DNA of 46,023 nucleotides from an uncultured Thermoplasmatales archaeon (GTDB lineage: Archaea > Thermoplasmatota > E2 > DHVEG-1), in the NCBI GenBank assembly GCA_964640555.1, contig CAZXHI010000041.1, positions 1 to 46,023 of the forward strand, read 5' to 3'. Position 1 is the first letter of the stretch. The number at the start of each line of letters is the position of its first letter. Position numbers and translations under genes: made by a program. The notes below the pieces were generated by a model. That model saw only the letters and a list, made by a program, of their open reading frames with translations, made no database searches and had not been told where the DNA came from. Below are positions 1-46,023 of this stretch, piece by piece.

Positions 1-2
1 TA

Positions 3-188
3 TATCGTTCTCTACAAAAATTAACAACCTGTGGGTTATGCACCAAAGAAACAAGTACGATAGAAACTGGAGGGTATTATCATGTATACTCATGTGTCGA
101 TACAAAACAAGTGAAAAAGCGAGTAGAGGCATGTGTGGAGAGATGGTATACATCCATGAAAGAAATGATAGAACTATTTGATAGTTAA
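3..188 (+). CDS. C-terminal fragment of an unidentified protein (gene continues upstream of the window)
   Basis: Frame 3 is open from the window edge to TAA at 186-188 (...TTCGLCTKETST...SCVDTKQVKKRVEACVERWYTSMKEMIELFDS*). It is missing from the ORF track only because it has no start codon. No family recognised. Confidence 0.35.
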   Translation, partial: YRSLQKLTTCGLCTKETSTIETGGYYHVYSCVDTKQVKKRVEACVERWYTSMKEMIELFDS

Positions 189-391
189 ATGGAATTTGAA
201 CAGAGAAATTTAAGCGTGTTGATTTTTGAATCTCTCTAAAGTGATGCATATAATTTAATAGCTTTTCAAAAATGAAATTATTGTCATAATGTGGAATCTT
301 AATGTAGATGATTTTCCATTAAACCTACAAAAATAGGATATTTTATATATTGCTTTTGCATTTGCTATGTTTAAACTAGGAGAGATGTGAT

Positions 392-1036
392 ATGAAAGTT
401 AATAACCCACATGAGTTAGTTGGAAAAGAAGTTGTTGACGTAAATGGAAACACTGTTGGAACGATAGACAAAACATGGAACAGCTGGAATCAAGACTACC
501 CTGGATACTTCTTTGGTATAAAGACCTATGACAATACCAGAGACACGTGGTTCAGAGGAACATGTAAGCTGATACCAATATACAGTGACTACATAAAACA
601 CACCGACGACCGCGTATTTCTAAACAAAACAACGGAAGAATTAGGTCGCTTTTGGAACAAGGCAGTTCATTTCGGCAACTGGACCTGCGCAACAGATGAA
701 TTGGTTGAAAAACCCGTTTATGACAGAAATCATTCCAAAGTTGGAACTTTCTATTCTTGGACAGAGAGTGACGGAACATACAAGAACTATGGGGTATTGT
801 TGGATCCATATTTGTGTGGTGCCTGGAAAATGCCATACAATACATTGTGGCCAATACCGCCTAACTTCCTAACCAATGTAACAGATACCATACAACTTGA
901 CAAAACCTTAGATGAATTAAAAGGATTCTGGGACCAGCAGCAGAACACTCAACAACAGCAGTACAATCAGAGTACTCAACAACAGCAGTACAATCAGAGT
1001 ACTCAACAACCGCAGTACAATCAGAACACTTTCTAG
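392..1036 (+). CDS. Hypothetical protein with two PRC-barrel-like modules and a C-terminal Q/N-rich repeat tail
   Basis: 214-aa ORF. It has an internal duplication: each ~85-aa module starts ELV(G/E)K.V.D...VGT and ends L(N/D)KT.(E/D)EL..FW(N/D). The N-terminal HELVGKEVVDVNGNTVGTID resembles PRC-barrel openings. The tail is QQQQNTQQQQYNQSTQQQQYNQSTQQPQYNQNTF. Confidence 0.55.
   Translation: MKVNNPHELVGKEVVDVNGNTVGTIDKTWNSWNQDYPGYFFGIKTYDNTRDTWFRGTCKLIPIYSDYIKHTDDRVFLNKTTEELGRFWNKAVHFGNWTCATDELVEKPVYDRNHSKVGTFYSWTESDGTYKNYGVLLDPYLCGAWKMPYNTLWPIPPNFLTNVTDTIQLDKTLDELKGFWDQQQNTQQQQYNQSTQQQQYNQSTQQPQYNQNTF
947..1027 (+). repeat. Three tandem 27-bp coding repeats (ACTCAACAACAGCAGTACAATCAGAGT; third copy diverged)
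   Basis: Copies at 947-973 and 974-1000 are identical. Copy 1001-1027 differs at a few positions. Each encodes a TQQQQYNQS unit. Confidence 0.9.
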
Positions 1037-1063
1037 ATAGAAATTAATAAAGTTCTGTATCTG

Positions 1064-1099
1064 GGGAGACTAAAGAGTCTTCCTACTTCTCTATTTTTT
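1064..1099 (+). terminator. Hairpin plus T-tract between convergent genes
   Basis: GGGAGACT (1064-1071) pairs with AGTCTTCC (1076-1083): 7 Watson-Crick pairs plus 1 G-U, with a 4-nt loop. A T6 run follows at 1094-1099. Confidence 0.4.
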
Positions 1100-1240
1100 A
1101 TACTTTATGATCTTAAACAGGGGATTTTTGTTTTATTTAAAGGTTGGATTGTGGATTGATTTGTTTTCCTACCACAAAGGATAGTACTAACTTATTCTTT
1201 GATAGTCATATGCTTGATAAAATATCGAAAAAAGTTCGTC

Positions 1241-3922
1241 TCATAGATCGTATTCTATTTTGTATTCTCCAGGGTCTCCGTCAGTTATCTTGAATTTTTT
1301 CTCCCTACATAATGAAATCATAGGCACATTGTCTTTCAATACGACGCCATCAATTTTCTTTAGGCCTTTGTCTTTGGCAATGTTTATGGTGTGATCAACA
1401 AACTCTGAGCCTAGTCCACGTCGATGCCATTCATCGCTTACTACCATGGCAAATTCTGCCTCGTCGTTTCTCCCAGGAGTTAGAATAATTCTTGTTACGC
1501 CTAGAAATCGTCGTTTGCCATTTTCTTCTATTTCAGCTACGATTCCAATTTCTCTGTCGTAATCAATGTTACAATATCGCGTTCGCATTTCATGCGGTGT
1601 ATCTTTTATAATTCTAAAAAACCGATATCTTACTGTCTCTTCGGAAAAAGTTTTGAACATGTCAAGCCACAGATATTCGTCCTCTGGTTTTATCGGTCTG
1701 AGCAATACCTTGCTCCCATCTTTAAGTTTTACTGTTTTTACATATTTATTTGGATAGGTGCTAATGATAAGATGTTGTGTTTTCTCAGGATGTTTGTCAA
1801 TAACAATTCGCGCATCAACCGCAATAATATCATCACCAGATGCTATCAACGGATTAATGTCAATTTCTTGTATCTCAGGGTGATCTACGATCAATTGTGA
1901 GAAATTGATCATGGTTTCTTCAATTTTCTGAATATTGGCTGGCGGAAGTCCTCTAAATCCTTGCAACAACTTATATGCTTTTGTCCGTTCGATTATTCGA
2001 TGTGCCAATACCTGATTTAACGGCGGGAAACCGATAGCCCTATCTTTTAATAATTCAGTAAACACACCACCCATACCAAATAGAATTATCGAACCGAAAA
2101 CCGGATCCTTTTTAGATCCAAGGATAAGTTCATAACCTTTGTTTTTGATCATTTTCTGGATGGTTACCCCCTTTATTTCTGCATCGGGAACATTTTCTTT
2201 GACCTGTTTCATCATGTTTTTAAAGGCTTTCTTGACTTCATTTTCACATTGTAAATCAAGGGCAACACCACCAACGTCGCTTTTGTGTGTTATCTGAGGA
2301 GAATGTATTTTCATCACTACAGGATAGCCAATTTTTTTAGCAGTTTGTACTGCTTTTACTTCAGATCCTGCAACAATGGGTTTCGTCGATTTAATTCCAT
2401 ACATCTCAATGAACTCCTTAGCTTCATCCTCGTTAAGCAGTGTTCTTCCTTCAATTAACGCATTGTTGAGTATGTTTTTGAGTTTCTCTTGATTGGCGGG
2501 TGAAGGTCTTATGTCAAGCTCTTCTGGTGTTTCATAGTGGATTTCAAGGTTTCTTGCATAATTGTAGAGATATGCATAGGCTTCTACTGCTTCCTCTGGT
2601 GTGGAATATGCAGGAACACCATTTCTGTTTAGAATTCGCCTGGCGTAAAGAACGCTTTCTTCACCTGGAAAAGAAACTAAGATTGGTTTAGTGGATTTTT
2701 TAGACAGGTCAATAATCCTATCAGCAAGTTTTTTTGGATTGGCCATGACCTGAGGAACACATATAATCAACAATCCATCGATGTTTGTGTCCTTAAGACA
2801 TACTTCAATTGCTTTTTGATACCGTTCTTCATCTCCATCTCCGATGATGTCAATGGGGTTTGCTTTACTCCAGTGAGCTGGTAAGAATTCATTCAGTTGT
2901 TTCATGGTTTCATCGGAGAGTTCGGCTACTTTACATCCTTTTTCGACTATGGAATCAGTAGCTAATACACCAGGTCCTCCAGCATTTGTGATAATTGCAA
3001 TGTTTGGTCCTGTTGGTCTGGGTTGTTTTGCAAGAATTGATGAACAATTAAATAAATCACTAATTTCTTTTACTCTTATTGCTCCCGCCCTTTTAAATGC
3101 TGCATCATATATGTAATCTTCGCCTGCCATTGCACCGGTGTGTGATGAAGCGGCTTTTGCTCCCTCCTTAAACCTTCCAGATTTAATTACAATAATGGGC
3201 TTTGATCTTGCAAAACTTCTGGATGCGCTCATAAACTTCCGTGCATTTGTAATTGATTCTACATATAGAACAATGCTACGGGTATGCATATCCATACCAA
3301 AATAATCGATAAGGTCTCCAAAATCGACATCGAGCATTGATCCAACTGAGATAAAAGAGCTGAATCCTACTTTTGCTGCAGCGGCCCAGTCTAATATTGC
3401 ACCACATATTGCTCCACTTTGAGAAAAAAGTGCTATGTTACCCTTCTCAGGTGCCGAACCAGCAAAAGTAGCGTTGAGATTCAAGTATGGGAGGATAAAA
3501 CCAACACAGTTGGGCCCTACGATTCTCAAACCATATTTATCTTTAATTTTCAGTAGTTTTTTTTCTAAAAGTCTTCCCTCTTCCCCTATTTCTTTAAATC
3601 CTGCTGAAACAATTAAAATTCCTTTGATGCCCCTTTTTCCACACCGCTCGACAACATCAATAACTACCTTTGCTGGCGTTGCAATAATAGCAAGATCTAC
3701 GACCTTTGGAATATCATCAACAGAAGCGTATGCTTGTACTCCCTGGATACTTTCCTTTTTTGGATTAACCGGAAAAACTATGCCATCATACCCAGAACCA
3801 ATGAGATTTCTAAAAATTCTATATCCTGCTGAGCCGACCTTATCACTTGCTCCAATAACCGCGATACTTTTCGGCTTAAAAACTTTATCAAGATTTTCGA
3901 TGCCCATACTTCTTTCCCCCAT
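1241..3922 (-). CDS. Pat-type protein: fused ADP-forming acetyl-CoA synthetase (alpha+beta) with a C-terminal GNAT acetyltransferase domain
   Basis: 893 aa. CoA-binding N-terminus KSIAVIGASDKVGSAGY, retained phosphohistidine motif ASSHTGAMAG, ATP-grasp segment GYPVVMKIHSPQITHKSDVGGV. The C-terminal ~190 aa are GNAT, with HRRGLGS (Q/R-x-x-G-x-G/A). Confidence 0.85.
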   Translation of the reverse strand: MGERSMGIENLDKVFKPKSIAVIGASDKVGSAGYRIFRNLIGSGYDGIVFPVNPKKESIQGVQAYASVDDIPKVVDLAIIATPAKVVIDVVERCGKRGIKGILIVSAGFKEIGEEGRLLEKKLLKIKDKYGLRIVGPNCVGFILPYLNLNATFAGSAPEKGNIALFSQSGAICGAILDWAAAAKVGFSSFISVGSMLDVDFGDLIDYFGMDMHTRSIVLYVESITNARKFMSASRSFARSKPIIVIKSGRFKEGAKAASSHTGAMAGEDYIYDAAFKRAGAIRVKEISDLFNCSSILAKQPRPTGPNIAIITNAGGPGVLATDSIVEKGCKVAELSDETMKQLNEFLPAHWSKANPIDIIGDGDEERYQKAIEVCLKDTNIDGLLIICVPQVMANPKKLADRIIDLSKKSTKPILVSFPGEESVLYARRILNRNGVPAYSTPEEAVEAYAYLYNYARNLEIHYETPEELDIRPSPANQEKLKNILNNALIEGRTLLNEDEAKEFIEMYGIKSTKPIVAGSEVKAVQTAKKIGYPVVMKIHSPQITHKSDVGGVALDLQCENEVKKAFKNMMKQVKENVPDAEIKGVTIQKMIKNKGYELILGSKKDPVFGSIILFGMGGVFTELLKDRAIGFPPLNQVLAHRIIERTKAYKLLQGFRGLPPANIQKIEETMINFSQLIVDHPEIQEIDINPLIASGDDIIAVDARIVIDKHPEKTQHLIISTYPNKYVKTVKLKDGSKVLLRPIKPEDEYLWLDMFKTFSEETVRYRFFRIIKDTPHEMRTRYCNIDYDREIGIVAEIEENGKRRFLGVTRIILTPGRNDEAEFAMVVSDEWHRRGLGSEFVDHTINIAKDKGLKKIDGVVLKDNVPMISLCREKKFKITDGDPGEYKIEYDL

Positions 3923-4001
3923 ATAAAGCGGGATGATACCCCCGTAGCTACATTATACTAATAAGCTTATCGACACTGACATCGTGGGTGGGTATATGTC
4001 C

Positions 4002-5036
4002 TTATATTTCCCAATGTGGTTTAAGTACTTTTTTAAGATCAAAAACTAGATTTTTGACCGTTTCAAATTTTTGATGAGGCGTATTATCAATCTCTTTTAA
4101 ATATTCGTCCTTATCGAGAAGGCCGCACATGATATTGTAATATGATGCTACACTTGCTGAACTGTTGTATCCGCCGCCAAAAAGAACAAGTAGTTTGTCA
4201 CAAGTATCATCCGATAATTCTCTCGTCCTTTTAGCTAGATGATAATAAGTCTGATATGTTAAATTTAAATCTGCCAACGGGTCAGAGTGATGTGTATCTA
4301 CACCGGATTGGTAGATAATGATCTCTGGTTTAAATTGTTTGGTAATTGGCGGGATAATTTCGTCAAATGCCTTTAGATAACTTGCACTTCCAGTTCCAGG
4401 GGGTAAAGGCAGATTAACTGTGAACCCCTCTCCTTTATCTCGTCCGATTTTTTCTAGACTTCCAGTTCCAGGGTATAATGTTCTCCCATCTTGATGAAAC
4501 GAGATGTTAAGAACTGTTGGATCATCGTAATAAATTTCTTGTGTACCATTGCCGTGATGCACATCTAAGTCAATTATTAAAAAACGTTTTAGTTTGTGTT
4601 TCTCACGCAGGTATTCAATGGCAACGGCGATGTCATTAAAGAAGCAGAAACCTGACGAATAATTTCTACTGGCATGATGAAAACCGGCGAGAGGATTAAC
4701 CATGCAATTAAAACCCTCAAATAACTTTTCACCTGCAAGTATTGAACCTCCTGTTGCAAGACTTGCATAGTTGTAGATGCCAACTTTTGCAGGTGTATCT
4801 TTGGCAAGCATGCCGCCAGTACGACTCAGTTCCTTTATTCTGCTCACATAGCTTTCACTATGTGCTCGCAAAAGATCCTTTTCTGTTGCTTTATTTGGTG
4901 TAAATAATTCAACATCTTTCATTATGCCTTTTTCTTCAAAAAACTCCATGGTTTTGCCAGGTTTATTCCCCACTAAAGGATGATCTACACCAAGATCGTA
5001 TTTGTTGTAATCTTCATGGTAAACGATTCCGATCAT
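4002..5036 (-). CDS. Histone-deacetylase-family Zn-dependent deacetylase (AcuC / acetylpolyamine amidohydrolase-like)
   Basis: 344 aa. Motifs PLAGFHHA, DLDVHHGNGTQ, SFHQ and FGGGY. It lies 79 nt upstream of the Pat-like gene on the same strand. Confidence 0.85.
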   Translation of the reverse strand: MIGIVYHEDYNKYDLGVDHPLVGNKPGKTMEFFEEKGIMKDVELFTPNKATEKDLLRAHSESYVSRIKELSRTGGMLAKDTPAKVGIYNYASLATGGSILAGEKLFEGFNCMVNPLAGFHHASRNYSSGFCFFNDIAVAIEYLREKHKLKRFLIIDLDVHHGNGTQEIYYDDPTVLNISFHQDGRTLYPGTGSLEKIGRDKGEGFTVNLPLPPGTGSASYLKAFDEIIPPITKQFKPEIIIYQSGVDTHHSDPLADLNLTYQTYYHLAKRTRELSDDTCDKLLVLFGGGYNSSASVASYYNIMCGLLDKDEYLKEIDNTPHQKFETVKNLVFDLKKVLKPHWEI

Positions 5037-5079
5037 GTGACTTCTACATACAAACCTTCAATTTATATCTTATCTTCGA

Positions 5080-5223
5080 ATGGTGTTAACAATTAGAGGT
5101 TCAAGACGAAGGACGACTGTCCCTTCAGAGGTTATCGAAATTCTCAAACTTAAAGACGGCGATAAACTTCGGTTAGTTGTTTTTAACAATGGAACAATAC
5201 GTATTAATAAAATAAAAAAATAA
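5080..5223 (+). CDS. AbrB/SpoVT-fold mini DNA-binding protein (47 aa; below the ORF-track cut-off)
   Basis: Read by hand: MVLTIRGSRRRTTVPSEVIEILKLKDGDKLRLVVFNNGTIRINKIKK*. It matches the looped-hinge-helix pattern R..T(V/I)P.E(V/I)...L.L..GD.L.... Confidence 0.55.
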   Translation: MVLTIRGSRRRTTVPSEVIEILKLKDGDKLRLVVFNNGTIRINKIKK

Positions 5224-5329
5224 ATATTTGAATATTTTTGTTTTCCATCTTATTATGGTGATGATTGAATGTTAAATTCAGTAGATTTTAAATAGGGATA
5301 TGGGATAAGAAAATTGCAAAACTATCAGT

Positions 5330-5908
5330 ATGGTTCCAAAAATATATGACCAACGTCTGTTAATCTGTGAGTGGTTTCTGATGAGTATAGTAGATTTGAC
5401 TTCTATGGGGGAATCTCAGGCTGAACTGAGGACGGAAATTAACGACCGACTATCTCGACTTCAAGATGAGGTTTCAGATTATTGTTTTCAATGTGCTAAG
5501 TGTACATCTGGCTGTGAAGCTCATAAACTTTTGGAATTGGAGCCACATAAGATTGTTGCATTGCTCAAACGTGGACTGATTGATGAGTTGGTCAATTCTG
5601 ATGTTATCTGGACTTGTATGAGCTGTTTTAAATGCAGGGAGCGATGCCCGCAGAAAGTTGCACCTGTTGATATCTTGTTTGCCTTGAAGAACATGGCTGT
5701 TGCAAGTGGCAAGCAGATTCCCGGGAAATATACAGGCATGTTACAATCTATTCTTTCCATTGGATTGATACAAGATGTACAAAGCGTTACAACTCGTGAT
5801 AATAAAACCAACAAAAGAGATGATCTAGGTTTACCTGCAATTTCTAAACCTGTTGATGCTACGAAGTTCCAGATGGTGTTGTCGAAATTAGCTGTTGAGA
5901 AAGTATAG
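5330..5908 (+). CDS. hdrC: Heterodisulfide reductase subunit C
   Basis: Two 4Fe-4S motifs, CFQCAKCTSGCEA and CMSCFKCRERCPQ. Sits immediately upstream of hdrB. The true start may be ATG 5381 (MSIVD...). Confidence 0.8.
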   Translation: MVPKIYDQRLLICEWFLMSIVDLTSMGESQAELRTEINDRLSRLQDEVSDYCFQCAKCTSGCEAHKLLELEPHKIVALLKRGLIDELVNSDVIWTCMSCFKCRERCPQKVAPVDILFALKNMAVASGKQIPGKYTGMLQSILSIGLIQDVQSVTTRDNKTNKRDDLGLPAISKPVDATKFQMVLSKLAVEKV

Positions 5909-5917
5909 AGGGGTCTT

Positions 5918-6787
5918 ATGAAAAAATATGCACTTTATCCCGGTTGTGTGATGCCAACTGAACAGTATGCTTATGAGTTGTCGATAAGGGAGACGTTTCC
6001 ACTTTTGGATATAGAACTTATTGATCTCAAGAGTTTTTCGTGTTGTGGGGAGCCGATGAAAAGTGTAAATCAGCTCATGACTCTGTATCTTTCTGCACGT
6101 AATCTTGCGATTGGTGAGAAGCAAAATCTTGATTTGTTTGTCCCATGTCCAATGTGTCATCTAGCTCTAAGTGAGTGTAAACGCGTTCTCAGCAGTGACT
6201 CCGATATGATGAAGAGAATTAACGACATGCTTGCTACTGAAGATCTATGCTATGAGGGTACTAGTAAAATAGTTCATACGGTTGATCTCTTGCATGATGT
6301 AATTGGCGTAGATGAGATTAAGCAACATGTAAAGAAAGATCTTGGGGACTTGAAGGTTGCAGCACACTATGGTTGTCATTTGATTCGCCCTAGCGAGATA
6401 GGCCGTCCTGTTGATTCTGAAAATCCGCAGAAGATGGAAGAAATCCTTAGTGCACTGGGTACTGAACCAGCAGATTACGCCGAGAAACTTGATTGTTGTG
6501 GTGCACCTATATTAGCTAATCTTCCTGAATCTTCTTTGACTAAAACTGGTCAAAAACTAGTGGCAGTTCAGGATCAAGGTTTTGATGTGCTTGTTGATGT
6601 TTGTCCTTGGTGTCATCGGATGTTTGATTCAAAACAGGTTAAAGCTGGTGAAACAGTTGCGTCCAAGCTAGAGGTTCCGGTAGTATATCTTACTCAATTA
6701 CTTGGACTAGCATTTGGTGTTAAGAAGGAGAAACTTGGGTTAGATTTGAATCTCAGTCCTGTTGATAAATTAAAGATTGGAGATTAA
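5918..6787 (+). CDS. hdrB: Heterodisulfide reductase subunit B
   Basis: Two CCG domains: CCGEP...CPMC and CCGAP...CPWC. 289 aa. Confidence 0.9.
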   Translation: MKKYALYPGCVMPTEQYAYELSIRETFPLLDIELIDLKSFSCCGEPMKSVNQLMTLYLSARNLAIGEKQNLDLFVPCPMCHLALSECKRVLSSDSDMMKRINDMLATEDLCYEGTSKIVHTVDLLHDVIGVDEIKQHVKKDLGDLKVAAHYGCHLIRPSEIGRPVDSENPQKMEEILSALGTEPADYAEKLDCCGAPILANLPESSLTKTGQKLVAVQDQGFDVLVDVCPWCHRMFDSKQVKAGETVASKLEVPVVYLTQLLGLAFGVKKEKLGLDLNLSPVDKLKIGD

Positions 6788-6791
6788 TAAT

Positions 6792-8759
6792 ATGAGTGAT
6801 AGAATCGGTGTGTTTGTTTGTCATTGCGGTATAAATATTGCTGCTACTGTGGATGTTGAAGAGCTCACAAAGTATGCCGCTGATCTTGATAATGTTGTAG
6901 TTAGTAAGGATTACAAATATATGTGCTCCGATCGTGGTGCCAAGCTTATTAAAGAATCTATCAAAGAAAATAAGCTTAATAGTATAGTTGTTGCCTGCTG
7001 TTCTCCACGTATGCATGAGCATACGTTTCGGGGTGTTGTTGAGGATGGCGGTGTTAATGCATTTAATTTAGAAATAGCAAATATCCGTGAGCAGTGTTCT
7101 TGGGTTCACGAAGATAAAGAACGTGCCACTCAGAAGGCAAAAGCATTGGTTCGTGGTGCAGTAGCTAAAGCATGCTTACTGGAGCCTTTAGAGCGATCAA
7201 AAATTTCTGTTACACCAAAGGCGTTGGTTGTTGGTGGCGGCATCTCTGGTATTCAGGCTTCTCTTGATTTGGCAGAAGAGGGTTTTAAGGTTTATCTAGT
7301 TGAAAAATTACCTAGCATTGGCGGTCGGATGGCACAACTTGATAAGACATTTCCAACACTAGATTGTTCTTCTTGTATCCTAACCCCTAAGATGATGGAG
7401 GTTGCGAATCATCAAAATATCGAGTTGCTTACTTATTCTGAAATCGAGAATGTGGAAGGCAATATCGGAGGCTATAAAGTTCAAGTTAAGAGGAAACCAA
7501 GGTATGTTGATTTGGATAAGTGTACTGGTTGTGGCGATTGTGTCAGTGCATGTCGATTGAAAGATCGTATTTCTAGTGAGTTTGATATGGGGATGGGAAA
7601 ACGTAGTGCAATATACATACCGTTTCCACAGGCCATACCTTTGAAATGTACAATTGATCCTGAGCATTGCTTGCTTTTGACGCGAGGAAAATGCGGAACA
7701 GGCCCACTTTGCGTTGAGGCTTGTGAGGCCAACGCTATTGATTTTAAACAGATAGAAGAGAAAATAGAGCTTGATGTTGGGGCAATTATTGTAGCTACTG
7801 GATATGACGTTTTGGATATGTCTACTGTTTATGAATATGGCTATGTGCGCTATGGTGATGTCATTACAACACTTGAGATGGAGCGCTTGATTAGCTCATC
7901 TGGTCCTACTGGCGGTGAAATACTTTGCCCATCTAATCAGGAAAAACCAAAGAGTCTTACTTTTATCTTGTGTGTGGGTTCCCGTGATGAAACGGCATGT
8001 ACATGGTGTTGTCGCATTGGGTGCATGAGTGCTTTGAAACAGGTCTATCTTTTACGTGAGAAACTTGGCGATGATGTGGAAATAAACGTTTGTTATACAG
8101 ATATTCGCTCCTTTGGAAAAGGATATGAGGAGTTTTATCGAAACATCAGGGGGATGAAAACAAACTTTTTCAGAGGGAAACCCTCTGAAGTCAGGAATTC
8201 AAAGGACCATCTCAAGATGGATATTTTTGACACCACAACCAACAAACTGTTTGAGATAAATACAGACATGGTGGTATTGGTTCCTGCTCTAGTACCGCGG
8301 TCTGATGCTGATGAGTTAACTCGTATTATTCACATATCCCAAAGTGGTGATGGTTTCTATCTGGAAGCTCATCCAAAACTTCGCCCTATGGATACGTTTA
8401 CAGATGGGATTTTCATAGCTGGTTGCTGTCAGGGTCCAAAGGACATACAGGACTCTGTAGCACAGGCAAGCGGTGCCGCTGCTCGCGCTGCTAATATTTT
8501 ATCCAAGAAGGAACTTGAGGCTGAGCCACTCATCTCCGTTGTCGATGAGGATTTGTGTTCAGGATGCGGTACTTGTATATCGGTTTGTAGTTTCAATGCA
8601 ATAGAGCTCGTAAAAGAAGATGGAAAGTCACATGCCAAGGTTATTGAGGGGTTGTGTAAGGGCTGTGGTTCATGTGTTGGTGCATGTCCATCTGGTGCAA
8701 TGCAACAACGTGGTTTTAAAGATAAGCAAATCCTCCCTATGGTTGAAGAAACAATTTGA
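6792..8759 (+). CDS. hdrA: Heterodisulfide reductase subunit A (FAD, multiple Fe-S)
   Basis: FAD fold VVGGGISGIQASLDLAEEG. Cys clusters VCHCGINI, CTGCGDCVSAC, CVEACEANAI, CSGCGTCISVC and CKGCGSCVGACP. ATG 6792 follows the hdrB stop by 4 nt (the ORF-track start at 6777 is a TTG inside hdrB). Confidence 0.9.
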   Translation: MSDRIGVFVCHCGINIAATVDVEELTKYAADLDNVVVSKDYKYMCSDRGAKLIKESIKENKLNSIVVACCSPRMHEHTFRGVVEDGGVNAFNLEIANIREQCSWVHEDKERATQKAKALVRGAVAKACLLEPLERSKISVTPKALVVGGGISGIQASLDLAEEGFKVYLVEKLPSIGGRMAQLDKTFPTLDCSSCILTPKMMEVANHQNIELLTYSEIENVEGNIGGYKVQVKRKPRYVDLDKCTGCGDCVSACRLKDRISSEFDMGMGKRSAIYIPFPQAIPLKCTIDPEHCLLLTRGKCGTGPLCVEACEANAIDFKQIEEKIELDVGAIIVATGYDVLDMSTVYEYGYVRYGDVITTLEMERLISSSGPTGGEILCPSNQEKPKSLTFILCVGSRDETACTWCCRIGCMSALKQVYLLREKLGDDVEINVCYTDIRSFGKGYEEFYRNIRGMKTNFFRGKPSEVRNSKDHLKMDIFDTTTNKLFEINTDMVVLVPALVPRSDADELTRIIHISQSGDGFYLEAHPKLRPMDTFTDGIFIAGCCQGPKDIQDSVAQASGAAARAANILSKKELEAEPLISVVDEDLCSGCGTCISVCSFNAIELVKEDGKSHAKVIEGLCKGCGSCVGACPSGAMQQRGFKDKQILPMVEETI

Positions 8760-8813
8760 ATAGATTTTATATATTAGGAAATTGTTAGTATATTTGTAAT
8801 TAGGAGGAAAGGC

Positions 8814-9155
8814 ATGGCATATTGTGCAAAATGTGGAGAAAAAAATGAAGATGATGCAAAATTTTGCAGTAAATGCGGTGGTTCGTTAACCGGTTCAAAA
8901 AAAGACTATGAAAAGGAATGGGAAGATCGTTGTGAGGAAGATTGTGCGGGTGGAAAGCATGGCAAACCTCCTGTCTTTTGGGGAATCATTGTTATTCTTG
9001 TTGGTCTATGGATACTCTTTGAGTTCGTCTTAAAGAACATCGAGGGGTTGAACCTACCAACTTGGATTCAAGATTTTAATTTCTGGTGGGTTTTTGCCCT
9101 GCTTGTCGCAATAGCAATCATCGTTTCTGGTATACGAATTATTGTTCGAAAATAG
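8814..9155 (+). CDS. Zinc-ribbon protein with two C-terminal transmembrane helices
   Basis: N-terminus CAKCGEKNEDDAKFCSKCG (C-x2-C...C-x2-C). Hydrophobic spans VFWGIIVILVGLWILFEFVL and FWWVFALLVAIAIIVSGI. AGGAGG at 8802-8807 and TTTTATATAT at 8765-8774 lie upstream. Confidence 0.6.
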   Translation: MAYCAKCGEKNEDDAKFCSKCGGSLTGSKKDYEKEWEDRCEEDCAGGKHGKPPVFWGIIVILVGLWILFEFVLKNIEGLNLPTWIQDFNFWWVFALLVAIAIIVSGIRIIVRK

Positions 9156-9157
9156 TA

Positions 9158-9862
9158 TCAATACACTTTACAAGTTTCACTGCAGCTTTCACAGATTCTT
9201 GCGTGTTGCCAGTTTGAGAGTTGAATCCGGGTATCCAGAAATAGAAACGAAATGATTATACTTAGTATGCCATAGATATTGTTTCCTGTAATTTCAAATA
9301 TGCTAATGGTAACTAGAAAGAAACTTAAAACCAGAAGAATGTTGGATATAACGTGAACAACTGCATGTCTTATTGGAAGCATTATTTCTACATATGCAAG
9401 TCCAATTATGATTAAACCAAGAAAGACAACATAATAAAATCCATTTGCCGCATTTTCTCTAATAATGGCCATATAGATAATTGTTAAGGCAATTGATATT
9501 ATTGAACCTATTGAAAGACCAAGACAGCCTGCACACAAAGTTTTATTTTTTATTCCAATTGTATGACTCTGAAAATTGCCGCAATCTGGATGATGACCTT
9601 TGTATTTTCTAGTTATTTTTCTAGATTTTTCGCTATTTAGATGATGAGCTGCATGTTTGGTTAATCTTCTGAACCATCGAGGATATAATGCCAGTGAGAT
9701 ACCAAATATACAGCTTATGATAAACACTCCACTGACGAATAATTTATCATATATCTCAATAGTAGTTGTGTTTAAAGGGCTTAAAAAAATCAATATTAAA
9801 AGTAGAACTGCTGCGGCAATTGAAAGAATAATGTAATAAAAAATATTCTTATTTTGTTTCAA
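9158..9862 (-). CDS. Polytopic (about 6 TM) Cys-rich membrane protein, DUF2085-like pattern
   Basis: 234 aa. Loop HHPDCGNFQSHTIGIKNKTLCAGCLG, followed by a TM helix. C-terminal CESCSETC. The TTG start (9862-9860) overlaps the TGA stop of the upstream radical SAM gene (TTGA). Confidence 0.5.
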   Translation of the reverse strand: MKQNKNIFYYIILSIAAAVLLLILIFLSPLNTTTIEIYDKLFVSGVFIISCIFGISLALYPRWFRRLTKHAAHHLNSEKSRKITRKYKGHHPDCGNFQSHTIGIKNKTLCAGCLGLSIGSIISIALTIIYMAIIRENAANGFYYVVFLGLIIIGLAYVEIMLPIRHAVVHVISNILLVLSFFLVTISIFEITGNNIYGILSIIISFLFLDTRIQLSNWQHARICESCSETCKVY

Positions 9863-11292
9863 ATCAGGCCCCTGAATTTCTTCAACACGTGCTGTCCAGC
9901 CATATGGCGGTACAGTGTTCTTTTAAGCTTGTTTTTTGAAAATACTCCCGCTATATTCTTCATATAGGATCCATAAAATGTATGATAGCATTTCCATAGC
10001 TCCTGTTGAACCTCTTTTCTTGTTAGTGTTTCAGTTGGCATTATTGCATGTGCCATGTCATAGTTTGCATAATTTGTGTCTTCTATCCATCCGTTTTTCT
10101 TTGCAGTTTCATAGTATGCCGTGCCTGGAAATGGTGTAAGAGCAGTATATATCACAAAATCTGATTCTATATCTATTGAGAACTGTTTTAGACGTTCTAT
10201 GGATTCCACCGTGTCTCGTCTGGTACCAATGACAAACATTGCATGTGAGAATATATCGTTGTCATTCAGAAGTTTCATTGCTGTATATGCGTCTTGTGCA
10301 CTTGATCCCTTTTTAAATTCTTGAAGTGTTGCGGCTGAATCAGTTTCAACACCGCACATAACCCAGTAATTGCCGACTTCACGTAGCTTTGAAACCAACT
10401 CAGGATTTCTTGCAACATCATCGGTTCGTGCCTGTAAAAACAGCATGATTTCTTCTTTACATTTACGATGTTTTAATTCTTTATATAATGCCTTTCCCCG
10501 CACGCTATATTTGAAATGATCATCGGTGAGCCAGAGAAAAACTCCCCCGTATGTTTCGTTGAGATGTTCAATTTCATCTGCTATACGTTTTACTGATTTT
10601 GTTCTCCAAACACCGTCCCAGTGTTTCCATTGTGTACAAAATGTGCACCTATGGTCGCATCCTCTTGCCCCTTCCAATATCATATATCTAGTGTTTCTTC
10701 CAGCCATCATAGTAAAATGATAGTGTTTAATGTAATCTTCAATGAGATGATATGCAGGATAAGGTAGGCTGTCAAGGTTTTTAATAAGGGGACGTGGTGG
10801 TGTGTGAATGATTTTTTCTTTATGCCTAAATGATATTCCTTTTACTTGCACTATGTTTTTTCCATTGTTTAATGTCTTGATCAATTCTACAAGTGTTAGC
10901 TCGCCTTCTCCCCTTACAATGATGTCAATTTCGGGAAAATCAATGAGTGATTCCTCTGGAATAAATGAGAAATGTATGCCACCAACAATTGTAACAATGC
11001 CTTCGCTTACCTTTTTTGCTATCTCTGAAGTTCGTGCACATGGATATGCAGTACTTGTAAATCCCGAGCTTAGTACTATTGATGGTGAATATGATTCAAT
11101 ATATTTTTCAAGACTTGCCCAGTCCATCCTTTCTGCTTGGCAGTCGAGTATATCTATCTCTATATCTGGTAATTCTCGTTCTATGTATGCTGCAAGTATA
11201 AGTAGTGATGTAGGTGGTGGAAGATATTCCCCCATTACAAACCAGTAATTTTTTGGTGGTTCAACAAACAATATTTTTGATACCCTCATCAT
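9859..11292 (-). CDS. B12-binding-domain radical SAM enzyme (class B), substrate unknown
   Basis: 477 aa. N-terminal Rossmann-like cobalamin-binding region (ILFVEPP...IVLSSGFTSTAYP...IVGGIH). Radical SAM cluster motif GCDHRCTFC (C-x3-C-x2-C). Confidence 0.8.
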   Translation of the reverse strand: MMRVSKILFVEPPKNYWFVMGEYLPPPTSLLILAAYIERELPDIEIDILDCQAERMDWASLEKYIESYSPSIVLSSGFTSTAYPCARTSEIAKKVSEGIVTIVGGIHFSFIPEESLIDFPEIDIIVRGEGELTLVELIKTLNNGKNIVQVKGISFRHKEKIIHTPPRPLIKNLDSLPYPAYHLIEDYIKHYHFTMMAGRNTRYMILEGARGCDHRCTFCTQWKHWDGVWRTKSVKRIADEIEHLNETYGGVFLWLTDDHFKYSVRGKALYKELKHRKCKEEIMLFLQARTDDVARNPELVSKLREVGNYWVMCGVETDSAATLQEFKKGSSAQDAYTAMKLLNDNDIFSHAMFVIGTRRDTVESIERLKQFSIDIESDFVIYTALTPFPGTAYYETAKKNGWIEDTNYANYDMAHAIMPTETLTRKEVQQELWKCYHTFYGSYMKNIAGVFSKNKLKRTLYRHMAGQHVLKKFRGLI

Positions 11293-11402
11293 TCCCCATT
11301 TTGGATATAATTCAGAAACTGTTAAAATAGGTTGTTATCAGAAAAACAACTATTGTGCTTGATACTAATTGGTTTCAATAGTTTTCTATAGATTGTTAAT
11401 TT

Positions 11403-11897
11403 TTAAGAGTAAGTGTGCGTTGTTTCAAATTCTTGTGAGAATGTAATGAGGCCAAATAGGACATTTCCATTTATGTTTCCGCTAATATTTAGATCAAATT
11501 TACCTTCCGTTATAACGTTTTTAATCACATCTACGGCTGCAACTGCTAAACCACTTATGGTTATTGATACGTCCTTCTCACTTTGAGCGTGCGCAGGTAT
11601 AAATACATTGGAAAAACCACCTTCTCCAATATAGTTATCCTCGATATAGATGTCAAACGTGGATGAAAGTCCAGAGATATCTTGGTCAGTTGGATTGTAT
11701 ATATTTGCATCTAGTTTCAATTTAAAAGTAAAAGATGTGAATTTTACATCTGTAATATCTACATCATTTATGGTTACTTCAATACTACTCATGGCTGCAA
11801 CATCAGCAAAATAAATATAACCTAAAAAACCTGAGACCGACAAGATTATCGCTAGGATGATTGCAGCTATTACATTTTTTTCAGTCATTTTTCCCAT
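11403..11897 (-). CDS. Membrane-anchored LEA type 2 / WHy-domain (desiccation-related) protein
   Basis: N-terminal TM helix VIAAIILAIILSVSGFLGYI. The beta-rich domain ...FKLKLDANIYNPTDQDISGLSSTFDIYIEDNYIGEG... is typical of the LEA_2 fold. Confidence 0.6.
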   Translation of the reverse strand: MGKMTEKNVIAAIILAIILSVSGFLGYIYFADVAAMSSIEVTINDVDITDVKFTSFTFKLKLDANIYNPTDQDISGLSSTFDIYIEDNYIGEGGFSNVFIPAHAQSEKDVSITISGLAVAAVDVIKNVITEGKFDLNISGNINGNVLFGLITFSQEFETTHTYS

Positions 11898-11903
11898 TTT
11901 AAT

Positions 11904-12020
11904 TTATGTCCACAAGTCGATAATTTCTATGTTTCTATTTCCACAATTAGGACATTTTATTTTTCTTTCTTTTCCGCCAAAGAAAAGAGTCCTGCATTTC
12001 TTACATCTGTATCTTATCAT
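11904..12020 (-). CDS. 38-aa zinc-ribbon mini-protein (below the ORF-track cut-off)
   Basis: Read by hand: MIRYRCKKCRTLFFGGKERKIKCPNCGNRNIEIIDLWT*, with two C-x2-C knuckles. Its stop is 6 nt before the LEA start codon. Confidence 0.45.
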   Translation of the reverse strand: MIRYRCKKCRTLFFGGKERKIKCPNCGNRNIEIIDLWT

Positions 12021-12084
12021 TTATCATATTTTCAATTGTTAAATGACGTTCTTTCGTGATTTGTGCGGGTATTTTGCTATTGTT

Positions 12085-12522
12085 TTATCTTACAATCATA
12101 ACAGGGCAAGAAGCATGATGTGCGACATTCTCAGTAACACTGCCTAAGAATATCCTTTCAAGAGCAGTCGATCCTTTACTCCCAATTACAATCAGGTCAT
12201 TCTTTTTTGCTTCTTTTATAATCTCTTCGGCTGGGTGGCCTTCTACGAGCTTTTTTGAGACCTTAACTCCCATCTTTTTCCCCATTTTTTCTATTTCATC
12301 GAGATAGAACTGCCCATTCTTCTGGAGAAATTTGTGCATTTCGTCATAGGATATTGCATCTTGATATCCATAGAGGCCTGGCAAGCCAGGAGTGTTTATT
12401 ACATGTATTGCTACAACTTCCAAACCACTAGTTTTTGCAAGAACGAGAGCTTTTTTCCCTGCTTTTTTCGCTATTTTAGACCCATCGATTGGTAGTATTA
12501 TCCTTCCAAACTCATTTTTCAT
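12085..12522 (-). CDS. Universal stress protein (UspA family)
   Basis: 145 aa. ILPIDGS...AIHV...LIVIGSKG....ERIFLGSVTENVAHHASCPVMIV is the classic Usp signature. Confidence 0.85.
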   Translation of the reverse strand: MKNEFGRIILPIDGSKIAKKAGKKALVLAKTSGLEVVAIHVINTPGLPGLYGYQDAISYDEMHKFLQKNGQFYLDEIEKMGKKMGVKVSKKLVEGHPAEEIIKEAKKNDLIVIGSKGSTALERIFLGSVTENVAHHASCPVMIVR

Positions 12523-12628
12523 TAAATTGTTTAATTCCGTGCTTAAACTTAAAAGTTTCTGAAAATGTTCAATTTTGCAACTTTTTTTGCATTTAATGGA
12601 AAAACCATAGTTTTATCAAATTGACTAC

Positions 12629-13027
12629 TTAAATCAGATTTAACTTCTTCTTCATCGTTTCAAGCCAAGAGGGTAAGCCTTCAAGAGTCCGAATCATTAC
12701 ATTTTTAGCAAACAATTCCCTGTATTTTGTATTACAATTAACCCGTCCTTCAAGATTTCTCTTGATTATCCGGCATAGATAACCCCCTTTTCTATCCCAA
12801 TCAGTAAGAATAATTATATCTGTATGCTCTTGGGCAATCTTATCACAAAAATCGATTAGGGGTACTCCGGCATTGACACTAATGATTGACCCACTGATAT
12901 CCAGTTTACGAAGAGCTTCTATATCTTTTTTCCCTTCAACAATAATTGGAATAGATATATTTTCTTCTCCCAACTCAGCAATGATTTTTTCAAGATCTTC
13001 AATTGATTTTTTAAAATCCATAACCAT
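12629..13027 (-). CDS. Small Toprim-domain protein (RNase M5 / small primase-like)
   Basis: IIVEGKKDIEALRKL (Toprim Glu) and IILTDWDRKGG (DxD). 132 aa. Confidence 0.7.
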   Translation of the reverse strand: MVMDFKKSIEDLEKIIAELGEENISIPIIVEGKKDIEALRKLDISGSIISVNAGVPLIDFCDKIAQEHTDIIILTDWDRKGGYLCRIIKRNLEGRVNCNTKYRELFAKNVMIRTLEGLPSWLETMKKKLNLI

Positions 13028-13076
13028 AATTATTACATATTTAGTTTTTTATTAGCTGTCTGGGTTATTTGACATC

Positions 13077-15308
<2,232 letters not shown>

Positions 15309-17165
15309 TTACTTCACCTTCTCAGGTTTATCTAGCATCATGTATGCTATATCGTCCCATGGATGCCTGTATAATCCTGTTTTAAGTCTCTTCTGATCCA
15401 TTATATGCCCCATAAACCCAATACTGCGTCCTAGGACAAATAGAGCATTAAGTGTTCCAAGTGCGACAAAATCTTTAACTTCTTCTTTTGTGTAACCTAT
15501 ACTTCTAAACATATCACAACAAAGGATTCCTATGCAACCATCAACATTTAGTATGAGATTTCCTCGTTTGGATGTTGTAATTTTTTCTACTTCTAATGCA
15601 TAGTCAAGATATTCTGTTGTTGGAAAGTTCTTCTTAGCATAAGCCGTGAGTAATGTTACACGTACATCAGGGTTTGTCACACTTTTTATTCTGTGTCCTA
15701 TTCCTTGGATGTTGATATTTTTGTTTTTCATATCTTTAACCATGAATGCTGGGCTATGTCCATTATCACAGTAAGATGTGAAATGTTCCGCAGATCCTTT
15801 TACTGCTCCACCGAACCGTGGACCAATAGTTAGTAAACCGCTGACAAGTGAGGAAACAAGATCTTTCCCAGCCCTTGCTGTAACAATTGAGTTATGGGCA
15901 CCAGATACTGCTGGTCCATGATCTGCTGTTAGCAGTACCACCATTTCAAGGAAATCAGTACACCATTTTGGTAGATCTTTTTTGAACCATAGCAGTCCTA
16001 GTACACCGCCAAGACCATAGTTTTTTTCAAAGATTTTACTAATTGGTACTCCACAATATAGAAGCTCTTCGCCACGGTCATCAGAAATTGTGCTGATGAA
16101 CTCTGCAGGTTTACGGATGATTCCATCACGTATTGCTACTTTGTAATCAATTGGTATTTTTGGCGGTTCAACATCTGGTCGGGGTTTGATTCTACCAGCT
16201 TTAACTTCTTTGTCAAATGTCTGTTTGATTTTTTTATCAAAATCTTCGAAACTATTTGGAACAATTGCTCCTGCTTCTTCTAGTGCTTTGTTCTTTGCAT
16301 CAGCTGTTTCACGTGCAGCACCTGCTCGTGCGCCAGCATGACCAAATTGTACTTCTGCAGGAAATACCTTTGAGCATGTTCCAATACACCATGCTACTAG
16401 TGGTTTTTTGATTTTACCATTTTTAAGCAGGTCTACTACTACGTATTCATCCGCTCCGCCGACTTCTCCCAGTAGTACTATCATTTTGATTTCTGGATTT
16501 TTCTCATAACGCTGTATGTGGTCGATAAATGTAGATCCTGGATAACGATCTCCGCCTATTGCTACTCCTTCATAGACCCCATCAGTATTCCGAGCTATAA
16601 TATTGTTAAGTTCATTACTTAGTCCACCAGATTTTGATACATATGCTACGCTACCTGGTCGATGTAGTTTACATGCGACAATGTTATCAAGCATACCTGC
16701 AGTATTTCCAATTCTGAATGCTCCTCCAGCAATTCCTCCAACTGTTGCAGGACCTATTATCCATTTGTTATTTTCTTTTGCAATTTTTACAAGTTGCCTT
16801 GCACGACGTTCTGGTACTCCTTCTGCAATTATTGCAACTGTTCGTATGGTTTTTGTTTCAAGCGCTTCTTTTGATGTTTCATAGGCCGATCTGAAGGATG
16901 CAAAGTTTACCATTACATCCGCCTCTTTATGTTTTGATGTTGCTTCTTTTAGGGTTTTATACATTGGTATCATGATTTCTTTTGTACCCCAGAAACATTT
17001 ATGGTATCCTTCACGTGTTGGGTTAACTATACATGTAACACTTGGTTCTTCACGTCGGCAAATATAGTCAAAGTCAAGCATACGTTGAATCGCGTTTTGT
17101 TGATAACCAAACACAATTGCTTTAGTATTTTTATCAAAAAGTAGGTATTCTGGTCTGTTTTTCAT
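15309..17165 (-). CDS. aclA: ATP-citrate lyase alpha (large) subunit
   Basis: 618 aa. CoA-ligase domain with catalytic His in VQFGHAGARAG. C-terminal citrate-synthase-like domain (LTADHGPAVSGAHN...GHRIK). Confidence 0.9.
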   Translation of the reverse strand: MKNRPEYLLFDKNTKAIVFGYQQNAIQRMLDFDYICRREEPSVTCIVNPTREGYHKCFWGTKEIMIPMYKTLKEATSKHKEADVMVNFASFRSAYETSKEALETKTIRTVAIIAEGVPERRARQLVKIAKENNKWIIGPATVGGIAGGAFRIGNTAGMLDNIVACKLHRPGSVAYVSKSGGLSNELNNIIARNTDGVYEGVAIGGDRYPGSTFIDHIQRYEKNPEIKMIVLLGEVGGADEYVVVDLLKNGKIKKPLVAWCIGTCSKVFPAEVQFGHAGARAGAARETADAKNKALEEAGAIVPNSFEDFDKKIKQTFDKEVKAGRIKPRPDVEPPKIPIDYKVAIRDGIIRKPAEFISTISDDRGEELLYCGVPISKIFEKNYGLGGVLGLLWFKKDLPKWCTDFLEMVVLLTADHGPAVSGAHNSIVTARAGKDLVSSLVSGLLTIGPRFGGAVKGSAEHFTSYCDNGHSPAFMVKDMKNKNINIQGIGHRIKSVTNPDVRVTLLTAYAKKNFPTTEYLDYALEVEKITTSKRGNLILNVDGCIGILCCDMFRSIGYTKEEVKDFVALGTLNALFVLGRSIGFMGHIMDQKRLKTGLYRHPWDDIAYMMLDKPEKVK

Positions 17166-17167
17166 AT

Positions 17168-18445
17168 TTATTTCCCTCCTTCAACTGCCATGGGAACAAT
17201 ACGCGTCATATGTGTCTCTGGCCCGTAGACTTCTATAGGCAGTCCCAATTCTTCACCAAGTTTTTTCATAATCTTAAGTCCTTCTTGGTAGTTGGGTCCT
17301 CCACGTCGTACATATATTTTTACATCTATTTCTTGTAGTTTTTTCTTGTATTCTGTTAGTGCCATTTTTATTCCTGCAAAAGTTTTTGCAACATCAGTAA
17401 AATTAGCTATTCCTCCACCAACTATCAAAAACTTTGGTTTACCTTTAGGTGCTTTTTCACGTGTCATCAAGTCAAGAACGGTTTTTGCATATTGATATGT
17501 GAATTCTTTGTTTGGGTTACCACTATATTCACCATAGTTTGCAAGTTCTTCTTTATAACCTAAATCAACAATTGTATCAGCATAAATAACACTAGCTCCA
17601 CCACCAGCAACCATTGTCCAAATACGACCCTTTGGGTTGAGTATTGTTAGTTTAAGTGATGCACCTGTTTTCGCATCAAGTTCTTTAATGTAGTATTCTT
17701 CTTTTGAAAGTTCACGTCCAAATGGTGCAGGAAAGCTTAGATCCCCCCATTTTGACTGACATTCAAAATAAGCAGTGTCATCAATTCTTGCAACTAGATC
17801 AAGTGGTACGATTTTGTTATCAGTTATTGCAAATGGGTTGATTTCAAGATAAGCATATCCAAGATCTGCATAGAATTTGAACAACCCACGGATGAACTCT
17901 ATAATCATTTTTTTGTTTTCTTTAGCAGTGTCCTTTGGTAGTTTTGACTCAATGTTTATCTTATCAATGTCATCATTTATTCCAACGTGAATTTCTGCAA
18001 CAGTATCCCAGACACTTTCTATATCTACTCCACCATGGTTACTGAAATATATTGTGTCACCATCACGATTGCTCTTAATTGCAATATAGTACTCACCTTT
18101 GTGTGGTATGAATGGTTCTATAATAAAATGTGTGAGAGTACCTGTTACTTTTCCAACTTTGGTGTCTTTGTTCATTCGTTCTTCGATCCATTTTTTCGCA
18201 TCATCAAAACTCGCATCTATTTTTATTAGACCATGTTTCCCCCGCTTTCCAAACAACTGATCTGGTTTTATTACAAGTTTTTCTTTTTTAAGCCATGGAT
18301 GTTTTTTTGCAAGAGCATCCATGTTTGTTTCCGGGCCAACTAATGCTACTTTACCAGGATAACTAAAATCTTTACTAACATAATCAACCCAGTATTTGGC
18401 TAGCATTTTTTTAGCATCAAATTCTCTTATGCCTCTTTGTGCCAT
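17168..18445 (-). CDS. aclB: ATP-citrate lyase beta (small, ATP-grasp) subunit
   Basis: 425 aa. MAQRGIREFDAKKMLAKYW..., an ATP-grasp succinyl-CoA-synthetase-beta-like fold. 2-nt gap to aclA. Confidence 0.9.
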   Translation of the reverse strand: MAQRGIREFDAKKMLAKYWVDYVSKDFSYPGKVALVGPETNMDALAKKHPWLKKEKLVIKPDQLFGKRGKHGLIKIDASFDDAKKWIEERMNKDTKVGKVTGTLTHFIIEPFIPHKGEYYIAIKSNRDGDTIYFSNHGGVDIESVWDTVAEIHVGINDDIDKINIESKLPKDTAKENKKMIIEFIRGLFKFYADLGYAYLEINPFAITDNKIVPLDLVARIDDTAYFECQSKWGDLSFPAPFGRELSKEEYYIKELDAKTGASLKLTILNPKGRIWTMVAGGGASVIYADTIVDLGYKEELANYGEYSGNPNKEFTYQYAKTVLDLMTREKAPKGKPKFLIVGGGIANFTDVAKTFAGIKMALTEYKKKLQEIDVKIYVRRGGPNYQEGLKIMKKLGEELGLPIEVYGPETHMTRIVPMAVEGGK

Positions 18446-18465
18446 ATTTTTTTACCTCCCATTTT

Positions 18466-20415
18466 TTATTTAGCCTGTTTCTTCATATAGGCAAGTGTAC
18501 CACCTGCCAGTAAAATCATTTTCTGTCTTTCGGAAAGATCATAAGTAACTTCAAATTCTGTCCCTTTAGTTTTATTTTCTACAACTATTGTTCCTCCGTC
18601 TTTAAGTCTCTTTTTTACATTTGGTATCTCCAGTTCATCTCCCTGATCAATTCCTTCATAATCTTTTTCGTTTTTGAAATTTAGAGGAATTATTCCAAAG
18701 TTTATTAGATTTGCATTATGAATCCTCTCAAGTGACTTAGCTATAACTGCCTTTACTCCCATGTACATCGGGCAAAGCGCCGCATGCTCCCTCGAAGAAC
18801 CTTGGCCATAGCTGAGTCCAGCTACGATAATATTGTGTTTTCCACTATCTCGAATTTTTTCAGCTCGATCATGAAATGCCGGATCTACAACCTCAAATAA
18901 AAACTCGGAATATTTGGGAACATTTGATCTATATTTCATCTTACTTCCAGCAGGTATAATATGATCTGTGGTGATTTTGTCTTCTACCTTAATTGTTACT
19001 TCCCCAGCAATCGTTTCTGACATTGGATCACTTGCAGGCGGGTCGCCAATATTTGGTCCTCTATATATTTCGATTTTTTCTGGATGATCCGATGGTTTTA
19101 GGAACATACTGTCATCAATATAGAACCTCTCAGGCATCTTTATATCTGGATATTTTATCCCCATTTTTTCAAGATCACGTGGATCAGTCATCTTGCCAGT
19201 GATTACTGCTGCTGCTGCGGTTTCAGGGCTTACAAGATAGGCTTGTGCACTTTTTGTTCCAGAACGACCAAGAAAATTACGATTGCTCGTTCTAAGTGTT
19301 ACTGCATCGGTTTTTGGTGACTGGCTATTGCCTATGCAAAAACCACATGCTAATTCCGCAATACGTGCACCTACAGATATTAAATCATTAAGTGCGCCTT
19401 CCCGTGCAATATTTTCCAGTACTTGTTTTGATCCAGGTGCGATAACAAAACTTACGTTAGGATGAGATTTCTTGCCCATTAATATCCGTGCAACAGTCAT
19501 CAGATCCTTATAAGATGAATTAGTGCAACTTCCAAGACACACCTGATCAACTTCCATTCCATCTAATTCTTTAACTGTTTTGATATTGCCGGGACTATGT
19601 GGATACGCCGTGAGAGGAACGATTTCCCCTAAATCGATATCGACTACCTTGTCATACTCTGCGTCAGAATCGGCCTTGAGTTCAACCCAATCTTTCTCGC
19701 GATCTTGGGCCTTTAGGAATGCCTTGGTCGTTTCGTCACTTGGAAAGACAGAAGTAGTAACACCACACTCTGCACCCATATTAGTAATCGTTGCTCTCTC
19801 AGGTACAGATAATGTTTTTACTCCTTCTCCACCATACTCAAACACACAACCAACGTTTCCCTTAGTGGTAAACATCTCCAACATCTTAAGAACGACATCC
19901 TTTGCAGCAACCCATGGTTTGAGTTTTCCGTGTAAATTAACCTTAATCACCTTTGGGCAAGTCAGATAAAACGGACCACCGCCCATTGCCACGGCCACAT
20001 CAAGACCACCGGCACCAATAGCAATCATGCCAACTCCGCCACCAGTTGGTGTATGGGAATCGCTTCCAAGCAATGTTTTTCCCGGTCTACCAAAACGCTC
20101 TAAATGTACCTGATGGCAAATCCCATTGCCAGCACGTGAATAAATAATCCCATATTTTGCTGCTACACTTTGAAGATACTTATGGTCATCTGCATTCTCA
20201 AAACCAATCTGAACAGTATTGTGATCAACATAACTAACTGACAACTCTGTCTTGACACGTGGAACTCCCATAGCTTCAAATTGAAGATATGCCATAGTAC
20301 CAGTTGCATCCTGAGTCAACGTTTGATCGATTTTAATGGCGATCTCCTTACCGGGTTCATACTTACCTTTCACAATGTGCTTTTCTAAAATCTTTTGAAC
20401 TATACCTTTTCCCAT
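18466..20415 (-). CDS. acn: Aconitate hydratase (short ~650-aa type)
   Basis: GSDSHT, CLGSCTNSS, NRNFLGRSG and a C-terminal swivel domain with GLSYGQGSSREHAA. Confidence 0.9.
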   Translation of the reverse strand: MGKGIVQKILEKHIVKGKYEPGKEIAIKIDQTLTQDATGTMAYLQFEAMGVPRVKTELSVSYVDHNTVQIGFENADDHKYLQSVAAKYGIIYSRAGNGICHQVHLERFGRPGKTLLGSDSHTPTGGGVGMIAIGAGGLDVAVAMGGGPFYLTCPKVIKVNLHGKLKPWVAAKDVVLKMLEMFTTKGNVGCVFEYGGEGVKTLSVPERATITNMGAECGVTTSVFPSDETTKAFLKAQDREKDWVELKADSDAEYDKVVDIDLGEIVPLTAYPHSPGNIKTVKELDGMEVDQVCLGSCTNSSYKDLMTVARILMGKKSHPNVSFVIAPGSKQVLENIAREGALNDLISVGARIAELACGFCIGNSQSPKTDAVTLRTSNRNFLGRSGTKSAQAYLVSPETAAAAVITGKMTDPRDLEKMGIKYPDIKMPERFYIDDSMFLKPSDHPEKIEIYRGPNIGDPPASDPMSETIAGEVTIKVEDKITTDHIIPAGSKMKYRSNVPKYSEFLFEVVDPAFHDRAEKIRDSGKHNIIVAGLSYGQGSSREHAALCPMYMGVKAVIAKSLERIHNANLINFGIIPLNFKNEKDYEGIDQGDELEIPNVKKRLKDGGTIVVENKTKGTEFEVTYDLSERQKMILLAGGTLAYMKKQAK

Positions 20416-20582
20416 ATGAACAGACCTCCCCGTTTATTGCTTTGTTATAGGGTATTATCGGTAATTATAGAATTAATACTTAAACTATTTGTAAGAATTT
20501 GTACAAAATTACTTATACCCCAAATATATTTCAGGCAAATCCCCATCATATATAAAAGATATAAAATAGGGAGGAAAAGAAT

Positions 20583-21275
20583 ATGTTAATGATAGTAAGA
20601 TTATATCCAAAAACAGACCTAAGTAGAGTATGGAACTATGTCGAAAATGAAATTAAAAACGACCCGTCAAAACCAATTACACCGTTGTATGCTACTCAGT
20701 CAGAAGGAATGATGAATGTAGGCGTAATTTTTGATGTAGAGCATTCAGATGACATAGCGCATTTTATCACAGAAGAAATTGTCAAATGTGATGAAGTTCA
20801 TCATACAAAAACAGTATCACTTATGAAACCAGTGTTTTTCCCAATTCCAAAAAGGAAACCTGAAAATATCCAAAGATATATAATACGTGTCTATGCCCAT
20901 CCGCGAGATTACAAGAATGTCTATGATCATTTGGTTGACCATAAATATCCCTTCAATCTTTTCCCAATCTATATTTCGTATTCTCTTGGTGACGAGGATC
21001 TAATTATGAGTGTTGCTGCTGATTCAAAGGAGACGGTTAATAAATTCCTTAGAGAACATATTAGAACTCTGGATGGCGTTGATCAATCTTCATTCTATCC
21101 AGTTTTTAGAGCTAAACGATTTGCTCCCCTTGAGCAACTGATAGAAAAGCAGGAAAAACATCTTTCTAAGCGGGCAAAGAAAACGCCCAAGAATGACATT
21201 GATTACGAATTTGACTGGGTTGAAAACTTTGAGGAATATGCAAAATTAACAGGAGCGTTTCCTGGGGATTACTAA
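20583..21275 (+). CDS. Hypothetical protein with tandem Lrp/AsnC-ligand-binding (RAM)-like alpha/beta modules and no HTH
   Basis: 230 aa. The second half, YIIRVYAH...[37 protein letters not shown], resembles the AsnC C-terminal domain, and the first half has the same beta-alpha-beta-beta-alpha-beta rhythm. GGGAGG lies upstream of the ATG. Confidence 0.3.
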
Positions 21276-21303
21276 AATACAGTTTGATTTCAAAGGTGGA
21301 AAT

Positions 21304-23259
21304 ATGACTGAAGAAAACATATCCGTATTGCTAGACGAAAAACGTGTTTTTAAACCAAAAGAAGAGTTTGTAAAACAAACGAATGTAAAGCAGTGGATGG
21401 ACAAACATAATATAAAAAACCTCGATGAATTGCATAAAAAAGCAGAAAACTGGAAATGGTTCTGGGGAGAGATTTCAAAAGAATTGGTTGAATGGTATAA
21501 ACCATATAAAGAAGTATTAGAATGGGATGCTCCATGGGCTAAATGGTTTGTAGGAGCTAAGTATAATATTGTACATGATGCACTCGACAAACATGCAAAT
21601 AGCTGGAGGAAAAACAAGGTTGCTTTTATTTTTGAAGGTGAGCCCGGCGATGTACAAAAGTTGACTTATAATGACCTTTATATCGAGGTCAATAAATTCG
21701 CTAACTCATTGAAAAAAATTGGTGTGAAAAAAGGCGATCGCGTAGGCATTTATATGCCGATGATTCTTGAACTGCCTATTGCTATGCTTGCCTGTGCAAA
21801 GATCGGAGCGATTCACTCTGTTGTATTTTCAGGTTTTAGTTCACTTGCTTTCAGAGATAGAGTTAATGATTGTGAGGCGAAGGTTGTTATTACGTGTGAC
21901 GGGTTTTGGCGACGTGGTAAAAAGGTCTATCTTAAAGAGCAAGCTGATGTTGCTCTTGAAGACGCACCAAGTGTTGAGCATGTCGTAGTGTGCAAGCGTA
22001 CTGGTGATGGAGTTCCTTGGACTGCTGGTAGAGACGTATGGTGGCATGACCTTGTTTTTGATGCTCCTAAAGAGTGCGAAACTGAGAAACTTGATGCGAA
22101 TGATCCATTGTTTTTCTTGTATACATCCGGTACTACAGGCAAACCAAAAGGTATTATCCATGCACATGGAGGTTATGCTGTTGGTACTGCTTATACGCTC
22201 AAATGGGTATTTGATATTAAGGATGAGGACATCTGGTGGTGTGCCGCTGATATTGGTTGGATAACCGGTCATTCTTATATCGTGTATGCACCGTTGATTC
22301 TTGGTGCAACATCTGTTTTATATGAAGGCGCACCTAACTGGCCACAGCCTGACCGCTGGTGGGAGATCATAGAAAAATACAATGTAACAACGTTGTATAC
22401 TTCACCTACAAGTGTCCGTTTGTTTATGAAGTATGGAGAAGACTGGCCAAAAAAACATGATCTTAGCACTCTTCGATTGTTAGGTTCTGTCGGTGAACCA
22501 ATAAATCCTGAGGCATGGATGTGGTATTACAAACACATTGGTAATGAGAAATGTCAAATTATGGACACCTGGTGGCAAACTGAAACAGGGCATTTTGTTA
22601 TATCGCCGTTACCAATTACACCGTTGAAACCTGGTTCTGCTACAAGACCATTACCTGGTCTTTCTGCTGATGTATACAATGAACAAGGAGAGTCTGTTCA
22701 AAATGCTGGAGGAAACCTGGTTCTGCCACATCCATGGCCCGGTATGCTCCGAGGTATATACAAGAACGAAGATCGTTACAAGGAAACATATTGGAGTAAA
22801 TTCAAAGGGGAATATCTCGCAGGTGACGTGACACGGAAAGACAATGATGGTTTCTTCTGGGTTCAGGGACGTGCGGATGATGTACTTAATGTATCGGGGC
22901 ATAGGATTGGAAACTCAGAGGTAGAATCTGCACTTGTTAGTCATCCAATGGTTGCTGAGGCAGCAGTCATTGGTAAACCACATTCGCTTAAGGGCGAGTC
23001 AATTACCTCGTATGTGGTACTTAGAGGGGGTATTAATCCAACGGATGAACTGAGAAAAGAATTGAGAGAGCATGTTGGAAATGAGGTGGGTAAAATAGCC
23101 CGACCCGATGAAATATGGTTTGTTAGTGACGTGCCGAAGACACGTAGCGGAAAGATCATGCGACGTGTTATCCGCTCGAAAGCATTAGGTAAAGATGTGG
23201 GCGATATTTCTACGCTTTCTAACCCTGAAGCAGTAGACGAAATTTCAAAAGCAAAATAA
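21304..23259 (+). CDS. acs: AMP-forming acetyl-CoA synthetase
   Basis: 651 aa. [18 protein letters not shown] and the C-terminal [11 protein letters not shown] motif (Lys617, codon 23152-23154). Confidence 0.95.
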
Positions 23260-23260
23260 A

Positions 23261-23309
23261 GTAGATTATTTTCTACTTTCTTCCTTTTTTATTTTTCTGT
23301 TTTTTTTCT
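23261..23309 (+). terminator. Hairpin plus long oligo-T tracts after acs
   Basis: AGTAGA (23261-23266) pairs with TCTACT (23273-23278). T runs follow at 23286-23291 and 23301-23308. Confidence 0.5.
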
Positions 23310-23387
23310 GATAACTGTTATATAACGCCTAATTGTTTTGCTAATGAGAGTTATCTCAGTTTCTAACTTTCATGGAGGTATGGTATA

Positions 23388-24248
23388 GTGGACAATGTGG
23401 ATATAAAAAATGGCATCATTCAACTTATAAAAAAGGCGGAAACAGAGTTACCAACTGATGTAATAAATGCTCTAGAGAAAGCGCGTGGGGTTGAGGAAGG
23501 GATTGCAAAAACTCAGATTGAGACCATACTGAAAAATATAGATCTTGCAAAGAAATCAGGGCGTCCGATGTGTCAGGATACGGGTATTCAGACTTTTTTT
23601 GTAGAAATTGGTATGGACTTTCAGCATATTAATAAACTTAAGGGTCTAATTCTAGACGCAGTGAAAATTGCCACTATGAAAATCCCATTGCGTCCTAATA
23701 CTGTTGATCCATTTAGTGGTGAGAATCATAAAGATAACACCGGAGATAATATTCCCTATATAACATGGGATTTTGTTGAGGGAAGTGATGTGTATATTAC
23801 AGCTTTACCTAAGGGTGGCGGTAGTGAAAACATGAGTAAACTTGGAATGCTAAAACCCGGCGTTGGCATAGAAGGTGTAAAAGATTTTGTTGTTAAGGAG
23901 ATGATAAAAGCCGGTGGTAATCCATGTCCGCCAACCATTGTAGGTGTGGGTATAGGGGGTGGTGCAGATCTAGCAATGAAACTAGGTAAAAAATCTCTCC
24001 TCAGACCGATTGGCAATCGCCACAAGGATAAAACCATTGCTGCAATAGAAGAAGAACTCATTAAACGAATAAACGACAGTGGTATTGGTCCTATGGGTCT
24101 CGGAGGAAAAACCACTGTTCTAGATGTTCATATTGAGAAGGCGCATAGACATCCAGCTAGCCTGCCTGTTGGGATTGCTGTGCAATGCTGGGCTGACCGA
24201 AGATCGGAAATGGTAATTCACTCTGATGGGAGTTGGGAGGTGAAATAA
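23388..24248 (+). CDS. Class I (Fe-S) fumarate hydratase, alpha subunit
   Basis: 286 aa. CQDTGI motif, two-subunit archaeal/Thermotoga type. GTG start with GGAGGT 8 nt upstream. Confidence 0.85.
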   Translation: MDNVDIKNGIIQLIKKAETELPTDVINALEKARGVEEGIAKTQIETILKNIDLAKKSGRPMCQDTGIQTFFVEIGMDFQHINKLKGLILDAVKIATMKIPLRPNTVDPFSGENHKDNTGDNIPYITWDFVEGSDVYITALPKGGGSENMSKLGMLKPGVGIEGVKDFVVKEMIKAGGNPCPPTIVGVGIGGGADLAMKLGKKSLLRPIGNRHKDKTIAAIEEELIKRINDSGIGPMGLGGKTTVLDVHIEKAHRHPASLPVGIAVQCWADRRSEMVIHSDGSWEVK

Positions 24249-24249
24249 A

Positions 24250-24798
24250 ATGGAATATCATTTTAAATTACCGGTGGACTCTGGAGAAATTAAAAAATTG
24301 CACGTAGGAGATATTATATATGTCACTGGTACGATTTTCACGGCTAGGGATGAGGCACATCACATGATGCTTGAAAAAGACAAAAACAATCTACCGTTTG
24401 ACCCATCGGAAATGGCTCTCTATCACTGTGGCCCCCTCATGAAAAAAACAGATAAAGGATGGCAGGTAGTTTCAGCAGGCCCTACGACAAGCAGCCGCAT
24501 GGAAATCTTTGAAGATGAATTCATAGAAAAATATGGGATAAACATCATAATCGGCAAAGGCGGCATGGGTGAAAGAACTGAAAAAGCACTGCAGAAACAC
24601 ACTGGAGTCTATACTGCATATACTGGTGGAGCAGGGGCATTAGCAGCAGATAAAGTGGAGGAAGTACCAGCCGTCTACTGGCTTGATGAACTAGGTATGC
24701 CAGAGGCTGCCTGGATATTTAAGGTAAAAGAATTCGGGCCACTAGTAGTAGCGATAGATTCACACGGGAGATCGATTTATAAAGAAATTAAAAGATAG
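24250..24798 (+). CDS. Class I fumarate hydratase, beta subunit
   Basis: 182 aa. GTIFTARDEAHHMM...GKGGMG. 1-nt gap after the alpha subunit. Confidence 0.85.
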   Translation: MEYHFKLPVDSGEIKKLHVGDIIYVTGTIFTARDEAHHMMLEKDKNNLPFDPSEMALYHCGPLMKKTDKGWQVVSAGPTTSSRMEIFEDEFIEKYGINIIIGKGGMGERTEKALQKHTGVYTAYTGGAGALAADKVEEVPAVYWLDELGMPEAAWIFKVKEFGPLVVAIDSHGRSIYKEIKR

Positions 24799-24820
24799 AA
24801 GAGTGGAGAATCAAAATATT

Positions 24821-25255
24821 TTATGCTTTCTTTTTCTCAGCGTCTTCTATTTCTTTTTTAATCCATGGTCCTACCTTATCACCATGGATGAGATTTTTTA
24901 GATCTTCATCAAGATTAGATGGTTTTACAATCATTATCCAACCTTTGTCATATGAACTTTTGTTTATCAATGTGCAGTCGTCTTCAAGTTCTTCATTTAC
25001 CTCAATGATTTCACCGGATACAGGTGATACAAATTTACCAACCCATTTAGCGGATTGTATTTTACCGCATGTTTCGCCCTGTTCAATTTCATCTCCTTCA
25101 AATGGAAGATCAATATAAGTTGTATCGCCTGCACTTTTTTGATAGAAATCATTCATTCCAACTCTTACATTTCCATCTGATTCAATCTTTACCCATGCAT
25201 GGTCTTTATGATAATGTAGCTCATCGGGAATGTCATATCCTTCTATTGATGCCAT
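24821..25255 (-). CDS. gcvH: Glycine-cleavage H-type lipoyl carrier protein
   Basis: YHKDHAWVK... and lipoyl-lysine context IQSAKWVGKFVSPVSGEIIEVN. GAGGAGGT upstream. Confidence 0.85.
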   Translation of the reverse strand: MASIEGYDIPDELHYHKDHAWVKIESDGNVRVGMNDFYQKSAGDTTYIDLPFEGDEIEQGETCGKIQSAKWVGKFVSPVSGEIIEVNEELEDDCTLINKSSYDKGWIMIVKPSNLDEDLKNLIHGDKVGPWIKKEIEDAEKKKA

Positions 25256-25439
25256 TAAATTTTACCTCCTCTATATCAAACAATTTTTGCTATATTATTG
25301 ATAATCGATTTATTAAATTTGTGTATTCAGAGTATTGAGAATAACTTTTTTACCGTTCATAACGATTTACGCATGACCCCATCAATTAATAAGAATCAAA
25401 ATAATGTTAGATTGTATTAGATGAACAAAGGGTGATATA

Positions 25440-26264
25440 TTGAATATTGACTTATCAGTAAATTTGGAAGAAACAGCTATTATTATCAAAGATTTTATAA
25501 AAACATATGTTGAAAACTCCGGATGCAAAAGTATAGTACTTGGGCTCTCGGGGGGCATTGATTCAGCAGTTGTTGCTCTATTATGTAGCGGTGCTATAGG
25601 AAAGGAAAACACAAAGTGCGTTTTTTTACCCGATGGCGCTACGCCAGATTTAGATATCAAACATCAAGAACTATTTGTTAAAAAATTTGATTTGTTGTGT
25701 GAAAAAAAAGACATTACCTCTCTTGTACAAACTATGGAAAACAAGTGTATTGTAAAACCAAATGACTATGCACTTGCAAATATTAAGGCAAGAATAAGGA
25801 TGATACTGCTTTTTGAATATGCTAATATGACTAGGAGTCTAGTTTGTGGCGCCTCTAATAAGTCAGAGATGCTTGTTGGTTACTTTACAAAATATGGGGA
25901 TGGTGGTGTTGATATTATGCCAATTGCCGATCTTTATAAAACCCAGGTTTGGAAGTTGGCAGAGTATTTGAAGGTCCCTGGTGAATTGATCTCAAAACCG
26001 CCGACTGCTGGTCTAATTGTTGGGCAGACGGATGAAAAAGAACTACAACTTAGTTACAAATATTTGGATAAAATACTTGCGGGTTTAGAGCAGAAGATGG
26101 ATATTGGGGAGATAGCAAATATTGCAGGTGTGAAAAAATCTGATGTTGAAAGAGTTAAAAAAATGAGAATTAAAAGTCAGCATAAGAGAAGAACTCCTTT
26201 AATTCCAAAAGTTGGCCTTAGAACTCCTGGTCTTGATTGGCGTTCACCAATACAGGAAGGATAA
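25440..26264 (+). CDS. nadE: NH3-dependent NAD+ synthetase
   Basis: P-loop SGGIDSAVV, 274 aa. Apparent TTG start with GGTGAT upstream. Confidence 0.85.
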   Translation: MNIDLSVNLEETAIIIKDFIKTYVENSGCKSIVLGLSGGIDSAVVALLCSGAIGKENTKCVFLPDGATPDLDIKHQELFVKKFDLLCEKKDITSLVQTMENKCIVKPNDYALANIKARIRMILLFEYANMTRSLVCGASNKSEMLVGYFTKYGDGGVDIMPIADLYKTQVWKLAEYLKVPGELISKPPTAGLIVGQTDEKELQLSYKYLDKILAGLEQKMDIGEIANIAGVKKSDVERVKKMRIKSQHKRRTPLIPKVGLRTPGLDWRSPIQEG

Positions 26265-26357
26265 CTTTTTGATTGAGCGTGGAGAAAGTTATTGGTAAAC
26301 TTAATACATAGTTACTTGATACAGGGCTCAATAATTAATTGATTCTGGGAGGTTCAT

Positions 26358-27881
26358 ATGACGGTAGTTATTGGTGGTTCCGGACTGACAATTGAGAAAG
26401 TTGTTGATGTAGCAAGAAACAATGAAAAAGTGAAACTTCATTCTGACGCCTTGAAACGCATTAAAGCATGCAGAGCAATGCTGGAAAAGAAGATCGATGC
26501 ACATGAAATAATGTATGGTGTGAATACAGGAATAGGTGAATTTTCAGAAGTTGTGTTAACTGATGATCAGGTGAAAGAGTTTCAGAAATATCTTGTATAT
26601 AATCATGCTGCTGGCATTGGTGATCCTGCCCCTATTGAGTATGTGCGAGGAGCAATGCTTGGTAGAATCAATGTTCATGCACATGGCAATTCAGGTTGTC
26701 GTCCAGAAATAACGCTAACGCTTGTGGAAATGCTGAACGAGGGTGTGACCCCATACGTTTGCCAGAAAGGTTCAGTTGGTGCATGCGGTGATTTAGCCCC
26801 CATGTCTCAAATTGCGCTACTTATGTTAGGTGAAGGTCAAGCATACTACAAAGGCAAACTTCTTGATGGAAAAGAATCCATGAAAAAGTCGGGAATTCCA
26901 ATTCCTGGCTTACAGGCAAGAGATGGACTTGCGATTATAAACGGCTCCAATGTTCTTACTGCAATGAGTGCAATACTCCTTTATGATGCAAATAACTGGT
27001 TAAAGCAGGCTGAAATAGCTGCAGCAATGTCACTTGAGGCATTAAAAGCCAACATGAAGCCATATACTGTAAAATTACACAAAGTACGTGGTTTTAAAGG
27101 TGCAGTTAGAAGTGCAGAGACAATACGCAAACTTGTTGAGGGCGGCGATCTAAAAGAAGAGCGAATCAAATGCAAGGTGCAAGATGCTTATTCAATGAGA
27201 TCTACACCGCAAGTGATAGGTGCTGCTCATGATGCCTTGGATTACGCTCGTTCACAGGTTGAAATTGAACTCAATGGTGTAGGAGATAACCCTGTTTTCT
27301 TCCCTGACGAAGATCTTCAGATATCTGGTGCTAATTTCCAGGGAAGCCCTGTTTCTCTTCCTATGGACATGGCAGGTGCTGCCATTACCATGGTAAGTGT
27401 CATGTCTGAAAGAAGATTAAACAGACTAAATAATCCTGCACTGAGTGTGGGGCTTCCCGCGTTCTTGACAAAAGGTGCAGGAATGTTTTCAGGAATGATG
27501 CTTTCCCAGTATACTGCAGATATGCAAATAGTTGAACAACGCATTCTTTCTGCACCAGCATCTGTTCAGTCTATTCCAGCTGCCGCTGATCAGGAGGATT
27601 TCGTTTCTATGGGCATGAATACAGCCATCAAGAATTTTCAGATACTTGACAATGCTTACGGTATTTTGGGTATTGAATTTATGGCTGCTGCTCAGGCTCT
27701 TGATTTCCGTGACTATAAATTCGGTAAAGGTGTCACAAAGGCCAAAGAAGTTATAAGAAAACATGTTGAATTCTTGGATGTTGATAGACCACTGTATAAA
27801 GATCACACGACAATGAAAGAACTTGTTAAATCATGTGAAATACTCAAAGAAGTTGAAAAGATAGTGGGAAGTTTGGAATAG
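26358..27881 (+). CDS. hutH: Histidine ammonia-lyase family (MIO-dependent aromatic amino acid lyase)
   Basis: 507 aa. YGVNTGIGEF, GSVGACGDLAPMS (MIO region with Cys in place of the canonical Ser), QDAYSMRSTPQV. Confidence 0.8.
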   Translation: MTVVIGGSGLTIEKVVDVARNNEKVKLHSDALKRIKACRAMLEKKIDAHEIMYGVNTGIGEFSEVVLTDDQVKEFQKYLVYNHAAGIGDPAPIEYVRGAMLGRINVHAHGNSGCRPEITLTLVEMLNEGVTPYVCQKGSVGACGDLAPMSQIALLMLGEGQAYYKGKLLDGKESMKKSGIPIPGLQARDGLAIINGSNVLTAMSAILLYDANNWLKQAEIAAAMSLEALKANMKPYTVKLHKVRGFKGAVRSAETIRKLVEGGDLKEERIKCKVQDAYSMRSTPQVIGAAHDALDYARSQVEIELNGVGDNPVFFPDEDLQISGANFQGSPVSLPMDMAGAAITMVSVMSERRLNRLNNPALSVGLPAFLTKGAGMFSGMMLSQYTADMQIVEQRILSAPASVQSIPAAADQEDFVSMGMNTAIKNFQILDNAYGILGIEFMAAAQALDFRDYKFGKGVTKAKEVIRKHVEFLDVDRPLYKDHTTMKELVKSCEILKEVEKIVGSLE

Positions 27882-27956
27882 AATATCCTTTGATGATAGT
27901 TATTCATAGAAAAATATAAATTCTTACAAATGTTATTAATCCCAGAAGTGAAAAAA

Positions 27957-29477
27957 ATGAATAACAAATATCTTCTAACGTTAGTCCCAATATTTGCAGT
28001 CGTAATCCTCCTATCTAGCAGTTTTGTCTCGGCAGCTTCTCAACAAAAAACACCAATGTTTAATTCATTTAATTCTAAAGAAATTAACTATCAAAATAAA
28101 CCAAGTTTTATCCAAAGTTTTGACAAACTAGGCACTGTAAAGATTCTCTACCCTCTTTCATCGATTCCTGTGTTGGTTGAAAAAGAGGGAAACTTTACTA
28201 TTGATTTTCAATCAGAAGATTTTGACAGCATATCTGCATGCATTTCTACGGCATATGAGCCCATTGTAGACGAGATTGAACTAGAACTAGAGAATGTATG
28301 GAAAACTGATTCGACATGGCATGTCACAGCATCTGTTTCTTTAAACACGCCAGAAGAGCTCTATAATCTTACCATAATTATTGAGAAAAATGGTGAATTT
28401 GTATCATGCAGTCAACCCAGAGCCGTAAGCGTAATAGATGAGTTTTCTGACAATTTTTCATTTATTCACGTCACAGATTTTCACATTGGAGATCCAAGAG
28501 GTCTAAGGGAAAATATGTGGCAGACTATAGGTTGGAAAGCTGCAAAGAAATGTGTAGAGGAGATAAACCTGATATCCCCAGATTTTGTTGTGATAACAGG
28601 CGATTTGGTCTTTGGACAATTATATCCATTTGAATACACGTGGGAATACAAAAAATGTTATGAAATCCTTCAAATGTTTCAAGTGCCTACTTTTTTATGC
28701 CCGGGGAATCATGACGGATATGTTCAAACTGGGCAAGACGGTTTCAAATTATGGCAGGAATATTTTGGTCCTCTTTACTATTCATTTGACTATGGTGACT
28801 ATCATTTTACTAGCGTGAATTCCTACGACTGGCCTAAGTTTGCTAGATTTGGTATTTCATATCTTGTTTTTAACTGGGGTGGCTCCATACAGGAAGAACA
28901 GATGGAGTGGATAGAAGAGGATTTAGAAAATAGCAATGCAACAATGAAATTCATGCTTTTGCATCATAATCCCATATGGGATACAAAGAATGATTCTTTG
29001 CTGAAAAATGGGTATAGGGGAAGGGAAGAACTGCTTTCGTTAATTGACGAATATGGTGTGGATGCAGTTTTTGCAGGACATGTGCATTACGATGATATTA
29101 CAATTCGAAATGACACACTTTATGTAACAACGACAACCGTGTCAAGTTCCCTGTCGAGTGAAGATGCTTATTGGGGATACAGACTAATTGATATACAGGA
29201 TGGGGAAATTACATCATACAATTATAAAGAACCGAAATTCTCTATTCCATCATACAAACTGAGCTGTAAGTTTACAGATTCGCATACTGCAGTTGTGACA
29301 AATGATTTGGAAATGGATATCAAGGCTCATTTGACATTTGTACTTCCTTTGGGGGGATACAATGTAGAAAATGGGGAAATTCTAATGCAAAGAGAAAAAA
29401 ATGACACAGTCGAGATTTATGTTGCATCAGAAGTTGAAAAAGAGAGTGATGTAACTATAACTCTCTCTTTACAGTAG
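27957..29477 (+). CDS. Secreted or membrane-anchored calcineurin-like metallophosphoesterase
   Basis: Signal/anchor LLTLVPIFAVVILLSSSFVSA. Motifs HVTDFHIGD, TGDLV, GNHD, LLHHNP and GHVH. I prefer ATG 27957 over 27930 because TATA-like AAAATATAAA at 27911-27920 would place the transcript start after 27930. Confidence 0.75.
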   Translation: MNNKYLLTLVPIFAVVILLSSSFVSAASQQKTPMFNSFNSKEINYQNKPSFIQSFDKLGTVKILYPLSSIPVLVEKEGNFTIDFQSEDFDSISACISTAYEPIVDEIELELENVWKTDSTWHVTASVSLNTPEELYNLTIIIEKNGEFVSCSQPRAVSVIDEFSDNFSFIHVTDFHIGDPRGLRENMWQTIGWKAAKKCVEEINLISPDFVVITGDLVFGQLYPFEYTWEYKKCYEILQMFQVPTFLCPGNHDGYVQTGQDGFKLWQEYFGPLYYSFDYGDYHFTSVNSYDWPKFARFGISYLVFNWGGSIQEEQMEWIEEDLENSNATMKFMLLHHNPIWDTKNDSLLKNGYRGREELLSLIDEYGVDAVFAGHVHYDDITIRNDTLYVTTTTVSSSLSSEDAYWGYRLIDIQDGEITSYNYKEPKFSIPSYKLSCKFTDSHTAVVTNDLEMDIKAHLTFVLPLGGYNVENGEILMQREKNDTVEIYVASEVEKESDVTITLSLQ

Positions 29478-30369
29478 TCTGATCAAATATAAACTTTTTA
29501 CCTGTAACCTTTTCGTAAGCCTCTTGATATTTATTCTGAGTTTCTAAAATAACATTCTTGGGTAGACGAGGTGGCGGGGAATTCTTATCCCAACCTGTGC
29601 TTGACAAATAATCCCTGACAAACTGTTTATCAAAACTTGGCTGAGATTTCCCGGGGTCGTATAAATCCGCAGGCCAAAAACGTGAAGAATCGGGAGTGAG
29701 AACTTCATCTACAAGTATTATCTCATCACCGATTTTCCCAAACTCAAATTTTGTATCTGCTATAATAATACCTCTTTTACGTGCATATTCTGATGCAGTC
29801 TTGTAGATGTTCAAAGATAAATCCTTTAGCTTTTCTGCAGGTTCATCGCCAATTGTCTTCTTCATCTCCTCAAAAGAAATATTGATATCATGCCCCGTTT
29901 CAGCCTTGGTAGACGGGGTAAAAAGCGGCTCATCAAATTTATCGGACTCCTTAAGTCCACTTGGAAACTTACTACCACATACCGTCTCATCCTTCTTATA
30001 GGATTTCCACGCTGAGCCAGAAATATATCCTCTCACGATGCATTCAATAGGAAATACTTCAGCTTTTTTCACAATCATACTTCTGCCAGAGAGCACATCT
30101 TTATGTTCTTTTAATTCGCTAGGAAAATCAGCAACATCAGCAGAGACAACATGACTGGGCACGGTATCTTTGAAAAAATCAAACCAGAATTTCGATATCT
30201 GCGTTAAGCAAACTCCTTTGTACGGTATTGGATCTTCCAATACGTAGTCAAAAGCAGATATGCGATCTGTAACAATGAGAAGAAGATTATTATCAACTTC
30301 GTAAACATCTCTCACTTTACCTTTTTTAAATACCTTAAACGGCAGATCTGTATATGTAACAACACTCAT
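29455..30369 (-). CDS. purC: SAICAR synthetase (long form)
   Basis: 304 aa. GKVRDVY...TDRISAFD...ADTKFEFG. The 3' end overlaps the convergent phosphoesterase gene by 23 nt. Confidence 0.9.
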   Translation of the reverse strand: MSVVTYTDLPFKVFKKGKVRDVYEVDNNLLLIVTDRISAFDYVLEDPIPYKGVCLTQISKFWFDFFKDTVPSHVVSADVADFPSELKEHKDVLSGRSMIVKKAEVFPIECIVRGYISGSAWKSYKKDETVCGSKFPSGLKESDKFDEPLFTPSTKAETGHDINISFEEMKKTIGDEPAEKLKDLSLNIYKTASEYARKRGIIIADTKFEFGKIGDEIILVDEVLTPDSSRFWPADLYDPGKSQPSFDKQFVRDYLSSTGWDKNSPPPRLPKNVILETQNKYQEAYEKVTGKKFIFDQTTVKREL

Positions 30370-30398
30370 TTTTTTCCTCTCCCATTTTTTCTATTTTT

Positions 30399-32534
30399 TT
30401 ATGATATCTCCGCTCCTTTTTTAACCTCTTTGTCTGAAATGATTTTGCCTTTTTCACTCTGCAGAGTTTTTCCTTGGTATGTCGCCTCTTGTTTTTCGTT
30501 TACTATCAAGGCCACCTGTTTAAAATCATCAAACTCTAAAATGCTGACAGGTTCTCTAGGTATGCCCTCTATAAATACCTCAGATCCTGGACTGGCATCT
30601 TCTGGAATGATTAGGGAGACAACACCACTACCATCGCTAGCAGCAAGAAGCATACCATTTGATTTAACACCACGGATTGTAGCAGGTTTAAGATTTACTA
30701 CAATTACAATATTTTTTCCCGTAATTTCCTCTTTTGTGTAGTATGGTTTCATACCTGCAACTAAAACCCTTTTTCCCAGAGCCCCCAGATCAACTTGAAG
30801 CATATACAGTTTATCGGCTTGAGGGTGGTCTTTCGCATCAATTACTTTTGCAACGCGTAAATCAAGTTTAGAAAATGGATCTGTCTCAGTCACAAAATCC
30901 GCCAATAAAAGTTTCTTAAATAATGGTTTTGGTTTTTCTAACGGATGACCTACATTCAAATCCAACAAAGCATCATCCCAACTAGCAAGGTGTACTGAAT
31001 TTGTATGGCCAAGAGTAGTCCATATTTTATCTGAGGAAAATGGCAGATATGGAGCCATAAATATTGCTAGTGCACTAGCTATCTTCAAACAGATGTGCAG
31101 TGTAGTACCACATTTGTCTTTATCTGATTTTACCATGATCCAAGGTTGCTTTTGATCAAAATAGAAATTCCCGAACTGTGCTAGATTCATTACAGTTCTA
31201 AGACCGTTTTTAAATCTACATTTTTCCAAAGCATCGCTAGCATGCCTATATGCCTCATCTATTTTTTTGATTGCTTGTTTGTCCAAATCATCTAGTGATC
31301 CTTGACTTGGTATTTCACCAAAATTCTTCTGTGTGAACATGACAACCCTATGGATAAAGTTGCCGTAGGTTCCAACAAGTTCGTCGTTGTTTTTTGCTAC
31401 AAAATCATCCCATAACCAGTTGCTGTCCTTATTCTCAGGCATGTTTATGGAAAGATAATATCGTACTGCATCGGCATCAAACTTTTCTAAAACGTTTGAA
31501 ACAAAAATGCCAAGTCCTCTACTTTTAGAGAATTGCTCTCCCTTTAAGCACAGATACTCATTGGCGGGAATATCATACGGTAAATTCAATGAATCATCAT
31601 AACCCATAAGCATAGATGGCCAAATTAAACTGTGAAACGGAATATTGTCCTTTGCGAGAAAATAGTAATGCTTTGCCTGCTTGTTTTTCCACCATTCCTC
31701 CCATTTATTGGGATCTCCTAAATTCTGCGACCATTCTTTGCTGGCAGATAGATAGCCTGTTACTGCATCGAACCAGACATAAATTCGTTTACCCTCAAAA
31801 CCTTCAACTGGAACTTTTATGCCCCATTCCATATCTCTTGTTATTGCCCTATCTTCCAGTCCATTCTTTAGCCAATTCTGGGTAAATTTTAGCACACTTG
31901 ATTTCCAATGTTTTTTATCCTCCGTCCAATCAAGCAATTTTGATTCAAATTTACTCAACGCAAGAAATAGATGGTCACTCGTCTTCACTTCAGGTGTACT
32001 TCCACAAATTTTACATTTCACATCCAGAAGTTCCAATGGATCTAGTATCTTCCCACATTCATCACATTGATCACCCCTGGCTTTTTCATTACCACAGTGT
32101 GGGCATATTCCCTCTATGTATCTATCCGGTAAAAAACGATTACAGTTGTTGCAGTAAAACGCATCCACATTTTTTTTGTATATGTGCCCCTTCTCATAGA
32201 GAGTTAAGAAGACGTCCTGCACGACTTTTTCATGATTTTTAGTGGTTGTACGCGTGAAAAGGTCAAAAGAAACGCCAAAATGTTTCAAGTCTTCGTTATG
32301 CTCGGCATTGTATCTGTCTACAATAGCCCGTGGCGTTGTTTTTTCGTTTTCTGCACTGATTGTGATGGGTGTACCATGTTCATCACTTCCAGAAACCATT
32401 AGGACGTCTTTACCTTTCATTCTGTTATATCGTGCAAATGTATCTGCTGGCAAATAGCATCCAGCCATATGTCCAAGATGTAGTGATCCGTTTGCATAAG
32501 GCCATGCCACACCAATGTAAATCTTTTCTTTCAT
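30399..32534 (-). CDS. metG: Methionyl-tRNA synthetase with C-terminal Trbp111/EMAP-like tRNA-binding domain
   Basis: 711 aa. HLGH, Zn knuckles CPHCG...CDECG and CKICG, FSKS. C-terminal LDLRVAKVIDAKDHPQADKLYMLQVDLG. Confidence 0.95.
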   Translation of the reverse strand: MKEKIYIGVAWPYANGSLHLGHMAGCYLPADTFARYNRMKGKDVLMVSGSDEHGTPITISAENEKTTPRAIVDRYNAEHNEDLKHFGVSFDLFTRTTTKNHEKVVQDVFLTLYEKGHIYKKNVDAFYCNNCNRFLPDRYIEGICPHCGNEKARGDQCDECGKILDPLELLDVKCKICGSTPEVKTSDHLFLALSKFESKLLDWTEDKKHWKSSVLKFTQNWLKNGLEDRAITRDMEWGIKVPVEGFEGKRIYVWFDAVTGYLSASKEWSQNLGDPNKWEEWWKNKQAKHYYFLAKDNIPFHSLIWPSMLMGYDDSLNLPYDIPANEYLCLKGEQFSKSRGLGIFVSNVLEKFDADAVRYYLSINMPENKDSNWLWDDFVAKNNDELVGTYGNFIHRVVMFTQKNFGEIPSQGSLDDLDKQAIKKIDEAYRHASDALEKCRFKNGLRTVMNLAQFGNFYFDQKQPWIMVKSDKDKCGTTLHICLKIASALAIFMAPYLPFSSDKIWTTLGHTNSVHLASWDDALLDLNVGHPLEKPKPLFKKLLLADFVTETDPFSKLDLRVAKVIDAKDHPQADKLYMLQVDLGALGKRVLVAGMKPYYTKEEITGKNIVIVVNLKPATIRGVKSNGMLLAASDGSGVVSLIIPEDASPGSEVFIEGIPREPVSILEFDDFKQVALIVNEKQEATYQGKTLQSEKGKIISDKEVKKGAEIS

Positions 32535-32792
32535 GTGAAATTCTCTATGCTGAATATGAGCACAACATTTAAATATGGCGCAAGCCTAGTATATGGCTAT
32601 AATATTAATGAAAAATAGCACTAATTAGGTATAATTAATCAATATTGTAGTTAGTTTAACTTAACCGCTTAACCAAGAACATACTGACCTGCACAAATTA
32701 CCAAGATAAAGGGGTGTGAGGTCCAACACCTACTATTTGCTAAAATGCGGATAAAGGTGCTACTTTTCAGAAAATTAAATGAGGTGAAAGTC

Positions 32793-34031
32793 ATGGTAAT
32801 TGATCCATCAACAACAAAATATATGATTAAGGCTAATATTAAAGCAGACGGCATAGTAGAGAAATCTGATGTGGTAGGGGCTATATTTGGTCAAACCGAG
32901 GGGCTTCTTGGCGATGAATTAGATTTAAGAGAATTGCAAAGATCTGCAAGAGTGGGAAGAATAGAAGTAGAATTGGAGTCGAAAGGTGGGAAGAGTAACG
33001 GAACTATAACTTTACCGACGTCTCTGGACAGGGTTGAAACGGTAATCCTTGCGGCTGCTTTTGAAAGTATAGATCGAGTAGGTCCATGCAAGGCAACTAT
33101 TGTTGCAGAAGAAGTTGAGGATGTGCGTGTTGTTCGAAGAAAAAAGGTGATAGATCGAGCTAAGGAATTGCTGAATAAAGTAATTGAAGACAGTAGGGTC
33201 GATGGGGAAAGCATAGCTGATACTGTTAGGCAGGCAGTACAAATTGAAGAGATTATCAATTATGGTCATGATCATTGTCCCGCAGGTCCAAATATTGATA
33301 AAAGTGATGCGATTGTTATTGTTGAAGGCAGAAGAGATGTACTTAATCTTTTGAAATATGGTATTAAGAATGTCATAGCGGTTGGCGGAACAAATATACC
33401 TAAAACGGTGATAGATTTAACGAAGGAACGTATTACTACCGCTTTTGTCGATGGAGATCGAGGAGGCATTCTTATTTTGAAAGAACTATTGCAAACTGCA
33501 GATATCGATTTTGTAGCACGCGCTCCTCAGACTCGCGAGGTTGAAGAAATCCCTCAGAAACTTATTATGAAGTCTTTAAAAAATAAGATTCCTGCTGAAC
33601 AATATGCTGAGATGTATGACATAAAACTCGAGAAAAAGGATAAAGATATCGAACCTAAAAAAGAAAAACGTGAACAAAAAACGAAGCAACGTTCTGAGGG
33701 GCCAGTAGAAGAAAAGCAAAAGGTAGGGGAAGTATCTGATGAAAAACAGAAGAACTACGCGGCTATGCTTAATGAGATTTCAGGTTCTTTGAAGGCAGTG
33801 CTGCTTGATGGAAAGGACAAGGAATTGAAGAAAATACCGGTGAGAGAATTAACTGATGAACTAAAGAAAAGTGACAATATTTCTACTGTAGTATTTGATG
33901 GTATTATCACCCAGCGACTTCTAGATATTGCAAATAATAAAAACATAAAGGAAATAGTTGGTATAAAAATCGGCAATGTTGTAAAAATGCCGACGTCCGT
34001 AAGGGTTTTAACTAAGAAAGATGTACAATAA
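32793..34031 (+). CDS. dnaG: Archaeal DnaG-type primase (Toprim)
   Basis: TKYMIKANIKADGIVEKSDVVGAIFGQTEGLLGDELDLRELQ is the hallmark archaeal DnaG N-terminus. Toprim IVEGRRD...DGDRGG. ATG 32793 with GAGGTGA at 32781-32787 (the ORF-track start at 32745 is probably too far upstream). Confidence 0.9.
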   Translation: MVIDPSTTKYMIKANIKADGIVEKSDVVGAIFGQTEGLLGDELDLRELQRSARVGRIEVELESKGGKSNGTITLPTSLDRVETVILAAAFESIDRVGPCKATIVAEEVEDVRVVRRKKVIDRAKELLNKVIEDSRVDGESIADTVRQAVQIEEIINYGHDHCPAGPNIDKSDAIVIVEGRRDVLNLLKYGIKNVIAVGGTNIPKTVIDLTKERITTAFVDGDRGGILILKELLQTADIDFVARAPQTREVEEIPQKLIMKSLKNKIPAEQYAEMYDIKLEKKDKDIEPKKEKREQKTKQRSEGPVEEKQKVGEVSDEKQKNYAAMLNEISGSLKAVLLDGKDKELKKIPVRELTDELKKSDNISTVVFDGIITQRLLDIANNKNIKEIVGIKIGNVVKMPTSVRVLTKKDVQ

Positions 34032-34163
34032 TCTACATCTTTTCTATTCATTTTTTACATTTTCACATAGTTAGAGGTAGTTATATTTAAAAGGCGGATA
34101 GAAAAGGATAAAAACCCTGTATTTCATTTCAGCATGTTATTTTGATGATGGTGGAAGATTATA

Positions 34164-34466
34164 ATGCAGAAAGACGAACTTATTCAGTTACATACATTTT
34201 TACTTCAACTGAAAACCCACTTGGAAGATATGGTCGAAAGTGATGGCTCATGTGCATTTCAGGCGTACTATACACTGGATGTTACTCCATATCAGGTTTA
34301 TAAATCTAAAAGAGAGCATAAGCTGGCAGTATTCAAGCTGAGTAGGGGCATTGCAGACCTTCTGGTAGATAACGATTGCCCAGGCTTGGAAAAGATTTCT
34401 TGTAGATTAGATTTAATGTCTGAGCGTTTTATGACAAGTAAAGAAAAAGAACTTGTTCAGGCTTAA
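34164..34466 (+). CDS. Small conserved archaeal protein, UPF0058-like
   Basis: 100 aa. MQKDELIQLHTFLLQLKTHLE...YQVYKSKREHKLAVFKLSRGIA resembles the UPF0058 pattern as I recall it. Not verified. Confidence 0.4.
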   Translation: MQKDELIQLHTFLLQLKTHLEDMVESDGSCAFQAYYTLDVTPYQVYKSKREHKLAVFKLSRGIADLLVDNDCPGLEKISCRLDLMSERFMTSKEKELVQA

Positions 34467-34900
34467 AGTATCAGGTGCATAGTGTATGCATCTTCACCAC
34501 TTTGGTAAAATTTTGGTATTGTATCTATAACAATAAATCCATGTTTTCGGTAGAACTCAATAGCCACGTTATTGCTTATTTTCACTTCCAATTCTACATG
34601 TTTTATTTTTTGGATAATTATCTCTTTCAAAAAGTGATTTAGCAAGGCAGATCCTATGTTTTGTCCTCTCTGTTTTTCTGATACCGCTATCATTAGTATC
34701 TTTGCGCCTTCTAAACTTGTCTTTACCCCTATAATGAATCCCACAATCTTATGATGCTTTTCGGCCACCAAAAACCCCTGATTAAATGTTTCATAGAAAT
34801 AGTTAAAGAGACTTGGATTGTAGCGTTCAGTCAGCGTCTCGGATGCTAGTTTTATAACTGGAAACATGTCATTTGGTTGGAATATTCTAACTGTAAACAC
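34463..34900 (-). CDS. rimI: GNAT N-acetyltransferase (RimI / archaeal Nat-like)
   Basis: 145 aa. VSEKQRGQNIGSALL (Q-x-x-G-x-G/A), ELEVKISNNVAIEFYRKHGF. Confidence 0.7.
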   Translation of the reverse strand: MFTVRIFQPNDMFPVIKLASETLTERYNPSLFNYFYETFNQGFLVAEKHHKIVGFIIGVKTSLEGAKILMIAVSEKQRGQNIGSALLNHFLKEIIIQKIKHVELEVKISNNVAIEFYRKHGFIVIDTIPKFYQSGEDAYTMHLIL

Positions 34901-34986
34901 AGAATAGTATCACACTGCTGTGGTAAATGATTAACGGTATCTTTAATAACTGCAGGTTAATTCATAGTCGCTGCGAGGCTTTGTTT

Positions 34987-35760
34987 ATGGGGATTGACGA
35001 TGTTGTTGTAACAAGAACTATATTTAATCGTTTTTCTAAAGAGTTTCAAGATTATTTCGATGTTGATGTTGCTATTGCTGGTGCTGGTCCCGCTGGCCTC
35101 ATTGCTGCACAGTATTTAGCAAAAGCAGGTAAGAAAACCGTTCTGTTTGAAAAAAAACTTTCAATTGGTGGTGGCATGTGGGGTGGTGGCATGACATTTC
35201 CAGTTATTGTTGTTCAGAAAGAATCTAAGCATCTACTTGAAGAAGCGAACATCAAGGTTGCTGATGAAGGTAAAGGATATTATAGTGCTGATTCTATAGA
35301 AGCAGTTACAAAACTTTGTTCATCTGCAATTGATGCAGGTGCTAGATTTTTTAATGCAATCTCTGTCGAAGATGTGCTACTAAACAAAAACAAAGAAGTA
35401 AATGGCTTTGTTATCAATTGGAGTGCAATAGAAGCTGCTGGCTTACATGTTGATCCACTTACAATTCGAGCTAAATATTGCATTGATGCTACTGGTCACC
35501 CTGCTGAAATCTGTAGAATCGTACGTAAGAAATGCGGCCCTTTAGACACGAAAAGTGGAGATCTTGAGAATGAAAGATCAATGTGTGCAGATATTGGTGA
35601 GCGGGCCGTTGTTGAAAATACAGGGGAAGTTTATCCAGGTCTTTTTGTAGCAGGTATGTGTGCAAATGCAGTATATGGCTCACAAAGAATGGGGCCAATA
35701 TTTGGTGGTATGCTTCTTTCAGGTAAAAAGGCGGCAGAACTTATATTGAAAAAGCTATAG
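34987..35760 (+). CDS. thi4: Thiazole synthase Thi4 (archaeal, His-type)
   Basis: DVAIAGAGPAGL, GGGMWGGGM and DATGHPAE (His where the yeast suicide enzyme has Cys). ATG 34987 preferred over 34927. Confidence 0.85.
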   Translation: MGIDDVVVTRTIFNRFSKEFQDYFDVDVAIAGAGPAGLIAAQYLAKAGKKTVLFEKKLSIGGGMWGGGMTFPVIVVQKESKHLLEEANIKVADEGKGYYSADSIEAVTKLCSSAIDAGARFFNAISVEDVLLNKNKEVNGFVINWSAIEAAGLHVDPLTIRAKYCIDATGHPAEICRIVRKKCGPLDTKSGDLENERSMCADIGERAVVENTGEVYPGLFVAGMCANAVYGSQRMGPIFGGMLLSGKKAAELILKKL

Positions 35761-35952
35761 CCATTTCAAGAAGTTTGTTACTATTTTTAGAGGGGAAGCT
35801 CTTTCCATAATCCAAGCAGGTCATATCCTAGTAATTTGACTCCCTCAATATTTGTATGATGTTCTGTCAGTGGGAACCGCATCTCCCAAAAATCTACAAA
35901 TTATGCGATAAAAACATGTATCAATGAAATTCCGCCTCACACTCAAAAGGAA

Positions 35953-37020
35953 TCACATAAAACATGTTTTAAAAATGGTTATCAATAACACAACAATCGG
36001 TACACAAACAATAGTTGTCCATGTAACAGAAAGAGCAGTAACCTTTTTATCAATTCCATATGGGACAAGAAACATATTAGTACTGGTTATCGGAAGAATT
36101 GAATTAATAATAATTACTGAAAACCATGCACTTGGTACTAGTTCAAATGCAAATAATGGAACAAATATAATGGTTGTTAGTATCGGAGTTAATAAAACGG
36201 TGAGGAAAAATATATTTCTGACCCATGGCCAATGATCCTGTGTTTTTTTATTGTTTTTAAGGCAAAACAGTTTCCTCATTTCATCTATTTTTAAATCATG
36301 AGGATGAATACCTGCACCAACATAATATAGAGCGGCAGGTATCGTAATTTGAGTAAAAAATTCAAAAATAGTACTTATGTCACCATACCCTTTTGAAGTA
36401 ATACCTGTTGTACCATGTAATATAACAGCTGTAAATGCAAAGGAGAGAAGATACCAAGGAAATATTTTCAGATACCATGGTAACGCATGAATTTTAGAAG
36501 TTTTACCTGAATTTTTAATATCTTTTTTATGCAGATATGAAAGAATATATGGAATAATTGCAAAAAGAAAGATGGCCCCAATAATCATATATATTAAAGC
36601 CTGCACCCGCCACTCATCTATTGTAAGCATTGCTCCCCCTACAAAAGCAGAGCTTCTACCTTGGTTTGTTAAAACAGTTTTAACAAAATGTCCTTTATCC
36701 TCTCCTTTTAGATTCATTTTTTTTGCTTTAAATATTGCAAAAAAGTATGCAAGAACGTACATGAAAAATAAGATTATAAAGCAGACAATAGTAAATATCA
36801 TCTCATTTTCACGAAAATCAACACCTAAAAGTATTCTAAAAAGTAAGAGTGGTACAAAAACATAAAGCAAAATCAGCCCTATTTTTTTCATTGCCTTATC
36901 TATCTTTTGTTCACCAATAAGTCGAGAAAGTACTAAGGTTACTATGAAACCTATAAGTATCCATGGAAGTGTCCAAAGACCTTTTATGTACGGTAAAATT
37001 GTATCTAATATTTCAATCAT
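35953..37020 (-). CDS. Polytopic membrane permease (weak AEC / membrane-transport-family resemblance)
   Basis: 355 aa with about 10 hydrophobic spans in two halves, separated by the hydrophilic loop HKKDIKNSGKTSK. 24 nt downstream of the paaK-like gene. Confidence 0.4.
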   Translation of the reverse strand: MIEILDTILPYIKGLWTLPWILIGFIVTLVLSRLIGEQKIDKAMKKIGLILLYVFVPLLLFRILLGVDFRENEMIFTIVCFIILFFMYVLAYFFAIFKAKKMNLKGEDKGHFVKTVLTNQGRSSAFVGGAMLTIDEWRVQALIYMIIGAIFLFAIIPYILSYLHKKDIKNSGKTSKIHALPWYLKIFPWYLLSFAFTAVILHGTTGITSKGYGDISTIFEFFTQITIPAALYYVGAGIHPHDLKIDEMRKLFCLKNNKKTQDHWPWVRNIFFLTVLLTPILTTIIFVPLFAFELVPSAWFSVIIINSILPITSTNMFLVPYGIDKKVTALSVTWTTIVCVPIVVLLITIFKTCFM

Positions 37021-37044
37021 TGCCGTTTACCTTTAAAAAATGGT

Positions 37045-38337
37045 TTATCTTTCAATTACTCTCTTGGCCTTTCCTGTGCTACGTGGTATGGTTTTGGGCG
37101 GTATGGCTTTAACAGGCACATGTAAATTCAAGACGCTATATATTTCATCTTCAGCTTGTTTTTCAATATCGTCTAGGTGCCCTTCCTTGTAACGTTCTTC
37201 AGTTGGCTCTACTTCGACAGAAAGTGAAGTTATATCACCTTTTTTGGTTTTTATAATTTGATAATTGTCACTTACTCCAGTGACTTGCATCAAGGCAGCT
37301 TCTATCTGTGATGGAAACACAATAACCCCCTTTACCTTCATCATGTCGTCGCTTCTACCTTTTATTCTCGACTGAACTGGTAGAGTTCGACCACATTCAC
37401 ATGCATCTTCACTAAGTGATGCAAGATCTTTTGTTCTGAATCTGATGGCAGGAAACGCCTCTTTAGTAAGCGTGGTAAAGACAAGCTCTCCTTCCTCATT
37501 TGGCTCCAGAGTTTCGCCAGTTTTTGGATCAATTATCTCAGCTAGAAAATGATCTGCATTTATATGTAATTTTTTATGTTCACATTCAGAAACAACGCCG
37601 GGACCTATTATTTCTGTAAGGCCATAATGTTCGTGGGCAGTGATCCCCCAGCGTTTCTCAACGTTATTTCTCATTTCCTCACTCCACGCTTCTGCACCAA
37701 AACATCCTGTTTTTAGTTTGAAATCCCTTTGAGGATTAAAACCCATTTCCTCAGCAACTTCTGCCATATACATTGAATAGGATGGGGTACATGCCAATGC
37801 TGTGGAGCCGAAATCTTTCATAATGCTAACCTGTCTTTTAGTATTTCCAGAGCTAATAGTTATAACCATAGCGCCTATCTTCTGAGCGCCCTTTTCAAAA
37901 CCATGAGCGCCCGTAAACAAACCATATCCATATGAGTTCTGCATAATGTCATTTTTGCGAAGCCCATTAGCCCACAAGGACCGGGCCATAACTTCACCCC
38001 AGAGCTCGACGTCATTACGAGTGTAGGGTCCAACCACAGGTTTACCAGTAGTTCCTGAAGAAGCATGGACTTCTACAACATCATCCATCTTGGTACAAAC
38101 AAGCCCAAAAGGATAATATTCTCTTAAATTCTGTTTTGTTAAAAAAGGAATTTTTTCTATATCCTTTAACGTTTTAATGTCATCAGGTTCTACATGCGCA
38201 TCCTTGAGTTTTTTATGATAAAATTTATTGTTTTTGTAGACATACTGAATCAATTTTCTTAACCGTTTCAATTGCAGTTCTTTTAATCCATTCAAAGGTT
38301 TTGTTTCTATTTCAGGATTCCAGAATTCTTTTGTCAT
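37045..38337 (-). CDS. paaK: Phenylacetate-CoA ligase family adenylating enzyme (PaaK / F390-synthetase-like)
   Basis: 430 aa. SSGTTGKP, GLTE and the characteristic short-N-domain architecture. Confidence 0.8.
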   Translation of the reverse strand: MTKEFWNPEIETKPLNGLKELQLKRLRKLIQYVYKNNKFYHKKLKDAHVEPDDIKTLKDIEKIPFLTKQNLREYYPFGLVCTKMDDVVEVHASSGTTGKPVVGPYTRNDVELWGEVMARSLWANGLRKNDIMQNSYGYGLFTGAHGFEKGAQKIGAMVITISSGNTKRQVSIMKDFGSTALACTPSYSMYMAEVAEEMGFNPQRDFKLKTGCFGAEAWSEEMRNNVEKRWGITAHEHYGLTEIIGPGVVSECEHKKLHINADHFLAEIIDPKTGETLEPNEEGELVFTTLTKEAFPAIRFRTKDLASLSEDACECGRTLPVQSRIKGRSDDMMKVKGVIVFPSQIEAALMQVTGVSDNYQIIKTKKGDITSLSVEVEPTEERYKEGHLDDIEKQAEDEIYSVLNLHVPVKAIPPKTIPRSTGKAKRVIER

Positions 38338-38433
38338 AAATTTTTCCCCGTTTGCGGCCTGAATGAACTATTTGAATATAATGATTTTGGGAAATAAGAA
38401 AGATATAAATTGCATTAACTATTCTCCCGTTCG

Positions 38434-38449
38434 ACATCAAAATTGATGT
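38434..38449. promoter_or_regulatory. Inverted repeat ACATCAA-aa-TTGATGT downstream of a TATA-like box
   Basis: The 7-bp arms are at 38434-38440 and 38443-38449. AGATATAAAT at 38401-38410 would place a transcript start near the repeat, about 30 nt before the mini-ORF/symporter pair. Confidence 0.3.
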
Positions 38450-38475
38450 TCTCGATAATTTGGAGGAGGAAATAA

Positions 38476-38643
38476 ATGATATTAGGCATGGACATATGGG
38501 TATTCACCGCATGGATTGGAACAATGTTAGCAACTGTTCTTTGCTTGCTTTATGGTATTTATCATCAGTATCTGAAGAAATCCAGAAAAGAAAAAGCACC
38601 CACCAGAAAAAATAAACAATCCCGAAAGAAGGAGGTCAAGTAA
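38476..38643 (+). CDS. 55-aa single-TM symporter accessory mini-protein (below the ORF-track cut-off)
   Basis: Read by hand: MILGMDIWVFTAWIGTMLATVLCLLYGIYHQYLKKSRKEKAPTRKNKQSRKKEVK*. GGAGGAGG upstream. Its 3' end carries the AAGGAGGT used by the symporter, which starts 1 nt after the stop. Confidence 0.6.
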   Translation: MILGMDIWVFTAWIGTMLATVLCLLYGIYHQYLKKSRKEKAPTRKNKQSRKKEVK

Positions 38644-38644
38644 G

Positions 38645-40210
38645 ATGGATATCATCTTTTTTGCTATTTTCATGTTTCTTTTTGCCGCTATGTTCACATT
38701 CTTAGGTTATCTTGGATATAAGAAAACAAAGACAGCGGAGGATTACTTTGTTGCCGGTAGAAAGATGGGTGCGATTGTTATAGCATTTTCTTACGGTGCA
38801 ACGTTTATCAGTGCGGTCGCTCTAATAGGTTTTTCTGGAATTGCATCTATCTATGGTCATTCAATTCTTTGGCTTGCATTTCTTAATATTTTTGTGGGTA
38901 TTTTCATCGCGTTTGTATTTTATGGTTTTAGAACAAGGAAAATGGGTCTTTCGCTTAATGCAATGACTCTACCAGAAATATTGGGAAACAGGTTTAATTC
39001 AACTAAATTACAGGCAGTTTCAGGTTTGATAATAGCTATTTTTATGGTGGCATATACCTCGGCTGTATTCCTAGCAATAGCCTCTCTTTTCGAAGTAACA
39101 TTTGGGATTCCATATGCGACATGTGTTATAATTTTCACTGTTGTTGTTGGTGTATATCTGATAGTAGGTGGATTGTATGCAGTAATGTGGACACATGCAA
39201 TACAGGGCGTACTCATGCTAGTAGGTATGCTCATTCTTACTTTAGGGATATATGCTATGCTTGGAGGTGTTGGACCTGCTCACGAGGCTGCCGCTGGTTT
39301 AACCCCTGAAATTCTGGAGAGTATTGGCAGTCCAGCAGCAACTCAGGCACCAAATGGTTTAACCTCCATGCCACCGTTTTTATCGCAACCTTTTATGATG
39401 ATTTTGACACTCATTTTCGGTGTGGGCATCGGCGTACTTGCACAGCCTCAGTTGATAACGCGGTATCTTACAGCAAAAGATGAAAAAGCATTACGCCGGG
39501 CAGTGCCCATCGGAGGAATATTTATTCTTTTGATGACCTTCACTGCCTTTAGTATAGGCCCTCTATGTAATGTACTGATGGTAAATAATGGATTAACTTA
39601 TCCCGGAACACCAGATAAAATAGTGCCACTTATAGTAAGTGAGGTATTTCCGCAATGGTTTGTATTTTTCTTTTTATTTGCTGTCCTAGCGGCAGCGATG
39701 TCGACTGCAAGTGCCCTGTTCCATACCGCAGGTGCATCCATTGGAAGAGATGTATTTGAAAAAGGACTCCTGAAAGGAATTTCCCATGAGAAATCTGTAA
39801 AGATAACGCGAATTGCTACGATTATCATTATAGTAGCGACATTGATTATCACATTGAATCCATTGGATGTTGTAGCATTCATGTGCGCCTTTTTCTTTGG
39901 ATTAATGGCCTGCACATTTCTTGCGCCATATACATTCATGCTATATTGGAAGAAAACAAGCAGAGCAGGAGCATGGGCTGGGATGTTAGGAGGATTCATA
40001 TTTACTATGATCTGGTACGTCCTTGTTTATTTTAAAACAGCGCCAAATATAATTGGTTCGTCAATAATAAGTGAATATACGATAAACATGCTAGATCCAA
40101 TATTTATTGGACTTCCCCTATCTATCGTCCTAACCGTTATATTTAGCATACTAATGAAACAAGACAAAAATGAACAAAAAATCATGGAAAAAACATTCAA
40201 AAATATATAG
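38645..40210 (+). CDS. Sodium:solute symporter family transporter
   Basis: 521 aa with about 13 TM helices. YFVAGRKMG opening, typical of the SSS family. Confidence 0.85.
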   Translation: MDIIFFAIFMFLFAAMFTFLGYLGYKKTKTAEDYFVAGRKMGAIVIAFSYGATFISAVALIGFSGIASIYGHSILWLAFLNIFVGIFIAFVFYGFRTRKMGLSLNAMTLPEILGNRFNSTKLQAVSGLIIAIFMVAYTSAVFLAIASLFEVTFGIPYATCVIIFTVVVGVYLIVGGLYAVMWTHAIQGVLMLVGMLILTLGIYAMLGGVGPAHEAAAGLTPEILESIGSPAATQAPNGLTSMPPFLSQPFMMILTLIFGVGIGVLAQPQLITRYLTAKDEKALRRAVPIGGIFILLMTFTAFSIGPLCNVLMVNNGLTYPGTPDKIVPLIVSEVFPQWFVFFFLFAVLAAAMSTASALFHTAGASIGRDVFEKGLLKGISHEKSVKITRIATIIIIVATLIITLNPLDVVAFMCAFFFGLMACTFLAPYTFMLYWKKTSRAGAWAGMLGGFIFTMIWYVLVYFKTAPNIIGSSIISEYTINMLDPIFIGLPLSIVLTVIFSILMKQDKNEQKIMEKTFKNI

Positions 40211-40272
40211 GGAAAATAACCAGATTGACTACATCAAATCAAAAAAATTCATTCTGTAGAGGAGTTTTACAT

Positions 40273-41418
40273 ATGAACATCATTGTTATTGGCTCTGGAC
40301 TGATGGGTAGAGCAATTGCACATGATCTATGCAAACATTCAAATTTTGATAATATAACTATTGCAGATAAAGACGATGAAACGTTGCAATCTGCCGAAAG
40401 TTTTCTCGAAGGAAATAACATAGATTTTGTAGGTCTCAATGTCGAAGATACAAATGAAGTAAAGAAACATTTTCAAAATATTGATATTGCAATCTCTGCA
40501 ATTCCCTACAGATTTAATTATGATCTGGCGAGGATTGCGATAGAAACCAAGACGCATTTTCTTGATCTTGGTGGAAATAACCAAGTTGTTGAGAGTGAAC
40601 GAGGTCTCTTTGAGAAGGCCAAAAAAAATGATGTCACAATTATTCCTGATTGTGGACTTGCACCAGGATTAGTATCCATTATTACACGTGATATAGTTGA
40701 TGAAATGGATTCTGTTGATTATGTAAAATTGAGAGTGGGTGGTTTACCGATGGATCCAAAACCGCCACTCAACTATCAGATTGTATTCTCACCAAATGGG
40801 CTTATCAATGAATATGTTGAAGATGCTATGGTCCTTGATCATGGTGAAATCATCAAAAAAAAATCTATGACTGATATTGAAACGGTTTCTTTTCCAAAAC
40901 CATTTGGAAATATGGAAGCATTTATCACTTCAGGTGGTTGCTCTACACTTCCTTACACATATAGGAAATGTATAGGTTATCTTGATTATAAGACCATTAG
41001 ATATCCAGGTCATTGTGAAAAATTTAAACCTCTTTTAGACATGGGGCTTGCGGGAGAGAATCCAGTTGATATTAGAAATCAAAAGGTTATACCTAGGGAT
41101 TTGCTAATTGCCCTTCTTTTGAAAAATGTTCCCACTACAGGAAAAGATGTGGTATTACTCAAGGTTTTAAGTGAAGGAATGAAAAATGACAAAAAACATT
41201 CTTTAGAATATACCATGATTGAATATTATGATGACAAAAATGACATCTCTGCTATGATGCGCACAACAGGTTATCCTGTTTCAATTACTGCCCAGATGAT
41301 AGAGGATGGTACAATAAACAGAAGAGGTGTTTTTTGCCCTGAGGAGGTTGTTCCTTGTAAGGTCTTCTTTGAAGAACTTAAGAAACGTGACATTCAAATT
41401 AAAAAAGAGCGAAAATGA
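40273..41418 (+). CDS. Saccharopine dehydrogenase-like NAD(P) oxidoreductase
   Basis: MNIIVIGSGLMGRAIAHDL Rossmann motif, then ...DLGGN...CGLAPG... . ATG 40273 preferred over the TTG at 40225. Confidence 0.7.
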   Translation: MNIIVIGSGLMGRAIAHDLCKHSNFDNITIADKDDETLQSAESFLEGNNIDFVGLNVEDTNEVKKHFQNIDIAISAIPYRFNYDLARIAIETKTHFLDLGGNNQVVESERGLFEKAKKNDVTIIPDCGLAPGLVSIITRDIVDEMDSVDYVKLRVGGLPMDPKPPLNYQIVFSPNGLINEYVEDAMVLDHGEIIKKKSMTDIETVSFPKPFGNMEAFITSGGCSTLPYTYRKCIGYLDYKTIRYPGHCEKFKPLLDMGLAGENPVDIRNQKVIPRDLLIALLLKNVPTTGKDVVLLKVLSEGMKNDKKHSLEYTMIEYYDDKNDISAMMRTTGYPVSITAQMIEDGTINRRGVFCPEEVVPCKVFFEELKKRDIQIKKERK

Positions 41419-41439
41419 GCAAAATATGGTAAGAGTAGC

Positions 41440-42048
41440 ATGTCCAAGGAAAAAGAATTTTTAGATGCGAAAGAAAGAGCGCTTAATTCATTGGAAAAAG
41501 CTAAAAGTGAAAATAAGGTAGATGAGGGGATTAAAGCAATACTGGATATAATAAATGAGTCTGGTGACTATTACACTTCTAGTAGCTGTGCCGGAAGGAT
41601 TGTTCTAATTGAATTACCTCATCTCGGTGATAAAAAAGGAGCAGAATTTTTAGGGAAATGGCATAGGAAGATAGAATCTGGCGAAATAGGTGGAGCGGCA
41701 AAAAAGGCAAAGACTGGTATGCTTTGGTTACTTGCGCAATCGCCCATACTGCACATAGGTGCAAATACACATGACGCATCAGATAATTTGTTAAAAACTG
41801 CGATTTCTTGCGGGTTTAAAAACTCTGGAGCGAAATCTACTGGTCGTAAAATTATTGTTGAAATTTGTAGCACGGAACGTCTTGATTCACCCATTGGAAA
41901 GGATGGCAAATTGTTTTGCAATGAAGAGTATCTTAATCTTCTGGTAAATATTGCAAACGAGATCATGGATCGATCAAGTCTTAAATTACATAGACTTGAG
42001 GAGAAACTAGAGAAATACTTAAGTACCCGCAAAACAACCCAACAATAA
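41440..42048 (+). CDS. taw3: tRNA wyosine-derivative methyltransferase Taw3 (TYW3 family)
   Basis: 202 aa. DEGIKAILDIIN....YYTSSSCAGRI is the TYW3 signature. Confidence 0.8.
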   Translation: MSKEKEFLDAKERALNSLEKAKSENKVDEGIKAILDIINESGDYYTSSSCAGRIVLIELPHLGDKKGAEFLGKWHRKIESGEIGGAAKKAKTGMLWLLAQSPILHIGANTHDASDNLLKTAISCGFKNSGAKSTGRKIIVEICSTERLDSPIGKDGKLFCNEEYLNLLVNIANEIMDRSSLKLHRLEEKLEKYLSTRKTTQQ

Positions 42049-42055
42049 GGGTAAA

Positions 42056-42352
42056 ATGGCTGATAAAAAAACACTTGCCAAGGTATTTACATTTTCTCTT
42101 TTGCTTGCAGTGTTATCCATGTCTTGGTTTGTTTTCAATATGCTAGTTGATATTTATATGGTTTTTAGGAAAACCTCCTGTCAATTTGCTCTGGTACTGG
42201 CGTTTTTAAGTTTTTTTATAAGCATTGTTTTTCTTCGCAAACTTTTGGTAAGTATACGACGAGACATAAATAGGAAAAACGAAAAAGAAAAGAATATCCG
42301 AGATTTTCACCAGTATAAGATGCTTCTTGATCCACCTACTATGAATAATTAG
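42056..42352 (+). CDS. Small two-TM membrane protein, unknown function
   Basis: 98 aa. Hydrophobic spans FTFSLLLAVLSMSWFVFNMLV and FALVLAFLSFFISIVFL, with a basic tail. Confidence 0.45.
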   Translation: MADKKTLAKVFTFSLLLAVLSMSWFVFNMLVDIYMVFRKTSCQFALVLAFLSFFISIVFLRKLLVSIRRDINRKNEKEKNIRDFHQYKMLLDPPTMNN

Positions 42353-42699
42353 TTACAGTAAGTGCGAGTCATCCATGCGTTTTTCGGTATTTTTTGATAT
42401 ATTTGGTATTCTTCTTCTTTATATTTTTCATATGCTACTTCTTTTATTGTGTCGTTATTGAAAGACCAATAATATTTACGGACATATTTTCCCTGCTCTT
42501 TATACTCATCTCTTCGGAGTTTGAGTAGTCGTTCTCTTTGCAATTCGTAAAACAGAGATCTTGCATACTTATCGATTGTCATATCCTCGATTTCTTCTTC
42601 ACCATTAAAAATACCTTCAACAGTTTTGGCAAGCTCGATTGCGTCTTCCTTTGCCATATTAAATTTGTTTTTTAATGCCTTTACAAATAATCTCTTCAT
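42349..42699 (-). CDS. Hypothetical charged helical protein
   Basis: 116-aa ORF rich in K/E/Y. No motif recognised. Tail-to-tail 4-nt overlap with the preceding gene. The start may be the internal MAKEDAIE. Confidence 0.4.
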   Translation of the reverse strand: MKRLFVKALKNKFNMAKEDAIELAKTVEGIFNGEEEIEDMTIDKYARSLFYELQRERLLKLRRDEYKEQGKYVRKYYWSFNNDTIKEVAYEKYKEEEYQIYQKIPKNAWMTRTYCN

Positions 42700-42834
42700 G
42701 CCTTTTTCCTCACGACATCTTTTTTGTTGTTTTAGTTATAAAGGACTTGTTGTACAACTGTTATCAAAAAATTTCCCTCCGAATCCTTTAAATCCCTTTT
42801 GCATATTCACTGCTTCAACAGAAAGGTGATTATT

Positions 42835-43920
42835 ATGATAAAACGTGTTTACAATTTTTATGCAGGTCCAGCAACGTTGCCACTCCCAGTTCTGGAGAAG
42901 GCACAGAAAGATCTTTTGAATTTTGATGGCACGGGAATGTCTCTTATGGAGATTTCTCATAGGTCCAAGGAATATGCAAAAATGCACACGGGAGCCTCGA
43001 GCTTGGTTAGGGAACTCATGGGCATTCCTGATAACTACAAAATCATGTGGCTGCAGGGTGGTGCGTCATCTCAATTCTATATGGTTCCATTGAATCTCCA
43101 GGTGGGGAAAAAACCAATGGAGTATGTGAACACCGGTGTTTGGTCAAAGAAAGCCATCAAGGAAGGGAAGTTCTATGGTGACGTGAAGGTGGTTGCCAGT
43201 TCCGAGGATGAAACATTTTCCTATATTCCAAAGAACATAGAGTTTAGTGGCAATACGGCATTTGCCCATATTACGGGGAATAACACCATATACGGAACTG
43301 AATATCCTGAATGGCCAAAAGTGCCAAGTGGTGTTCCTCTGGTCTGTGATATGTCTTCCCATATAATGGATAAGGTCATTGATTCGAAGAAGTTTGGTGT
43401 CATTTATGCCGGTGCCCAAAAGAACATGGGGCCTGCAGGAGTTACTTTAGTAATAGTACGTGATGATCTTATGGAAAGGGTGCCTGAGAACACGCCAACC
43501 ATGCAGAAATGGAAGACTCATGCAGAAAAGGATTCTCTATTCAATACAGGTCCGTGTTGGGCAATTTATATGTGTAAGCTATCTCTTGAACATTTGAAGG
43601 GTCTTGGTGGCGTTTCTGCTATGGAGAAAATAAACAGAAAAAAGGCCAAAATACTCTATGATGTAATAGATAATTCTAATGGTTTTTACAAAGGGCATGC
43701 TAGGAAAGACTCTAGATCGCTGATGAATGTGACATTCAATCTGCCAACCCCTGAGCTGGAAACAAAGTGTGTTGCAGAGGGATTGGCAAGAAATCTCGTA
43801 GGTCTTAAAGGTCATAGGTCTATAGGTGGTATGAGGGCTTCTATCTACAACGCCATGCCTGTAGAGGGCGTACAGGCACTTGTCGAATTCATGAAGGAAT
43901 TCCAAGAGAATAATCAGTGA
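42835..43920 (+). CDS. serC: Phosphoserine aminotransferase
   Basis: YNFYAGPATLP, SHRSKE and GAQKNMGPAG (PLP lysine). ATG 42835 with AGGTGAT upstream. Confidence 0.9.
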   Translation: MIKRVYNFYAGPATLPLPVLEKAQKDLLNFDGTGMSLMEISHRSKEYAKMHTGASSLVRELMGIPDNYKIMWLQGGASSQFYMVPLNLQVGKKPMEYVNTGVWSKKAIKEGKFYGDVKVVASSEDETFSYIPKNIEFSGNTAFAHITGNNTIYGTEYPEWPKVPSGVPLVCDMSSHIMDKVIDSKKFGVIYAGAQKNMGPAGVTLVIVRDDLMERVPENTPTMQKWKTHAEKDSLFNTGPCWAIYMCKLSLEHLKGLGGVSAMEKINRKKAKILYDVIDNSNGFYKGHARKDSRSLMNVTFNLPTPELETKCVAEGLARNLVGLKGHRSIGGMRASIYNAMPVEGVQALVEFMKEFQENNQ

Positions 43921-44104
43921 GAAAACCAATGGATTTAAACTAGATTTCAATAAGATACACTTGACCCTTGCAAAAAAGAGTGAGTTTTATTACCTCTTCC
44001 AATTTTTTGTTTTTCAAAGTGAAACTCTTCTTTTAAATTTAAAATAGATTTCCATTAAAACATTCAGTTTCACATATTGGCGTTTTAGCAAGTTAGCTTT
44101 ATAT

Positions 44105-44116
44105 ATCATTAATGAT
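44105..44116. promoter_or_regulatory. Perfect 12-bp palindrome ATCATTAATGAT abutting a TATA-like box
   Basis: CTTTATATAT (about 44095-44104) is followed directly by the palindrome, about 50 nt upstream of the receiver-domain gene. Confidence 0.25.
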
Positions 44117-44167
44117 AAATAGTGACATGGTACAATATGTCTCTATGAGATTTGAGGTGTGAAACAA

Positions 44168-44557
44168 ATGGATAAAAAGGTAATGATTGTTGATGACGAA
44201 CAAGACATATTATTCTCTTTAAGAACTCTATTTGAACGTCAAGGTTATGAAGTAATCACAGTAGATAGCGGAGCCAAATGTGTTAATGAATTGGAAAAAG
44301 GCTTCAGCGGAGTAGTGCTTATGGATATCATGATGCCAAAAATGGATGGATGGGATACAATAAAGAAGATTGTTAACAGAGGATTAACAAGAAATATAGA
44401 AATTGAAATCATTACTGGAAAAGGAACAAGAAATCATAAAAAAATGATTGGATTAGGGTCATATATACATGATTACTTATCTAAGCCTCTCGATCCGGAA
44501 AAATTAATATCAAGTGTAAATAAATGTCTTATTTGCTTATCTAAAAGGGTCGATTAA
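44168..44557 (+). CDS. Stand-alone CheY-like response-regulator receiver domain
   Basis: VMIVDDEQDI, phospho-acceptor context VLMDIMMPKMDG, and KP at the beta5 position. GAGGTG at 44154-44159. Confidence 0.8.
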   Translation: MDKKVMIVDDEQDILFSLRTLFERQGYEVITVDSGAKCVNELEKGFSGVVLMDIMMPKMDGWDTIKKIVNRGLTRNIEIEIITGKGTRNHKKMIGLGSYIHDYLSKPLDPEKLISSVNKCLICLSKRVD

Positions 44558-44795
44558 ACCTGATAGATATATTTGTATATATTTTTACATGTTTCTTTGT
44601 ATATTTTATTCTCGCATATTAAGTTATAAAAGCATATAAAAAGATATATTAAAATATATGTAATGTTAATAACCACAATCTTATGAGCTTCTGAAAACCA
44701 AACAACTGAGTTGAATAGTTTCATTGACCCATATTTTACATATATAAATCAAAATCAACATCTATGGAATTAACAGGACGATAAATGAGGGGGAC

Positions 44796-44822
44796 ATGCC
44801 AGCCCGTAGGGGATGCTGGCAT
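44796..44822. other. GC-rich 8-bp perfect hairpin in an otherwise very AT-rich 279-bp convergent spacer
   Basis: ATGCCAGC (44796-44803) pairs with GCTGGCAT (44815-44822), with an 11-nt loop. It lies 15 nt past the rnhB stop. Confidence 0.4.
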
Positions 44823-44836
44823 ATCTGCCACATAAA

Positions 44837-45549
44837 TTAAAATTCGTCTAATTTTTTGATTTTGCTTTCCTTCAATAAATTTTGTGCTGTTTTCCAAGAA
44901 TGTCTAGTATGAGGTGGTAGCTTTCCAAACGTTTTTACCCATTTTCTGAGAAACTTCTGCGTAACAGGATCTGCAGGATAGCCGCTACCAAGGGGTATAT
45001 CCAGCTTCTTTTCCAATTCCTGTGCTATCATCTGAACTTCTTCGTCTCTACTAGTTTTCGCTAAAATAGAAGCAGCTCCAACTATGGGATAGATATCATC
45101 TGCCTTGTGCTTAGATATGATATCTGGTTTGAATGAGAGTCTAGATAGAATATTCTTACCAAATCGTTCATTATTTACATCAGCAGCATCGACGTAGCAA
45201 ATATCTGGTTTTAGTTTTTCTATAATCCTGTTAAAAGCATTCACTTCTATTTCATTTAGTGTCATAACTTTCCGCATATGGTCAATATCTGATGCAGAAA
45301 TGAGACTTATCTCATAGTTTACTGCAGATTCTTTTATTTTTTTAGATAGTATTTCTCTTCTTTTAGGTGTAATTTTTTTTGAATCGCGCACATTGTTTTC
45401 TATTAATTCCAAATCATTTTCAAAGGTAACTCCAGCGATTACAAGTGGGCCGATGACTGGTCCTTTAGGCAAACAGAACCATAAAAAATATAATTTTCAT
45501 GTTCCTATTTTCTACCCGCCTCATCGACCCCACAGATTGACCTTTTCAC
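44837..45549 (-). CDS. rnhB: RNase HII, interrupted: exon 1 at 45549-45512, 47-nt insert at 45511-45465, exon 2 at 45464-44837
   Basis: Exon 2 carries GPVIGPLVIAGV, VRDSKKITPKRRE, YVDAADV, KHKADDIYPIVGAASILAK and GSGYPADP. The obligatory GVDEAGR segment lies upstream in another frame: GTG 45549 K R S I C G V D E A G R K TAG. It is preceded by GAGGTGAT (45563-45556). Joining 45512 to 45464 gives 666 nt, i.e. 221 codons plus the stop. Confidence 0.8.
45465..45511 (-). other. 47-nt intervening sequence in rnhB; candidate bulge-helix-bulge (BHB) intron
   Basis: It contains an in-frame TAG and shifts the frame. The flanking RNA can be drawn with two 3-nt bulges (AGA at 45513-45511, AAA at 45466-45464) separated by a 4-bp helix, plus long outer and inner helices (see findings). 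Confidence 0.6.
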
Positions 45550-45800
45550 AATACAATCACCTCTTTTGTAGTGGTAATAATTTTCCATAAACCATTTGAA
45601 TTTTTAGATGCCAGACATAATTTTTCTAATTCTCTAAGTCTGTTATATGCTGATTTCCAACATACGCCAATTTCTCTCGCAAGATCTCCTGTAGTTTTTC
45701 CTTCCTTTTTCAAAGATTTTAAATATTTATTTTTAATAGAAGAAATTATTATTTTATTTTGGTCTGTTTTAATCCAGTATGACTTACTTCTAAATTTCAT
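45546..45800 (-). CDS. Small winged-helix/HTH DNA-binding protein
   Basis: 84 aa. TTGDLAREIGVCWKSAYNRLRELEK is HTH-like. Its TGA stop overlaps the GTG start of rnhB exon 1 (GTGA). Confidence 0.55.
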   Translation of the reverse strand: MKFRSKSYWIKTDQNKIIISSIKNKYLKSLKKEGKTTGDLAREIGVCWKSAYNRLRELEKLCLASKNSNGLWKIITTTKEVIVL

Positions 45801-45906
45801 AATATCTCTACTTTAGTAAATATTTCATTCCCTTAAAGCATTTTAATAAAGTATGTCAAGATGGTAAAAAGATGTTACGGAAAAAACTGAAAAAATAGAT
45901 AGGCAA

Positions 45907-45915
45907 TTTTTTATT
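45907..45915 (+). promoter_or_regulatory. TATA-like box upstream of tRNA-Thr
   Basis: TTTTTTATT is centred about 30 nt upstream of the mature tRNA 5' end. Confidence 0.3.
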
Positions 45916-45941
45916 GATGAACCATATTCCGCTCTTAAAAT

Positions 45942-46014
45942 GCCGCCGTAGCTTAGCTGGTGGAGCGGCTGATTCGTAATCAGCAGGTCAGGGGTTCAAC
46001 TCCCTTCGGCGGCT
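45942..46014 (+). tRNA. tRNA-Thr (anticodon CGU), no intron, CCA not encoded
   Basis: Hand-folded cloverleaf. Acceptor GCCGCCG/CGGCGGC, D stem GCTT/GAGC, anticodon stem GCTGA/TCAGC with loop TTCGTAA, variable loop AGGTC, T stem AGGGG/CCCTT with loop TTCAACT, discriminator T. 73 nt. Confidence 0.9.
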
Positions 46015-46023
46015 TGCAGAAGG

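Follow-up and report, generated by a model that had tools for sequence, protein, structure and literature searches.

Besides cbf5 of Crenarchaeota, no archaeal coding sequence is known to us to carry an intron removed by the tRNA-splicing endonuclease, a situation which has held for more than twenty years, and recent papers still cite cbf5 alone as the coding-sequence case (PMC7714728, PMC12397907). Splicing of the cbf5 pre-mRNA intron has been shown experimentally (Watanabe et al. 2002; Yokobori et al. 2009, PMC2738675) and is reported to be linked to a hetero-oligomeric EndA (Yoshinari et al. 2006, title cited in PMC12397907). The putative intron described here, in the RNase HII gene rnhB, resembles that of cbf5 in being a short bulge-helix-bulge (BHB) type intron in an archaeal protein-coding sequence, gained and lost among relatives. 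It differs in lying in another gene, within the catalytic motif, in other lineages (Thermoplasmatota, DPANN and Asgard), and in being linked to a putative homing-endonuclease gene; also, the cbf5 intron is removed by the tRNA-splicing endonuclease, whereas splicing of the rnhB intron is inferred by comparison. The HVO_1309 mRNA of Haloferax volcanii bears a BHB element in its 5′ UTR (PMC7714728) and serves, as proposed for rnhB, as mRNA substrate for the splicing endonuclease of a euryarchaeon; unlike rnhB, this UTR element reconstitutes no protein motif and has no associated endonuclease gene.

Two kinds of mobile introns are also close to the rnhB element. The BHB introns of archaeal rRNA and tRNA genes (I-DmoI, I-Tsp061I, I-PorI) combine, as here, a BHB with a monomeric double-LAGLIDADG enzyme, and presence/absence polymorphism is seen in both; their endonucleases are the best structural matches of the protein encoded upstream of rnhB. 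There, however, an RNA gene is the host and its intron harbours the endonuclease ORF, whereas the rnhB element consists of an ORF-less intron of 20-47 nt in a protein-coding host and a free-standing upstream endonuclease with two extra winged-helix domains. In the collaborative homing of phages, as described for F-CphI and psbA in cyanophage S-PM2 (PMC6083498) and for mobE and I-TevIII in T4 (PMC2790892), a free-standing endonuclease gene adjoins a gene with an endonuclease-less intron, as it does at rnhB, an adjacency seen in about 80 contigs. In both cases the intron occupies a highly conserved coding site and its flanks are co-converted. The phage introns are self-splicing group I introns, whereas the rnhB intron is of the BHB type and would be spliced by proteins; at 20-47 nt and with BHB geometry the rnhB inserts leave by far too little room for a ribozyme. 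The phage endonucleases are HNH or EndoVII-like and the one linked to rnhB is a LAGLIDADG protein; the hosts are phages in one case and cellular archaea in the other, and cleavage of the insertion site is, for rnhB, inferred only.

The window, i.e. the whole stretch of 46,023 nucleotides from an uncultured Thermoplasmatales archaeon of sediment that was analysed, carries rnhB on its minus strand (Table 1). Gene callers annotate 44837..45472 (-), starting with TTG 45472 and MPKGPVIGPLV, as a truncated RNase HII of 211 aa, which matches the Pfam RNase_HII model at positions 8-198 only and lacks the D-E of the DEAGRG motif. The catalytic Asp-Glu is carried by the upstream segment which we designate exon 1. 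Its Shine-Dalgarno-like motif and its GTG at 45549 were both verified on the window sequence, and the GTG overlaps the stop codon of the upstream ORF (GTGA), a layout common to about 80 related loci. Read without splicing, the frame from this GTG gives VKRSICGVDEAGRK and then meets TAG at 45507-45505, inside a 47-nt insert. Deletion of the insert leaves an ORF of 666 nt including the stop, encoding 221 aa, which begins VKRSICGVDEAGRGPVIGPLV, reads GVDEAGR/GPVIGPLV across the junction (slash) and matches the Pfam model from 1 to 198 of 199 (E 1e-45). At the nucleotide level the spliced junction 45512/45464 would read ...GCGGGUAG/AGGACCAG..., the spliced-junction sequence being GTCGATGAGGCGGGTAGAGGACCAGTCATCGGCCC. 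An earlier, sequence-only reading of the window had stated these coordinates and frames, the 47-nt deletion, the 221 codons and the DEAGRG motif, and had drawn the pairs and bulges of an RNA fold around the insert; all of these statements held, and all the proposed pairs and bulges are present in the window.

Table 1. Features of the rnhB locus in the window; helices, bulges and cleavage sites are predicted, and a slash in a bulge marks the putative cut
Feature	Position	Strand	Remarks
rnhB exon 2	44837..45464	-	last base of the Arg codon to the stop codon
Cassette	45443..45900	-	missing from L001, a relative of 95% identity without the insert, which has 102 nt instead
Outer helix h, 3′ strand	45447..45463	-	G45463, C45460, C45459, 45456-45447
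3′ bulge AA/A	45464..45466	-	predicted 3′ cleavage between 45465 and 45464
Putative BHB intron, 47 nt	45465..45511	-	in-frame TAG; removal restores GVDEAGRGPV and the frame
Central helix H, 3′ strand GCCU	45467..45470	-	in intron
Inner helix h′ and terminal hairpin	45471..45510	-	45510-45503 with 45478-45471
5′ bulge AG/A	45511..45513	-	predicted 5′ cleavage between 45512 and 45511
rnhB exon 1	45512..45549	-	GTG start, VKRSICGVDEAG and AG (first two bases of the Arg codon)
Central helix H, 5′ strand GGGU	45514..45517	-	in exon 1; pairs with 45470-45467
Outer helix h, 5′ strand	45518..45530	-	C45518, G45519, G45520, 45521-45530
84-aa ORF, endonuclease remnant	45546..45800	-	immediately upstream of exon 1
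Shine-Dalgarno-like GAGGTGAT	45556..45563	-	for rnhB exon 1; inside the 3′ end of the endonuclease ORF
tRNA-Thr(CGU)	45942..46014	+	conserved left neighbour of rnhB in Thermoplasmatota; outside the element

Folding of the sense RNA from 45440 to 45540 with RNAfold gave -34.8 kcal/mol (z = -3.87), and none of 200 shuffled sequences was as stable. The antisense strand folded more weakly (-21 kcal/mol, z = -1.85), so that the structure is specific to the sense strand, in line with the claim of the sequence-only reading that it exists in the sense transcript alone. Stability was thus borne out by the thermodynamic fold, but the central helix of the window's minimum free energy (MFE) structure is shifted and has 3 bp, and it may be noted as a point against the intron reading that the exact BHB, at -33.8 kcal/mol, lies 1.0 kcal/mol above it. 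In the exact BHB the central helix H consists of the pairs G-U, G-C, G-C and U-G, and h′ of 8 bp, beyond which follows a second stem of 8 bp (45501-45494 with 45487-45480) closed by the loop 45493-45488. Helix h is represented beside the 3′ bulge by a lone conserved C-G pair, C45518-G45463, followed by two small bulges and then by a distal exon-exon helix of 10 bp (45530-45521 with 45456-45447); the exon-exon duplex has an energy of -19.7 kcal/mol. The modelled 3-4-3 core of the BHB is canonical and its outer helix h is interrupted, and the description of the motif as a canonical hBHBh′ therefore held in part. The alpha′2-type EndA of Thermoplasmatales has been described as restricted to canonical BHB motifs (PMC5829648, PMC12397907), and the interruption of helix h thus stands as an observation against splicing by such a canonical-only enzyme.

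The insert is present at the identical rnhB codon in 72 related loci of Thermoplasmatota and DPANN (hereafter split loci), where it is 20-47 nt long; about 15 Asgard loci, with a 30-nt insert at the same codon, were counted apart. Its length modulo 3 is 0, 1 and 2 in 18, 22 and 32 loci, respectively, and the unspliced reading meets a stop in 72/72. For each locus the cut was chosen by restoration of the protein alone and then compared with the cut predicted from the BHB. In 67 of the 72 loci the protein-restoring cut falls after the second base of the bulge (D+14), and in the remaining five the intron and the BHB are displaced together, by -1 or +2 nt. The bulges always have 3 nt at the frame-restoring cut and the central helix is paired at 4/4 positions in 66/72 loci; the letters of the 3′ bulge vary (AAA, AGA, UAA, UUA, AUA and others), its length and position being constant, and the hairpin loop differs in both length and sequence. 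With codon position as the sole anchor of the alignment, 96.1% of the cells were paired as against 24.6-49.3% in slid controls, and 107 double-sided changes were counted as against 5-23 in slid and 29 +/- 6 in shuffled alignments, with 0/500 shuffles reaching the observed number. Compensatory changes were noticed in 7/10 pairs, including all five h′ pairs tested; across 59 sequences the outer pair of H takes among others the forms AU, GU, GC, CG and UA, and the inner pair UG, CG, AU, GC and UA. An alignment of relatives, one of the checks the sequence-only reading had named, thus shows the insert, bulges and helices to be conserved with compensatory changes. Relative to the MFE, a fold constrained to the BHB loses a median of 0.1 kcal/mol, and in 29/72 loci the MFE structure and the full BHB coincide. 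The exon-exon duplex has a median energy of -17.6 kcal/mol in split alleles as compared to -9.0 and -9.7 kcal/mol in unsplit ones (P = 4e-8 and 1.5e-12), from which we infer that the exon-exon helix has been selectively strengthened in split alleles.

Among the split genes, 57 have their stop within the contig, and all of these reach full length; dN/dS is 0.05-0.25, exon 2 of the window gives dN/dS of 0.08-0.10 against other split alleles, and on the basis of these ratios we regard split rnhB as being under purifying selection. In every locus exon 1, including the start and the ribosome-binding site, is conserved and in frame as far as the cut, and the Shine-Dalgarno sequence is kept as AGGTGATTGTATTGTGA in split alleles, even in those without the endonuclease ORF. 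A second rnhB, which would have suggested a pseudogene, was found in none of seven split-allele MAGs by a genome scan limited by MAG completeness and scan sensitivity. A search of the protein database revealed no cDNA-derived spliced product for the window allele; P0069, P0111 and P0114, which cover 100% of the spliced query, turned out to be unsplit alleles with longer N-termini and not cDNA products. Taken together, the comparison strongly supports 45511..45465 as a BHB intron in rnhB, as had been proposed in the sequence-only reading, with cleavage by EndA and splicing themselves remaining inferred, without RNA evidence.

That reading had overlooked that the 84-aa ORF upstream of exon 1 is the remnant of a LAGLIDADG gene which travels with the intron, and also that the rnhB element is widespread and polymorphic. 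Pfam gave no match for the 84-aa ORF, which was identified by alignment to longer homologues as an in-frame internal deletion of a free-standing double-LAGLIDADG gene of about 344 aa, with 775 nt missing relative to L155, where the gene is intact (344 aa) and 96-97% identical in nucleotides to the window. Another intact member, L040 (P0121), has 359 aa. In the window copy the deletion has taken both LAGLIDADG motifs and left nothing but the start codons and the final winged-helix domain. In the intact members of the family GLWLAEG and GFFAGEG, and with them both motif acidic residues, are invariant, and the intact protein passes the cut-off of Pfam LAGLIDADG_3 (PF14528) with 23.1 versus 22.5 bits. 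Since a sequence search of the intact protein against PDB chains found no match, a fold search was needed; an AF2 model (pLDDT 88) gave E-DreI, bI3 maturase, I-DmoI and I-Tsp061I as the best PDB matches, each with a probability of 1.0, and WhiA, a domesticated LAGLIDADG regulator, at rank 43. The upstream gene is thus predicted to encode a double-LAGLIDADG homing-endonuclease homologue with the alpha-beta-beta-alpha-beta-beta-alpha double-domain fold, similar to I-DmoI, and with two C-terminal winged-helix domains, its cleavage activity being untested. Such genes usually sit within an intron or intein; this one precedes exon 1 and stops where rnhB starts, and the intron has no ORF. In all of the about 80 contigs that continue beyond a family member, rnhB follows at a distance of 12-78 nt, and most of the inserts in turn have an endonuclease gene beside them. 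Frameshifts or truncations affect the gene in L017, L038 and L010, and between phyla the protein is 46-50% identical, similar to the divergence of rnhB. A profile scan of viral contigs found no relatives of the endonuclease, and there is therefore no sign of a viral vector.

Delimited by comparison with L001, the cassette runs from the upstream leader through the endonuclease remnant, exon 1 and the intron to the 22nd nucleotide of exon 2. A single population of 95-97% identity shows three states: endonuclease intact with intron in L155, endonuclease deleted with intron in the window and L154, and neither in L001. Among the genomes of the rnhB-anchored set, traces of the endonuclease gene were found at 4/7 split and 0/31 unsplit loci (Fisher P = 4.7e-4); the 31 unsplit loci are all from Thermoplasmatota, and the endonuclease gene, being absent from every one of them, is therefore dispensable for rnhB. 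Elsewhere the gene does stand beside an unsplit rnhB, at 16 loci (17 with L137, which was read by eye), L072 and L105 being examples of such sites, and the 16 neighbours have divergent codons at the site, with a CGN Arg in 7/16; this is compatible with immunity by sequence change, a possibility for which it is no proof. Over a 45-nt junction there are 14 differences between the window and L001, the gene bodies diverging by 3-4%, and only 1-7 between the window and split alleles with bodies 26-34% diverged. The exon flanks of the window hence match distant split alleles and not its own relative, making the junction a mosaic. Similarity of the exon flanks among split alleles could, it may be noted, partly reflect convergent selection for the RNA helix and not co-conversion. 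The rnhB tree follows the phyla overall, with split alleles scattered. The signature of a selfish element, i.e. presence/absence polymorphism, decay by deletion or frameshift and co-converted flanks, is seen in this family.

Some further searches were made around the locus. Weak similarity in the alignment of the window with L001 had hinted at a decayed old exon 1 upstream of the endonuclease; a remnant of this kind was found in 0/71 loci, and the idea was given up. A tRNA scan of 31 related loci detected intron-less tRNA-Thr only, with conserved tRNA-Thr/rnhB synteny, and is for that reason uninformative on the use of EndA. Neither EndA nor RtcB was found among the window genes examined; both are universal in Archaea. 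A generic scan of the whole window for BHB motifs with ORF fusion returned 33 weak matches, mostly with inner helices of 4-5 bp and a few of 6-7 bp, and those compared with the ORF list fall in intact long ORFs. The longest inner helix was that of rnhB; the scan is otherwise uninformative, and its reversed-sequence control was unfair, having no ORFs.

The explanation we consider likely is that a BHB mini-intron in rnhB and the endonuclease gene upstream of it form one mobile cassette between tRNA-Thr and rnhB, of which the window holds a decaying copy; splicing and endonuclease activity are both inferred. In the pre-mRNA, the 4-bp central helix would arise from the pairing of GGGU in exon 1 with GCCU, the last bases of the intron hairpin side at its 3′ end, and would be flanked by the two 3-nt bulges, the intron hairpin h′ and the exon-exon helix h. 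EndA, the tRNA-splicing endonuclease, would cut after the second base of each bulge and RtcB would ligate the exons, a step whose basis is structure and comparison, and the catalytic D-E of RNase HII would be encoded by the spliced mRNA only. The free-standing double-LAGLIDADG gene, with its stop codon overlapping the rnhB start, would be the other half of the cassette: its product may cut insert-free rnhB at or near the DEAGRG codons, with the cassette-bearing allele as repair template; homology arms could, in Thermoplasmatota, be supplied by the conserved tRNA-Thr gene and by the body of rnhB. The intron would render the insertion harmless to RNase HII and interrupt the target site. The window would represent the decay phase, in which the in-frame 775-nt deletion has inactivated the endonuclease and the intron remains, splicing being still required. 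A bolder reading, to which we lean with some reserve, is that an unrecognised composite selfish element, made up of the free-standing double-LAGLIDADG endonuclease and the ORF-less BHB mini-intron of 20-47 nt, has the rnhB codons of the catalytic site as its homing target in Thermoplasmatota and DPANN. Observations which speak against homing are the 16-17 loci with endonuclease and unsplit rnhB, the WhiA-like winged helices, and the Asgard introns without endonuclease. It is possible that the 30-nt Asgard intron, beside which the endonuclease gene is absent, is related to the rnhB element.

A different view of the LAGLIDADG protein would be that the intron is spliced and the protein is a domesticated partner, either an RNA chaperone of the maturase type or a WhiA-like protein which binds DNA and regulates rnhB, patchiness then resulting from vertical inheritance with repeated loss. 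The two C-terminal winged-helix domains, the presence of WhiA and bI3 maturase among the structural matches and the 16 loci (or 17) with the gene beside an unsplit rnhB would fit such a partner, as would the rnhB tree following phyla with a similar inter-phylum divergence of the protein and the persistence of Asgard introns without the gene. Against it stand the invariance of both motif acidic residues, the true homing endonucleases as top structural matches, presence/absence and decay by deletion or frameshift in near-identical populations, the gene missing from 31/31 unsplit Thermoplasmatota loci and the mosaic junction, and we consider this reading unlikely.

Much less room is left for views in which the insert is not an intron. 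That it is inert, with rnhB being a pseudogene or giving only the 211-aa product from TTG 45472 without any splicing, is favoured by the annotation of that ORF by gene callers and by the absence of RNA data; it is very unlikely, as the 211-aa product would be without the D-E of DEAGRG, the 57/57 split genes with a stop on the contig are full length at dN/dS of 0.05-0.25, exon 1, start and RBS included, is kept in frame as far as the cut at every locus, structure and covariation persist across three superphyla, and no second rnhB locus was detected in the seven MAGs, within their limits of completeness and sensitivity. Ribosomal bypassing, by which the 47 nt would be skipped during translation as in phage T4 gene 60, could be invoked for a gap of about 50 nt which begins near a stop codon and contains a hairpin, and in 16/72 loci the triplet before the gap equals that at its end (AGA/AGA). 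These take-off and landing triplets differ in the other 56, the window included (AGA versus AAA), gap lengths span 20 to 47 nt, and the conserved pairing of exon 1 with the 3′ end of the intron and between the exons is not required for bypassing, which makes this explanation equally hard to sustain. That an assembly or sequencing artefact made the insert might be suspected of a window from a metagenome-type assembly, and is all but excluded by the same 47 nt occurring, base for base, in the independent assemblies L154 and L155 and by homologous inserts in more than 70 contigs of many projects, complete Asgard chromosomes included.

We found no prior report of an rnhB BHB intron in the literature searched, which agrees with the novelty claimed for it in the earlier reading. 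If true, rnhB would provide the second coding-sequence BHB intron and the first outside TACK archaea, mRNA splicing would extend to Thermoplasmatota, DPANN and Asgard, and the proposed link with hetero-oligomeric EndA would be broken. The rnhB element would also be an archaeal counterpart to the collaborative homing of phages, and the free-standing LAGLIDADG gene linked to it suggests, in a manner open to test, how BHB introns may enter protein genes. If correct, this would give protein-spliced introns a concrete route into coding sequences among the closest lineages to eukaryotes. Gene calls in many MAGs give split rnhB as a truncated protein of 204-211 aa without the catalytic Asp-Glu, and in at least one locus, L071, no gene is called in the rnhB region at all; such annotation distorts functional inventories. 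If the transcript is indeed spliced, RNase HII, a genome-maintenance enzyme, would depend on EndA and RtcB, and through the Asgard copies the question could be taken up in relatives of the eukaryotic ancestor that are in culture.

Removal of 47 nt from the minus-strand RNase HII gene (rnhB) of the window leaves a 666-nt ORF (stop included) whose 221-aa product starts VKRSICGVDEAGRGPVIGPLV. The alignment of this spliced product with Pfam RNase_HII begins at model position 1 (E 1e-45), that of the called 211-aa ORF only at model position 8. The sequence-only reading, which had claimed that a canonical archaeal bulge-helix-bulge (BHB) intron splits the DEAGRG motif, was confirmed as regards the coordinates, the frames and the 47-nt deletion that restores the motif, and every base pair listed there is present. 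As computed with RNAfold, the sense RNA 45540-45440 is markedly stable (-34.8 kcal/mol, z = -3.87; 0/200 shuffles equally stable), while the antisense strand of the same region reached only -21 kcal/mol (z = -1.85). In the minimum-energy fold (MFE) the central helix has 3 bp and is shifted relative to the drawn BHB; enforcing the exact 3-4-3 bulge-helix-bulge gave -33.8 kcal/mol, a cost of 1.0 kcal/mol. The word canonical held in part: since the outer helix beside the 3' bulge consists of the single C45518-G45463 pair, followed by two small bulges and then the 10-bp helix 45530-45521/45456-45447, the core is canonical but the outer helix is interrupted. A generic scan of both window strands for BHBs with ORF fusion returned 33 weak candidates (10613-10559, 23570-23619 and 35345-35379 among them), mostly with 4-5-bp and a few with 6-7-bp inner helices; all are probably due to chance, and those compared with the ORF list sit within intact ORFs.

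Window features and sets of related loci (L-numbers)
Feature	Position or loci	Strand	Details
Shine-Dalgarno-like sequence of rnhB	45563-45556	minus	GAGGTGAT, read directly from sequence
rnhB exon 1	45549..45512	minus	start GTG 45549; read on without splicing, VKRSICGVDEAGRK and then TAG at 45507-45505, inside the insert
Proposed rnhB intron	45511..45465	minus	47 nt
rnhB exon 2	45464..44837	minus	
Gene-caller-type ORF, mis-annotated split rnhB	44837-45472	minus	starts TTG 45472; MPKGPVIGPLV..., 211 aa
Mis-annotated split rnhB, other loci	L071 1755-2644; L069 3618-4232		
Endonuclease-gene remnant	45800-45546		84 aa
tRNA-Thr(CGU)	45942-46014	plus	corresponding position in L001-L040, L074, L080, L134, L154, L155
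Class-V aminotransferase gene	42799-43920		
ORF without Pfam match	35953-37020	minus	355 aa
Split Thermoplasmatota genomes	L010, L017, L018, L023, L024, L038, L040		60-72% protein identity to window
Split Asgard loci	L042, L047, L050-L058, L061, L062, L066		insert at about 3020-3060 of each locus
Endonuclease gene directly upstream of uninterrupted rnhB, mostly DPANN	L072/L073, L090, L099, L105, L108, L110, L113, L115, L117, L118, L125, L129, L135, L137, L138, L142, L151		

For each related locus we listed, from protein information only, all deletions that bring back D-E-x-G-(R/K)-G in frame and leave the downstream frame open, and BHB geometry was scored at each of these candidates afterwards. 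Counted from the first base of the Asp codon, the cut fell 14 nt downstream (AG|N; D+14) in 67 of the 72 loci with an interrupted (split) rnhB, and the 4-nt stretches that precede the 5' and the 3' bulge paired with each other at 4/4 in 66/72 overall. At the frame-restoring cut each bulge has 3 nt and is cut after its second base, and the intron hairpin directly follows the 5' bulge. Five loci carry a displaced intron (-1 nt in L086 and L148; +2 nt in L104, L146 and L150) and the BHB is displaced along with it (CTGG/CCAG, GCAG/CTGC, GTAG/CTAC), which suggests intron sliding or independent insertions. Insert lengths range from 20 to 47 nt, with remainders modulo 3 of 0, 1 and 2 in 18, 22 and 32 loci, and the unspliced reading runs into a stop in all 72. 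We also aligned 59 sequences (alignment A2), anchored by codon position alone and with an artificial AAAA linker in place of the variable loop, and observed 96.1% of cells paired, against 24.6-49.3% with partners slid 1-3 columns and 77.9% in shuffles; cells changed on both sides numbered 107, against 5-23 and 29 +/- 6, respectively, and 0/500 shuffles reached the observed value. Compensatory change was seen in 7/10 pairs, including both variable central-helix pairs (AU, GU, GC, CG, UA in one and UG, CG, AU, GC, UA in the other). Across loci, constraining the fold to the BHB cost a median 0.1 kcal/mol relative to the MFE, and the full BHB was itself the MFE in 29/72. The exon-exon duplex drawn in the sequence-only reading is much stronger in split loci, where its median was -17.6 kcal/mol, compared with -9.0 and -9.7 in unsplit loci with and without an upstream endonuclease gene (P = 4e-8 and 1.5e-12), P-values which are only indicative because the sequences are phylogenetically related. 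Taken together, there is strong comparative support for the BHB-intron reading and we consider it very likely correct, with splicing itself inferred from these data and not from experiment.

Other readings of the insert were weighed and rejected. If the split genes were non-functional pseudogenes, they would not be expected to be full length (208-308 codons from the Asp) in 57/57 cases with the stop on the contig, or to show dN/dS of 0.05-0.25 between split alleles. Translational bypass, in which the ribosome skips the gap, is opposed by the triplets before the gap and at its end, which are the same in just 16/72 loci and differ in the window (AGA vs AAA). An assembly error, which the earlier reading had named as a possible refutation, is contradicted by the identical 47-mer in the independent assemblies L154 and L155. 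As for a self-splicing ribozyme, inserts of 20-47 nt are too small.

The closest genome match to the window was L001, a cold-seep Thermoplasmatota MAG (95% protein identity), and the neighbouring genes in the window are of the usual chromosomal kind (MetRS, TYW3, Thi4, a Toprim-domain protein, an aminotransferase and a response regulator), with the 355-aa ORF lying among housekeeping genes. Close RNase HII homologues (94-96% identity) are for the most part 218 aa long, uninterrupted and beginning MICGVDEAGRG; a smaller number have the 211-aa call seen in the window. An insert at precisely the window's point, after GGUAG, is also present in seven further species-level Thermoplasmatota genomes. 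Split rnhB is mis-annotated by gene callers: outside the DPANN locus L071 (GCA_016188245), for which the source calls list no gene across the region, the called product has 204-211 aa without the catalytic Asp-Glu. Some DPANN RNase HII genes (L071, L116 and others) have ~284-308 codons vs ~213 elsewhere, a length implying a C-terminal extension of unknown nature.

Conserved among split loci is an ORF terminating at the rnhB start, the endonuclease gene, which is intact in L040 (359 aa, protein P0121), frameshifted into two pieces in L038 and L017, and truncated in L010 and the window. Its family has 425 database members, nearly all of ~342 aa, from Thermoplasmatota and DPANN lineages (Nano-, Woese- and Pacearchaeota). 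Two LAGLIDADG-type motifs, GLWLAEG and GFFAGEG, are invariant in 18 diverse homologues, the Pfam LAGLIDADG_3 cut-off was passed narrowly (23.1 vs 22.5 bits), and the C-terminal part gave winged-helix matches. The best solved-structure matches of an AlphaFold2 model (pLDDT 88.2) were true homing endonucleases, all at probability 1.0 (E-DreI, bI3 maturase, many I-DmoI entries and I-Tsp061I, the last an intron-encoded archaeal enzyme per its structure entry), and the domesticated regulator WhiA appeared only at rank 43. I-DmoI, likewise an archaeal enzyme, is encoded in an rRNA BHB intron. Genomic contexts were taken from four distant family members and 80 loci of a metagenome scan with a profile of the endonuclease protein; wherever enough downstream DNA was available rnhB started 12-78 nt past the endonuclease gene, usually 15-24 nt, and 72 of 88 classifiable loci were split at DEAGR|G. 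In an unbiased, rnhB-anchored genome set, traces of the gene were found in 4/7 split and 0/31 unsplit Thermoplasmatota loci (Fisher P = 4.7e-4). The 16 unsplit loci with the gene often have divergent site codons (CGN Arg in 7/16); intron loss with target-site immunity and a non-homing role of the protein are both possible.

Comparison at the DNA level bears on mobility of the cassette, that is, this gene plus the intron. The window and L001 are 96% identical over the tRNA-Thr block (46023-45901) and 94.9% identical from 45442 onwards, and between these blocks 458 nt of the window (45900-45443) stand in place of 102 nt of L001. Their coding sequences differ at 14 of 45 nt around the junction, with one amino-acid change, and at 26 positions in the 606 nt past it; the window's 45-nt junction shows only 1-7 differences from split alleles with 26-34% divergence in the gene body, a similarity that may partly reflect selection for the RNA helix. 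L155, in which the rnhB protein shares 95% identity with that of the window (96-97% at the nucleotide level), has an intact 344-aa endonuclease gene, and the window's 84-aa ORF is an L155-type gene minus 775 nt by in-frame deletion. Comparison of L155, the window and L001 therefore shows all three states in one population, intact gene with intron, dead gene with intron, and neither, a pattern that would be expected if a homing element invades, decays and is then lost. A tree of rnhB with the first 16 residues left out follows phyla, and within Thermoplasmatota it has split and unsplit alleles intermingled. Identity between L154 and the window is 99.9% over 46023-43939; past the end of homology (window 43939, L154 3034) L154 has a DDE_3 transposase gene and the window the class-V aminotransferase gene. 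Across Thermoplasmatota, a divergently oriented tRNA-Thr(CGU) gene is conserved ~100 nt upstream of rnhB, and the endonuclease gene, where present in such loci, always lies between the two, so that the cassette is flanked by conserved stretches on its tRNA-Thr and rnhB sides which could serve as homology arms. Were it to work like phage collaborative homing (PMC2790892, PMC6083498), the endonuclease would cut insert-free rnhB at the intron site and the intron would shield the carrier allele. On balance we lean towards a homing role for the gene, cleavage and protection being inferred by this analogy.

In about 15 Promethearchaeota/Hodarchaeota loci, of which two (CP070831 and CP070805) are complete chromosomes, rnhB is likewise interrupted at D+14 (DEAGR|G), here by a 30-nt insert with an in-frame UAA, 3-nt bulges and BHB-like geometry; the central helix is GU-rich with 3-4 of 4 pairs, and the inner hairpin reaches 9 bp. 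No LAGLIDADG endonuclease gene was found near split rnhB in the Asgard loci examined, and four Asgard loci (L041, L045, L048, L049) are unsplit. In Asgard L060, outside the classified set, an insert was seen by eye.

According to a 2020 study of the Haloferax splicing endonuclease (PMC7714728), cbf5 has the only further BHB intron reported for an archaeal mRNA, to which that study adds one 5'-UTR case of its own. Two papers on EndA, from 2018 and 2025, cite the cbf5 work alone for introns in protein-coding genes. One of these, PMC5829648, places Thermoplasmatales with orders whose EndA has an alpha' unit, and both describe alpha'2 enzymes as restricted to canonical BHB motifs. Searches for RNase HII with BHB, intron, LAGLIDADG, DPANN or Asgard gave nothing relevant in the literature covered, which is no proof of novelty because most subscription journals lie outside it. 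The finding is larger than the sequence-only reading proposed, as the intron is one of a widespread family that, except in Asgard, goes together with a free-standing LAGLIDADG homing-endonuclease gene, an association that is shown while homing activity is inferred; by analogy, the element would combine known kinds, namely BHB introns, LAGLIDADG homing and collaborative homing.
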